Positions 1 through 33,079 of a stretch of 33,079 nt of DNA are shown in pieces. Positions within the stretch are counted from its first letter, which is position 1. Every line of letters starts with the position of its first letter. Position numbers and translations under genes: made by a program. Under the pieces are notes generated by a model, which was given only the letters and a program-made list of their open reading frames with translations, ran no database searches and had not been told where the DNA came from. Where the stretch lies: the IMG/VR virus record IMGVR_UViG_2698536401_000003. The stretch is one strand, 5' to 3'. This stretch comes from a virus (lineage: Duplodnaviria > Heunggongvirae > Uroviricota > Caudoviricetes).

Positions 1-2300
1 GTGCTCCGTTGACGCTTACAGCCTTTCTGCTTACTGTCCCGTTCAAGTTGCTCCAGCTGTTGCTGGTACTGCTGTCGTAGACGCAACTGCGACTGGTACC
101 GCTGCCGTTGCTGATCGCCCATTCCTGCCATGGCAACGTCCAGATCGTGTTGCTGACGCTGTGCGCACTCTTCCTCAGCCAGTTGACTGGTCAGCTGAAT
201 GGTCTTTTTCTTCAGGTCATTGAGGGCAGTCTGCTTCTGCAGCTCCTGCTGTTTTGCATCCAGCAGCGTCAGTGCCTGAATCAGCTCATCCTTGTGAGCC
301 AGTACACTTTTTTCATCTGCTGTCAGTTTTTTACCGGCTAAATCGCTGATACGCTGCTGAAGGGCCAGAAGCTGTTTATGCGCTTCTGTCATCCTTTCAG
401 TAGCCATGCCCGCTGACTGTCTGGCGGCGGCAATCTGTCCCTCCACCTGCGCCTGTTGCTGGCTGTACTGCAGTAATAGCCGGGTGGCCTCATCATTACG
501 GGTGGCAGGCGTTTTTTTCTTAATGGCTTTTTCGTAACGTTCATTTTCACGCTGTATCGCTGCGTCCCTGACCGCCTGATCGGCGTACTGCATGGCATTA
601 ATACGCGCAATTTCACGCTGATGTCGTGCTGCTTCCGTTTCGTTCATCCGGTTCAGCGCGGCATTTTCAGCATTCCGGCGTTTCTGCTGCTCCTGATAAT
701 TTCGCTCAGCCTGCTCTTTTGCATCCTGCAAATCCTGCTGGCGTTTTCGCTCTTGCAGCGCATCCAGTTGTTGCTGATCGTATTCCCCCGTGGTGGACGC
801 CTTAGTCCACGGAAATTTCTTCGCCCGCTGAATTTTTTCCTGCAGCGACGCAATCTGCGCATCAAGGGAATCTTCCCGACCAATGTTCATGGCCGCATCC
901 CAGAACTGCTTCCACCAGTCAGACAAGGTTTGCAGCGTACTGCCCAGCGCATTGAGGTTATTATCAATATCCGACGTACGTTTACCGGTTTCCTCTGCCA
1001 GTGCAGACATGGCTATCCGGGCTGCGTCACTGGTGCGCCCCTGCTCTCCGAGCACACGGATCTGTTCAAGCTGGGTGGCTGTCAGAAAATGCAGTTCATC
1101 ATCCAGCGCCTTCGCAGCACTGACCGGATCATCCTTCAGCCGTTTAAACTGACTGATGGTGTCACTGACAGACTGCCCTACCGAGCGTTCCATCTGTGCG
1201 GCAGCTTTCGCCACCATACCAATATCGTTACCGTGAAATGCACCGCTCCCCACTACCTGCGCCAGTGACCCCGCCATGGCATGTTGCGTGATGCCATTAC
1301 CGGAAAGATTTTTACTGAGCGCCCACAACTGCCCGGCAGTCACACCGGCATAGTGTCCGGTGAGCTCAAGCTGCCGGTTAAAGGCTTCGCCTTCTTCCTG
1401 TCCCTCCATCCAGGCTTTACCCAGACCAATAACCGCAGCAGTGATCCCTCCGATAACTCCCCCCACCGCCAGGCCTTTCGGAGTCATTAATTTATCAATC
1501 CAGCCGGCACGGTTAGCCAGGGTGATCCCGGAGCCACGAAGCGCACCGAAATTACCACGTGCCAGCTCACCAATCATGACCCCCAGCTCCCGACGGGCTG
1601 CCGCACTTTTCAGTCCCAGCGAATGTGTGGTGTTTCCGGCTTTCTCCATTTTACGGATGTACACCTCCGCGGCACTGCTGCACCCAAGTTGTGCCGCCTT
1701 TGCCCGAAGCAGTTCCGTCGTGGTCATTTTCTGGCGACTTGTCTGTTCTTTCAGCTGACGAATAAATGCGGTTTTCTGGCGGGTGGCCGTTTCCTCTGCC
1801 TGTGTCAGAACGCGGGTTTTCGCTGTCACCTCAGAAATCAGGGCCAGATAATCCTGCTGAGCAATCCCGCCACTGTTTCTGGCCTGTCGGATCTGCTGCT
1901 GAATACGCTGTAACTCCTGCAGCCCCGCACTGGCCTGTTGTACGCTGTCGATCTGACGATAAAATGCGGCAGCCATCTTATCCTGCGCCGCAGCCAGCGC
2001 AGCCGCCTGAACCTGCTCCTCCCGCATCTGACGACTCAGGGCCTCCATCCGCAGGCGCGCCCTTTCCACATCTTCCGCCAGCGAAACATGCCCCTGCGCA
2101 TGCTTCACCACGGCCTGAGTCTGTATCACCGTCGCGCTGGCAGCCTGTTTCTGACTTTCCTCAAACCGTTTCATACGGGCTTCGGCCCGCTCCGCCTCCC
2201 TTGCTGTACCATTCAGCAGATTTTTTACACGCGGAAGCTGCTCTTTAAAATCGGCGGTATCAATGCTTAAATCAATGACAAGGTCAGCAATCTGGTCCAA
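1..2300 (-). CDS. H: Tail tape measure protein (lambda gpH-like); C-terminal end lies beyond the window start
   Basis: Uninterrupted minus-strand frame from 2300 to position 1, absent from the ORF track because it has no stop in the window. Translation begins LDQIADLVIDLSIDTADFKEQ, resembling the lambda H N-terminus (DLVVDLSLDAARFDEQ). The only in-frame start after the upstream stop is TTG at 2300-2298, so the start is uncertain. Position is immediately downstream of G/T. Confidence 0.75.
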   Translation of the reverse strand, partial: MDQIADLVIDLSIDTADFKEQLPRVKNLLNGTAREAERAEARMKRFEESQKQAASATVIQTQAVVKHAQGHVSLAEDVERARLRMEALSRQMREEQVQAAALAAAQDKMAAAFYRQIDSVQQASAGLQELQRIQQQIRQARNSGGIAQQDYLALISEVTAKTRVLTQAEETATRQKTAFIRQLKEQTSRQKMTTTELLRAKAAQLGCSSAAEVYIRKMEKAGNTTHSLGLKSAAARRELGVMIGELARGNFGALRGSGITLANRAGWIDKLMTPKGLAVGGVIGGITAAVIGLGKAWMEGQEEGEAFNRQLELTGHYAGVTAGQLWALSKNLSGNGITQHAMAGSLAQVVGSGAFHGNDIGMVAKAAAQMERSVGQSVSDTISQFKRLKDDPVSAAKALDDELHFLTATQLEQIRVLGEQGRTSDAARIAMSALAEETGKRTSDIDNNLNALGSTLQTLSDWWKQFWDAAMNIGREDSLDAQIASLQEKIQRAKKFPWTKASTTGEYDQQQLDALQERKRQQDLQDAKEQAERNYQEQQKRRNAENAALNRMNETEAARHQREIARINAMQYADQAVRDAAIQRENERYEKAIKKKTPATRNDEATRLLLQYSQQQAQVEGQIAAARQSAGMATERMTEAHKQLLALQQRISDLAGKKLTADEKSVLAHKDELIQALTLLDAKQQELQKQTALNDLKKKTIQLTSQLAEEECAQRQQHDLDVAMAGMGDQQRQRYQSQLRLRQQYQQQLEQLERDSKQKGCKRQRS

Positions 2301-2619
2301 ATCTCATTCCTCCCGATATACCTTCCCCCAGATGCATCAGCTCTTCATCCGTGCGTTCAGGGATCACCCTGTCATCCGTAACCAGACTGAAATCATCCGC
2401 CGGAATACGTTCACCGGACACCATCTGAACCATCAGCGACTTCAGTGTGGAAATCTGTGCATCCAGCCAGATATCCCCGAAACTCTGCTTCCGGAAGAAA
2501 TCCCCCCATTCGCCCAGTTCTGACGCTGACATTTCTGATAACATCCGCCGCCAGTCTGCCCGCCGGAACTCACGGGCAAGCTGCATCACAAACTGCATCT
2601 CCCGCGTCAGGACTTTTCC
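2284..2619 (-). CDS. T: Tail assembly chaperone T segment, probably expressed only as a G-T fusion by -1 programmed frameshift
   Basis: ORF 2284..2598 is in the -1 frame relative to G and stays open upstream to 2637, overlapping the last codons of G; same arrangement as lambda G/T. Confidence 0.6.
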   Translation of the reverse strand, partial: GKVLTREMQFVMQLAREFRRADWRRMLSEMSASELGEWGDFFRKQSFGDIWLDAQISTLKSLMVQMVSGERIPADDFSLVTDDRVIPERTDEELMHLGEGISGGMRFGPDC

Positions 2620-2996
2620 GGTGTCAGAGGAACCTGTTCACCGTTCTGAACATCACCGGTGGAGACCGGCATACCACTCAGGGATAAAACCAGACTGCCC
2701 CCGTCGCCAAGCGCGTCATAAGACCAGGTGTTTTTTACATCCTCATTCAGCGCATCCACATCCTGTGACGGGTCCGTATTCCACATTGACCGGGAAACCA
2801 GCCAGGCGTTGATATCCATCCCCATACGCAGAAATTCAATCTGACGTTCAGCCACCGGCATGGCATCATCCAAGGCGTCAAACTCAGCCGTCCGTTTCTG
2901 GACAAACGACAGATATTCCACCCGCTGCAGCCCGGACAGTTCTGTCATAACCACAGACTGATCACCGTAATTAAATGTGTCCTGTTTCAGAAACAT
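2607..2996 (-). CDS. G: Tail assembly chaperone G
   Basis: ORF 2607..3017 trimmed to the internal ATG at 2996 (MFLKQDTF..., lambda G starts MFLKTESF) preceded by a GGAGAAGG Shine-Dalgarno; lies between V and T as in lambda. Confidence 0.8.
   Translation of the reverse strand: MFLKQDTFNYGDQSVVMTELSGLQRVEYLSFVQKRTAEFDALDDAMPVAERQIEFLRMGMDINAWLVSRSMWNTDPSQDVDALNEDVKNTWSYDALGDGGSLVLSLSGMPVSTGDVQNGEQVPLTPEKS
2613..2619 (-). promoter_or_regulatory. Candidate -1 frameshift slippery site (GGAAAAG) for the G-T fusion
   Basis: Minus-strand sequence ACACCGGAAAAGTCCTGA at the end of G; it is the only X-XXY-YYZ-like heptamer in the 28-nt G/T overlap. It deviates from the canonical lambda GGGAAAG. Confidence 0.4.
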
Positions 2997-3056
2997 AACC
3001 TTCTCCGCAAACAACAAAAAAACCCCGGCATACCGGGGTACAAACAGACCGTCTGA

Positions 3057-3797
3057 TTAACCACCATTAACGGTAATACTGGCCACTGCGACCTGTGCGC
3101 CACCCGCTGTCATCCCGACAATCGAGGTGCTTCCCGCTTTCACACCTTTCACCGTGGCCACCATGCCACTCAGTGTAACCGTGGCGATCTCAGGAGAGGA
3201 TGACGCCACACTCACCGTTTTATCAGATGCATCTTCCGGTACTGTGCTGAATGTCAGCGTCGTCGTTGCCCCCACCCTGACACTGGCAGATGCCGGTGCC
3301 ACCGTCAGACCGGTCACGCTAACAAGCCCGGTGCCTTCCTCTGCCAGATACGGACGTCCCACACCGCTGATTTTCACAGTGCGGGTCATCACCTCTTTAG
3401 AGGTAACAGTTTTCCCCAGCGAGCTCAGCCAGCCACGGAAAACATCAACAGTGCCGTTGGGATATTTGATACGAAACGCACAGACTTCACCAGAGTCGAA
3501 CAACTGAACCAGTTTTTTCTGCCCGCTGTCACCCGGACGCCAGGCCAGCGTCGCCGAAGTATCACCGACGGATTTTTGCCCCTGGGTTGTCGTTTTCCAG
3601 TCAGCATTTTCATCATCGAGATAATCGTCATCTTCCGCATCTGCAGTCATTTCGCCCGGCTGTAAATCCTTCACCATCGCAAGACGCAGCCAGTCAGTAT
3701 CTGACAACGGAGCCGCAAAGGCGTCCCCTTTGCCGGTATACATCCAGAACGTCGTCCCCGCGCCCTTCGTTTTTTCCAGTGGATTCGGTGTTGGCAT
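3057..3797 (-). CDS. V: Major tail protein V with C-terminal Ig-like domain
   Basis: ORF 3057..3815; start placed at the ATG at 3797 (MPTPNPLEKTKGAGTT, lambda V MPVPNPTMPVKGAGTT) with an AGGAG SD, giving 246 aa as in lambda V. Recalled similarity runs along the whole protein. Confidence 0.9.
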   Translation of the reverse strand: MPTPNPLEKTKGAGTTFWMYTGKGDAFAAPLSDTDWLRLAMVKDLQPGEMTADAEDDDYLDDENADWKTTTQGQKSVGDTSATLAWRPGDSGQKKLVQLFDSGEVCAFRIKYPNGTVDVFRGWLSSLGKTVTSKEVMTRTVKISGVGRPYLAEEGTGLVSVTGLTVAPASASVRVGATTTLTFSTVPEDASDKTVSVASSSPEIATVTLSGMVATVKGVKAGSTSIVGMTAGGAQVAVASITVNGG

Positions 3798-3811
3798 TAC
3801 CATCTCCTTGT

Positions 3812-4213
3812 TCAATTTGTATATGTGATCTGATACGTGATTTCCGCCATCGCCCAGGTGGCCATCTCGTTATCACGCTGATAGTTAAATCCCTGCGGGA
3901 TCATGGTATCGATAAGATCTGAAAGTGCCGGAATATCTGTCAGAGCCGGGTAAATAATGTCATCCATCCACGTATCCAGTTCTGTATCCGGTGCCTGCGC
4001 CCGGATAAAGACCGCGACATGCAGAACCGCCTGCCAGTCAGCCTCATCCACCATTTTTCCGGTGTACTGCGCATCGCTCAGCCATACCGCCACGGCGGGC
4101 AGTTCCTGCGCATCAATAAAAGCAGGAAGTCCATCGAACAGGACGGTATTCTCCCTGCACGTCGCTTTCAGGCACGACAATACGGCCTGACGAATTTGTG
4201 TGTGTCGGTTCAT
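3812..4213 (-). CDS. U: Tail terminator protein U
   Basis: 133 aa; FDGLPAFIDAQELPAVAVWL and DIPALSDLI motifs match lambda gpU; position between Z and V. Confidence 0.85.
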   Translation of the reverse strand: MNRHTQIRQAVLSCLKATCRENTVLFDGLPAFIDAQELPAVAVWLSDAQYTGKMVDEADWQAVLHVAVFIRAQAPDTELDTWMDDIIYPALTDIPALSDLIDTMIPQGFNYQRDNEMATWAMAEITYQITYTN

Positions 4214-4788
4214 CGGGTCAGATATAACCTCAGTTGTTGTTTCAGGGCATACCCCAGCTGTTTCGGCATCTCGTTATCAATGACGCTTTTACGGGCATCC
4301 TCAAATGCCAGTGTCAGCGGACCGGACAGCGGAATTTTCACCACATCAATGGGGTAACGATTTTTGCCGTCAATACGCCGCATCACATGCCAGCGACCGT
4401 TCGCCAGTTGCTGAATAAAGGCATTCCGGAAGAGATATTTTCCCACTTTCAGCACACTGCCACGGTAATGTAACCTGCCACCACGCCGGGTCATTCTGAC
4501 CTGTGCAGCCCCCAGTTTTATGGCGGGCAGGTTGCCGCGATTTACGCGAATACGGGCATACATTTTTCCGTCCGGGCTGGCTTTAAGTACCCTGACACGC
4601 TCACGCACCAGTTTCAGGGGGATCCCCTTCACCTGGTTATCACCAGCCACAGTATTCTGCGCGACCAGCCGTGTGGCGACAGAGACAACCTTTGCCGCCA
4701 CACGGTTCATCGCCCATGCGCTGGCCTGTGGCACCATACGGGTATCAAGGATGTCCAGATTACGGATGGCGTTTTCAAGACCTTTCAT
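4210..4788 (-). CDS. Z: Tail completion protein Z
   Basis: ORF 4210..4902 trimmed to the internal ATG at 4788 (MKGLENAIRNLDILDTRMVPQASAWA, matching the lambda Z N-terminus); 192 aa. Confidence 0.8.
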   Translation of the reverse strand: MKGLENAIRNLDILDTRMVPQASAWAMNRVAAKVVSVATRLVAQNTVAGDNQVKGIPLKLVRERVRVLKASPDGKMYARIRVNRGNLPAIKLGAAQVRMTRRGGRLHYRGSVLKVGKYLFRNAFIQQLANGRWHVMRRIDGKNRYPIDVVKIPLSGPLTLAFEDARKSVIDNEMPKQLGYALKQQLRLYLTR

Positions 4789-5149
4789 AATATCGCCCCG
4801 TACTGATATCACCCCGGGAACTGTCACACCGTTGCAGGCGGATATAACAGCATCCCCTGTCGTCCGGAGTAATGCGATCCACCCGAAAAAGATCCCCACC
4901 AACCTCCAGCGTATCCAGACGGCGCAGTCCCGTAATATCTGCTGTTTTCACAAACAAAGACGGTGAAGAATCTTCAAACCGTACTCCTCCGGCAACGAAC
5001 GAAATTTTTTCAGGATCATCAAAAACACCCCTGAGTGTTTTTCCTTCAAGCTGACCGGACGTAATTACCGCCGTAATCCCCATATGACAAAGAATGACCT
5101 CGTCAGCCATGGCGACGGCGGCATCAAACGGATTATCGAAATCTGCCAC
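4775..5149 (-). CDS. FII: Head-tail joining protein FII
   Basis: Starts MADFDNPFDAAVAMADE (lambda FII MADFDNLFDAAIARADE); contains GVFDDPE and SSPSLFV motifs. Confidence 0.85.
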   Translation of the reverse strand: MADFDNPFDAAVAMADEVILCHMGITAVITSGQLEGKTLRGVFDDPEKISFVAGGVRFEDSSPSLFVKTADITGLRRLDTLEVGGDLFRVDRITPDDRGCCYIRLQRCDSSRGDISTGRYYERS

Positions 5150-5162
5150 CTTTCCCCCACAT

Positions 5163-5543
5163 TCAACACATTTTCACGAGGCCACTTTCTGCCATGCTGG
5201 CTGCCACCACAGCAGATACACGAAACACTTCTCCCGGACGTACAAATGCCACGGGGTTATCCCGTGTGGCGTGGAGTGCATTGACATGTAACATCACCAC
5301 AGCTTTGACCATGACCATATCCACAGAATTTCGGTTCTCACTCTCCCCACGTTCGGATCGTGTTTCGTTTTTTTGTTGTGGTTCTTCATCATCCTTATAC
5401 AGGCCGTCTGAACCATCACTTAATTCTTCTTCCCACTCCGCCAGACGTTGTTCAAGATCAGCTTTAGAGCCTGAAATATCGGCATCGCGCCCGAGTACTG
5501 CCGCCAGCTCCTGAAGACGCGCTGTTATTTCTTCTTTTGTCAT
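5163..5543 (-). CDS. FI: Head assembly/DNA packaging protein FI
   Basis: ORF 5163..5675 trimmed to the internal ATG at 5543 (MTKEEITARLQEL, lambda FI MTKDELIARLRSL) preceded by AGGAG; C-terminal HATRDNPVAFVRPGEVFRVSA matches lambda FI. Confidence 0.8.
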   Translation of the reverse strand: MTKEEITARLQELAAVLGRDADISGSKADLEQRLAEWEEELSDGSDGLYKDDEEPQQKNETRSERGESENRNSVDMVMVKAVVMLHVNALHATRDNPVAFVRPGEVFRVSAVVAASMAESGLVKMC

Positions 5544-5593
5544 CACATCTCTCCTGTGCGATAAAGAAAAAGGCGGGAATATCCCGCCTGACC

Positions 5594-6622
5594 TTATTTC
5601 ACCTGAACCACCACAAATGCGTCCGGATCCGGCAACACCATCAACGGCGCAGACTGCGTCATGGTATATTCGCACCCCGGGTCCCCCACCTCTAACCAGT
5701 GTTTCGGATAACGAATTGCAGAGGTGATCCCTTCACTCAGCGCCTGGTTATCCTGGATTGCGCCATAACAACGGACACCCTCCACCTGAGTGTTTCCAAG
5801 AATCAGTGTGCCTTCCGGCAGATAACGCTGCTCATCCCCGTTTTCATCAACATACGTTGTTTTCGCCACCATGATGGCCAGATCACCGTAATAACCTTTA
5901 AAAGAAACCACGGACCCCAGATCTTTCAGCGCGGTTTCCAGTTCAGATTTTGAGCCACGGCGGGTATCCAGTTTTTCACGAAACAGTTTAAAACCGTTCA
6001 GCATACGCCAGACAGTACCGTCCATAATCGCAATATTGATGGTACCGGAAGCAAAATCGCAGTACGCATCCAGATCATGCGTCGGATCAAAGGTGTCAGT
6101 ATTCTGTTTTGACCATTCGCGTCCCCCTGCCTGCGTAATGTTATTGGCGGCAGAACGTCCAAAATCCACTTCCACCGTCTCAAACTGTTCACCGCTCATG
6201 GTGTACTTACCCTGCAGAACAGCGCTGACCGCCTGCATTTCTTCCACCTGCACAATCGCCTGTTCTTCCTGTTTCAGGTTGTCAGTCAGAATACGCAGGC
6301 GACGGTAGGCCGGGTCATTAAGACGGGCCGGATCTTCCCCCGGAAGACGCTCCACCGCCTGCTGATAATCCAGCCGGTGTTTTGGTTTAACATAGCCGGG
6401 GCGTAACACGCGGGTTTCACCACCACGACTGCGCAGTACCTTACCTGACACAACCGGAGACACATATGCCGCAACCGGTGTTTTTCCGGTGATTTTATCC
6501 AGCATCACTTCCTGAGTATGGAAAGTGACCGTACGACGAAAAAACAGCTCCAGAAACAGCGCACGGAATTTCACTTTCTGCTCGGTGTAGCCGAGCAACT
6601 GACGCGTGGTAAATAACCCCAT
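5594..6622 (-). CDS. E: Major capsid protein E
   Basis: ORF 5594..6661 trimmed to the ATG at 6622 (MGLFTTRQLLGYTEQKVKF), giving 342 aa; recalled similarity to lambda gpE along the full length (YVSPVVSGKVLRSRGG, PGYVKPKH, SAPLMVLPDPD). Confidence 0.9.
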   Translation of the reverse strand: MGLFTTRQLLGYTEQKVKFRALFLELFFRRTVTFHTQEVMLDKITGKTPVAAYVSPVVSGKVLRSRGGETRVLRPGYVKPKHRLDYQQAVERLPGEDPARLNDPAYRRLRILTDNLKQEEQAIVQVEEMQAVSAVLQGKYTMSGEQFETVEVDFGRSAANNITQAGGREWSKQNTDTFDPTHDLDAYCDFASGTINIAIMDGTVWRMLNGFKLFREKLDTRRGSKSELETALKDLGSVVSFKGYYGDLAIMVAKTTYVDENGDEQRYLPEGTLILGNTQVEGVRCYGAIQDNQALSEGITSAIRYPKHWLEVGDPGCEYTMTQSAPLMVLPDPDAFVVVQVK

Positions 6623-6691
6623 AATTGACTTTCCTTTAAAAACACAAACGGGCCGCATCACGACCCGTTTTTTCAGTTAATCACTTCACCA

Positions 6692-7027
6692 TCAGGCGTG
6701 GCTGATGGCACTTCCCACAAACGCGTTGGCTTTTTTCACCGCATCCACCGAATCCGGCCAGACCAGCGATTCGGTGGCAAACGTACCGCTTTTGTAGTAC
6801 GTCAGTGTGGGCTCGGTCCCGGCCAGCGCCAGTACCAGCACCCCCACAGCCGTTCCGGCTTTCTGACCATCCCATGCCACCAGTTTTCCGCTGGCGTCAT
6901 CCAGCATCAGTGGCGTCAGTGAAGGCGTGGCAACACTGATACCACTGGTACCTGTTGCGGTATATACCGGATCGCTTCCGGCAAAAATGCGCCCGTCCGC
7001 GCGCTTTTCTGTGGTGGTTTTAATCAT
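6692..7027 (-). CDS. D: Head decoration protein D
   Basis: ORF 6692..7057 begins with GTG; the internal ATG at 7027 has an AGGAGA SD and gives 111 aa. TPLMLDDASGKLVAWDG and YYKSGTF motifs match lambda gpD. Confidence 0.8.
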   Translation of the reverse strand: MIKTTTEKRADGRIFAGSDPVYTATGTSGISVATPSLTPLMLDDASGKLVAWDGQKAGTAVGVLVLALAGTEPTLTYYKSGTFATESLVWPDSVDAVKKANAFVGSAISHA

Positions 7028-7067
7028 TTTCTCAGTCTCCTGATTTATCTGAATCACGGATCCCCGC

Positions 7068-7778
7068 TTACGGCATACTCATCAGCAGTTCTTCTTCCCC
7101 GTTCCCGGCAGTTCCGCCACCGGAAACGGCACTGGCGGCATGCTGTGCCATGAAGCGCTCAAAAAGTGTTACCTGTGACGGTTGCGATACTGATGGCGCA
7201 GCTGCCAGCAGCGTTTTCGCCTGCTCCACTGTCATTCCAGGTTGTTCAGCCAGCGCCTGTGCCAGTTTTTCGCGTCCTTTTGCTTCCGGCAACGCAATAA
7301 TTTGATCGCCGGTACTTGCCGTACCGGTTGCCGGTGCCGCTGCCAGTAGCATTTTCGCCTGTTCCACCGTCATTCCCGGCTGTTCAGCCAGCGCCTGTGC
7401 GAGTTGTTCACGCCCTTTTGCTTCCGGAAGTGCCATAATCTGCTCGCCGGTACTTGCCGCACCGGCAATCGGTGCCGCTGCCAGTAACGTTTTCGCCTGC
7501 TCCACCGTCATTCCCGGCTGTTCAGCCAGCGTCCGTGCCAGTTGTTCACGTCCTTTTGCTTCCGGAAGTGCCACAATCTGATCGCCTGTGCTGTCAGTAC
7601 CGGCAACCGGTGCTGCCGCCAGTAATGTTTTTGCCTGCTCAACTGACATTCCCTGCTGACCTGCCAGCATCTGCGCCAGTTTTTCGCGTCCTTTCGCCTC
7701 CTGACAATTCAGGATCCCCATCACGCGCTGATTTTCCTGGGACACCGCTTCAGCAACGGTGAGATTTTTTGTTGTCAT
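7068..7778 (-). CDS. Nu3: Nu3-like scaffold protein from an internal in-frame start within C
   Basis: Strong internal SD (ACAGGAGAATACG) followed by ATG at 7778 in the C frame (MTTKNLTVAEAVSQENQRVMGILNC...), analogous to the nested lambda Nu3 start. Confidence 0.55.
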   Translation of the reverse strand: MTTKNLTVAEAVSQENQRVMGILNCQEAKGREKLAQMLAGQQGMSVEQAKTLLAAAPVAGTDSTGDQIVALPEAKGREQLARTLAEQPGMTVEQAKTLLAAAPIAGAASTGEQIMALPEAKGREQLAQALAEQPGMTVEQAKMLLAAAPATGTASTGDQIIALPEAKGREKLAQALAEQPGMTVEQAKTLLAAAPSVSQPSQVTLFERFMAQHAASAVSGGGTAGNGEEELLMSMP

Positions 7779-8684
7779 CGTATTCTCCTGTGTAACAGAG
7801 TCGTTCAGAGCAGAAACCATTACATCAACGGCATCTGCAGCATTAATCAGTTGATCAGCCAGGCCTGTATCAATGCCTGCCTGACCGTCATAAACGGCAG
7901 CCTCAGTATTCATCACCACCGCTGAACTCAGCCCCGTATAAAGTGCCACCTTGTCGACAAACATCCGGCGGGCCTCATCAATACGGCGCTGAAAATCCGC
8001 ACGCACACCTGTCGGCAACGCCTGAATACTGTTGCCGTCAACCTTGTGCTGCCCGGAGTAAATCAGCGTGATATCCACGCCTTCCTGTGCCAGTTGTTTC
8101 TCGTAACTGGTGTGCGCCATCATCACACCAATCGAACCAATTTTTGCCGTCTGCGTGACCAGCCGACGCGTACAGGCCGCCGCCAGCAACATGGCGGCTG
8201 AACAGGCCATGTCATTACACAGCGCCCACACGGGCTTCTGTTCCCGCAGACGGTAAATCATGTCAGCACAGTCAAACGCCCCGGCAGCCTGACCGCCCGG
8301 GCTGTCGATATCCAGTAAAATGCCGCGTACATCCGGGTCGTTCACCGCTGACTTAAGACGGGCAGTCAGACCGTCATAACCGGTCATACCGGAATATGGC
8401 CGCAGGGTACCCATTTTATGTACCAGCGTGCCGCTCACCGGCAGAATGGCAATACCATTTTTCACCTGGTAACTCTTTACCGGACGCGGACCACCAGTCA
8501 TATAATCGGTAACCGCCAGCTGCATACCATCGGCATCAAGCTGAACGGCCTGCTGCGGAACGGCAAGGCTGCCCGCCCCCATCTCCTTACCCAGTGCGCA
8601 AAAGAAAACCCGCGCATAGGCGGGTTCCAGTAAAAGCGGCTCATTAAATGCCATCGCGGCAATATGTGATAAATTACAGCGCAT
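7068..8684 (-). CDS. C: Prohead protease C (S49/ClpP-like) with in-frame C-terminal scaffold region
   Basis: N-terminus HIAAMAFNEPLLLEPAYARVFFCAL matches lambda gpC; S49 protease motifs (GILLDIDSPGG, PVWALCNDMACSAA). 538 aa versus 439 in lambda because of tandem repeats in the C-terminal third. Confidence 0.9.
   Translation of the reverse strand: MRCNLSHIAAMAFNEPLLLEPAYARVFFCALGKEMGAGSLAVPQQAVQLDADGMQLAVTDYMTGGPRPVKSYQVKNGIAILPVSGTLVHKMGTLRPYSGMTGYDGLTARLKSAVNDPDVRGILLDIDSPGGQAAGAFDCADMIYRLREQKPVWALCNDMACSAAMLLAAACTRRLVTQTAKIGSIGVMMAHTSYEKQLAQEGVDITLIYSGQHKVDGNSIQALPTGVRADFQRRIDEARRMFVDKVALYTGLSSAVVMNTEAAVYDGQAGIDTGLADQLINAADAVDVMVSALNDSVTQENTMTTKNLTVAEAVSQENQRVMGILNCQEAKGREKLAQMLAGQQGMSVEQAKTLLAAAPVAGTDSTGDQIVALPEAKGREQLARTLAEQPGMTVEQAKTLLAAAPIAGAASTGEQIMALPEAKGREQLAQALAEQPGMTVEQAKMLLAAAPATGTASTGDQIIALPEAKGREKLAQALAEQPGMTVEQAKTLLAAAPSVSQPSQVTLFERFMAQHAASAVSGGGTAGNGEEELLMSMP
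7194..7700. repeat. Tandem in-frame repeats of about 138 bp (3 full plus 1 partial copy) inside the scaffold-coding part of C/Nu3
   Basis: 46-aa unit EAKGRE(K/Q)LA..QPGMTVEQAKTLLAAAP.AG..STG.QI.ALP recurs four times in the translated protein; the DNA shows the same roughly 138-bp periodicity. Confidence 0.8.
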
Positions 8685-17593: not shown

Positions 17594-17777
17594 GTCTGTA
17601 ACAACCGAACTGATAATCTGCCAGACCCGCCATAACAAGCTGGGTCAGTATTAACTGGCAGCGTTCGCGTGAAAGGTAAGTATTCTGCGCAATTTCCCCG
17701 ACGGTCGCCGGTTCGGTGACGCTTAATTCATTAAACACCACTCTGGCGGTTTCGGTCATATCCTGCTGTTTTAGCAT
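17580..17777 (-). CDS. Hypothetical small protein (65 aa), possible winged-helix DNA-binding fold
   Basis: ORF 17580..17870 trimmed to the ATG at 17777 (MLKQQDMTETARVV...) with a purine-rich SD; flanked by its own terminator. Confidence 0.45.
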   Translation of the reverse strand: MLKQQDMTETARVVFNELSVTEPATVGEIAQNTYLSRERCQLILTQLVMAGLADYQFGCYRRLPQ

Positions 17778-17898
17778 GTCTTTTTTCCTTTTCCGGTTAA
17801 CGTGACATACCAATAACTCTTGTCCAAAAAGCCAGCAAGCTGAAAGACCAGTATTAATAACCACCAGCACATTTAACGCACTGCGCTACTTTGCGGGC

Positions 17899-17924
17899 AC
17901 AAAAAACCCGCTCAGAGGCGGGTT
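17899..17924 (-). terminator. Rho-independent terminator downstream of the CPBP protease gene
   Basis: Minus strand: AACCCGCC-tctga-GCGGGTT stem followed by TTTTTTGTG. Confidence 0.55.
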
Positions 17925-18063
17925 CAGGCTATGAGGTGAAATAACCACTCTTAAAAGCATACATGATTTTTTACGTACGTAAATGCTTTGCCGTGCATAT
18001 TTCTCATGCAAATGTCACATCCTGTTATTTTTCAGTGTTATAAATTTAAAGCCATAGAAAAAA

Positions 18064-18888
18064 TCAATTATGTTTTAAGAATGGATAGGTAAAGAATAAC
18101 AAGTGACACAGATTCAGACCAAAATGGAAAAGGGTTGCCACCCACAAGCGCCCACTCCACATCCATGACAATCCATACACAACACCAGATAACGTAGCAA
18201 ATAATACAAGTAAAGCACCACCTGAATAGTGATAAAAACCAAACAACAAAGACGCCACAATTAACGCAATCAATGGAGACGTTACTTCTGATAGCCGTGA
18301 TTGAATATACCCTCTAAATAATGATTCCTCTGCCAGAGACACAAAAAACAAATTAGCCAATATAAACTCTGGCAACCACTCAGGAAAATGAATCTCTGGT
18401 TTTAACCCACCAAAAAAAACAGCCAAAAACAGGATAAGAGGAACAGAGAGCAACAGAGCCCCCCATTTCCACAAAGACACTTCTGATTTCACTTCTTTTT
18501 TAAACAAAGAAGCTGTACACAGGACTAACAAAAATGGCACCAGCGCTTTATCAAAATTAAAATACATTGTATAGGGAGTGCTTTGAGGTCCGACAGTAAC
18601 AGACTTTAGCACTACAGGATTGTGAAACCCTGGCCATAAATGGAAAGATAATGCTATGGCTGATAAAACTATGCCAGCTTCATATATGGATTTAGCCCAG
18701 GCGTTATATTTCCAGTTGAACTTCAAAATAATAAAAAAAACGATTGTAGAAACAAAAAACAACACAGGCCAATCAATAATATCATTAAGCATAGCCAGGA
18801 CAACAGACACCGTCAACAATGAAAAAGCCACTACCTTATGCCAACTGAGAGTTGACAGTGCCAGTGCTAACACAATCCACATAAACAC
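18064..18888 (-). CDS. CPBP-family intramembrane metalloprotease (CAAX protease/Abi family)
   Basis: 274 aa polytopic membrane protein with the three CPBP signature motifs: EESLFRGY (EExxxR), FGFYHYSG (FxxxH) and HFGLNLCH (HxxxN). Sits in a markedly AT-rich block with its own terminator. Confidence 0.8.
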   Translation of the reverse strand: MFMWIVLALALSTLSWHKVVAFSLLTVSVVLAMLNDIIDWPVLFFVSTIVFFIILKFNWKYNAWAKSIYEAGIVLSAIALSFHLWPGFHNPVVLKSVTVGPQSTPYTMYFNFDKALVPFLLVLCTASLFKKEVKSEVSLWKWGALLLSVPLILFLAVFFGGLKPEIHFPEWLPEFILANLFFVSLAEESLFRGYIQSRLSEVTSPLIALIVASLLFGFYHYSGGALLVLFATLSGVVYGLSWMWSGRLWVATLFHFGLNLCHLLFFTYPFLKHN

Positions 18889-19034
18889 TCCTTTTATTTA
18901 ATGATGAAGCTTGATTATCAATATTTTCAATTCACCTGGCAACATTTTGTTTACTTTCCATAAAATTCACGACCACAAAAAATAAACACATTGATTATAA
19001 ACACAGAAAACATAACCATAGTCACTATATATCC

Positions 19035-19409
19035 CTACCGCATATCCATATCTAACCTAACATTCAGAGCCATAAGCATTCCTTCAATAATACCTTCCGC
19101 TTTATAAAGTCTTTTACCAATAAGCCCATCAGAACATCTATGCTTACGTGCAAGAGCCATAAATGTCATTCCACCTACGTAATAATCCACCAACAAATCG
19201 TGCAAATACTGATTATTCTTGTTTAATCGTGCCATACAGCCACAAATTATCATGGCGTCATCATCAGAACACTGAGGACGTGATTTCACTTTAGTCGGGA
19301 TTAATCCTTTAAAACCAGCAGCTATCGAGGGCCATGTTACATCTTCATGATTATTTGCTGCCCATGCTCCCCACCGCTCCATAACCAGCTGAATATCACG
19401 CAACATCAT
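19035..19409 (-). CDS. Small phage antitermination protein Q-like (family assignment from memory)
   Basis: 124 aa; motifs [27 protein letters not shown] and [14 protein letters not shown] recalled from E. coli prophage proteins annotated as antitermination protein Q; located directly after rusA, the usual Q position. Confidence 0.55.
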
Positions 19410-19773
19410 TACATCCTCTTATTACGAATATATTCACACCCAGTCGCCCACCGCAAACAGGCAGACCACGCACTATATTGATTTCATCAAACTGCTCGTC
19501 GTCGATAATCAACCCGGCATGTGTGAGCGCATCCAGCGGCGCTTTCAGGATATTGTCCAGGTCGCGGCGGCGCTTATCCGGTGGCTCTGCAATAATCTTT
19601 ATCGCCAGCCTTCCGGACAGATTTAATTTCAGTCGCTGCTGGCGAACAATAAGCGCCACATCCCGGCGATAACGCTCCCCTGCTTTTGATACAAAATATG
19701 TGCTGCCACGACGACGCCAGTAGGTATTCACCGTCGGAAGGTAAGGCAAAACAAATTCTATGCGTTCAGTCAT
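19396..19773 (-). CDS. rusA: Holliday junction resolvase RusA
   Basis: 125 aa; [30 protein letters not shown] matches the RusA catalytic region (DRRRRDLDN...DD); typical nin-region position upstream of Q. Confidence 0.85.
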
Positions 19774-20832
19774 TTATGATTTCCACTTCAGGACGCCCGA
19801 ATTTTTCGCGTGCATTAAAAAACGAATCAGCAACAACAGCTGGCTGCCGTGTTTTTCTTCAAAATCTTTTACCCCGGCGTGTAGTTCGTTATGGCATTTA
19901 CGGCACAGCGGAATAACAAACAAATCGTCAACCTTTGTTCCCATCCCTCCCAGTCCATGACCAATGATGTGATGCGGATCATCTGCCTGATTGCCACACG
20001 TCATGCATTTCTGCGTTTTTACCCAGCGCGTGTATACGGGCATCTCTTCCCGTTGTGGTTTCTGGCGCTGGAGATACTGAGCCGGAGACTCCGGATCAAC
20101 AGTGATGCTTACCACCGTCTTTTCCTGTGGCGGGTTCTGTTGCTGGTGAGAGTAAGACGGCGGCACTATATTTTTTGTGCGCTGTTTCAGTATGCTGGTG
20201 GCGGTCTGTTCTCCCGGTACGATGTCGCTTTCGCGGTACACTGAGCGGATGTTTTCACCCGGAAGTTTCAGGATTCGACGCGCCATATTTTCGGTCATGG
20301 CATCCACCACATTATTTACAACAGCCCAGCAGTACAGTTCAGCCAGTGATAATTCACGCCCCTGCGTGCCATTCATTGCGTGACGGATGACGTCAATCAT
20401 CCAGGCTGCCAGATTTTGTTGAGCAAGCAGCTCCAGCGATTCTGATGTCTGGTCACGAAGCTGGTTGTCGCAGTGCCAGCACAACACCATCGCGCCGGTA
20501 CCGTAACGGTGTATGACGGTTTCACTGTGATGGTAATCACCATGAGGCCACTGGCAGGATTTAACATTGCGCAACAACCAGTCAGACAATGCACCAGTAC
20601 CACCAGCAGCACGAATCACCCGCTCATCGCTGAAAAATGGCAGTAATGATTTATCTTCCGCCAGCGGCTGGCGAACAGCAGGAACAACTCCGGACGGCAG
20701 ACCGCGCATGCTTTTCGGTTCCGGTTCCACCAGCACCCGAGGATTATGAAATACCCGCATGGATTCACGGCCCGGTTTTAGCACCACCAGCCCAAGTTCC
20801 GGCACCGGAACAGGTCGAAGTAATACCCGCAC
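19774..20832 (-). CDS. Cys/His-rich prophage protein (DUF968-like, recalled) with C-terminal HNH-like motif
   Basis: 352 aa; C-terminal KCMTCGNQADDPHHIIGHGLGG...PLCRKCHNELH; position between the nin genes and rusA. The true start may be internal. Confidence 0.55.
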   Translation of the reverse strand: MRVLLRPVPVPELGLVVLKPGRESMRVFHNPRVLVEPEPKSMRGLPSGVVPAVRQPLAEDKSLLPFFSDERVIRAAGGTGALSDWLLRNVKSCQWPHGDYHHSETVIHRYGTGAMVLCWHCDNQLRDQTSESLELLAQQNLAAWMIDVIRHAMNGTQGRELSLAELYCWAVVNNVVDAMTENMARRILKLPGENIRSVYRESDIVPGEQTATSILKQRTKNIVPPSYSHQQQNPPQEKTVVSITVDPESPAQYLQRQKPQREEMPVYTRWVKTQKCMTCGNQADDPHHIIGHGLGGMGTKVDDLFVIPLCRKCHNELHAGVKDFEEKHGSQLLLLIRFLMHAKNSGVLKWKS

Positions 20833-20833
20833 G

Positions 20834-21112
20834 TTACCTCCAGATGCGTTGCTGGTATGTGCGGGATGGACGCGGTGGACGTTCGGAATAAGGGAGCCTG
20901 ACAGAGATTATCCAGTGACGATAATCGAGGCTGAGGGCTTTCTTAACCTCGTATCCGCACCTGCCGTAACACTGAATCAGCCATTCGGCCTGTTCTTCAG
21001 TGCATGGGGGATGCTGGTACCAGTCAGATTTGAATACATGAGAACGCCGCCCGTGCCTGCTGGCAAGAGCGGCTGAATTATCAGAATTGTGTAATTTGGT
21101 CTTGTGCGCCAT
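20834..21112 (-). CDS. Hypothetical phage protein (93 aa, Cys-containing)
   Basis: ORF 20834..21193 trimmed to the internal ATG at 21112 because the first 80 nt of the ORF overlap a terminator hairpin; start uncertain. Confidence 0.45.
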   Translation of the reverse strand: MAHKTKLHNSDNSAALASRHGRRSHVFKSDWYQHPPCTEEQAEWLIQCYGRCGYEVKKALSLDYRHWIISVRLPYSERPPRPSRTYQQRIWR

Positions 21113-21184
21113 CTGTTTTCTCTGCTGGCGCAGCAGGTGCCAGTTGTTCAGGCTGGCGTGCAGATTGTAAACCAGAATGCCCGG

Positions 21185-21216
21185 AAAAAACAAAACCCGC
21201 CGAAGCGGGTTTTCAT
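21185..21216. terminator. Bidirectional rho-independent terminator downstream of the Doc-family toxin gene
   Basis: AAACCCGC-cgaa-GCGGGTTT hairpin flanked by an A-run and TTTTC; the same core recurs at about 22041-22058. Confidence 0.6.
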
Positions 21217-21227
21217 TGGAAGCGCCT

Positions 21228-21713
21228 TTAGTTTTGCTGTTCTATTTTAAGCTTGATAGTTTCATACAAAACAATAGTTGCGCCTGTTTTACATAATTCC
21301 CGGCTGTCATACGCGCGAGACCAATAACACAACCAGTTCTCGAGATCTTCTCGAGTATAGGTTTTGCAGGCCAGTCCCTCCGCCATTTCCACGATTTCAT
21401 CGCCTGGTGCTGTTAACTCATAGCCATTCAACAACAAGAAGACGCAACCAGCCATCATAGCTGTTCGTTTGTTCGCATTAGCAAACGGATGATTCTGAAT
21501 CAGACTTTCAATCAATACCGATGCCAGTACAAACATGTCATTAGTCTGTTCATACCATCGAACCATGCTGGGACGGGCCTGAGAAGAACTTAAGTTATCT
21601 GGACTCAGAACACCAACGGGCTCATCTGGCGTCTGTAATTCAATTAGGGAACGATTGATTTCAACAAGATCATCAACCGTAAGGTAATGCACTCCTTCAA
21701 CAATCTCAGCCAT
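21228..21713 (-). CDS. Doc (death-on-curing) family toxin, Fic/Doc superfamily
   Basis: Doc-type motif HPFANANKRTA (HxFx(D/N)(A/G)NKR); 161 aa from the ATG at 21713; a small ORF ends 18 nt upstream. Confidence 0.8.
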   Translation of the reverse strand: MAEIVEGVHYLTVDDLVEINRSLIELQTPDEPVGVLSPDNLSSSQARPSMVRWYEQTNDMFVLASVLIESLIQNHPFANANKRTAMMAGCVFLLLNGYELTAPGDEIVEMAEGLACKTYTREDLENWLCYWSRAYDSRELCKTGATIVLYETIKLKIEQQN

Positions 21714-21731
21714 AGAGCACAATACCCATCA

Positions 21732-21959
21732 TTACACTTTTGAAAGTTCTTCCATGGCTTTCTCATAACGAGAAAAACCGAAATCAAAAGCATTTTTCAC
21801 TTGTTCACGATGTGCGCAGTTTTCATCAATCGCTGGGCGAGGGACTGCCACAACGCTTTTATCGCGAGGCGGAATACTCAACCGCGTGTGTTTTTTGAGT
21901 GGGCAGCTCATACTAATGAGTCCTTTTGTTTTCCGATTATTGGCAAAGCCATGCACCAA
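21732..21959 (-). CDS. Candidate antitoxin for the Doc-family toxin (small upstream ORF)
   Basis: Small ORF immediately upstream on the same strand in the canonical antitoxin position. The start is ambiguous (TTG at 21959, GTG at 21956, ATG at 21911). No recognised Phd similarity. Confidence 0.45.
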   Translation of the reverse strand: MVHGFANNRKTKGLISMSCPLKKHTRLSIPPRDKSVVAVPRPAIDENCAHREQVKNAFDFGFSRYEKAMEELSKV

Positions 21960-22033
21960 ATTTGATGCAAAATAGATCTGTTTGAGATCCTTAGGATAGT
22001 CTAATGGTAGCTAAAATTACAACCTCATAATGC

Positions 22034-22058
22034 GACGAAAAACCCGCCGAAGCGGGTT
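22034..22058 (-). terminator. Rho-independent terminator downstream of hok
   Basis: Minus strand: AACCCGC-ttcg-GCGGGTT stem followed by TTTTCG. Confidence 0.5.
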
Positions 22059-22126
22059 AAGTGCGGGTGCGTTGAGGATGCCTGACACATCAGAGGTGGC
22101 GAGGGATTTCTCCCCCGCCAGGTCTC

Positions 22127-22282
22127 TTACTCCTCAGATTCGTAAGCTGTGAAGACAGCGACCTCCGTCTGGCCGGTTCGGATTCGTACCTCGCAGAGGT
22201 CTTTCCTCGTTACCAGTGCCGTCACTATGACGGTTAAACAGATGACGATCAGGGCGATTAACATCGCCTTTTGCTGCTTCAT
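22127..22282 (-). CDS. hok: Hok family type I toxin (host-killing membrane peptide)
   Basis: 51 aa MKQQKAMLIALIVICLTVIVTALVTRKDLCEVRIRTGQTEVAVFTAYESEE, near-identical to the chromosomal HokD/RelF-type Hok peptide as recalled. Confidence 0.9.
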   Translation of the reverse strand: MKQQKAMLIALIVICLTVIVTALVTRKDLCEVRIRTGQTEVAVFTAYESEE

Positions 22283-22339
22283 AGCCTGCTTCTCCTTGCC
22301 TTTCGGCACGTAAGAGGCTAACCTACGTTTGTGTAGCAT
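22127..22339 (-). CDS. mok: Mok (modulator of killing) overlapping reading frame, in-frame N-terminal extension of hok
   Basis: 70-aa ORF starting 19 codons upstream of hok in the same frame, as in mokC/hokC-type loci. Confidence 0.65.
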   Translation of the reverse strand: MLHKRRLASYVPKGKEKQAMKQQKAMLIALIVICLTVIVTALVTRKDLCEVRIRTGQTEVAVFTAYESEE

Positions 22340-22400
22340 AGATTGGGCCTCAGATTAATGTTAAGCGTCTTGCCGGACGCGTAATGTTAACTGGGGCTTT
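22300..22400 (+). ncRNA. sok: Putative Sok antisense RNA region (approximate)
   Basis: Inferred from hok/mok locus architecture, where the antitoxin RNA is antisense to the mok start region. Candidate -35/-10 TTGCCT-17 bp-TAACCT on the plus strand near 22294-22322. The boundaries are not determined. Confidence 0.3.
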
Positions 22401-22620
22401 TCTCTGTCTGCCTTACAGTGGCATGCCCGAGGCAGACAGCCTCAAGCACCCGCAACAATCTTACCGACACCGATAAGAAAACGCTATTTTTTATTGCCAG
22501 AACCTTCTGCCCAGGCTAATGTATCCGCGTCAGAACGGCGCAATGCGCTCGCCTGAGATACGTTTACTTGTCATTGGTGGCAACAGATAACGGCAATTGT
22601 TGTTTCTGTTTGTTTCCTTC

Positions 22621-22655
22621 AAAAACCCCGGACCGTCAATCCGGGGTTTTTGTTT
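22621..22655. terminator. Bidirectional rho-independent terminator
   Basis: AAAACCCCGGA-ccgtcaa-TCCGGGGTTTT hairpin followed by TTTTTGTTTGTT on the plus strand. Confidence 0.6.
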
Positions 22656-22736
22656 GTTATCCCCAGCGGCAAATCGAATACACCACCAGCGCCACCGCCA
22701 TTGCGATTCCTGCCGTTGTAAATGCCTCAGGCCAGG

Positions 22737-23603
22737 TCATCGTAAAACATCCTCCACACCAACCAGTCCGTTCTGCTTCAGATATTCCATCGCCTTATCA
22801 GGTAGATTGCTTGATTTATTGACGCTTTTTAACGAACTGGCTAATCGCTTAACCAACATTGTTAATTCGTTAACCTGTTTTCCGGATGCTTGTGGATTGT
22901 CAGTTTTACCAGAAGTGGCGGTACAGTCGGCGTTCCCACTCTTCTCCTCCTGCGACGGTTTTGCTGCAATCTGACTGGCATGTTTGTTAATGGTAACGAT
23001 CAGCTCTTGCTCAGCCTCATCAAGACAATCACTGATACCTCGCCTGTCACCGTCAAAATCATCGAAATCGGCGCGAACCCTGGCAAACTTCAGGATTGCA
23101 GACAACACCTCACCAGGAATTACCGGAGAGTTGGTTGACGTTTCCGAGATTTTCCGAAAATTATTGGTTGACGAATCCTTGTTTTCCCGAAAGCTTCCTG
23201 ACTGAAGCATGGCTTCGCGGCAATCGTTCCATCCTTCAGCATAATCACTATACGCAAGAGGCCAACCTCTTATGTATTCACGCGGCAACTTATCAGGCAC
23301 TACCAGCGCTGGCGATGCTGCATAAAGTGGTGTTATTTCTGCCCGAAAGTCACCTACTTTATGCAGTCGCACCCACCGTTTGGCTTCTGCTTTGTCAGAA
23401 TACATAGCGGTGAACGTATTATATTCATGGTCAATTTGCGTGAAGGTTGCCTTCCACGCCACCGGCTCAGCTTCCAGCGATGCCAGTGCAATTTTGAATA
23501 ACTCACCCTCTATCCGTGCCATCCCTGAATTGGGGTGACATTTCGTAATCGCTATTTTTAATTTGGCCTCTTCGATTAATTGTTCTTTGGTTAATTCAGC
23601 CAT
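22737..23603 (-). CDS. Hypothetical prophage protein (288 aa)
   Basis: Long ORF in the nin-region gene string; no motif I recognise. Confidence 0.65.
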   Translation of the reverse strand: MAELTKEQLIEEAKLKIAITKCHPNSGMARIEGELFKIALASLEAEPVAWKATFTQIDHEYNTFTAMYSDKAEAKRWVRLHKVGDFRAEITPLYAASPALVVPDKLPREYIRGWPLAYSDYAEGWNDCREAMLQSGSFRENKDSSTNNFRKISETSTNSPVIPGEVLSAILKFARVRADFDDFDGDRRGISDCLDEAEQELIVTINKHASQIAAKPSQEEKSGNADCTATSGKTDNPQASGKQVNELTMLVKRLASSLKSVNKSSNLPDKAMEYLKQNGLVGVEDVLR

Positions 23604-23734
23604 TTTTCATTACCGCCCTTTCGGGCGGCCTCCTGATGTTTTGAGGGTGCAGAAATCCCTCCGGTTAAGGATTTAATAAAATTCACTTCTGATTTAAATT
23701 TTTCAGTGTTTTGTTGTCAGGTGGTTTATCGCCT

Positions 23735-24046
23735 TTATGCTTCAGCCTTATTTCTCAGCCATACACAAACAGGACCATCTTCAGTGTCATGAATGGAACC
23801 AATGAACCAGCCTTCACCTTCCGGGCGCTCCGGTTTCCAGGAGGCAATATCGGGACCATCTGCGTCCAGATTAAAATCATCTTCATCCATAGTTCTGATG
23901 GTCCATTGAAGATTATTTTCCTCCATCCATGCGTTAAACTCTTCCGTTGAAATATGTTCTCTACCATCACAGAAATTTTCATATTCAGGATGCGTCCAGC
24001 AGCCATATGCATCACGTTCTACCGGCATTTCTTTGATTTCGTTCAT
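23735..24046 (-). CDS. Hypothetical acidic prophage protein (103 aa)
   Basis: ORF in the same minus-strand gene string; acidic and Trp-rich. Confidence 0.55.
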   Translation of the reverse strand: MNEIKEMPVERDAYGCWTHPEYENFCDGREHISTEEFNAWMEENNLQWTIRTMDEDDFNLDADGPDIASWKPERPEGEGWFIGSIHDTEDGPVCVWLRNKAEA

Positions 24047-24059
24047 AACATTAACTCCA

Positions 24060-24242
24060 TTAAAATAATGAAAAACAAATTAACCACACCACTACAACCG
24101 ATGCTATTAACACCCTGATTGCAAACAGTGGACTGATATGTCGAAAAGGATTTTCCCAGATAATAAAAGCCGCTGCCAGAAATGCACTGATCAGGAATAC
24201 AATAACAAACAGCTCAATTTTGATTATCCAGAACATATTCAC
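24060..24242 (-). CDS. Hypothetical small membrane protein (60 aa)
   Basis: Two hydrophobic segments; end overlaps the start of the upstream gene. Confidence 0.4.
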   Translation of the reverse strand: MNMFWIIKIELFVIVFLISAFLAAAFIIWENPFRHISPLFAIRVLIASVVVVWLICFSLF

Positions 24243-24535
24243 TGCATCGCCTTCTGTAAAATAACCGCATGCCCCAGCTTCTCCGCCAGTGCCAGTTCTG
24301 CCTTAGCACCTGCCGACCGCTGCCAGCCATTCAGCATATAAATCGCATCCACGCAACGTATCATCGCCATGCAGATATCCATGTACTGCAACTGAGTCAG
24401 GCCGTCCGGAAGTACTGCCGGATTTAAGACTGTGTGCCCCTCCCGTTTCAGTTCCTCTTCTGCCTTGTGGAACGCCTCACGGTTGAAATTTTTATACCCG
24501 GTCATAGGACCGGCGATATAAACCCTCACCCTCAC
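24239..24535 (-). CDS. DUF4406-like protein (nucleoside 2-deoxyribosyltransferase-like fold; recalled)
   Basis: N-terminal VYIAGPMTG motif characteristic of the family; 98 aa; nin-region position. Confidence 0.6.
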   Translation of the reverse strand: MRVRVYIAGPMTGYKNFNREAFHKAEEELKREGHTVLNPAVLPDGLTQLQYMDICMAMIRCVDAIYMLNGWQRSAGAKAELALAEKLGHAVILQKAMQ

Positions 24536-24924
24536 TCCATCACCTCCTGAAAATTACCCCGATAGAACGCCAGTACACGTTGCATTGATTCGCTGTTACG
24601 GCATTCCCGGCAAATTATGTTCATGTCTCTGTCGTAGCGACGGATTTCACCATCAGGTAACTTCCGGACCAGTGCCGGGTCAGCTTTCTTCGGAGTTTTA
24701 CACCACGCCTGATACGCCTGTTCTGATACAAAAACACCGTGTTTACCGGATATGTACAAATCACCACAAGCAACCACATCCACAAGACAACGTCTGACCG
24801 TATGCCAACCCGCCCCCGTTGCCCTCTCCAGTTGCGACATCGTCATGCGTTTGTTCCTGTGTATCAGCCCGATAATTCGTGCCTTCAGTTCTTCCCGCTG
24901 TTCGGGTGTAAAAACGCTTGCCAT
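24532..24924 (-). CDS. Hypothetical HTH/winged-helix protein (130 aa)
   Basis: Predicted HTH MTMSQLERATGAGWHTVRRCL; downstream of the DnaC-like gene. Confidence 0.55.
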   Translation of the reverse strand: MASVFTPEQREELKARIIGLIHRNKRMTMSQLERATGAGWHTVRRCLVDVVACGDLYISGKHGVFVSEQAYQAWCKTPKKADPALVRKLPDGEIRRYDRDMNIICRECRNSESMQRVLAFYRGNFQEVME

Positions 24925-24938
24925 GAGTCCTCCTGAAA

Positions 24939-25685
24939 TTACTTCACAACCCTTAAATGACTGACATTTGAACGCCAGCTATCCCAGTTAAAATTCACCC
25001 AGCGACCACCGTTCATGGTCATGCGGTCCATCACGCGCTCGCCAAGCAGCGTATTCATTGCCGTATGGTTCAGGTTCGTCAGCATCCCGACGCTGTGCAT
25101 CGAGGCTGTTCTGCGATCGACTATCTGGTTCAGTGTGACCTGTTCGTTACGCGTATCCCGCTGCATACCAATTTCATCCAGGACAAGCAGGTCAACTTCA
25201 CACAACCCCTGCAAAAATTTTTCGCCCGAGTTTTTGTTGTCGTAGTTGCCGTGTAACGCCAGCATCACATCCGCCACCGTCACCACAATCACGCTGCGAC
25301 CTTTCGCCAGAAGATGGTTGCCAATGGCTGCTGCCAGATGATTCTTTCCGGTACCCGGCTTACCGCTGAACACGAAATTTGTGCATCCGGTCATCATTTC
25401 TTCCGCGATGGATTTTGCCTGGCTCAGCGCGTGGCGTTGGCCATCGTTCTTCACCTGGTAATTCGCAAACGAACACTTCTGGTGCAACAGTTGGATACCG
25501 GAACGCTTCATAATTTTCTCCACCCGGATCTGGCGATTCTGGCGGTTAATTTCCTCACTACGCTTTCGCCCTTCTGCAAGCTGCCACTCTCGCCACTCGT
25601 CCACTGTCCGGTACGGCGCGGTTACATGCTGCGGGGCCAGCTTACGGATACGCTCAAGAACACCACCTGCCGCAATATTTTTCAT
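24939..25685 (-). CDS. DnaC-like replicative helicase loader (IstB-like AAA+ ATPase; YdaV-like)
   Basis: Walker A GKPGTGKNHLAAAIG and Walker B DLLVLDEIG; 248 aa; immediately downstream of the O-like initiator gene. Confidence 0.85.
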   Translation of the reverse strand: MKNIAAGGVLERIRKLAPQHVTAPYRTVDEWREWQLAEGRKRSEEINRQNRQIRVEKIMKRSGIQLLHQKCSFANYQVKNDGQRHALSQAKSIAEEMMTGCTNFVFSGKPGTGKNHLAAAIGNHLLAKGRSVIVVTVADVMLALHGNYDNKNSGEKFLQGLCEVDLLVLDEIGMQRDTRNEQVTLNQIVDRRTASMHSVGMLTNLNHTAMNTLLGERVMDRMTMNGGRWVNFNWDSWRSNVSHLRVVK

Positions 25686-25691
25686 AACCCG

Positions 25692-26645
25692 TTACCCCCT
25701 GAATCCCGGCGGAATTTCGGTGTCCGGTTCAGAAATGTGATTCACACAACGCTGTACAGGCGAACGTCCCAGACGAATAACCAGCTCATCCCATTTTTCG
25801 CGAAGCTTTGACGGGCTCATGACGTTTTTTACCCAGAATGGATCCCGTTGTACCCGACTGAACATTTCGCAAATTTGCCTGTGAGTTCTGCCATCCAGCA
25901 TCCGCATTGTGCGCACGTCATTGGCCCATGCGGTCCAGTTTGGTTCTTTCGGTCGCGTGATCTCGCCATCATCGCTGGCAGCCTGTTCGTAAAGACTCAC
26001 GATTCGCCCCCAGATCCACTGCGCACACGTCAAATCTTCCTGGCTGCCCCACTGGCGTTTTTTCGCACTGAACACAACCGCGTCAGGATGTCGGGTTAAA
26101 AAATCCTGTTCAGCCGTCTCCTCGTCCGGTTGCGAAGCTTCCGGACAAGAAGTGTTTTTATTCTCTGTAGTAATCTCTGTAGGATCATCGGGCCATTTTG
26201 ACCCGATGACATTGGGTCGTTTTGAACCAATGGAGTGTGTCATTTTGGCCTCTTCCATCGTGTCATTTTGACCTGATGGAGCGGCGCATTTTGACCTGAT
26301 GGATTCGCTCAATTTGCCATCATCTAAAAGCTTGCTCTCGTAATTGATCGTGTAGAAATTAGTCATATCGCGCTTTGATTTATTGAGCTTTTCGCAACGC
26401 AAAAGCCCCAGCGTTTTCAGACTTGCAAATGCGCGTTTTAACGTTGACTCTGACCAGAACGGGAACTGTTCCAGCCATTGTTCAGTTGTGTTATAAATCC
26501 AGCGAACACCATCACATTCCATGCCGGAACTGGTATCTCTCAACCAGTAATGCAGCTGCTGCAACACGATGGCTTCGTTCAGACCAATTTTCATCGCCAG
26601 CTGCGTGTTTATAACCAGCGGGCGTTCAGCAAAAAGGAGCTTCAT
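25692..26645 (-). CDS. Replication initiator (lambda O-like/YdaU-like) containing the origin iterons
   Basis: 317 aa; the internal DNA carries five direct repeats (iterons), as for ori-lambda inside gene O; precedes the DnaC-like gene. Confidence 0.7.
   Translation of the reverse strand: MKLLFAERPLVINTQLAMKIGLNEAIVLQQLHYWLRDTSSGMECDGVRWIYNTTEQWLEQFPFWSESTLKRAFASLKTLGLLRCEKLNKSKRDMTNFYTINYESKLLDDGKLSESIRSKCAAPSGQNDTMEEAKMTHSIGSKRPNVIGSKWPDDPTEITTENKNTSCPEASQPDEETAEQDFLTRHPDAVVFSAKKRQWGSQEDLTCAQWIWGRIVSLYEQAASDDGEITRPKEPNWTAWANDVRTMRMLDGRTHRQICEMFSRVQRDPFWVKNVMSPSKLREKWDELVIRLGRSPVQRCVNHISEPDTEIPPGFRG
26190..26310. repeat. Origin-like iteron array: five direct repeats of about 23 bp (CATTTTGACCYGATG core)
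   Basis: ccattttgacccgatg, gtcgttttgaaccaatgg, tcattttggcctcttcc, tcattttgacctgatgg, cattttgacctgatgg at roughly 23-bp spacing inside the initiator gene. Confidence 0.6.
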
Positions 26646-26666
26646 CCCCCCCCCCAGAACACGTTA

Positions 26667-27092
26667 TCAATGCACCACCACGGCATTTCCCGCTGGGCCG
26701 CCACGATTCATCTGATTGAAACCAGCAATCGCCACTGCGACAAAATCATCAGCGTCTCTCACCAGTCGTTCCCGCGTCTCCACCAGTTCCCGAAAATAGG
26801 CTGAACTGTGGCTGCGCATTCGGGCCACCAGCAGAGGTGGCATTGCTTTTTCGATCGCTGGTAACAACGCCTGAATTTTTTTAACCGCATCAGGAGTGTC
26901 TTTCTCCACCCAGCGGAAAATTTTCTGGGTGTTACGGCCCAGGGCTTCCGGATGGCTGTCGTCGTACAATTCCGGGAACGTCATACCGAGTTCGAAATAC
27001 GCTTTGGTAATTTTCGCAGCCGGTACTTTCTCGCCGTCTGGATGCGCCCAGGCATTCATCGCCATGCGGATGTGTTCATGCTTGATTTTCAT
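26667..27092 (-). CDS. YdaT-like protein (CII-position regulator of Rac-type prophages; assignment by size/synteny)
   Basis: 141 aa, starts MKIKHEHI; lies between the cro-like gene and the replication initiator. Confidence 0.5.
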   Translation of the reverse strand: MKIKHEHIRMAMNAWAHPDGEKVPAAKITKAYFELGMTFPELYDDSHPEALGRNTQKIFRWVEKDTPDAVKKIQALLPAIEKAMPPLLVARMRSHSSAYFRELVETRERLVRDADDFVAVAIAGFNQMNRGGPAGNAVVVH

Positions 27093-27348
27093 GAATCAAC
27101 TCCGGCGCATTTGATGTGTTAACCTTACATCCAACAGGTAAACCGTCGGTTGGGTTAGGGTATTTATCAGGGCGCAATTCATGCGGAGTCACTCCCCAGC
27201 CAAGCGCCTCACATGCTGGAATGACCTCCTCCGCAGGAACTCGTTTTTTAAACCACCCACTTATAGTTTGTGGAGTTTTACCAAGACGACGCCCTAACTC
27301 TGATTGGCTCATTATCGACAGGATTTTCACTTGAGTACTTTTTTGCAT
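27076..27348 (-). CDS. Cro-like HTH regulator (YdaS-like)
   Basis: ORF 27076..27360 trimmed to the ATG at 27348, which is preceded by a GGAGG SD; HTH MSQSELGRRLGKTPQTISGW; divergent from the repressor gene. Confidence 0.7.
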   Translation of the reverse strand: MQKSTQVKILSIMSQSELGRRLGKTPQTISGWFKKRVPAEEVIPACEALGWGVTPHELRPDKYPNPTDGLPVGCKVNTSNAPELIHENQA

Positions 27349-27360
27349 GTTTCCCTCCAA

Positions 27361-27474
27361 ACTTTACGATGGCACCGATAATTACAAATTTAATTTTAAT
27401 TTTCAACTTCTATTTGTAATGCCACTTATCAATTTTTTCTGTAGGATTGCAGGATTAGTTTTCGAGGGGTGGTG
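27361..27474. promoter_or_regulatory. Immunity-region intergenic operator/promoter region (OR-like)
   Basis: AT-rich 114-bp divergent intergenic region containing TTACAAATTTAATTTTAATTTT...ATTTGTAA inverted-repeat elements; a related motif recurs at 28636-28674. Confidence 0.5.
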
Positions 27475-27867
27475 ATGATCTTTGTAAAACGCCTTCAGCA
27501 GGTGTTGCAGGAATTGAATATAAACCAGTCAGAGCTGGGAAGACGTCTTGGTGTAAAACCCCAATCCGTGCAAGGTTGGTTGAAAGGCGTGATGCCAAGA
27601 ATGGATAAATTGGAAAAATTAGCAGAGCTCTCACAACATCCCGTCCATTGGTTCTTTATGGAAGAAGAAACTCTCGGCGATAAGATGGCTGTATCCAGTA
27701 ATGACAACCAACCGCAACTTACAGAACAACAACGAAAAATCATATCGCTTTTAGATGAGTTACCTCAAAGCGACGCAGAGCAGATCATTCGGGATATGGA
27801 GCAAAAACGCGATTTCTATAAACGCAAACTTGAAGAGTTACTGCGGCAGAAAAACAAAACTGCCTGA
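27475..27867 (+). CDS. CI-like prophage repressor (HTH XRE family; RacR-like position)
   Basis: ATG at 27475 after GAGGGG; HTH NQSELGRRLGVKPQSVQGW; divergent from the cro-like gene. Confidence 0.8.
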   Translation: MIFVKRLQQVLQELNINQSELGRRLGVKPQSVQGWLKGVMPRMDKLEKLAELSQHPVHWFFMEEETLGDKMAVSSNDNQPQLTEQQRKIISLLDELPQSDAEQIIRDMEQKRDFYKRKLEELLRQKNKTA

Positions 27868-27913
27868 TGCGTTCCTTTTCTGGAACGAGCATCAGGCAAA
27901 TGACTAACAGATT

Positions 27914-28273
27914 TTATAATCCCACCAGGCTTTCCAAGGGGATACCAAATTGATTATGAAGACGGCGAATCATTGGTAACGTAAGGCTTCTGGTGCCATT
28001 CAACACCTCGTAAACCCGATTTTTTTTTCCAATTGCGGGTTCCAAATCTTTCACGGTCAGCCCCTGCTGTTCCATGCGAAATCTTATAGCTTCAATTGGG
28101 GATGGTGGCTCAATGGGATAATGTTTTTTTTCATATTCCGCTATTAGCAAACACATCACCTCAAAGAAATCCCCCTCAGGCGTGTTAATTTCCGGCTCAT
28201 TGTCGAACATGGGCTCAACAGCACGCAACGCGGCTTCATAATCTTGCTCTGTACGAATAGGTTTGATGTTCAT
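27914..28273 (-). CDS. higA: HigA-family antitoxin (HTH XRE)
   Basis: 119 aa; C-terminal HTH KNRVYEVLNGTRSLTLPMIRRLHNQFGIP, like HigA; start overlaps the higB stop. Confidence 0.75.
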   Translation of the reverse strand: MNIKPIRTEQDYEAALRAVEPMFDNEPEINTPEGDFFEVMCLLIAEYEKKHYPIEPPSPIEAIRFRMEQQGLTVKDLEPAIGKKNRVYEVLNGTRSLTLPMIRRLHNQFGIPLESLVGL

Positions 28274-28275
28274 GC

Positions 28276-28578
28276 TTACTCCGGTTCAATGGTATCAGCA
28301 TCAATGGCATCGTATTCCTTGTGGTTTCCGATGAATTTAACAAATACCCATCCTCGCTGATACGCAATTGCAACAATTAAACGGTAATGATTACCTTTTA
28401 TGTTGAATACCACGCGCCGGTTTTTCAATATACTGGCCGTTCGGTATTGTGCCTTAATGTCTGCCGGGCTTTTCCAGTCAGCCTTTGCTGCCTCATCCAC
28501 CCATGCCCTTAGCGGTTGTTCTGCATCGGGATTCTCCGCCCAAAAATCCCTAAGCGTTTTAACTGAGATGATCTTCAT
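28276..28578 (-). CDS. higB: HigB-family toxin (RelE/ParE superfamily mRNA interferase)
   Basis: 100 aa; NHYRLIVAIAYQRGWVFVKFIGNHKEYD resembles the HigB core (xxxRvvamvffesqkcyIrevmtHkEYD); toxin-first order typical of higBA. Confidence 0.8.
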   Translation of the reverse strand: MKIISVKTLRDFWAENPDAEQPLRAWVDEAAKADWKSPADIKAQYRTASILKNRRVVFNIKGNHYRLIVAIAYQRGWVFVKFIGNHKEYDAIDADTIEPE

Positions 28579-28619
28579 AACTGTATGGTAGTCCCATTTC
28601 GGGACTAATGCAATCGGCC

Positions 28620-28690
28620 TCAGCTACAAATTTAATGATAAATATATTGACCAATTAAATTTTAATTTGTAGATTATACTCACCAACCAA
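28620..28690. promoter_or_regulatory. OL-like operator/promoter region between higB and the plus-strand early-left genes
   Basis: CTACAAATTTAATGATAAATATATTGACCAATTAAATTTTAATTTGTAG contains an inverted repeat sharing the ACAAATTTAAT motif with the OR-like region; includes a TTGACC -35-like hexamer. Confidence 0.4.
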
Positions 28691-28853
28691 CTCCCCGCCC
28701 CACAGAACGCAGGGCAATACTTCGAGTTACCAGGCAGTGGTCAGGGGTTAAGTAGCCAGCCCGAGGCGTAAGAACATGACGGCAGGGTTCAACTTTAACT
28801 ATGCAGCAGGTTTTTGTTCCGCTACCCCGGCGTTAAGGGGAAATGAGGTCAAC

Positions 28854-29009
28854 ATGGATACTATCGATCTTGGCAACAACGAATCTCTGGTATACGGCGT
28901 GTTTCCCAACCAGGACGGCACATTCACCGCGATGACGTATACCAAAAGCAAAACGTTTAAAACCGAAACTGGCGCGCGTCGCTGGCTGGAAAGAAACTCA
29001 GGCGAGTGA
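28854..29009 (+). CDS. Small hypothetical protein (51 aa; YdaF-like by size and position)
   Basis: ORF 28776..29009 trimmed to the ATG at 28854 (GAGG SD); stop overlaps the start of the next small gene (GTGATATGG). Confidence 0.55.
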   Translation: MDTIDLGNNESLVYGVFPNQDGTFTAMTYTKSKTFKTETGARRWLERNSGE

Positions 29010-29010
29010 T

Positions 29011-29139
29011 ATGGATTTCGACACAATCATGGAAAAGGCTTACGAAGAATACTTCGAAGGCCTTGCCGAAGGCGAAGAAGCTCTCAGCTTCAGTGAGTTT
29101 AAACAGGCGCTTTCCAGCTCGGCAAAATCTAACGGCTGA
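29011..29139 (+). CDS. Small acidic hypothetical protein (42 aa; YdaG-like by size and position)
   Basis: ATG at 29011 translationally coupled to the upstream gene; MDFDTIMEKAYEEYFEGLAEGEEALSFSEFKQALSSSAKSNG. Preferred over the overlapping basic 69-aa ORF 29006..29215. Confidence 0.5.
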   Translation: MDFDTIMEKAYEEYFEGLAEGEEALSFSEFKQALSSSAKSNG

Positions 29140-29168
29140 TAAGCGAAACAGCACCGCGAGGAATCAGT

Positions 29169-29387
29169 ATGCAGAAACGAGAACCCGTCATCATCGCGCC
29201 AGACTATACCGATGATGAACTTTATGAGTGGATGCGCCAGAAAATTAATGCAGCGCAGGATCTGAAATGGGCCAATGAAGCAAGGGCTAAGCAGGCTGAA
29301 AATCTGTCCGCTCTGGAGCAGGATATCACCAGGCTGGAAAAAGCAGCGGCATTAAGCATTGCCAGAATGATTACATACCCACGTTAA
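29169..29387 (+). CDS. Hypothetical protein (72 aa)
   Basis: ATG preceded by GCGAGGAATCAGT; part of the plus-strand early-left gene string. Confidence 0.55.
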   Translation: MQKREPVIIAPDYTDDELYEWMRQKINAAQDLKWANEARAKQAENLSALEQDITRLEKAAALSIARMITYPR

Positions 29388-29408
29388 TAGCTAACCAACG
29401 AGGCTATA

Positions 29409-30047
29409 ATGGAATTTAAAGATTTACCAATATCAATACAGGAAATGGTCGCTGATGTGATTCGCTCGCAACTGGCGCGGAACCCAATGGTATTAGTAGA
29501 TAAAGTGTTCATCAGAAATTTATCAAATCATGTCCGCAATTCTTTTACCGGACTGTATTCAGATTCGTTCACAAACAATCATTGTGTAGAAAATAAAGCA
29601 AAGCCCATTGCAGAAACGATAACGCAAAACATCAATACGAAACAAACCGAAGAAGAAATTGACCAGTTTACCCGAGATACTGGCTTAAAATGCAGGAAAG
29701 AAAAATCGCCATATGCGGGGAATATGTTTGTTTATGACAACCTTATCCGAATTCGTGGCGAAATTCCGACTGAATACCTAGCAAGAATTCACCAGGCATT
29801 ACTTAAAAATCTGGAAACGGAAGTATTTGATGGCAATACCAACGGCTCCTTCGTGGTGTCAACTCTAGCAAAAGAGTGGGATACAGATAATCGCTGGAAT
29901 GTTGCCACATGGTTATTCAGCAACAAAGCTGCTGCCCTGGAAGCTGCGGCCTGTATTTGCGACCTGCTAAGGACAGACCGCAAATACAACCTGGATGTGT
30001 ATAGCTATATTTATGCTGAACACTATCCGCTATGGATTAACTGGTAA
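29409..30047 (+). CDS. Hypothetical protein (212 aa) in a relatively AT-rich block
   Basis: ATG preceded by ACGAGG; no motif I recognise; convergent with the following minus-strand gene, no spacer. Confidence 0.6.
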   Translation: MEFKDLPISIQEMVADVIRSQLARNPMVLVDKVFIRNLSNHVRNSFTGLYSDSFTNNHCVENKAKPIAETITQNINTKQTEEEIDQFTRDTGLKCRKEKSPYAGNMFVYDNLIRIRGEIPTEYLARIHQALLKNLETEVFDGNTNGSFVVSTLAKEWDTDNRWNVATWLFSNKAAALEAAACICDLLRTDRKYNLDVYSYIYAEHYPLWINW

Positions 30048-30257
30048 TTACAAAGCTGCACCAGCAGGGCCACGGCGACCAGCGCCACGATTGTAATCAA
30101 TGATGCCATTATAAAGCGCATTATTTAATTTATCGTCGAATGCCGATTCTGTGAGCCCTAGCTCTGAATGAGTTTTTAATAACCCTGATTGCCTGAGTTG
30201 ATTAACCAGGCATTCAATCTGTTTTTCAATAATCGGATGTATTGGCTTGTTTGGCAT
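30048..30257 (-). CDS. Hypothetical small protein (69 aa), transcribed against the early-left operon
   Basis: ORF 30048..30329 trimmed to the ATG at 30257, preceded by a strong SD AATGGAGGATAAA. Confidence 0.55.
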   Translation of the reverse strand: MPNKPIHPIIEKQIECLVNQLRQSGLLKTHSELGLTESAFDDKLNNALYNGIIDYNRGAGRRGPAGAAL

Positions 30258-30649
30258 TTTATCCTCCATTGAAGTTACTGGTTGAGAATGGAGACCACAC
30301 GTGACAGCGTGTTGTCGTGCGCCGGACACGGATAAGAATCCGGCACTGACAGTTTACTGAAAGAATATATCCCTGAAAAGTCAGGGCATAACGCGAAAGC
30401 GCACGGCGGAGGTGTCTTTTCCTTAGAAGGCTTGTCGTTAGATTTCTTCGATTGTGTGCTTCCGGTTGTGGCACTCCGCGAAATGGCGCGGCGGTAAGTA
30501 TGGCGGGGTTATTCCTTACCCCCATTGGTGGCACCGGGTTGTCAGGTTGACCATACGCCTGAGTGACAACCCCGCTACAACACTCCATGTTGATTTGTAC
30601 CTTTGGCGGCATCAGTTTCATTGCTGGCTGATGTCCGCCCTTTTTAAAG

Positions 30650-30809
30650 TGAATTTTGTGATGCGGTGAATGCGGCTGAGCGCACGCGGAACAGTTAAAA
30701 AGCGATTAGTTCCCCCGTATCGGGTGTTTATGGGTTTCCCTGTATCCGGCGTTAATTGTTAACTGGTTAACGTCACCTGGAGGCACCAGGCACCGCATCA
30801 CAAAATTCA
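30650..30809. repeat. Perfect 19-bp inverted repeat pair flanking a 122-bp segment
   Basis: TGAATTTTGTGATGCGGTG (30650-30668) and its exact reverse complement CACCGCATCACAAAATTCA (30791-30809); the downstream arm ends about 18 nt before an SD (GAGGA) and the ATG at 30827. Confidence 0.7.
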
Positions 30810-30826
30810 TTGTTGAGGACGCGATA

Positions 30827-31009
30827 ATGGAAACGTTATTACCAAACGTTAATACGTCTGAAGGTTGTTTTGAAATTGGTGTCAAAATCAGTAACCCAGT
30901 ATTTACTGAAGATGCCATTAATAAGAGAAAACACGAACGGGAGCTATTAAATCAAATATGCATTGTTTCAATGCTGGCCCGTTTACGCCTGATGCAAAAA
31001 GGACGCTGA
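30827..31009 (+). CDS. Hypothetical small protein (60 aa)
   Basis: ATG preceded by GAGGACGCGATA; stop is 2 nt before the next ATG. Confidence 0.5.
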   Translation: METLLPNVNTSEGCFEIGVKISNPVFTEDAINKRKHERELLNQICIVSMLARLRLMQKGR

Positions 31010-31011
31010 CA

Positions 31012-31203
31012 ATGAATACAGCATTTGCACTCGTTCTGACAGTTTTTCTTAATACAGGCGAACCAGTCGATCTTGTTATTGGTATACATGACTCAATGAA
31101 AGAATGCATGGCTGCCGCAGCGGAACAGAAAATTCCCGGCAACTGTTATCCGGTTGATAAAGTTATTCGCATGGACAATAACGAAATCCCGGCAGGTCTT
31201 TAA
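31012..31203 (+). CDS. Hypothetical small protein (63 aa) with N-terminal hydrophobic segment
   Basis: ORF 30958..31203 trimmed to the ATG at 31012 (AAGGA SD); MNTAFALVLTVFLNTGEPV... looks like a signal peptide or TM helix. Confidence 0.5.
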   Translation: MNTAFALVLTVFLNTGEPVDLVIGIHDSMKECMAAAAEQKIPGNCYPVDKVIRMDNNEIPAGL

Positions 31204-31295
31204 AACAGTTCCGTAATAAACATCCGATTTCATTCTTATATGCCAGCAATGGCAGGGATTTGTTCACCCTTAAATCTGTAATGAGGTAAAACAAA

Positions 31296-33079
31296 ATGAG
31301 TAAAGTCTTTATTTGCGCCGCCATTCCGGACGAACAGGCAATAAAGGAAGAAGGTGCAGTCGCTGTAGCCACTGCCATTGAAGCCGGTGATGAACGTCGC
31401 GCCCGCGCAAAATTTCACTGGCAATTCCTGGAACATTATCCGGCTGCTCAGGACTGCGCTTATAAATTTCTTGTTTGCGAGGATAAACCCGGTATACCCC
31501 GCCCTGCCCTCGATTCCTGGGATGCTGAATATATGCAGGAAAACCGCTGGGATGAGGAGTCTGCTTCCTTTGTACCGGTTGAGACTGAATCCGATCCGAT
31601 GAACGTCACTTTTGACAAGCTGGCCCCTGAAGTACAGAACGCTGTCATGGTTAAGTTCGACACATGTGAAAACATCACCGTTGATATGGTGATTAGCGCA
31701 CAGGAATTGTTGCAGGAAGACATGGCAACATTCGACGGACATATCGTTGAAGCATTGATGAAAATGCCAGAAGTTAACGCCATGTATCCGGAGCTTAAGC
31801 TGCATGCCATCGGGTGGGTTAAGCATAAATGTAAGCCTGGTGCCAAATGGCCCGAAATTCAGGCAGAGATGCGCATCTGGAAAAAACGTCGCGAAGGTGA
31901 ACGCAAGGAAACCGGAAAATACACGTCTGTTATTGATCTCGCCCGCGCCAGAGCCAATCAACAGAACACTGAAAATTCAACAGGAAAAATCAACCCGGTC
32001 ATTGCTGCCACTCATCGCGAATACAAGCAGACATGGAAAACGCTGGATGAAGAACTGGCCTACGCTCTGTGGCCTGGCGATATTAATGCCGGAAACATTG
32101 ACGGCAGCATCCATCGCTGGGCAAAAAATGAAGTTATCGACAAAGATCGCGAAGACTGGAAGCGCATTTCCGCATCAATGCGCAAACAACCCGATGCCGT
32201 CCGCTACGACCGTCAGACTATTTTTGGCCTTGTCCGTGAGCGTCCGATCGACATTCACAAAGATCCCGTGGCACTGAACAAATACATCACTGAATACCTG
32301 GCGACAAAGGGCGTGTTTGAGGATGAAGAAACAGACCAGAACACTGCTGATATTCTCCAGCCGTCAGCAGCACAAACTGATGCAGTGGAAACTGAAGTAT
32401 CTGATACCCAAAAAAATGAAAGCACGCTGGAAACTGAACCATCTGTAGAGCGTGAGGGGCCGTTCTACTTCCTTTTCACCGATAAGGATGGCGAAAAATA
32501 TGGTCGTGCAAACAAACTTTCTGGTCTGAATAAGGCGCTGGCTGCAGGGGCTACTGAAATCACGAAAGAAGAATATTTTGCCCGCAAAAACGGCACATAC
32601 TCAGGTTCACAACAAAATACTGGTGCATCTGACACGATCGCACAACCAGAGCCGGTAAAAGTTACCGCTGACGAAGTAAACAAAATTATGCAGGCAGCCA
32701 ATATCAGCCAGCCTGACGCCAATAAGTTGCTTGCTGTATCACGTGGTGAATTTGTTGCAGGGATTAGCGACCCGAATGATCCGAAATGGGTGAAGGGGAT
32801 TGAAACCCGCGATTCAGTGAATCAGAACCAGCAAAAAACGGAACAGAACGACCAGAAAGCGGAACAAAACAGCCCAAATGCGTTACAAAACGAGCCAGAA
32901 ACGAAACAACCTGAGCCAGTAGCGCAACAGGAACCGGAAAAAGTCTGCACCGCCTGCGGTCAGAGCGGTGGCGGCAACTGCCCTGATTGTGGCGCGGTGA
33001 TGGGCGACGCAACATACCAGGAAACATTCGATGAAGAGAATCAGGTTGAAGTTCAGGAAAATGATCCGGAGGAAATGGA
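31296..33079 (+). CDS. recE: Exodeoxyribonuclease VIII (RecE)-like, N-terminal portion; 3' end beyond the window
   Basis: Plus-strand frame open from the ATG at 31296 to the window end, absent from the ORF track because it has no stop. Translation contains [30 protein letters not shown], matching the recalled Rac RecE segment [30 protein letters not shown]. Confidence 0.7.
   Translation, partial: [594 protein letters not shown]

Follow-up and report, generated by a model that had tools for sequence, protein, structure and literature searches.

Protease/scaffold gene in a lambda-type head gene cluster

Analysis of the window (the whole stretch of DNA under study, 33,079 nucleotides) revealed a head maturation protease/scaffold fusion gene on the minus strand (positions 7068 to 8684; 538 amino acids plus stop), a homologue of lambda C and phage 21 gene 5. 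Its product matched the head maturation protease family PHROG 53 with an E value of 2e-218. An S49 (SppA-like) serine peptidase domain was located at amino acids 146 to 290 (7815 to 8249, minus strand; Pfam PF01343 Peptidase_S49, E 4e-33), and SppA structures (B. subtilis SppA, entry 3rst, and also 4kwb; E 6e-17) matched the same domain. The catalytic serine is conserved: the Ser of "NDMACSAAM" shares an alignment column with the Ser of SppA "GSMAASGGY", and the motif also corresponds to "NDMNCSAGQ" in lambda (lambda Ser166 / SppA nucleophile). The column of the general-base Lys was not clearly aligned in the SppA structure alignment. In DNA, the protease part is 73% identical to gene 5 of phage 21, the closest cultured phage.

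The protease/scaffold gene is placed between a lambda-family portal gene (8674 to 10245, minus strand; Pfam Phage_portal_2, E 1e-94), whose final 11 nucleotides at the 3' end are shared with the start of the protease gene, and two gpD/gpE-type genes. These encode a gpD/Shp-like head decoration protein (6692 to 7027, minus strand; Pfam HDPD, E 9e-22; a 336-bp coding sequence in a near-identical prophage) and a major capsid protein of the gpE family (5594 to 6622, minus strand; about 342 amino acids; Pfam Phage_cap_E, E 6e-65; a 1029-bp coding sequence in the NS-NP030 prophage). The annotation of the latter prophage, which lies beside potB/potA/pepT in the bovine E. coli strain NS-NP030 and is 99.6 to 99.9% identical to the window across the head-tail region, agrees with this arrangement, and RefSeq labels its 99.9%-identical copy of the gene as an S49 family peptidase. 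The Peptidase_S49 domain together with the portal, gpD-like and gpE-like neighbors bears out the C/Nu3-type identity given to the gene by a first-pass annotation of this DNA. That annotation had also put the product at about 100 amino acids longer than lambda gpC, and the difference is 99 (538 versus 439 amino acids). The kinship with lambda that it proposed holds for the type of gene; the closest relative is phage 21 gp5/gp6. Apart from the repeat, the gene is an unremarkable head gene of a lambdoid E. coli prophage, for which annotation already exists.

Over the structural genes, the NS-NP030 prophage is 99.6 to 99.7% identical to the window, and the identity drops to 92.8 to 94% or is lost in the lysis and early blocks (window positions 13512 to 14411, 21157 to 22038, 25754 to 26686 and beyond 27196). 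As judged from the alignments, this blockwise loss is typical lambdoid mosaicism. A tRNA-Gly gene (anticodon TCC; 16093 to 16165, minus strand) lies in the prophage late region between a DNA methyltransferase gene and the lysis genes and is annotated in NS-NP030 too. Accessory genes are also interspersed with the early and late genes of the NS-NP030 prophage (locus L004, 7446 to 7601 and 10312 to 11130; about 17 to 21 kb in the window); they encode the type I toxin HokD (hokD), a DNA methyltransferase and, immediately after the Q antiterminator gene, a CPBP-family intramembrane protease.

Four in-frame copies of a 46-codon module

Tandem Repeats Finder reported positions 7201 to 7701 as one array with a period of 138 bp, 3.6 copies, 84% matches, 0% indels and a score of 659; the runner-up tandem repeat in the 33-kb window scored only 73. 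The period equals 46 codons, and the array is in frame with the minus-strand open reading frame at 7068 to 8684. Translation of the gene revealed four complete units of 46 amino acids, each composed of a 39-amino-acid core and a 7-amino-acid linker. The core consensus across the units is xxQIxALPEAKGREQLAQALAEQPGMTVEQAKTLLAAAP, and the linkers between the cores are variable and rich in Ala, Gly, Ser and Thr.

Unit 1 (7587 to 7724, minus strand; amino acids 321 to 366) consists of VMGILNCQEAKGREKLAQMLAGQQGMSVEQAKTLLAAAP plus a linker. It is the orthologue of the single unit of lambda and of phage 21 Tri1, with core identities of 82% to unit 1 of phage 21 and 59% to the lambda unit. Unit 2 (7449 to 7586, minus strand; amino acids 367 to 412) is 90% identical in DNA to unit 3 (7311 to 7448, minus strand; amino acids 413 to 458). 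Unit 4 (7173 to 7310, minus strand; amino acids 459 to 504), which has a unique SVSQPSQ in place of the linker, is orthologous to the final unit in every relative examined. Units 2 to 4 are 87 to 90% identical to each other in protein. The array is followed by a nonrepeated C-terminal tail of 34 amino acids (VTLFERFMAQH...LLMSMP; 7071 to 7172, minus strand), which every copy-number variant retains and of which looser versions occur in phage 21, Gifsy-1 and lambda.

The first-pass annotation had described a 46-codon tandem repeat with three full copies and one partial copy at 7194 to 7700 and had suggested Tandem Repeats Finder as a check of its periodicity. The 138-bp array reported by that program within the frame of 7068 to 8684 establishes the repeat as real. 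The count is adequate as a DNA-level view; the "partial" copy is a full module with diverged edges, and the number was therefore corrected to four complete modules at the protein level. The span was essentially right, and the repeat reaches slightly beyond both ends (units 7173 to 7724).

The scaffold and capsid-assembly families PHROG 8399 and PHROG 8940 matched in four stretches (PHROG 8399, head scaffolding protein, E 1e-51), and the scaffold part was without any NCBIfam model. Pfam hits of T2SSK, Peptidase_C23, Bac_DNA_binding, HTH_15 and DUF732 on the repeat region were rejected as spurious; none had an individually significant stretch, and these weak hits result from the summing of weak matches across the repeated units.

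Two further tandem repeats were noted in the window. One, at 26263 to 26316 (23-bp period, 2.3 copies), lies inside a minus-strand open reading frame of 317 amino acids (25692 to 26645) in the early/replication region and may represent iterons. The other, at 32823 to 32909 (21-bp period, about 3.5 copies), is close to the window end.

A putative internal start for a nested scaffold protein

A Shine-Dalgarno sequence, AGGAG (7785 to 7789, minus strand), lies within the coding sequence, separated by a 6-nucleotide spacer from an ATG at 7778 to 7776. This ATG, Met303, opens a nested in-frame reading frame (7068 to 7778, minus strand; 236 amino acids plus stop) for a putative Nu3/gp6-type scaffold with all four units inside. 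The internal ribosome binding signal and the ATG at 7778, already marked in the first-pass annotation as the start of a Nu3-like scaffold carrying all the repeats, are thus both present (AGGAG at 7789 to 7785), and all four units lie downstream.

Met303 aligns with the start and ribosome binding site annotated for gene 6 of phage 21, the Nu3 analogue (M81255), an internal start that the annotation itself calls "putative." An SD-like purine run precedes Met302/303 in the window, PapRG, TW10690, 08-00022, STEC005, STEC711, phage 21 and Gifsy-1. Among the eight sequences, this run encodes different residues (QENT, KENA, REVN, QEET, KESA, RGGT and TGGT), and its retention despite these differences points to selection acting on the RNA signal and not on the protein. 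On this comparative evidence, the Met303 start most likely also yields an abundant 236-amino-acid scaffold that carries all units.

Lambda Nu3 starts at Met239, within the end of the protease domain. This lambda-type start was rejected for the window, where the equivalent codon is ATT (Ile), and Met303 was preferred. At the next Met, Met241, which is the counterpart of lambda Met245, the upstream signal is no more than a weak GAGG at a distance of 8 nucleotides.

Predicted structure of the module

The 236-amino-acid nested product was modeled with AlphaFold2 from a 20-sequence alignment (mean pLDDT 74.6, pTM 0.30). In the model, an N-terminal helix leads into four repeats, each built of a short helix, a turn, a helix, a loop and a further helix. 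The units reached pLDDT values of about 80 to 89, the linkers had lower confidence and the tail was disordered. A lone unit was predicted as a helix-loop-helix with pLDDT 69. The scaffold part is thus predicted to form a beads-on-a-string array in which each module contributes a short helix, the EAKGRE turn, a helix, the PGMT loop and a helix.

Fold and sequence searches of the PDB returned nothing informative for the module, and the unit profile had no hit below E 0.4; sequence and profile matches in the PDB were confined to the protease domain (SppA, ClpP). Comparison of the unit with the P22 coat-binding domain and with solved P22/phi29 scaffold elements gave no detectable structural similarity.

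Relation to phage 21, Gifsy-1 and lambda

The 1993-era GenBank record of the phage 21 head genes (M81255) annotates gene 5 and a nested gene 6 with a putative ribosome binding site. In gene 6, it lists three repeat regions, "Tri1 box," "Tri box" and "Tri3 box," labeled "function unknown." Translation of phage 21 gene 5 showed the Tri boxes to encode the module of the window units in three diverged versions, and an HMM built from the unit matched the units of lambda, phage 21 and Gifsy-1. The repeat was therefore already known from the feature table of M81255. Our literature search on the phage 21 "Tri box," on Nu3 structure and on scaffold tandem repeats found no discussion of it in accessible papers.

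Phage 21 genes 5 and 6 share with the window the gene order portal, protease/scaffold, decoration protein and major capsid protein, as well as a ribosome binding site and ATG at the homologous codon (302, versus 303 in the window), followed by the repeated module and a similar tail. They differ in having three old, diverged units, whereas the window has four, of which units 2 to 4 are homogenized or recently reamplified and whose number is polymorphic (two to five). Core identities among a phage's own units are 49 to 54% in phage 21 and 44 to 59% in Gifsy-1, and Tandem Repeats Finder reported no DNA-level repeat in phage 21. These data suggest that the window lineage carries a homogenized or recently reamplified version of an old triplication. 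Novel with respect to phage 21 are the one additional unit, the homogenized units and the documented copy-number polymorphism.

The prohead protease STM2605 of the Salmonella prophage Gifsy-1 (498 amino acids) likewise has three units and an internal AGGAGG plus ATG at codon 302; its units, unlike units 2 to 4 of the window, are diverged from one another. Lambda C/Nu3 shares the S49 protease, a C-terminal scaffold domain common to a nested in-frame product, the module IMGILNCEEAHGREEQARVLAETPGMTVKTARRILAAAP, a comparable tail and the head gene neighborhood. Lambda differs in having exactly one unit within its shorter gpC, preceded by an unrelated spacer of about 50 amino acids.

Copy number in complete and draft genomes

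The 1-kb repeat region matched 106 of 5,426 complete E. coli genomes, 99 of them in one place. The length in about 94 of these 99 genomes corresponds to four units, and this state is kept across alleles that are 13 to 17% apart in DNA. The 1617-bp gene occurs at full length and with at least 98.9% identity in 17 independent complete E. coli genomes. The gene of PapRG-04-4 is exactly 138 bp shorter (492 amino acids, three units), and that of STEC005 encodes a 584-amino-acid protein with five units; the partial-match pattern of STEC005 was also seen in three further STEC strains. In E. coli cq9 (locus L006, 66 to 1683), the orthologous four-unit gene is annotated as frameshifted (pseudogene), and its units are intact in one frame.

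Among IMG/VR contigs with window-type alleles, two units were found in L059 and L060, three in L051, L052 and L055, four in 43 loci and five in L027, where L027, L051 and L059 are draft assemblies with identical internal units in which collapse or expansion errors are possible. The L060 allele likewise stems from a draft assembly. Every length variant in the E. coli genomes and IMG/VR is a multiple of 138 bp, in frame and with the same tail. The first-pass annotation had considered that copy number could vary between isolates and had suggested a comparison across related prophages. This comparison gave three, four or five units in complete E. coli genomes and two to five in IMG/VR contigs. An assembly artefact, which that annotation had named as a possible refutation, is not supported by the 17 independent complete genomes with the four-unit gene. 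Four units are the stable, dominant state, and the array is not hypervariable. Many database homologues (P0001 to P0120) are "partial" S49 peptidases whose first or last residue falls within the array; short-read assemblies break at the 138-bp array, and copy numbers from draft genomes are therefore unreliable and need caution.

A profile built from the four window units was run against 1.84 billion representative proteins and returned 533 proteins at an E value of at most 0.001. A single unit was present in 57 of the 59 full-length representatives (at least 380 amino acids) among the top profile hits, at a median of 50 residues from the C terminus. In loci from species-representative genomes, 53 of 60 had one unit, five enterobacterial species had three (E. 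coli, Shigella, E. albertii, Trabulsiella and Providencia) and one Bradyrhizobium had two. The four-unit array was absent from all records of the INPHARED phage collection. The EAKGRE and PGMTVEQAK motifs are conserved out to Alphaproteobacteria. One copy of the module is the norm in more distant relatives, and several copies are the exception.

The Bradyrhizobium protein (P0082; locus L011, 5001 to 5492) is a stand-alone protein of 163 amino acids with two modules and without a protease domain. It is encoded in a small phage-like cluster that consists of a small-terminase-like gene, the P0082 gene, a gene for a 297-amino-acid protein and, further on, a tape-measure gene. The neighbors of P0082 had no informative family hits and gave no help toward the partner of the module.

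Probable recombination between units and constraint on each core

The units at the two ends of the array are each orthologous from genome to genome. Units 2 and 3 of the window, besides their mutual 90% identity, both have "unit 3" of the TW10690-type allele as their closest match. In STEC005, units 2 and 3 contain the 3' half of unit 1, and unit 2 of PapRG alternates between stretches of window unit 2 and window unit 3 and has no changes of its own. Unequal crossing-over among the 138-bp units, together with gene conversion, would produce such patterns, and the sequences suggest that the array grows, shrinks and homogenizes in this way. No Chi sites or other DNA signals were found within the array. 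All 11 Chi octamers of the window lie in 15292 to 26825 (3 GCTGGTGG on the plus strand and 8 on the minus strand), with none in the head-tail half.

To estimate constraint, pN/pS was calculated between positional homologues of the window and two colinear four-unit alleles, TW10690 and STEC711. The ratio was 0.06 to 0.17 in the four unit cores, 0.12 to 0.14 in the protease part, 0.56 to 0.62 in the linkers and 0.31 to 0.39 in the tail, values that gene conversion can distort between repeats. The cores are constrained like the protease and the linkers are relaxed, which indicates that each unit is kept as a protein module and not as mere spacer length. The synonymous divergence from TW10690 is 0.09 in the protease part versus 0.36 in the scaffold part, which suggests a recombination junction near codon 303 of the protease gene.

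Proposed function of the array

We propose, with a probability of roughly 0.6, that this is a protease/scaffold gene of the phage 21 gp5/gp6 type with four binding modules reshaped by unequal recombination. As far as sequence comparison can tell, the module represents the conserved core of Nu3-type scaffolds, normally present in single copy. The full-length product would be an S49 serine protease with the scaffold domain as its C-terminal part. By analogy with lambda, this long product would carry the protease into the procapsid via the scaffold domain that it has in common with the abundant nested scaffold. Each module would independently make its own contact with the gpE-type capsid protein, with other scaffold/protease chains or with both, and the tandem array would thereby place several binding sites in cis on one chain (multivalency). 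After assembly of the shell, the S49 protease would degrade the array, probably via exposed linkers. Unequal crossing-over and gene conversion would generate the in-frame alleles of two to five units, of which four is the common number. The expression of the nested protein, the binding partner and any effect of valency are points that we infer only.

In lambda, gpC degrades Nu3 ahead of packaging. Herpesvirus UL26/UL26.5 follows the same genetic logic, in that a long fusion of protease and scaffold has the same C terminus as an abundant scaffold nested within it; the herpesvirus UL26 protease differs in its unrelated fold (assemblin), and the system is without a tandem module array. Yeast two-hybrid analysis in lambda detected Nu3-Nu3, Nu3-C and Nu3-E interactions (PMC3224144). 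The scaffolds of P22 and phi29 hold coat protein through helix-loop-helix elements (PMC3185693), and the small helical hairpin of P22 gp8 or phi29 gp7, within a disposable internal scaffold, offers an analogy for binding of coat protein by the unit (PMC3185693).

Alternative explanations

The main rival to binding modules is that the module is needed once and that the extra copies are a nearly neutral stutter, tolerated passengers that only lengthen the linker of a flexible, disposable protein. It would fit the single copy that is normal in distant relatives, the alleles of two to five units found side by side in closely related prophages and a genome size that does not track unit number (lambda, one unit and 48.5 kb; phage 21, three units and 42.9 kb; four-unit UViGs, 44 to 47 kb). 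Passengers would not be expected to show pN/pS values of 0.06 to 0.17 in all four cores against about 0.6 in the linkers, nor a four-unit state held in about 94 of 99 complete genomes across alleles diverged by 13 to 17%, and the triple state of phage 21 and Gifsy-1 is old enough for the units to have fallen to 44 to 59% identity with the motif retained. The constraint on every unit and the stability of the four-unit state weaken this reading, which we regard as doubtful. A single unit nevertheless suffices in lambda and three do in phage 21, so that extra units are dispensable for T=7-type assembly and may be nearly neutral. Within the scaffold itself, the roles could also be divided differently: the nonrepeated C-terminal tail could be the real capsid-binding element, for which herpesvirus and P22 scaffolds provide a precedent, and the units could serve as oligomerization or spacer elements.

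The same genome sizes speak against a molecular ruler in which the number of units sets scaffold length and hence procapsid size or T number. The array is extended, with beads on a string, in the model, and scaffolds do set capsid size elsewhere, as the P4 Sid external scaffold does (PMC7552001). The capsid protein, however, belongs to the same family and has the same length (about 342 amino acids), and the ruler, very unlikely in our view, was rejected on the missing trend of genome size with unit number. The linkers might instead be S49 cleavage sites, so that the scaffold is cut into peptides of about 46 amino acids able to exit the shell and repetition serves removal. Their richness in Ala, Gly, Ser and Thr, poor conservation and low model confidence suggest exposure, and lambda gpC is known to degrade Nu3. 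A Nu3-C interaction was also recorded in the two-hybrid study (PMC3224144). Cleavage has no need of core conservation, yet EAKGRE and PGMTVEQAK persist to Alphaproteobacteria; we consider it extremely unlikely that removal explains the repetition, a reading which is compatible with binding modules and not exclusive of them. It is scarcely credible that the array arose as an assembly error or that it acts at the DNA level independently of the protein, for example as an opposite-strand gene or a recombination signal. The many "partial" database homologues that end in the array and a plus-strand open reading frame of 102 amino acids (7454 to 7762) would be in line with this, but the four-unit gene is present at 98.9% identity or more in the 17 independent complete genomes, all variants are multiples of 138 bp that preserve the minus-strand frame, the substitution patterns fit that frame and the array is free of Chi sites.

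Implications for scaffold evolution

Under the binding-module reading, the number of modules might further act as a rapidly adjustable "valency knob" of the scaffold, with unequal crossing-over producing alleles of two to five units that differ in contacts per chain. We consider this unlikely. If true, it could alter how procapsids nucleate, how faithfully they form or how susceptible they are to capsid-hijacking satellites; four units would be favored in the present prophage lineage where one is sufficient in lambda, and the role of the conserved Nu3 module could be approached directly by experiment through the natural allelic series. Nu3 is among the less understood parts of the classic assembly pathway, and the partner of the module is known from two-hybrid data only. 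The module behaves as an independent cassette that is present one to five times, each copy being selected as strongly as the protease, and a natural deletion/duplication series is available for testing its binding and valency.

Follow-up and report, generated by a model that had tools for sequence, protein, structure and literature searches.

Two toxin-antitoxin (TA) modules of unrelated type lie side by side in this prophage DNA, which raises two questions: how did they come to be neighbours, and what is the small protein encoded next to the Doc-family toxin? The window, as the whole 33,079-nucleotide stretch that was analysed is called here (IMG/VR record IMGVR_UViG_2698536401_000003), had previously been described in a sequence-only reading, and all of the features in that description are present where it placed them. 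In the 21113-22480 region, these include a hok/mok/sok type I module (22040..22452) and, adjacent to it, a doc gene pair (21228..21911). All genes of both cassettes are located on the minus strand (Table 1). The proposed placement near the nin/Q genes is likewise borne out by genes encoding a DUF968 protein (19774..20832), RusA (19396..19773), and a Q-like protein (19035..19409).

Taken as a whole, the locus is probably best explained as a hot spot containing a hokW-sokW-type cassette and an orf59-doc cassette, positioned at hairpin junctions. The segment would represent a moron hot spot of a lambdoid prophage, located between the replication/ea22-like genes and the nin/Q region. The two TA cassettes would be independent and self-contained, with each co-oriented with the early operon and each ending in its own intrinsic terminator. 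Most of the locus is known biology, and the hok/sok and higBA portions are ordinary; only the partner of Doc, from an uncharacterised family, is new.

Table 1. Features of the two neighbouring cassettes and of higBA, in window coordinates
Feature	Coordinates	Strand	Basis
Doc-cassette intrinsic terminator, holds repeat copy 1	21192..21213	-	terminator scan: AAAACCCGCTTCGGCGGGTTTT then GTTTTTT
doc, 161-aa Doc-family (Fic-fold) predicted toxin	21228..21713	-	TIGR01550
orf59, 59-aa Doc partner, predicted antitoxin	21732..21911	-	phrog_2208
Doc-cassette regulatory spacer, putative own promoter	21912..22038	-	partly conserved blocks; putative promoter/operator
hok terminator hairpin, repeat copy 2	22039..22058	-	terminal hairpin of mRNA fold
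Putative full-length hok mRNA	22040..22452	-	5' tac end GGGUGCUUGAGG to terminator; predicted ends
hok toxin gene, 51 aa	22127..22282	-	Pfam HOK_GEF E 3e-23
mok-type frame, 70 codons	22127..22339	-	ORF list; in frame with hok, GAGG before ATG
Predicted Sok promoter	22296..22324	+	read from sequence
Putative Sok antisense RNA	22331..22404	+	fold and probe site; predicted ends
higA-type HTH antitoxin, 119 aa, downstream of higB	27914..28273	-	Pfam HTH_3 E 3.9e-06
higB toxin, 100 aa	28276..28578	-	Pfam HigB_toxin E 4.8e-33

The type I cassette

The hok product scores 81.6 bits against the Pfam HOK_GEF model (cut-off 22) and matches phrog_251, 'MokW-like host killing' (E 6.4e-33). The NCBIfam Hok models also match, yet under their strict cut-offs, and the gene is named hokD by PGAP in relatives. 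Rfam RF01794 'sok' matches 22277..22451, full-length from model position 1, at 116 bits (gathering score 59). Because it is the hok-sense strand that is matched, the leader is what the model describes.

The locus contains each of the sequence elements that define hok/sok loci: a ~50-aa peptide; a mok frame; a Sok leader; and a 5'-3' closure. In the minimum free energy (MFE) fold of the putative mRNA (-176.4 kcal/mol, z -6.9), the 5' end pairs with the 3' segment CCUCAACGCACCCG, which is an fbi-type closure. This tac/fbi pairing places nt 1-13 against CCUCAACGCACCCG directly before the terminator, and is found in both the MFE and the centroid folds. The putative Sok RNA folds at -30.6 kcal/mol (z -5.6), with a single-stranded 5' end of ~9 nt, a long hairpin, and a U-rich tail. 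Its predicted promoter combines a -35 element TTGCCT (22296-22301), a 17-nt spacer, and a -10 element TAACCT (22319-22324); this promoter is absent from the output of a generic promoter scan. With this architecture, a stable, folded-shut hok mRNA would encode a 51-aa membrane toxin, and translation of hok would need the upstream mok frame. Sok, a short antisense RNA from a promoter within the leader, would block this mok-dependent translation.

Judged by sequence, the locus is orthologous to hokW-sokW, which has been validated by experiment in the Stx2 prophage Sp5 (E. coli O157:H7 Sakai; Takada et al. 2021, PMC8621323) and whose archetype is hok/sok of plasmid R1. The comparison to Sp5 was made through the hokW/mokW locus annotated in Stx phage Min27; primers YO-349 and YO-351 from the Sp5 work (PMC8621323) match the leader of that locus. 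Hok is identical at 48 of 51 positions to the Hok part of the Min27 mokW product, and the DNA of the locus agrees at 93%. The central ~54 nt of Sok are identical, and the mok-type frame is in frame with hok, in the same layout as the annotated mokW coding sequence. Relative to Min27, Hok has three substituted residues at its C-terminus, and the first hairpin of the leader shows one compensatory change of a base pair (G-C to A-U). The terminator hairpin also differs, as does the sequence beyond it, which here is the Doc cassette.

As in hokW-sokW, the TAACCT -10 box and the 5'-3' mRNA closure are kept, and the position class in lambdoid phages is the same. The segment 22331..22360 corresponds to the site detected by YO-592, the northern probe for sokW, being its complement (PMC8621323, Table 2). 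The -10 box is the sokW box that was mutated in that work, where the 'promoter-less' primers YO-421/422 replace TAGGTTAG, the complement of CTAACCTA. For the orthologue, experiments addressed the toxicity of HokW, its rescue by sokW, and the -10 box of sokW, and toxicity and rescue were shown (PMC8621323). The sole role tested for hokW-sokW is to aid phage release on induction (PMC8621323), and not the prophage stabilisation or abortive infection that the earlier description had put forward.

The mok annotated in a 'Rac' record is out of frame with hok, since it terminates 7 nt from the hok stop. A neighbourhood of similar composition is present in the Qin cryptic prophage of E. coli K-12, where relBE adjoins hokD (relF), near rem and ydfU (DUF968). 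There too, a hok gene neighbours a type II module in the same part of a lambdoid prophage; the type II family is RelE/RelB in Qin, whereas here it is Doc/orf59. K-12 hokD is reported to be devoid of the upstream regulatory elements, while the locus in the window is complete.

The predicted Doc toxin

The doc product matches NCBIfam TIGR01550 DOC_P1 (E 4.5e-37; 126.9 bits, cut-off 38.65), Pfam Fic (E 9.3e-12), and phrog_577 'Doc-like toxin' (E 5.4e-51), and is labelled 'death-on-curing family toxin' by PGAP. Its translation contains H75-P-F-A-N-A-N-K-R83, which fits the Doc motif HXFX(D/N)(A/G)NKR (quoted in PMC13034048). The nearest solved relative is E. faecalis Doc (9VZC, E 4.1e-13), followed by P1 Doc (3K33/3DD7), and the motif region aligns with the motif of both 9VZC and 3K33. 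A PADLOC search gave no meaningful defence-system match for Doc or orf59, with that for Doc being marginal only (E about 1e-3). Doc would be a Fic-fold kinase that is expected to arrest translation through EF-Tu phosphorylation.

Similar to P1 phd-doc and E. faecalis Phd-Doc, the locus encodes a Fic-fold Doc with a small gene directly upstream, in what would be one operon. Here, the doc ATG is located 18 nt past the end of orf59, placing the small gene where the cognate gene of a Doc toxin is found; no clear Shine-Dalgarno sequence was seen before doc. In contrast to P1 and E. faecalis Doc, the protein has 161 residues, with a C-terminal tail of ~30 residues past the TIGR01550 model. In addition, the Doc pair resides in integrated prophages (lambdoid, P2-like, and others) and not on a plasmid prophage.

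The upstream partner, orf59

The gene upstream of doc had been listed as a 75-aa frame with a TTG start. This frame (21732..21959) is indeed open, and one JGI gene call has 74 aa (P0001), but the real gene is the 59-aa ATG-initiated frame at 21732..21911. Homologues in several genera are 56-60 aa long and have the equivalent Met as first residue, and the PGAP call in relatives is 180 nt. Moreover, the O157/O104 allele has unrelated sequence 5' of ATG 21911, and a good AGGA is found 9 nt ahead of this codon. A 75-aa partner translated from TTG 21959 is accordingly highly improbable.

The orf59 protein belongs to phrog_2208 (E 6.9e-41), which is labelled 'unknown function', and has no match in Pfam, NCBIfam, PADLOC, or PDB. 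Across 41 members of its family, there was no Pfam match at E <= 1 except scattered noise. The family comprises only 37 clusters (50% identity) among 1.84 billion proteins, and dN/dS values of 0.07-0.19 indicate purifying selection on orf59. The suggestion that the Doc partner is unlike Phd is upheld by an hhalign probability of 1.4% against P1 Phd and by the lack of a PDB relative. Assignment to Phd/YefM is likewise not indicated, as orf59 has neither profile similarity to these proteins nor an AF2-folded N-terminal domain.

The AF2 model of orf59 contains a single confident helix at residues 34-57 (mean pLDDT 81), and thus predicts an unstructured N-terminus followed by one 24-residue C-terminal helix. 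A Foldseek comparison of this model to the PDB returned nothing, as expected for a lone helix. A conserved IPxRDK motif is strong in the N-terminal third of orf59 homologues. The class I inhibitory motif of Fic proteins is (S/T)xxxE(G/N); it was not seen in orf59 on inspection by eye. A resemblance of the helix to Phd residues 52-73, noted by eye from the F-x3-F...EL spacing, was dropped as it was unsupported by hhalign.

Linkage and distribution of the orf59-Doc pair

Each of the 97 loci encoding an orf59 homologue has a Doc homologue 10-60 nt downstream in the same orientation (97/97); this set is biased to relatives of at least ~55% identity by the use of a closer alignment (A1) for the locus search in place of the 41-sequence alignment (A2), which has no conserved stretch long enough for that purpose. 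The set is made up of 80 IMG/VR contigs, 3 phage records, and 14 genomes that represent different species in 10 genera. Starting from Doc instead gave the same picture in three of three cases (a Rahnella chromosome, Lonsdalea, and a metagenome contig), with a 59-aa homologue 10 nt upstream. The identities of orf59 and Doc to the window copies co-vary (r = 0.96, kinship ignored). In its genomic context, orf59 behaves as an obligate partner of Doc.

The E. coli carriers of orf59-doc include O104:H4, O157:H7, and O103:H2 strains. Relatives of the pair are found in 10 other Enterobacterales genera (e.g. Yersinia pestis, Providencia, Serratia, and Xenorhabdus), as well as in Salmonella phages and Pseudomonas phages; in the Pseudomonas P2-like phages of the 97-locus set, the pair is beside the integrase.

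A predicted antitoxin role for orf59

As orf59 has no similarity to antitoxin families and the Foldseek search was blank, an antitoxin role is argued from synteny, size, position, and predicted shape. On this basis, orf59 is most likely a minimal antitoxin, and orf59-doc would be a two-gene type II operon. The 24-residue C-terminal helix would insert in the concave face of Doc, as unrelated Phd antitoxins do, and would neutralise the toxin without the folded DNA-binding domain of Phd.

Consistent with this proposal, both solved Phd-Doc complexes contain a C-terminal antitoxin helix of ~25 residues, in antitoxins without mutual sequence similarity (PMC13034048). The predicted helix of orf59, at ~24 residues, is comparable to the Doc-inserting segment of P1 and E. 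faecalis Phd. A Phd-C element on its own neutralises a Doc (PMC10440598), and instances of Doc toxins paired with antitoxins other than Phd are already known (PMC10440598, PMC13034048). In contrast to P1 Phd/YefM, orf59 has only 59 residues, with no folded N-terminal DNA-binding domain predicted. A parallel, in concept only, is offered by Doc:PanA(Phd-C) and the single-domain 'neutralisation-only' antitoxins of NetFlax (Ernits et al. 2023, PMC10440598), where a short linear or helical Doc neutraliser is placed on varied scaffolds or stands alone. Unlike Doc:PanA(Phd-C), orf59 has neither a Panacea domain nor detectable Phd-C similarity. No paper on the orf59-doc pair was found by accession, family identifier, or toxin name.

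The lack of similarity to known antitoxins and of a recognisable DNA-binding fold would also suit a different type of obligate partner, such as a subunit that activates Doc or confers specificity on it, a small regulator, or a protein that mimics the target. In that case, the pair would serve as a phage effector rather than as a TA addiction or abortive-infection module, for example with Doc acting as a kinase that modifies host or competitor-phage proteins. The strong conservation of IPxRDK, a motif with no assigned role, would fit with this, as would the capability of Fic/Doc proteins for different chemistries (PMC10440598) and the occurrence of the pair at several moron sites, among them sites next to integrases and within clusters of tail genes. 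However, the layout is that of a classic type II module, with the small gene first, a 10-60 nt gap, a shared strand, and its own terminator. The catalytic motif of Doc is intact; in the solved complexes, Doc is neutralised by just such a single C-terminal helix; and the curated NCBI model TIGR01550 already places the toxin among those of type II TA systems. Together, these observations make an effector role unlikely and favour the antitoxin assignment.

If this antitoxin assignment is confirmed, orf59 would be among the smallest Doc antitoxins, and would show what suffices against a Fic-fold kinase; such a minimal antitoxin would be relevant to work on antitoxin-mimicking peptides (PMC9207808, PMC10728895). 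A 59-aa 'hypothetical protein' beside a 'death-on-curing toxin' here gains a testable functional assignment. A broader proposal, which we regard as tentative and rather doubtful, is that a new class of minimal Doc antitoxins is represented by orf59 (phrog_2208), with a new role for the unstructured IPxRDK segment, and that the ~850-bp cassette is a prophage-borne defence. In that case, the IPxRDK segment might, for example, occupy the kinase substrate site or sense a phage trigger, and the cassette would be a portable abortive-infection or superinfection-exclusion device across Enterobacterales and Pseudomonas phages.

Putative regulatory spacer and cassette boundaries

The putative promoter of the Doc operon is located around ..CATTAGACTAT.. 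in the spacer upstream of orf59; a generic scan detects no strong sigma-70 consensus promoter for this operon. Just 5' of the ribosome-binding site, the spacer contains two short inverted repeats, GATCT-N5-AGATC and TGCATC-N6-GGTGCA. The blocks TAGCTA, ATTAGACTA, and GGTGC.T.GC.TTGCCAA recur before orf59 in the hok-less loci L050-L052, and recur more loosely in other genera.

The same hairpin core had been reported after both modules. The two occurrences, at 21192-21211 and 22039-22058, are identical over 20 nt (AAAACCCGCCGAAGCGGGTT) and form a direct repeat; none of 100 shuffles produced such a match. The transcribed strand has AACCCGC-TTCG-GCGGGTT and then a T run at each copy; one copy lies 16 nt past the doc stop and the other about 70 nt past the hok stop. 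The two copies bound an 847-bp indel, and phage vB_EcoS-640R1, which is without the Doc cassette, has a single copy. Homology among different E. coli prophage backbones stops right after the Doc terminator, and at least six different sequences follow this terminator in E. coli-type contigs. In L050-L052, the Doc cassette occupies the same slot and hok is absent.

The Doc cassette would form an 847-bp unit (promoter region, orf59, doc, and terminator) placed exactly between two hok-type hairpins, and the hok-type terminator hairpin would act as a module junction in lambdoid phage recombination. This would amount to moron exchange at base-pair resolution. The slot can be occupied by: hok; hok and rem; hok and Doc; hok, Doc, and rem; or Doc alone. 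Hairpins of the AACCCGC-loop-GCGGGTT type follow Doc genes in other genera too, and the exact 18-nt hairpin core is found after Doc in Xenorhabdus and in many diverged viral contigs; the identity of the two copies is thus by itself no proof of a recombination event. A reading of the repeat as the footprint of a transposition was rejected, given the similar hairpins 3' of Doc in several other genera and given that the inspected loci show no transposase or integrase gene, whether by annotation or by detection, adjoining the Doc cassette.

The Doc cassette is present in 125 of 5426 complete E. coli genomes, and in at least 112 of the 125 it directly follows hok. This adjacency could have been selected if hok/sok and orf59-doc were one functional unit, co-regulated or cooperating on induction via antiterminated read-through. 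The shared orientation of both cassettes with the early operon would be consistent with such a unit, as would the production of HokW on RecA-dependent induction (PMC8621323). However, nearly all hok loci, which are of a type found in about 4700 genomes, are without Doc, and some E. coli-type contigs (L050-L052) carry Doc without hok. Outside E. coli-type phages, hok is never beside the Doc pair (0 of 17 genome or phage-record loci, and none of the diverged viral contigs). In the window itself, a terminator and a separate regulatory spacer intervene between hok and orf59-doc. The adjacency is accounted for by one hot-spot insertion that later spread via flanking homology, making a single functional unit very unlikely and two independent cassettes the preferred explanation.

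A third module, higBA

The inclusion of higBA as a third TA module in this prophage segment agrees with the HigB_toxin and HTH_3 matches at 27914..28578. HigB also matches the PADLOC profile PD-Lambda-2_A (E 1.1e-40), and HigA matches only positions 1-119 of the 402-position PD-Lambda-2_B profile. Judged by its B component, higBA does not qualify as PD-Lambda-2, a system with a full-length B protein and a complete gene set, as HigA has 119 residues. The gene order, with the HigB toxin first and the HTH antitoxin second, is that of HigBA.

A Doc toxin and its orphan 59-residue partner

The sequence-only reading of a toxin-antitoxin (TA) island in this prophage is supported in observation and interpretation, with corrections to one ORF start and to the role expected of hok/sok. 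The Doc-family toxin (TIGR01550, E 4.5e-37; motif HPFANANKR) is already annotated by PGAP. The upstream partner ORF is also present, but not as 75 residues from a TTG. Because homologues are 56-60 aa long, the PGAP call is 180 nt and the sequence upstream is allele-variable, the conserved gene (orf59) is placed at an ATG, with AGGA 9 nt upstream.

The partner was said to be unlike Phd, and hhalign against P1 Phd indeed gives 1.4% probability. Its sole match is phrog_2208 ("unknown function"), at full length; neither orf59 alone nor a 41-member profile retrieved a relative from Pfam, NCBIfam, PADLOC or the PDB. When 1.84 billion representatives were searched exhaustively with a profile, just 37 clusters came up, nearly all 47-95 aa. 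Members have in common RLxIPxRDK close to the N-terminus and, C-terminally, QVxNAFxxGFxRYEKAxEELSKV. In the AF2 model, residues 1-33 lack regular structure and residues 34-57 form one confident helix (mean pLDDT 81).

A Doc homologue lies 10-60 nt downstream of the orf59 relative, on the same strand, in 97/97 loci (14 genomes of different species, 80 IMG/VR contigs and 3 phage records, each encoding an orf59 relative). Reverse look-ups, started from Doc proteins with 64-67% identity to the window's own, find a 59-aa homologue 10 nt upstream in 3/3 cases. Purifying selection acts on orf59 (dN/dS 0.07-0.19), which diverges in step with Doc (r = 0.96, not phylogeny-corrected). Contexts vary widely, from beside the integrase of Pseudomonas P2-like phages to a chromosomal site in Rahnella that appears not to belong to a phage. 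The pair also occurs within phage tail gene clusters (L107, Lonsdalea quercina, 1312..1968, between a tape-measure-like and a DNA-circulation-like gene; L108, 1311..1983), which shows that, as a moron, it travels among phages of very different types.

The two solved structures of Phd-Doc complexes both show the antitoxin inserting a C-terminal helix of ~25 residues into its toxin, and the two antitoxins have no sequence similarity to each other (PMC13034048). A Phd-C element can by itself neutralise a Doc, and antitoxins that only neutralise are known (PMC10440598). Given these precedents, we infer that orf59 is probably a minimal antitoxin, not a member of Phd/YefM but acting like the Phd C-terminus. 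The new element is an orphan 59-aa family assigned as the obligate, probably neutralising, partner of a Doc subfamily; also new is the base-pair definition of the Doc cassette.

Boundaries of the Doc cassette

The hairpin core noted after both modules is an exact 20-nt direct repeat, with no match in any shuffle. In phage vB_EcoS-640R1, which lacks the Doc genes, the window's two flanks abut with a single hairpin copy; the cassette therefore corresponds to an indel of exactly 847 bp, made up of 827 bp and one copy of the repeat. No evidence of transposition was seen at the cassette. At least six unrelated sequences start right after the Doc terminator in E. coli-type contigs. In strain RSHH22, the terminator is followed by a rem-like gene. 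AACCCGC-loop-GCGGGTT-type hairpins follow Doc in other genera too, sometimes overlapping the stop codon, and some contigs, e.g. Xenorhabdus and Salmonella-type, carry the exact 18-nt core. From its place after Doc in other genera and the variable sequences beyond, this UUCG-loop hairpin is a strong, common terminator that doubles as an exchange junction for lambdoid modules.

Blocks of the spacer between the hok-side repeat and orf59 are common to hok-less loci, and short inverted repeats immediately precede the ribosome-binding site in every allele. This suggests that the cassette has its own putative promoter and operator, but a consensus scan found no strong promoter.

In L007 (E. coli O104:H4 2009EL-2071), a convergent RelE/ParE-family toxin and HTH pair (2837..3466) lies immediately downstream of the Doc terminator, giving three TA modules (hok, orf59-doc, relE/HTH) in ~1.8 kb.

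The hok/sok locus and its adjacency to Doc

The hok/mok/sok locus is present as described and is of an already known kind. The RF01794 match lies on the hok-sense strand and terminates at the hok AUG, with the antisense RNA inside the matched span; the model therefore describes the hok leader, not the antisense Sok RNA, and strand calls from it should be read with care.

Min27, a Stx phage whose leader matches the primers of the Sp5 study, was used as stand-in for hokW of Stx prophage Sp5. The locus is 93% identical to Min27 hokW/mokW over ~405 nt (Hok, 48/51 residues). The first leader hairpin is kept through a compensatory pair change (GGCUGUCUGCC/GGCAGACAG against GGCUAUCUGCC/GGCAGAUAG), and its loop sequence is replaced. 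The putative full-length hok mRNA (22452 to 22040) is predicted to pair its 5' end with a 3' segment just ahead of the terminator (z -6.9), the same closed 5'-3' architecture that is known for plasmid R1 hok mRNA. The antisense segment 22331-22404 is predicted to fold into a long hairpin between a free 5' tail and a U-rich tail (z -5.6).

Prophage stabilisation or abortive infection had been proposed for the three TA modules together; for hok/sok this expected role is corrected. In Sp5, HokW is toxic and counteracted by sokW RNA; mitomycin C removes that RNA and induces HokW, RecA-dependently, and deletion of hokW-sokW halves phage release (Takada et al., PMC8621323). The promoter-less mutagenesis primers of that study alter TAGGTTAG, the complement of TAACCT, which is the -10 box predicted at 22319-22324, and its sokW probe corresponds to 22331-22360.

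The Doc cassette occurs in 125/5426 complete E. coli genomes, always chromosomal, including O104:H4, O157:H7 and O103:H2 strains, and is contiguous with hok in at least 112 genomes. Functional coupling could account for such adjacency, but is disfavoured: hok-type loci occur in ~4700 genomes, nearly always without Doc, and the orf59-doc pair is never beside hok outside E. coli-type phages. Adjacency is best explained by insertion into a common hot spot, with spread via flanking homology. In three loci (L050-L052) the same slot holds the cassette but no hok.

Surrounding prophage genes

Features of the island and its surroundings
Feature	Position	Strand	Detail
tRNA-Gly (TCC)	16093..16165	-	
DNA methyltransferase	16383..17429	-	348 aa
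DUF968, RusA, Q-like antiterminator	19.0-20.8 kb		
92-aa ORF	20834..21112	-	phrog_1212
Hairpin repeat, Doc side	21192-21211		
doc	21228..21713	-	161 aa
orf59	21732..21911	-	59 aa
Spacer	21912-22038		
Hairpin repeat, hok side	22039-22058		
hok	22127..22282	-	
mok-type ORF	to 22339	-	in frame with hok
Rfam sok family (RF01794) match	22277..22451	-	116 bits
First hok-leader hairpin	22410..22445	-	
Inverted repeat	22620..22652		perfect, 13 bp
27-aa ORF	22657..22740	-	hydrophobic
HTH/YdaS/YdaT region (next two rows)	~26.7-27.9 kb		
YdaS-like and YdaT-like pair	26667..27360	-	94 aa; 141 aa
HTH repressor-like gene	27469..27867	+	divergent
DnaC/IstB-like ATPase, DUF977, DUF4406	left of the HTH/YdaS/YdaT genes		
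HTH antitoxin (higA-type)	27914..28273	-	
higB	28276..28578	-	

Gene order is that of a lambdoid prophage on the minus strand, early genes at right and late genes at left, and the island is nin/Q-proximal as stated, between the early/replication genes and the nin/Q block. Leftward of the Q-like block lie the DNA methyltransferase, tRNA-Gly, endolysin, small and large terminase, portal, protease and major head protein genes; the tRNA and methyltransferase genes fall between the antiterminator and the lysis genes. Immediately after the Doc terminator comes the 92-aa ORF, which has no Pfam match; one phage record names it "toxin to Rem", PGAP "hypothetical".

The start codon of the 27-aa ORF overlaps the stop of a 288-aa ORF (ATGA); in O104:H4 and O157:H7, the PGAP annotation has a 34-aa hypothetical protein at the corresponding position. 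The inverted repeat that follows resembles a terminator at the end of the upstream operon. The YdaS/YdaT pair are "toxins" per Pfam; their position adjoining the repressor-like gene suggests cro/cII-type immunity-region regulators.

Both genes of the third TA module, higBA, are confirmed; it too is of a known kind. It matches PADLOC profiles PD-Lambda-2_A (E 1.1e-40) and PD-Lambda-2_B (E 8.3e-42). Since the antitoxin spans just 1-119 of the 402 positions in the B profile, higBA appears to be related to the PD-Lambda-2 defence system but truncated or simpler.

Follow-up and report, generated by a model that had tools for sequence, protein, structure and literature searches.

Results

The window, by which we mean the whole 33,079-nucleotide stretch of viral DNA analysed here (IMG/VR record IMGVR_UViG_2698536401_000003), derives from a Qin/Rac-type lambdoid prophage of E. 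coli with a DicA-like repressor and YdaS/YdaT. Between the end of the repressor gene (27867) and the leftward operator/promoter region OL/pL (28624-28675), exactly where an earlier note on this DNA had placed it, lies a higBA pair (27914-28578) with the following parts:

27861-27898: hairpin where the repressor and higA genes converge, probably the intrinsic terminator of higBA
27914-28273, minus strand: higA, antitoxin of 119 aa with a C-terminal HTH (HTH_3 and solved-structure match)
28276-28578, minus strand: higB, RelE-like mRNA interferase toxin of 100 aa (PF09907 and solved-structure match)
28585-28613, minus strand: predicted higBA promoter, -35 TTGCAT (28613-28608), 17-bp spacer, -10 TACCAT (28590-28585)
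28589-28607: predicted HigA operator O2, perfect palindrome TAGTCCC-ATTTC-GGGACTA within the promoter spacer

In the list of open reading frames, higB comes first and higA second on the minus strand, separated by 2 nt; the repressor gene lies on the other strand, and the pair converges with it and diverges from the early-left operon. HigB matches the Pfam family PF09907 (HigB_toxin) over profile positions 1-74 of 74 with 113.7 bits (cut-off 27), and the C-terminal part of HigA matches HTH_3 with 27.2 bits (cut-off 23). Residues 1-93 of HigB align to the solved E. coli HigB (5IFG/5YCL, E=3e-7), with the HKEYD motif kept at the C-terminus, and residues 6-112 of HigA align to the solved HigA (5YCL/5IFG, E=1.4e-9). 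The toxin-first higB-higA pair that the earlier note had read from the letters is therefore borne out, both by homology to solved HigBA and by profile scores above the cut-offs. Judged by these matches, 27914-28578 is a canonical type II HigB/HigA toxin-antitoxin (TA) pair, in which HigB, once released from HigA, would cleave ribosome-bound mRNA like its solved homologues. Both genes are intact across relatives: higB is a full-length, 100-aa reading frame in 60 of 60 loci, and higA (119 or 120 aa) is full length in all 58 of these loci where it is readable. The genes are already annotated in RefSeq as HigB family toxin, and current understanding of them is unchanged.

The cassette appears to have its own sigma-70 promoter, which is weak by consensus (score 7/12, not called by a generic consensus scan) and was placed from conservation. 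Among 19 distinct upstream sequences the -35/-10 spacing is invariant. The -35 begins with TTG in every one but the copy in the Q context (TTTACA), and in the -10 the bases T1, A2, A5 and T6 are constant except in the two variants from Salmonella (TACACT), positions 3 and 4 being variable. Plasmid and chromosomal higBA copies have the same promoter layout. Since only 6-7 nt separate the -10 from the higB ATG at 28578 and no Shine-Dalgarno sequence precedes higB, we infer that the higBA mRNA is leaderless or nearly so, starting at or next to this ATG. A minus-strand TATAAT at 28678-28673 was set aside as an unlikely main promoter of higBA: it lacks a -35, reflects the pL -10 region read on the other strand, and also occurs in Arsenophonus loci without higBA.

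The palindrome TAGTCCC-N5-GGGACTA occurs once in the window, where chance would give 0.07, and accompanies the cassette in immunity-region, Q-downstream, plasmid and chromosomal contexts, suggesting that HigA or the HigA-HigB complex would repress the higBA promoter through it. Complete cassettes carry a second, upstream HigA palindrome (O1) that is missing from the prophage copies; with one palindrome instead of two, their autoregulation may differ. At the other end of the cassette, the hairpin at 27861-27898 (dG -25.2 kcal/mol, z = -5.5) is followed by a U-run on the minus strand only, where the RNA continues GUUUUGUUUUUCU, and higBA transcripts probably terminate there.

The immunity region around the cassette comprises these elements:

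27076-27348, minus strand: gene of a YdaS-family, Cro-like regulator that opens the rightward operon (Pfam, PHROG, RefSeq)
27361-27474: OR region, which separates the cro-like gene from that of the repressor, with the imperfect palindrome ATTACAAATTTAATTTTAA..TTCAACTTCTATTTGTAAT at 27381-27420
27475-27867, plus strand: short HTH repressor of 130 aa in the DicA/CI position (Pfam HTH_3 only)
28624-28641: predicted distal repressor site of OL, CTACAAATTTAATGATAA, on the upstream side of the pL -35 and separated by 10 bp from the -35 of higBA
28647-28675, plus strand: early-left promoter pL, the dicBp equivalent, -35 TTGACC, 17 bp, -10 TAGATT (scan 9/12)
28653-28672: predicted proximal repressor site AATTAAATTTTAATTTGTAG, occupying the pL spacer and overlapping the -10
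28854-29387, plus strand: ydfA (DUF1391), ydfB and ydfC homologues, the first early-left genes (Pfam, RefSeq)

The Cro-like regulator, annotated as a 90-aa form in RefSeq, matches Pfam YdaS_toxin (33.8 bits) and HTH_3 as well as PHROG 35, a transcriptional repressor (E=3e-30). The OR region next to it holds one inverted repeat and two direct repeats and is conserved in the Salmonella, Sodalis and Arsenophonus relatives. No peptidase domain was found by Pfam in the repressor (annotated form 130 aa), whose N-terminal HTH is almost invariant across its family. It is 22% identical to DicA and stays below the cut-off of the NCBIfam DicA model NF007257 (50.1 bits versus 101); by these measures the repressor represents an immunity specificity separate from DicA. 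The ydfA homologue matches DUF1391 with 96.6 bits, ydfA, ydfB and ydfC are annotated in RefSeq on near-identical loci, and a DicF-like RNA lies farther downstream. The region thus shows the features of Qin/DicA-type immunity, namely a short HTH repressor, a divergent cro-like gene and a repressed-type promoter before ydfABC-dicF. The conserved pL leader (28682-28800) was dismissed as a candidate RNA element: Rfam gave no match, folding of the single sequence was not significant (z = +1.4), and the consensus fold was weak (-5.6 kcal/mol).

Upstream of higBA, CTACAAATTTAA (28624-28635) and TTTAATTTGTAG (28661-28672) form an inverted repeat in which 11 of 12 positions are complementary. The motif that the earlier note had seen both here and in the cro/repressor intergenic region turned out to be an exact 12-mer present once per operator region: ACAAATTTAAT extends to TACAAATTTAAT, of which there are exactly two copies in 33 kb, at 27383-27394 in the intergenic region and at 28625-28636 in OL. 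In addition, the 19 nt at 27383-27401 are 89% complementary to 28653-28671. When both AT-rich regions were shuffled with dinucleotides preserved, a shared word of at least 12 nt arose in 18 of 2000 runs with the whole intergenic regions and in 6 of 2000 with the AT-rich cores only. The sharing therefore exceeds what AT-richness gives, which speaks against the AT-rich coincidence that the earlier note had allowed for, and the motif is predicted to be a real operator-type element at both OR and OL.

The palindromic region that the earlier note had noticed upstream of higBA does exist (28624-28675), but it belongs to the phage OL/pL and is not the operator of the TA genes. Because TTGAC(C/A), a 17-bp spacer and TAGATT with flanking sites also occur in prophages of the same family without higBA, we regard this region, by its sequence, as the phage's own ancestral OL/pL, equivalent to dicBp. 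The prophage repressor would shut off the divergent early-left (ydfABC-dicF) promoter at this AT-rich palindromic region.

A scan of genome contigs with an alignment of the repressor yielded 5 loci; it shows OL without higBA and is not a census of cargo. At the Arsenophonus and Phlomobacter loci (repressor 49-54% and Cro 62-65% identical to those of the window), TTACAAATTAAATTTTAAT..TTGACA-17-TAGATT lies 60-100 bp after the repressor gene, so that OL follows the repressor directly, and tblastn gave no HigB or HigA match. A Sodalis locus (71%) is similar, with the same OL and higBA absent. The comparison of related prophages proposed in the earlier note thus shows different contents of the slot within one repressor family: E. 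coli and Salmonella have higBA there, Salmonella Javiana has an orphan paaA2 together with a TM2 protein, and the slot is empty in Sodalis, Arsenophonus and Phlomobacter.

Conversely, higBA is found away from this repressor. A copy of 80% nucleotide identity sits directly behind a Q antiterminator gene, and HigB proteins 81-87% identical are encoded on a Serratia conjugative plasmid, between metabolic genes of a Klebsiella chromosome and on an E. coli element, each time with a HigA of 119-120 aa. All of these copies, whether behind Q, on the plasmid, in the chromosome or on the element, retain the palindrome as well as the positions of the -35 and -10. Because higBA recurs with these features in unrelated contexts, it is, as far as its sequence tells, an autonomous cassette.

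Among 5426 E. coli genomes, 148 carry the repressor, 149 carry higBA and 148 carry both, many of the latter belonging to the O26, O103, O111 and O121 pathotypes; likewise, all 23 repressor-bearing IMG/VR contigs carry higBA. The linkage persists where the repressor is only 89% (E. coli) or 75% (Salmonella) identical, the Salmonella copy having diverged in parallel (HigB 79%, HigA 88% amino-acid identity), and the replication and early-left genes on either side are mosaic. When 50,697 phage records were searched at near identity, no isolated phage had the repressor-higBA block, and the ydfABC part alone matched.

Discussion

We consider it quite probable that the locus is an autonomous type II HigBA that was inserted as cargo between the repressor-gene terminator and the OL/pL of a Qin/Rac-type lambdoid prophage. 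Most likely it would serve addiction and keep the immunity block (cro-OR-repressor-higBA-OL) locked in, a role already proposed for paaA2-parE2 of CP-933P, and the linkage in 148 genomes is compatible with a TA pair locking such a block together. The perfect linkage with the repressor, as well as the repressor site at the O1 position, would also be expected under regulatory coupling, and addiction and defence are not distinguishable from sequence.

By analogy with HigBAC in the same slot, abortive-infection defence is a strong second possibility after addiction. That the module should mainly protect the lysogen in this way, as a functional counterpart of RexAB whose HigB would be freed on infection by another phage and stop translation, seems to us possible, with the odds against it. 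It is favoured by the nature of the cI-to-pL slot, a documented hotspot of exclusion systems that include rexAB and bstA (PMC8585504) and the site of HigBAC (bioRxiv 10.1101/2024.02.24.581848), by the HigB/HigA/SecB-like trio that fills the slot in H-19B and ST2-8624 with proteins 43% and 42% identical to the window pair, and by the match of HigB to PD-Lambda-2_A at 136 bits. Yet the defensive relatives HigBAC and PD-lambda-2 need extra parts that the window lacks: HigA stops directly after its HTH, and the 46 bp between higA and the end of the repressor gene leave no room for a third gene. Moreover, the close homologues reside on conjugative plasmids and chromosomes, the classic setting of addiction. 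Still less probable, indeed very improbable, is that higBA is a passenger, decaying or silent, without function at present. The loss of the upstream palindrome O1, the missing Shine-Dalgarno sequence and the failure to find the repressor-higBA block in any isolated phage of the collection searched fit such a passenger, but both reading frames are full length in all loci examined, both genes have been retained across E. coli and Salmonella with 79-88% identity of their products, and the promoter positions are conserved while the bases next to them vary.

The earlier note had proposed that the higBA and early-left promoters share or overlap repressor sites, by which the repressor would directly couple the TA genes to lysogeny and induction. 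No overlap was seen, as the predicted higBA core promoter (28585-28613) and the repressor sites (28624-28672) are adjacent and separate, and we think direct coupling improbable. In its favour, only 10 bp separate the distal OL site from the predicted higBA -35, which places this site at about -46 to -63 relative to the predicted start, in the position of O1 in complete cassettes; the minus-strand TATAAT overlaps the pL -10; repressor and higBA are never apart in the 148 E. coli genomes or the 23 viral contigs; and the CP-933P TA genes lie in a like immunity region under the CI-like PaaR2 (PMC8630535). Against these points, the conserved -35/-10 around the HigA palindrome overlaps no repressor site, the 10 bp between the higBA -35 and the distal site are hypervariable among the 19 variants, and the same single-palindrome cassette sits behind a Q gene without such operators. 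The TATAAT, for its part, is explained by the opposite strand of the pL -10 region, and the linkage is equally explained by a cassette within a block that is inherited together for immunity. Coupling of higBA to lysogenic control through the distal site is possible, and the anatomy does not require it; if the repressor affects higBA at all, it would do so from a site at about -46 to -63, outside the core promoter on its upstream side, rather than via shared operators. A more specific scenario, which we view as rather doubtful, is that O1 was lost on entry and the distal OL site has taken its place, so that the repressor would be a co-regulator of higBA and the TA pair would guard the immunity block or serve a timed host shut-off. 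If this were true, loss of the repressor by induction, curing or heteroimmune recombination replacing the immunity region would shift the HigB:HigA balance.

Returning to the cargo reading, the cassette is real but fairly ordinary, and the slot is already known to collect such cargo: the stretch from repressor to pL has repeatedly been filled, by rexAB, bstA, paaA2-parE2, HigBAC and now a plain HigBA. A single repressor family whose slot contains higBA, paaA2 plus TM2, or nothing offers a natural comparison set for the benefit of the cargo.

Relation to known systems

The analogy with lambda rexAB that the earlier note had drawn holds for the position between repressor gene and OL/pL and fails for the orientation. 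Whereas rexA-rexB are transcribed with cI from P_RM, higBA lies on the other strand, antisense to the repressor gene and with a probable hairpin terminator in between, and scans of Pfam, NCBIfam and PHROG gave no RexA or RexB homology, only HigB- and HTH-type families.

HigBAC of E. coli NT1F31 and lambdoid prophages is a HigB/HigA-family pair in the same slot that has been equated with rexAB. It is located 'downstream of the cI repressor', defends against lambda-vir, and senses phage via its chaperone and a C-terminal extension of the antitoxin (bioRxiv 10.1101/2024.02.24.581848). The slot of H-19B and ST2-8624 holds an unannotated trio of this kind (HigB, HigA with extension, SecB-like), whose HigB and HigA are 43% and 42% identical to those of the window and whose third gene matches PD-T4-9_C (E=3e-11). 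HigBAC is co-directional with cI and the window higBA is inverted; the H-19B-type HigA has 218 aa, whereas the window HigA of 119 aa ends after the HTH, and no third reading frame for a SecB-like chaperone is present in the 46 bp between the higA and repressor stops. PADLOC matched HigB to PD-Lambda-2_A (PDLC03979; 136.3 bits, positions 1-96 of 97) and HigA to PD-Lambda-2_B over profile positions 1-119 of 402 only. PD-lambda-2 was described by Vassallo et al. 2022. Its component A is HigB-like, its component B is a HigA-like HTH fused to an ImmA/IrrE peptidase, and its component C, related to a P4 antitoxin, is required for defence (PMC9519451). As the window pair has neither this peptidase nor a component C, we rejected membership in PD-lambda-2, the PADLOC matches reflecting generic HigB/HigA homology.

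Qin dicA-dicC likewise pairs a short repressor lacking a cleavage domain with a divergent cro-like gene. According to published work, dicBp is repressed by DicA, and dicA-dicC and dicBp have operators in common (PMC10448788). The layout of dicBp, which drives ydfABC-dicF-dicB, is that of the window pL, with a -35 TTGACC, an operator-filled 17-bp spacer and a second operator upstream. The operator words of Qin differ, being of the TTAGYNNNNRCTAA type, and its 166 bp between dicA and ydfA contain no gene where the window has higBA.

The E. coli K-12 HigB/HigA (YgjN/YgjM; PDB 5IFG, 5YCL) also form a two-gene operon with the toxin first, and K-12 HigB/HigA and PF09907 modules have a palindromic operator within the promoter, as predicted for the window higBA. 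Similarity to the PDB chains is only distant (34 and 42 bits), and the nearer relatives (70-88% identity) are uncharacterised Enterobacterales copies, not K-12 HigBA.

The system on which our preferred role is modelled is paaR2-paaA2-parE2 of CP-933P (E. coli O157:H7), in which a type II TA pair lies in a YdaS/YdaT immunity region and stabilises an unstable plasmid (PMC8630535). It is controlled by the CI-like PaaR2 and has been proposed to stabilise the immunity region (PMC8630535; Jurenas et al. 2021). By its published description, CP-933P resembles the window in its short CI-like repressor, its divergent YdaS (Cro-like) and YdaT (CII-like) genes, and a PL-like promoter beyond the TA genes with operators similar to OR. 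It differs in that paaA2-parE2 are co-transcribed with the repressor, whereas the window higBA is antisense with its own predicted promoter and operator, in that PaaA2 lacks the DNA-binding domain that HigA has, and in its toxin family (ParE versus HigB). A Salmonella repressor 72-74% identical to that of the window has a paaA2 homologue in the same slot.

Layout of the control region

The right-hand part of the window is a lambdoid prophage control region of the Qin/Rac type.

Features of the control region (coordinates, strand, identity)
24939-25685 (-): DnaC-like gene, whose equivalent in related loci carries IstB_IS21/Bac_DnaA
25692-26645 (-): replication-initiator-like gene, without Pfam family
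26667-27092 (-): YdaT-family gene (CII-like)
27076-27348 (-): YdaS-family, Cro-like gene
27361-27474: intergenic region (OR), 114 bp
27475-27867 (+): HTH repressor, 130 aa
27914-28273 (-): higA
28276-28578 (-): higB
28579-28853: intergenic region
28589-28607: perfect palindrome TAGTCCC-ATTTC-GGGACTA, 10 bp upstream of the higB ATG, unique in the window
28647-28675 (+): early-left promoter pL (-35 TTGACC 28647-28652, 17-bp spacer, -10 TAGATT 28670-28675)
28854-29387 (+): ydfA (DUF1391), ydfB and ydfC homologues
30592-30640 (+): DicF-like RNA

The repressor, which has no peptidase domain, scores 50 bits against the NCBIfam DicA model (under the cut-off of 101). The closest complete genome is that of E. 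coli strain C5, with identities of 100% in the repressor segment, 99.9% in higBA and 99.5% in the aligned part of a 1.9-kb query. Further to the right, a gene for a 212-aa protein of unknown function (29409-30047, +; full-length match to PHROG 2151, without Pfam family) stands in place of part of the Qin-type ydfC-dicF interval and is followed by a small convergent ORF (30048-30329, -; PHROG 4274, without Pfam family). The DicF-like sRNA (38.7 bits, E=7e-6; gathering score of 48 not reached) is directly followed by an STnc100-like match (30638-30859, +; 37 bits, under the gathering score of 47), a succession that fits a dicBF-type early-left operon.

A HigB-HigA pair in the immunity region

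The toxin-first higB-higA pair recognised in the earlier note is confirmed: HigB matches Pfam HigB_toxin end to end (113.7 bits), its residues 1-93 align with the solved E. coli K-12 HigB and the C-terminal HKEYD motif is kept, while HigA carries its HTH at the C-terminus and can be aligned with solved HigA from residue 6 to 112. In RefSeq the toxin gene is already annotated as 'type II toxin-antitoxin system HigB family toxin'. By homology to this solved and characterised family, HigB would act as a ribosome-dependent mRNA endonuclease checked by HigA, and HigA would also repress the higBA operon via the palindrome. The pair and the repressor gene are on opposite strands, and the pair is divergent from pL. 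The proposed equivalence with the rexAB slot of lambda holds for position alone, since there is no sequence relation and higBA is antisense to the repressor gene, whereas rexAB is co-transcribed with cI.

The palindrome travels with the cassette in every context found, namely the immunity slot of E. coli and Salmonella, a copy downstream of Q in another E. coli prophage (80% nt identity), and a Serratia conjugative plasmid, a Klebsiella chromosome (between metabolic genes) and an E. coli element (HigB 81-87% identical). Across 19 distinct upstream sequences, the hexamer that follows the palindrome retains T1, A2, A5 and T6, save in two Salmonella variants (TACACT), with positions 3 and 4 varying freely (TACCAT, TACTAT, TATCAT, TAACAT, TAATAT, TAGCAT, TAGTAT); a TTG-containing hexamer lies 17 bp upstream, the Q-context copy (TTTACA) being the sole exception, and the 10 bp between the TTG hexamer and the phage operator are hypervariable. 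From this pattern we infer that the cassette has its own sigma-70 promoter with a predicted HigA operator in the spacer, a promoter that agrees with the consensus at only 7 of 12 positions and was missed by a generic promoter scan. Its predicted -10 ends 6-7 nt before the ATG and no Shine-Dalgarno sequence is present, which makes a leaderless higBA mRNA probable; in the Q-context and E. coli-element copies the leader is longer and includes a Shine-Dalgarno sequence.

At the other end of the cassette, a strong hairpin at 27861-27898 (dG -25 kcal/mol, 10+5 bp) overlaps the repressor stop codon and probably terminates higBA, since a U-run follows it on the higBA strand only. Its outer stem is present in higBA-carrying E. 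coli loci (the window and comparison locus L056) and absent from cargo-free and paaA2-carrying relatives, and also from the higBA-carrying Salmonella locus L059. Judging by this distribution, the hairpin may date from the insertion or from a later time and have come to terminate the convergent higBA transcript.

The palindromic region is the early-left promoter

The earlier note had also described a palindromic, operator-like region upstream of the pair and reported a motif common to it and the cro/repressor region. Palindrome and motif are real: an inverted repeat spans 28624-28672, TACAAATTTAAT has exactly two copies in the 33-kb window, one per intergenic region, and 28653-28671 shows 89% complementarity to 19 nt of the cro/repressor region. 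A shared 12-mer arises in only 6 to 18 of 2000 dinucleotide-preserving shuffles of these AT-rich stretches, and in an 89%-identical repressor variant OR and OL have a word of 17 nt in common. One copy of the shared element (28653-28672) occupies the pL spacer and overlaps the -10, the other (28624-28641) lies just upstream of the -35; the region is the early-left promoter of the phage itself, together with the sites for the repressor.

A TA operator is rejected for this region, as relatives without higBA carry the same promoter layout. In Arsenophonus and Phlomobacter prophages (repressor 49-54%, Cro 62-65% identical to the window's), where a search for HigB or HigA matches found none, TTACAAATTAAATTTTAAT...TTGACA-17-TAGATT lies 60 to 100 bp past the repressor gene, and the OR of these prophages contains matching words. 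In a Sodalis prophage whose repressor is 71% identical and whose locus has no higBA, a promoter of this kind, with diverged site words, follows the repressor at a distance of 478 bp. Across the window, Sodalis, Arsenophonus and Phlomobacter loci, the repressor is near-invariant in its HTH half, which fits a common operator specificity. This layout is also that of the Qin dicB promoter, located between dicA and ydfA, with its own operator words at the same two places around an identical TTGACC; DicA represses this promoter through operators common to the dicA-dicC region (PMC10448788). Thus, OL/pL is ancestral to the immunity family, and the insertion of higBA took place in the interval from the repressor's terminator to OL.

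The pL leader of about 100 nt (window 28682-28800; comparison loci L056 5209-5325, L065 1366-1490 and L076 4008-4125) shows strong conservation between E. coli, Sodalis and Arsenophonus (e.g. CGAGTTA, TAAGTAGCCAGCCCGAGGCGTAAGAACATGACGGC). At its end, a conserved GAGG-N8-ATG starts a variable and very short ORF, which has 6-9 codons in relatives and continues into the ydfA frame in the window; 28682-28800 gave no Rfam match and no convincing consensus fold.

Adjoining control systems

Complete cassettes on plasmid and chromosome have two palindromes, O1 upstream and O2 in the promoter spacer, 9-11 bp apart with the -35 between them, and both prophage versions (the window and the Q-context copy) retain O2 only. 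In the window the O1 position is occupied by 10 variable bases followed by the distal OL site, which thus lies at about -46 to -63 relative to the predicted higB start. The TA and phage control systems therefore abut without overlap, contrary to the earlier suggestion that the TA and early-left promoters may share or overlap repressor sites. Repressor bound at the distal OL site could modulate the TA promoter. That it does so and thereby couples TA expression to lysogenic control, as first proposed, is unlikely in our estimation: the sites adjoin, yet nothing in the sequence requires such an effect and a single-palindrome cassette also exists without any such repressor site nearby. We consider it equally doubtful that the phage repressor now substitutes for the lost HigA operator as a co-regulator of the TA module.

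The slot as a cargo site

Of 5426 complete E. coli genomes, 148 contain the repressor segment, 149 higBA and 148 the joint block; the extra genome carries the Q-context copy. Likewise, each of the 23 IMG/VR contigs that contain the repressor contains higBA too.

Slot contents beside related repressors (host; repressor identity to window; slot)
E. coli variant; 89%; higBA (HigB 96%, HigA 96%)
Salmonella; 75%; higBA (HigB 79%, HigA 88%)
Salmonella Javiana; 72-74%; PaaA2 homologue and TM2-domain gene
Sodalis, Arsenophonus, Phlomobacter; 49-71%; empty

HigB and HigA have diverged in parallel, which suggests that they have long been inherited together with the repressor. Since slot contents vary and the flanking replication and early-left genes are mosaic, the slot is a cargo site, whose cargo in E. 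coli is fixed within the immunity block. The Salmonella Javiana locus (L062 4454-5049, GCA_005599395.1) encodes a true PaaA2-family antitoxin (E=3.5e-18 to PDB 3ZBE) with no ParE-like ORF after it; the TM2-domain gene is on the opposite strand, and further on lies a 366-aa HTH-Peptidase_M78 protein. In E. coli JNEC-KY176 (L001 3988-4653, NZ_AP045172.1) a diverged higBA (80% nt; HigB 85%, HigA 90%) directly follows a Q antiterminator gene and precedes a DUF6645 gene and lysis genes. The position after Q is a second classic cargo slot of lambdoid prophages.

Comparison with known systems

Comparable cargo is known from CP-933P of O157:H7, where paaA2-parE2 lies just after the CI-like PaaR2 in a YdaS/YdaT immunity region with a PL-like promoter beyond; paaA2-parE2 stabilises an otherwise unstable plasmid and was proposed to guard the immunity region against rearrangement (PMC8630535). 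HigBAC, a toxin-antitoxin-chaperone system downstream of cI in lambdoid prophages, responds to lambda-vir by aborting the infection once the tail protein gpV titrates its SecB-like chaperone (bioRxiv 10.1101/2024.02.24.581848). Between cI and OL/N, the Stx phages H-19B (L080 3501-3770 and onward, AF034975.3) and ST2-8624 (L081 958-2299, GQ499358.1) carry an unannotated trio co-directional with cI: a 95-aa HigB-family toxin (PF09907, 104 bits), a HigA of 218 aa that is extended at its C-terminus, and a protein of 134 aa that matches PD-T4-9_C (CmdC, a SecB-like chaperone model), most likely a HigBAC-type toxin-antitoxin-chaperone system. The same HigB match recurs in 22 Stx1a-converting phage records, with the feature under the match or the whole record unannotated.

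HigB and HigA of this trio are 42-43% identical to those of the window, whose module, unlike HigBAC, has neither chaperone nor antitoxin extension. Membership in PD-lambda-2 was considered and rejected, the strong PADLOC matches to A and B reflecting HigB/HigA ancestry only: PD-lambda-2 B carries a peptidase and a third gene is needed for defence (PMC9519451), whereas the window module has no peptidase domain. Lacking chaperone, antitoxin extension and peptidase domain, the module has no obvious phage sensor, and we therefore rank addiction of the immunity block first and defence second. In the literature we found no description of a two-gene inverted HigBA inside a DicA-like/YdaS/YdaT immunity region, of complete linkage of HigBA with the repressor, or of a phage operator replacing the distal operator position of higBA. 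Annotations for the genes already exist, the toxin family has been solved and characterised, and TA or exclusion cargo at this slot is known from several published systems, including one of the HigB family; together with these undescribed points, the module is a further example of a known cargo type.

What the first reader, a model, noticed from the sequence alone, without database searches (positions are those of the whole stretch)
29409..30329. Convergent pair in the early-left operon: unknown 212-aa protein and an antisense small gene with a strong SD
The 212-aa ORF sits in a relatively AT-rich stretch and meets a minus-strand 69-aa gene (30048..30257, SD AATGGAGGATAAA) tail to tail with no spacer or terminator. 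A gene transcribed against the early-left operon implies an independent promoter in 30258-30330 and possible transcriptional interference. Early-left regions of lambdoid phages often hold exclusion and anti-defence genes, but I recognise neither protein.
Basis: inference. Interest (0 to 1): 0.5.

Follow-up and report, generated by a model that had tools for sequence, protein, structure and literature searches.

The report
Convergent accessory gene pair in prophage
Two real but uncharacterised genes face each other inside the early operon of an E. coli-type prophage, at a spot where related prophages carry different gene pairs of the same layout; what they do is still unknown.

Summary
A 212-aa ORF (29409-30047, +) and a 69-aa ORF (30048-30257, -) meet stop-to-stop with no terminator, and both are under purifying selection. 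They sit between ydfC and a divergent DicF/dicB in a Qin/Rac-type (dicBF) early operon. Phage Tritos lacks the roughly 0.9-kb insert.

The pair occurs in about 10% of complete E. coli genomes (547 of 5426), including O157:H7, and in Salmonella elements. Distant relatives (36-40% and 52-56% identity) keep the same arrangement.

The large protein has an N-terminal domain shared with many early-operon proteins and a conserved C-terminal domain of unknown fold. The small protein is a helical hairpin with a GRRGPAG tail. No named family, defence model, solved structure or paper matches either.

Related prophages carry other pairs at this site. In phage phiP27 that site is near-consensus.

The small gene was never found without the large one. 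The large gene persists in a lineage where the small gene is deleted.

Best reading: a convergent switch, probably a cognate protein pair, function unproven.

The parts
28647..28675 (+). Promoter-like site (TTGACC-17-TAGATT) upstream of ydfA. It is the candidate promoter of the early (dicBF-type) operon that carries the 212-aa gene.
   Evidence: Consensus scan. It was the only + strand hit in 28500-31100. Function is inferred.
28776..29387 (+). Operon genes upstream of the insert: ydfA-like DUF1391 (28776-29009), ydfB (29011-29139) and ydfC-like (29169-29387).
   Evidence: Pfam DUF1391 at 6e-28. RefSeq and phage annotation of homologous loci.
29406..30315 (.). Extent of the insert relative to phage Tritos, which goes from ydfC to the shared leader and hairpin without these two genes.
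   Evidence: BLAST of the region against the loci, Tritos sequence and alignment.
29409..30047 (+). 212-aa gene (phrog_2151, 'Ybl81' in some records). Residues 1 to about 50 form a helical N-terminal domain shared with many early-operon proteins. Residues of about 48-98 form a poorly conserved linker. Residues of about 99-212 form the conserved C-terminal domain (29703-30044).
30048..30257 (-). 69-aa gene (phrog_4274). The predicted protein is a two-helix hairpin (helices 8-24 and 37-62) with a disordered C-terminal tail carrying the conserved GRRGPAG motif.
30258..30344 (-). 87-nt conserved leader of the small gene. It holds the SD GGAGG (30267-30263), a possible anti-SD arm TCTCCATT (30294-30287), a middle hairpin (30312-30297) and a 5' hairpin GCCGGA..TCCGGC (30344-30321).
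   Evidence: The leader is shared by small genes of unrelated families and found in phiP27. The hairpin is stronger on the minus-strand RNA. Alignment fold shows conserved stems with G.U pairs but no compensatory changes.
30351..30379 (-). Predicted promoter of the small gene: -35 TTTTCA (30379-30374), a 17-nt spacer, and -10 TAAACT (30356-30351), 6 nt before the hairpin. It matches 8 of 12 consensus positions, so it is weak.
   Evidence: Read from the sequence. The equivalent position in phiP27 holds TTGAGA-17-GATAAT, a 10-of-12 match. Salmonella contexts have TGnTATAAC or TGnTATACC at the same distance. It is below the scan threshold in the window.
30592..30640 (+). Divergent DicF-like small RNA with its terminator hairpin (30608-30635), downstream in the same operon.
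   Evidence: Rfam DicF at 38.7 bits against a gathering score of 48, E = 1e-6. Terminator-like site.
30827..31203 (+). dicB (30827-31009) and a ydfD-like DUF1482 gene (30958-31203), the downstream operon genes.
   Evidence: Pfam DicB at 1e-37. Pfam DUF1482 at 1e-22.

Best explanation
This is an accessory two-gene cassette in a hypervariable slot of the early operon of a Qin/Rac-type lambdoid prophage. The slot lies between ydfA/ydfC and the DicF/DicB (or KilS/KilR) cell-division inhibitors.

Shown. Both ORFs are real, conserved genes. The 212-aa gene is in sense orientation with short gaps and its own SD, so it is read as part of the operon. The 69-aa gene is antisense and carries a conserved, structured 87-nt leader. 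No terminator separates the two genes.

Inferred mechanism. In the lysogen the operon is repressed, and the small gene is transcribed from its own weak sigma-70 promoter (-10 at 30356-30351). That transcript starts at a 5' hairpin and runs on, antisense, into the large gene. After derepression, operon transcription produces the 212-aa protein and overruns the small gene's promoter. The two products would therefore be expressed in opposite states.

I further infer that the small helical protein and the C-terminal domain of the large protein are a cognate pair, with one modulating or antagonising the other. Two directions fit. The small protein could be a lysogen-expressed factor that the early protein neutralises on induction. 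Alternatively it could be a safety inhibitor of an early host-directed effector. The molecular target is unknown.
For: Context. DUF1391, DicB, DUF1482, a sub-threshold DicF and homologous annotated prophages place it in a dicBF-type operon. Tritos lacks the insert.

Coding. dN/dS is 0.15-0.27 for the small gene and 0.11-0.17 for the C-terminal domain.

Spread. 547 of 5426 complete E. coli genomes carry at least 80% of the pair. Hosts include O157:H7 in a Rac-type kil context and Salmonella integrative elements.

Co-inheritance. Distant C-domain relatives (36-40% identity, different N-terminus, behind a Cox-type gene) still have a convergent 64-69-aa gene. That gene is 52-56% identical to the window's and keeps the GRRGPAG tail.

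Asymmetry. The large gene was adjacent in all 14 distinct places that carry the small gene. The large gene stays intact in a lineage where the small ORF is internally deleted.

Leader and promoter. The same hairpin and leader precede small ORFs of unrelated families. The hairpin is stronger on the minus-strand RNA. phiP27 has a 10-of-12 promoter 6 nt upstream of it.

No terminator lies between the genes. K-12 Rac holds antisense sieB in the same slot.
Against: There is no expression data of any kind. The window's predicted promoter matches only 8 of 12 consensus positions and was not picked up by the scan.

The leader stems show no compensatory changes, so the structure and any SD sequestration are unproven. 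The anti-SD stretch folds no better than shuffled sequence (z about 0).

Co-inheritance of two abutting genes can be explained by physical linkage alone. Persistence of the large gene without the small one shows the partnership is not obligatory.

Structure models give no function. The large-protein model is poor (pLDDT 58), the fold matches are generic, and the small protein has no match. No protein-protein prediction could be run.
Confidence: 0.42

Rival explanations
1. The two genes are independent accessory genes that share a recombination hot spot. The large gene is an early-lytic accessory protein. The small gene is an unrelated lysogen-expressed gene, as sieB is in Rac. They travel together only because they abut.
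For: The slot holds many combinations. The C1-type large gene occurs with two unrelated small genes or with none. The leader drives an unrelated 35-aa ORF in phiP27 with no N-domain gene nearby. N-domain genes in Stx phages have the hairpin but no small ORF. The large gene survives deletion of the small one. Rac has a lone antisense sieB at this slot.
Against: The C-terminal domain and this particular small protein stay together down to 36-40% and 52-56% identity. They do so in a different element with a different N-terminus and different flanks. The small gene was never found apart from the large gene.
Confidence: 0.3
2. It is a toxin-antitoxin or abortive-infection module. The 212-aa protein is the toxin or effector, and the 69-aa protein is its antidote, made constitutively from the opposite strand as with immunity genes of pore-forming colicins.
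For: The layout is a convergent small gene with its own promoter opposite an inducible larger gene. Large proteins at the slot share an N-terminus and differ in their C-terminal parts, and each small-gene family occurs with only one of those types. A HigBA-like pair lies nearby in the same antisense orientation.
Against: A widespread lineage keeps the large ORF intact while the small ORF is deleted, which is unexpected if the small protein were an essential antidote. Nothing matches toxin, antitoxin or defence models. The genes are not a co-directional operon.
Confidence: 0.12
3. The functional product of the minus strand is RNA. A long antisense transcript would damp leaky expression of the large gene or of the toxic downstream dicF/dicB. 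The 69-aa ORF would be secondary to that role.
For: No terminator lies between the genes. The leader and 5' hairpin are conserved across unrelated small ORFs, and in Tritos they are present without any ORF. The operon downstream encodes cell-division inhibitors.
Against: The 69-aa ORF is under clear purifying selection at the protein level (dN/dS 0.15-0.27). It keeps its sequence and the GRRGPAG motif at 52-56% identity. An RNA-only role would not conserve the reading frame.
Confidence: 0.1
4. It is a type I toxin locus. The 32-aa hydrophobic ORF (30023-30121, minus strand, another frame) would be the real product.
For: The peptide MRFIMASLITIVALVAVALLVQLCNYQLIHSG looks like a membrane toxin. 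It stays open and hydrophobic in close relatives.
Against: In the distant loci L012 and L014 that frame is neither open from a start codon nor hydrophobic, whereas the 69-aa frame and its GRRGPAG motif are conserved. The hydrophobic frame is a by-product of the G+C-rich codons of the tail.
Confidence: 0.02

Closest known systems
sieB of the Rac prophage (E. coli K-12)
   Same: It occupies the same slot, after the DUF1391 gene ydaF and before the small RNA KilS and the division inhibitor kilR. Its orientation is likewise antisense to the early operon. From general knowledge, sieB is a prophage-expressed superinfection exclusion gene.
   Different: There is no sequence similarity: no Pfam or PHROG link. 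SieB in K-12 is about 162 aa. The 69-aa protein shows no long hydrophobic stretch and is modelled as a two-helix hairpin with a disordered tail. Rac has no sense-strand partner gene in the slot.
Immunity genes of pore-forming colicin operons (from general knowledge)
   Same: A small gene lies on the opposite strand next to an inducible larger gene and has its own promoter, so the small product is present before the large one is induced.
   Different: There is no homology. Toxicity of the 212-aa protein and binding by the small protein are untested. The large gene persists without the small one, which is unusual for a toxin-immunity pair.
P22 SieB/Esc self-protection logic (from general knowledge)
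   Same: The concept is that a prophage makes an exclusion factor and also a product that spares its own lytic growth. That concept fits the asymmetry seen here: the small gene is never without the large one, while the large gene occurs alone.
   Different: Esc is an in-frame product of sieB itself, not a convergent gene. Nothing here has been tested functionally.
Convergent-promoter switches and excludons, such as coliphage 186 pR/pL and Listeria long antisense RNAs (from general knowledge)
   Same: Convergent transcription units face each other with no terminator between them, so transcription of one should interfere with the other.
   Different: No RNA data exist for this locus. The window's antisense promoter is a weak consensus match.
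PHROG families phrog_2151 and phrog_4274
   Same: Both proteins match over their full length (5e-97 and 1.5e-41), so they are members.
   Different: Both families are listed as 'unknown function', so membership adds no mechanism.

Membership tests
dicBF (Qin/Rac-type) early operon of lambdoid prophages | ydfA/ydaF-type DUF1391 gene near the start of the operon | tested here: met
   Pfam DUF1391 at 6e-28 for 28776-29006.
dicBF (Qin/Rac-type) early operon of lambdoid prophages | DicB division-inhibitor gene followed by a ydfD-type DUF1482 gene | tested here: met
   Pfam DicB at 1e-37. Pfam DUF1482 at 1e-22.
dicBF (Qin/Rac-type) early operon of lambdoid prophages | DicF small RNA between ydfC and dicB | tested here: inconclusive
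   Rfam DicF scores 38.7 bits at 30592-30640, below the gathering score of 48, with E = 1e-6 and full model length. It was not found at the gathering threshold.
dicBF (Qin/Rac-type) early operon of lambdoid prophages | Xre-type repressor gene upstream, with a divergent cro/ydaS-ydaT side | tested here: met
   HTH_3 at 27469-27864. Homologous loci are annotated with YdaS/YdaT and Cro-type neighbours.
PHROG phrog_2151 (large protein) and phrog_4274 (small protein) | Full-length match to the family profile | tested here: met
   Residues 1-212 of 212 at 4.9e-97, and residues 1-69 of 69 at 1.5e-41.
Type II toxin-antitoxin system | Two co-directional, co-transcribed genes | tested here: not met
   The genes are convergent and meet stop-to-stop.
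Type II toxin-antitoxin system | The antitoxin cannot be lost while the toxin stays intact | tested here: not met
   The 211-aa 'WFKG' lineage keeps the large ORF while the small ORF is internally deleted.
Type II toxin-antitoxin system | Similarity to a known toxin or antitoxin family | tested here: not met
   No Pfam, NCBIfam, PADLOC or PDB sequence match.
Type I toxin-antitoxin system | Conserved small hydrophobic toxin ORF | tested here: not met
   The 32-aa hydrophobic frame is absent in L012 and L014, while the 69-aa frame is conserved there.
Type I toxin-antitoxin system | Antisense small RNA that controls the toxin mRNA | not testable with these tools
   This needs RNA data.
Known anti-phage defence systems (PADLOC-DB 2.0) | Match of either protein to a defence-system model | tested here: not met
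   The only hit is a chance-level PDC-S32 match at E = 0.007 and 14.5 bits. Distant relatives and the alternative slot proteins also have no hits, apart from the HTH region of P0167.
SieB-type superinfection exclusion | Homology to SieB | tested here: not met
   No Pfam or PHROG link to SieB.
SieB-type superinfection exclusion | Antisense, independently transcribed gene in the early operon of a prophage | tested here: inconclusive
   Orientation and slot agree with Rac sieB. Independent transcription is only predicted.
Convergent effector-immunity pair (colicin-like logic) | The large product is toxic and the small product binds and neutralises it | not testable with these tools
   No multimer prediction or experiment was available.

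The most novel reading that the evidence does not exclude
The pair may be one allele of an undescribed family of polymorphic 'convergent switch' cassettes in lambdoid prophages. A portable unit of promoter, 5' hairpin and leader would drive diverse small proteins in the lysogen. It would face an early-operon gene with a shared N-terminal domain and a swappable C-terminal domain. The small protein and the C-terminal domain would be cognate antagonists: either an exclusion factor with self-immunity, or an early effector with its inhibitor. Exchange within the shared ends would generate new specificities.
Probability: 0.2. Interest if true: 0.7.

Novelty: new variant of a known kind. Interest (0 to 1): 0.45.

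Why it matters
The cassette sits next to the toxic DicF/DicB or Kil genes in prophages carried by about a tenth of complete E. coli genomes, including O157:H7. Yet neither protein has a name, a recognisable fold or a paper. The same slot holds the exclusion gene sieB in K-12 Rac.

If the small proteins are lysogen-expressed factors, and the facing early proteins are their partners, the locus would be a compact source of new phage-phage or phage-host interaction genes. The shared hairpin and leader would give a simple sequence handle for finding more of them. If the two genes turn out to be independent, the result is still a useful map of a variable site in a much-studied operon.

Tried and rejected
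1. Family searches with Pfam, NCBIfam and PADLOC on both proteins gave nothing. Neither did searches on distant relatives and the alternative slot proteins. PHROG matches are all of unknown function.

2. PDB sequence-profile searches with three alignments gave only chance-level hits.

4. The model of the small protein (pLDDT 78) found no Foldseek match.

5. The exhaustive HMMER search found only one full-length cluster at 50% identity and two distant C-domain relatives. A profile search added a handful of Salmonella proteins.

6. A scan of GTDB representative genomes found no relative.

7. The type I toxin idea, based on the 32-aa hydrophobic ORF, was rejected.

8. The 120-aa minus-strand ORF 30259-30621 and the 93-aa GTG start were rejected as not conserved.

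9. A terminator at the gene junction was rejected. The terminator-like site at 29364-29347 on the minus strand has only a 4-5 bp stem and is unconvincing.

10. The hairpin is not a terminator on either strand, because no U-run follows it.

11. Literature searches for ybl81, RefSeq accessions, DUF1391, dicB operon antisense, sieB hotspots and prophage defence screens found nothing on these genes.

Full report
**What is at the coordinates**

The 212-aa ORF (29409-30047, + strand) and the 69-aa ORF (30048-30257, - strand) are present as described. The large ORF has GAGG 5 nt before its ATG and starts 21 nt after the stop of a ydfC-like gene. The small ORF has GGAGG (30267-30263) 5 nt before its ATG.

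The stop codons abut. No terminator-like site lies between the genes. The junction folds no better than shuffled sequence on either strand. GC drops to 0.38-0.39 in the first half of the large gene, against 0.45-0.49 in the flanks.

**Genomic setting**

The region is the early operon of a Qin/Rac-type lambdoid prophage. From left to right it contains:

- an Xre-type repressor gene (27469-27867);
- a promoter-like site (28647-28675);
- ydfA-like DUF1391, ydfB and a ydfC-like gene;
- the two genes of the finding;
- a divergent DicF-like RNA (30592-30640; 38.7 bits against a gathering score of 48);
- dicB and a DUF1482 gene.

These assignments rest. Phage Tritos and other phages run from ydfC to the region upstream of dicF without the two genes. 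Relative to them, the insert spans about 29406-30315.

**Are they genes?**

Yes. Against relatives that differ by dS of 0.07-0.9, dN/dS is 0.15-0.27 for the small gene. It is 0.11-0.17 for codons 96-212 of the large gene and 0.37-0.49 for its N-terminal part. Each protein matches a PHROG family of unknown function over its full length.

Two alternatives failed. The 93-aa GTG start and a 120-aa minus-strand ORF ending at the small gene's SD are interrupted in relatives. A 32-aa hydrophobic ORF in another frame (30023-30121) looked like a type I toxin and stays open in close relatives. It disappears in distant loci, where the 69-aa frame and its GRRGPAG tail are kept. It is therefore a frame by-product.

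**Distribution and linkage**

At least 80% of the pair is present in 547 of 5426 complete E. coli genomes. Carriers include O157:H7, where it lies between DUF1391 and kil in a Rac-type operon. They also include ETEC strains with dicB and Salmonella integrative elements. No isolated phage in the phage collection has either full protein.

An exhaustive HMMER search found one full-length cluster and two distant relatives of the C-terminal domain only. A profile search added a few Salmonella proteins. Those distant proteins are 36-40% identical in the C-terminal domain. They have an unrelated N-terminus and sit behind a Cox-type gene. A convergent 64-69-aa gene still follows them, 52-56% identical to the window's small protein and ending in GRRGPAG.

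The small gene had the large gene next to it in all 14 distinct places examined. The reverse does not hold. In a widespread lineage the large ORF is intact (211 aa, ending WFKG; some records call it ybl81). In that lineage the small ORF has lost all but its SD and last 14 or so codons. Within that lineage dN/dS of the C-terminal domain is 0.53, but it rests on few changes.

**The proteins**

The large protein has three parts:

- a helical N-terminal domain (about residues 1-50);
- a poorly conserved linker;
- a strongly conserved C-terminal domain (about residues 99-212), modelled as repeated strand-strand-helix units.

The N-terminal domain heads many small early-operon proteins with different C-terminal parts. 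The model is weak (pLDDT 58), and the fold matches are generic.

The small protein is modelled as a two-helix hairpin with a disordered tail (pLDDT 78). It has no structural match. Nothing in Pfam, NCBIfam, PADLOC or PDB sequences matches either protein. No paper was found.

**The slot is variable, and the small genes share a leader**

In 80 IMG/VR loci found with the N-terminal domain, plus the other loci, 91 of 95 N-domain ORFs are followed within 900 nt by the same hairpin, GCCGGA..TCCGGC.

Between the ORF and the hairpin there is usually a convergent small ORF. These belong to unrelated families of 69, 91, 73, 64, 61 and 77 aa. They meet the large gene stop-to-stop or overlap it by 11-33 nt. 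In 35 loci the hairpin follows the stop by only 30 nt and there is no small ORF.

All the small ORFs start about 55-60 nt downstream of the hairpin on the minus strand. The hairpin has two G.U pairs on the minus-strand RNA and is more stable there: -17.7 against -14.5 kcal/mol in the window. In L012 the z-scores are -4.4 against -1.1.

Phage phiP27 has the same hairpin, leader and SD in front of an unrelated 35-aa ORF, with no N-domain gene. A 10-of-12 sigma-70 match ends 6 nt before that hairpin.

At the same distance the window has TTTTCA-17-TAAACT (30379-30351), an 8-of-12 match that falls below the scan threshold. Two Salmonella contexts have extended -10-like motifs there. I therefore place the small gene's promoter upstream of the hairpin, not in 30258-30330.

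A stem between 30294-30287 and the SD region could mask the SD. Its arms are invariant while its loop varies. However, it shows no compensatory changes and no energy excess, so this remains a suggestion.

**How it most likely works**

The following is shown:

- a sense early gene and an antisense small gene, with no terminator between them;
- a conserved minus-strand leader;
- joint inheritance of the C-terminal domain and the small gene;
- the asymmetry of loss.

From this I infer that the two genes are expressed in opposite states. The small gene would be on in the lysogen. The large gene would be on after derepression, when operon transcription overruns the small gene's promoter.

I also infer that the two proteins are a cognate pair. 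The asymmetry fits a small factor that is only useful, or only tolerable, when the large protein is encoded. It does not fit an essential antidote.

Tight physical linkage could produce the co-inheritance without any interaction. For that reason I give the full explanation 0.42 and the 'independent accessory genes' rival 0.30.

**Comparison with known systems**

K-12 Rac carries the exclusion gene sieB, antisense, in exactly this slot. This is the closest known case in position and orientation, but there is no homology. Colicin-immunity layout, P22 SieB/Esc logic and convergent-promoter switches are functional analogies only. Tests for membership of type I TA, type II TA and known defence systems were not met.

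**Verdict**

The genes are common, conserved and uncharacterised. The modular slot with a shared leader appears undescribed in the literature I could search. I rate it a new variant of a known kind (accessory genes of the lambdoid early operon), with interest 0.45.

Noticed in passing
window 27914-28578 (- strand): A HigA-like (HTH_3) and HigB-like (Pfam HigB_toxin, 5e-33) pair lies between the repressor gene and the operon promoter, on the strand opposite to the repressor gene and the early operon. It matches PADLOC PD-Lambda-2_A (1e-39) and only the first 119 of 402 profile positions of PD-Lambda-2_B. The published system has a HigA-peptidase fusion and a third gene (bioRxiv 10.1101/2022.05.12.491691). 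This therefore looks like a plain HigBA pair, not the full system.
   Followed up: partly
window 30592-30640 and 30638-30859 (+ strand): A divergent DicF copy falls below Rfam's gathering score (38.7 against 48 bits). A sub-threshold STnc100-like stretch (37 against 47 bits) lies between it and dicB. At default thresholds this window would be annotated as lacking DicF.
   Followed up: partly
window 30321-30344; also L117 (phiP27) 2563-2586, L016 (ArgO145) about 2975-3000, L002 (Tritos) about 4455-4478: A conserved hairpin, GCCGGA-N12-TCCGGC followed by GCAC, marks the right end of the variable slot. It occurs in dicBF-type, Rac-type, Stx-phage, phiP27 and Salmonella contexts, with or without a small ORF behind it. 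It matches no Rfam family at E up to 10.
   Followed up: partly
window 30297-30312: The middle leader hairpin is ACACG-CTGTCA-CGTGT in the window and its closest relatives. It is ACACG-TGACAG-CGTGT in others such as L003. The 16-mer is therefore exactly inverted between variants.
   Followed up: no
window 30023-30121 (- strand): A 32-aa strongly hydrophobic ORF lies in another frame over the 3' end of the small gene. It stays open in close relatives but is lost in distant ones. I judged it a by-product of the G+C-rich GRRGPAG codons.
   Followed up: yes
L001 5401-6039 and L004 4011-4649 (closest RefSeq relatives of the window): RefSeq annotates the large gene as a pseudogene 'missing N-terminus', starting 123 nt in. 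The 212-aa ORF is in fact intact from its ATG. The cause is probably the unusual N-terminal allele that the window shares.
   Followed up: partly
L006-L009 (Salmonella) 5979-6500: A second cassette of the same design sits directly after the first. It has an N-domain gene (119 aa) and a convergent, overlapping 64-aa gene (phrog_4987) behind a second copy of the hairpin and leader.
   Followed up: partly
L098-L100 4800-5312 (- strand): In the lineage that lost the small gene, a further antisense gene of 170 aa lies just beyond the hairpin. It has CPKC...CLHC motifs that look like a zinc ribbon. It has no PADLOC match.
   Followed up: no
L097 (E. coli K-12 Rac) 2906-3660: In K-12 Rac the equivalent slot holds antisense sieB. 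The annotated small RNA KilS lies where DicF lies in the window.
   Followed up: partly
window 22277-22451 (- strand) and 16094-16165 (- strand): There is a full-length sok antitoxin RNA match (116 bits), which implies a hok/sok locus, and a tRNA gene elsewhere in the window.
   Followed up: no

Follow-up and report, generated by a model that had tools for sequence, protein, structure and literature searches.

The window, by which we mean the whole stretch of 33,079 nucleotides of viral DNA that was analyzed, contains a long untranslated region at 30330-30826 that is followed directly by the gene of the cell-division inhibitor DicB. This gene matches Pfam PF05358 (DicB) with 127.6 bits and is named dicB in relatives, and the next gene is ydfD (DUF1482, PF07358, 81.2 bits). 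The gene ydfA (DUF1391, PF07151) lies 5′ of the untranslated region, and further upstream there is a divergent pair of regulators of the Cro/CI type. A Megablast search of phages, plasmids, and complete E. coli genomes matched the region to the dicF-dicB part of lambdoid prophages. Matches were found in 4751 of the 5426 E. coli genomes, with a best full-length identity of 94%, and the DNA identity to dicF-dicB regions of E. coli prophages and phages is 82-94%. Furthermore, a four-sequence alignment of the window, K-12 Qin, phage Tritos, and the closest chromosome (mean column identity 87%) shows that 30300-30826 is homologous along its whole length to the K-12 ydfC-dicF-dicB untranslated region. 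From gene content and homology, 30330-30826 is probably the untranslated center of a dicBF-type early-left operon in a Qin-like lambdoid prophage. The dicBF operon has been under study since 1988-1990, and the locus itself is already known; the window carries another copy of it.

An earlier note on this DNA had stated that no credible ORF covers 30330-30826, and this holds: no CDS is annotated in the homologous stretch in the RefSeq records of K-12 and the closest relative, and the overlapping ORFs (120 aa on the minus strand; 71 aa and 30 aa on the plus strand) are short and unconserved, so that a hidden gene was rejected. However, the note had recognized neither the gene at 30827 as dicB nor the DicF-like sRNA in front of it, and its statement that no role was established was too pessimistic for a dicBF operon, on which there is published work. 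The coordinates of the features are collected in Table 1.

Table 1. Genes and RNA features of the dicBF-type locus in the window (positions in nucleotides; RNA helices are predicted).
Feature	Position	Strand	Basis or remarks
Cro-like regulator, YdaS/HTH protein	27076-27360	-	domain match
DicA-like regulator, HTH_3 repressor	27469-27867	+	domain match
ydfA, DUF1391	28776-29009		Pfam PF07151
Upstream long hairpin	30387-30470 (arms 30387-30409 / 30448-30470)	+	homologue of the K-12 precursor-cut hairpin
DicF precursor 5′ domain, hairpins	30476-30570	+	near-invariant columns, predicted helices
DicF-like sRNA	30592-30645	+	divergent single-stranded 5′ part; terminator hairpin 30605-30639; U-tract 30641-30645
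P1, 5′ strand	30641-30668	+	perfect arm 30650-30668; extension 30641-30649 includes the terminator U-tract
Enclosed core	30669-30790	+	122 nt, structured
P2	30671-30676/30682-30688	+	bulged A30684
Pseudoknot	CAGUUAA 30692-30698 with P4 loop UUAACUG 30759-30765	+	permutation test
Variable region of core	30699-30749	+	
P4	30750-30755/30767-30772	+	
P5	30776-30780/30786-30790	+	
P1, 3′ strand	30791-30819	+	perfect arm 30791-30809; extension 30810-30819 includes SD GAGGA 30815-30819
dicB, cell-division inhibitor gene	30827-31009	+	Pfam PF05358 DicB; named dicB in relatives
ydfD, DUF1482, next operon gene	31012-31203	+	Pfam PF07358

Several other features of the window were seen in passing. Between the DicA-like repressor and ydfA, beside the operon promoter region, there is an insertion with a HigB toxin gene (PF09907, 113.7 bits) and an HTH antitoxin-like gene, at 27914-28578 on the minus strand. 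A 212-aa ORF at 29409-30047 (+), which is absent from K-12, adjoins a 74-aa ORF at 30048-30272 (-), which is antisense within the early-left operon and is a "hypothetical protein" in RefSeq relatives; neither ORF has a Pfam match. Farther away, a sok antitoxin RNA of a hok/sok-type module is found at 22277-22451 (-) (RF01794, 116 bits), and a tRNA-Gly(TCC) gene at 16093-16165 (-).

The inverted repeat in front of dicB consists of two arms of 19 nt, TGAATTTTGTGATGCGGTG at 30650-30668 and CACCGCATCACAAAATTCA at 30791-30809, which are 100% complementary and have 122 nt between them. No other perfect inverted repeat in the window with a loop of ≤300 nt is as long; the runner-up has 14 nt. When the window was shuffled 200 times with its dinucleotides preserved, the longest repeats obtained were of 10-15 nt, and none of the 200 shuffles reached 19 nt. 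The repeat finder thus reproduces the repeat that had been described by the earlier note. The GTTAAC palindromes reported inside it are also present, as two copies (30759-30764 and 30767-30772), and the right arm is close to the dicB start as claimed, with 17 nt to the ATG at 30827 and the SD GAGGA in between.

What is the function of this repeat? In the predicted fold of the plus-strand RNA, which has a free energy of -74.5 kcal/mol (z = -5.7) compared with a weaker -62.6 kcal/mol for the minus strand, the arms form a closing helix, P1, with 21 contiguous pairs and up to about 28 bp with one bulge. G30649·U30810 and A30648-U30811 pair beyond the perfect core, and after the bulge the terminator U-tract and its neighbors are predicted to pair with UUGAGGA, which contains the dicB SD. 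We gathered relatives of the element by a motif scan of viral and genome collections. The length of the closing helix in these relatives is bimodal, either 4-10 bp (short-stem copies) or 18-30 bp (long-stem copies). In 18 distinct long-stem relatives, the 21 pairs of P1 are 98.9% paired, and 11 of the pairs show compensatory changes on both sides. Sliding the 3′ strand by 1-3 columns reduces the pairing to only 31-42%, and no shuffle gave covariation as high as that observed. Wobble G·U pairs, counted from the per-pair table, occupy 29 of the 378 stem cells (about 8%). Since these cells would be mismatches as DNA or on the minus strand, they argue for a reading of the repeat as RNA from the plus strand. 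In the four-way alignment, the K-12 arms have two wobble pairs side by side, U·G and G·U; the Tritos and Z1324 arms have one G·U each, and all of the changes in the arms are G·U-compatible on the plus strand. In other genera, arms of the same length can have a wholly different sequence, as in L037 and L096, which carry CAACAGACCUUGCAAUGCAGUG; the arms of Citrobacter L124 and Lelliottia L129 read AGCAGG(C/U)UUUAAGGUG(C/U)GGUG. Judged from these sequence comparisons, the repeat acts as RNA on the plus strand.

The DicF-like sRNA ends directly upstream of the perfect arm. A search with Rfam RF00039 at a relaxed threshold matched 30592-30640 with 38.7 bits (E = 1.4e-6), which is below the gathering score of 48; for comparison, the K-12 copy scores 76.7 bits and the Tritos copy 72.5 bits. 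The sRNA lies between the ydfC-side untranslated region and dicB, and has an intrinsic terminator at its end, which was detected by the terminator scan. The equivalent of the preceding domain, 30476-30570, is the part that is removed by RNase E to give short DicF (PMC10448788). The window copy differs from K-12 DicF, among whose known targets is ftsZ, in the single-stranded 5′ part and in the loop, and further relatives have another 5′ part again (GCUGUGUGUAGUC...). Because the 5′ parts differ among relatives in this way, DicF-type sRNAs seem to come with exchangeable seeds. The DicF terminator motif is found directly upstream of 18 of the 25 long-stem copies (17 by sequence pattern, plus L053, CTCGCCCTTTTT, by eye) and is absent in seven. 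Since these seven copies have no DicF-type terminator, the long stem is not solely for trimming of DicF.

Two further observations were made near the sRNA. In L004, L006, L019, L052, and L075, a short-stem STnc100-like domain immediately precedes a DicF-like seed with its terminator (…GCUGUGUGUAGUCUUGGCGGUACCAG…UUUUU), which is the reverse of the order in the window. This suggests that the domain is also usable as the 5′ part of DicF-type sRNA precursors. The hairpin at 30371-30386, CCCUGAAAAGUCAGGG, resembles the lambda boxB sequence, with CCACCUCGCCUGACGUGG at the equivalent place in some relatives; no boxA was seen by eye beside it, and the hairpin is also detected by the minus-strand terminator scan.

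In K-12, a DicF precursor of 190 nt begins at an RNase III cut that was located by primer extension 137 nt upstream of DicF, and the 53-nt DicF requires RNase E (PMC10448788). A 72-nt DicF species is a product of RNase III (PMC5069750, PMC9438474), and the dicA-dicF-dicB intergenic region appears in a review as one of the classical RNase III substrates (PMC2777011). When these ends are mapped on the window by alignment, both fall into long helices. The 5′ end of the 190-nt precursor maps between 30459 and 30460, within the upstream hairpin, which forms a 23-bp helix in the consensus fold of 35 relatives with only one-sided, G·U-compatible changes. The 72-nt DicF (53 + 19 nt) would have its 3′ end at 30659, the tenth nucleotide of the left arm. 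We infer that the left strand of P1 would be cut between 30659 and 30660, that is, between TGAATTTTGT and GATGTGGTG; this placement is derived from the lengths of 53 and 72 nt and the annotated DicF ends and may be in error by a few nucleotides, but would still be inside the arm. From the rule that the cuts leave a 2-nt 3′ overhang (PMC6212723), the partner cut would be expected between 30801 and 30802. The two pairs between these cuts, G30658-C30801 and U30659-A30800, fit the in vivo rule of at least one G-C among the two pairs between staggered cuts (Altuvia et al. 2018, PMC6212723), conditional on the inferred cut position. Furthermore, P1, with 21 and up to 28 pairs, has the double-stranded length of about two helical turns that marks an RNase III substrate. 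Given this mapping, we consider it likely that the inverted repeat is the counterpart of the K-12 RNase III site from which the long form of DicF arises.

The 122 nt enclosed by P1 are themselves structured. The Rfam model of STnc100 (RF02076) matched 30638-30859 over its full length with 37.0 bits and E = 4e-6, below the gathering score of 47. The K-12 element scores 34.4 bits with the same model, while bona fide copies, which belong to the short-stem type, score 68-74 bits. In an alignment of 41 sequences, RNAalifold recovered a closing helix whose inner GGUG/CACC is invariant, an AAU linker, P2 with its bulged A, and P5, and nine of the 19 pairs have compensatory changes. P4 was missed by RNAalifold; it was seen by eye, with changes on both sides in five of the six pairs among the 18 long-stem copies. 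The loop of P4 is complementary to the strand that follows P2, and this pseudoknot covaries: over 37 loop types, the mean ΔG with the true partner is -8.06 kcal/mol, compared with -4.28 ± 0.37 kcal/mol for permuted partners, and none of 20000 permutations was as low as observed. It is not in the consensus structure line of Rfam STnc100 shown by cmscan. From sequence and predicted structure, then, the window element is related to STnc100/PasD, at a score below the Rfam threshold.

Related elements are numerous. The motif CACCNGGAGGCACCNGGCAC, which covers P5 and the start of the 3′ arm, is found in >120 viral contigs, and elements with the same P2 variant as the window come from Escherichia, Shigella, Citrobacter, Klebsiella, Raoultella, Enterobacter, Lelliottia, Buttiauxella, Pantoea, Arsenophonus, and Phlomobacter. 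L082, which at first sight has a copy with no left arm, carries a recombinant or truncated element, with the left half replaced. STnc100-like domains are frequent in tRNA-containing polycistronic RNAs. L030 has three tandem STnc100 copies at 342-1253, with a terminator on each, followed by a tRNA gene; in L178 (phage P7), at 2001-2116, and also in phage D6, a copy of the core is located in the ban operon, which is controlled by C1, with tRNA genes on one side and terB on the other. A tRNA-like core was rejected, as ARAGORN finds only the tRNA-Gly at 16093 in the window, and matches of the region to Rfam snR55, tsr32, Entero_CRE, and mascRNA, with E values of 0.66-7.2, were put down to chance.

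Both DicB and DicF inhibit cell division and are toxic. The mechanism that we propose for the expression of dicB past the DicF terminator is as follows. The operon would be transcribed from left to right from a repressor-controlled promoter upstream of ydfA, and the transcript would fold into the hairpin at 30387-30470, the DicF-like sRNA with its terminator (30592-30645), and P1 with the pseudoknotted domain. Most transcripts would end at the DicF terminator. P1, with 21-28 bp, would form only in read-through transcripts, by pairing of 30641-30668 with 30791-30819, closing the 122-nt domain and masking the ribosome-binding site of dicB. RNase III would then cut both long helices. The upstream cut would give the 190-nt DicF precursor, and the cut in the repeat would separate the dicB-ydfD mRNA from the 72-nt DicF, whose 3′ end would be near 30659. 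The staggered partner cut, at about 30801/30802, would free a structured RNA of about 142 nt and leave dicB with a leader of about 25 nt, relieving the occlusion of the SD. The output of toxic DicB would thus need both terminator read-through and processing by RNase III, as in the lambda N leader.

Taken as a whole, such a mechanism, with RNase III helices in the untranslated center of dicBF, is in our judgment the likely one. Of its parts, the helix, and for the K-12 homologue also its cleavage, have been demonstrated or published; where the partner strand is cut, what becomes of the core, and how translation responds are proposals. In partition-function folding, the probability that GAGGA is unpaired rises from 0.15 before the cut to 0.79 in an mRNA that starts at 30802, where the AUG is paired in a new hairpin. 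The intermolecular duplex left over after the cut is predicted to be weak, with a ΔΔG of about -7 kcal/mol. The effect of cleavage on dicB could be destabilizing instead of activating, and occlusion of the SD is not universal, since the helix of the kil-type relatives stops right in front of it. A model in which terminator read-through, RNase III cutting, and SD exposure are coupled is directly testable.

A broader reading puts the core at the center. On this view, a pseudoknotted RNA domain of the STnc100/PasD class would be widespread in phages and have its own function, and the repeat would be its closing helix in lengthened form. Where dicB, a kil-like gene, or another small early gene follows, the helix would have grown to a length suited to RNase III. 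The domain would either be cut out of the operon transcript, as a stable RNA about 142 nt long, or sense a factor, and would thereby gate the host-killing genes. We regard this reading as doubtful; if it is true, the "known sRNA family" is a modular processing and regulatory cassette across Enterobacterales prophages.

Could the core instead be a sensor, a riboswitch-like aptamer or a protein-binding domain that controls dicB and kil-type genes or the access of RNase III? Its compact multi-helix junction, with invariant nucleotides and a pseudoknot whose covariation was not equaled by permutation, would suit such a role, as would its position directly 5′ of the SD of small, often toxic genes: an SD and a start codon follow 24 of the 25 long-stem copies, and the genes are dicB, kil-like ones (MIAHHFGTDE...), and other small ORFs. 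However, a P1 of 21-28 bp is too stable for ligand switching, the identical type of core is found in terminated stand-alone sRNAs, as their 5′ part, and between tRNA genes, and there is no match to any Rfam riboswitch family. We know of no ligand or protein candidate, and we consider a sensor unlikely.

It is quite unlikely, too, that the repeat and core are an independent sRNA gene of the STnc100/PasD type, with its own promoter and acting in trans through Hfq, in which the stem is no more than a structural closing helix and whose place before dicB is incidental. PasD, a relative of STnc100, is an Hfq-bound sRNA that is visible on Northern blots (PMC8550237; bioRxiv 10.64898/2026.05.13.724894), and the window element, which is matched by the STnc100 model from end to end at a low E value, has P1, P2, P4, and P5 in common with the bona fide copies. 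Nevertheless, its score stays 10 bits short of the gathering threshold. A consensus scan found no internal promoter-like site in 29900-31300, which is weak negative evidence, and the element starts 5 nt after the U-tract of the DicF terminator. A terminator is found downstream of 43 of 71 short-stem copies and of 0 of 25 long-stem copies, where the SD and start codon of a gene come next in all except one. Because the element failed the curated threshold and has no terminator, we have not filed it as a member of STnc100.

A role of the repeat as DNA, as the terminal repeat of a MITE-like element, as the edge of an invertible segment, or as a palindrome that binds a protein or forms a cruciform, is very improbable. 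A perfect 19-bp inverted repeat around a short segment has the look of such an element, and related cores do occur at many loci, as for a mobile module. The sequences of the arms, however, are not conserved between loci and covary pairwise, with G·U pairs that DNA would not tolerate as matches, and the minus-strand fold is the weaker one. The inner segment was found in the forward orientation in 47 cases and inverted in none, with seven unscorable copies that have no exact 3′ motif, and neither a target-site duplication nor a recombinase is associated with it. On the 47:0 orientation, the covarying arms, and the frequent G·U pairs, an invertible segment or a MITE was rejected. Thus, among the alternatives that the earlier note had offered, the RNA stem beside the ribosome-binding site, as a cis-acting leader, is favored, by the covariation, the wobble pairs, and the RNase III processing in K-12, and the DNA readings are not. 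We give almost no credence to a small protein made within the repeat from a 30-aa ORF at 30670-30762: its ATG, in GGUGAAUGCGG, is conserved in all GTGAATGCGG-type copies, and in the window, K-12, and Z1324 the frame, in spite of indels, is not interrupted before a TAA within the P4 loop, but in 42 distinct copies the frame ends vary widely and the peptides diverge by frameshift, there is no SD, the AUG is at the P1/P2 junction, and the nucleotide conservation is explained by P2 pairing with compensatory changes.

An RNA helix that is cut by RNase III is thus the reading that we prefer for the repeat. What may be new here is that the dicB leader is structurally akin to STnc100/PasD, along with the covarying pseudoknot, the dichotomy of short and long stems, and the divergent copy of DicF. 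The first three of these points are unlinked in the literature consulted, and they tie a processing site from 1990 to a prophage sRNA family that has been discussed recently, which should be of moderate interest to specialists in sRNA and phages. Annotation of the stretch should name the untranslated region between dicF and dicB and mark in it a DicF-like sRNA and two RNase III helices. In RefSeq records and in the phage records H81-H119, the element is left blank or lies under "hypothetical protein" calls, one of them named "FNIP repeat-containing protein"; these gene calls over the element are probably spurious.

How does the locus compare with known systems? The closest is the dicBF operon of K-12 Qin, the subject of Ragunathan et al. 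(2023) and reportedly of Faubladier, Cam, and Bouché (1990), which has the same order of the repressor pair, ydfA and following genes, a long untranslated region with dicF and its terminator, dicB, and ydfD. The upstream RNase III hairpin is present in both, as is the inverted repeat, with two positions changed to G·U pairs in K-12. Besides the divergent DicF copy, the differences are at ydfC, followed by the 212-aa ORF and the 74-aa minus-strand ORF, and in the variable part of the core, which is 12 nt longer in the window.

With STnc100/PasD, the window element shares the closing helix with inner GGUG/CACC, the AAU linker, P2 with the bulged A, the P4 hairpin, the P5 hairpin of the form CCNGG-AGGCA-CCNGG with the 3′ strand of P1 immediately after it, and the pseudoknot between J2/3 and the P4 loop. 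The link between STnc100 and PasD has already been drawn in a 2026 preprint (bioRxiv 10.64898/2026.05.13.724894). The window element differs in a P1 of 21-28 bp instead of 4-10 bp and in its sub-threshold score; it is without a terminator or single-stranded seed of its own, and it is intercistronic rather than a stand-alone gene.

In rRNA precursors and T7 early mRNAs, as is proposed here, a long helix is formed from the flanks of a structured RNA, and units of a polycistronic transcript are separated, although the scale and the cargo differ. RNase III cuts both strands of the rRNA and T7 helices, leaving 2-nt 3′ overhangs.

The lambda N leader is also from an early-left lambdoid operon, and, as proposed for dicB, it has a long RNase III-sensitive structure immediately 5′ of the SD of the next gene, the cleavage of which is proposed to open the ribosome-binding site; the lambda RNase III site was reportedly described by Kameyama et al. 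in 1991 and by Wilson et al. in 2002. The window has no sequence similarity to the N leader, no nut site, and no N protein. Unlike the helix of the N leader, the helix in front of dicB would also set the 3′ end of an sRNA, and it encloses a conserved folded domain.
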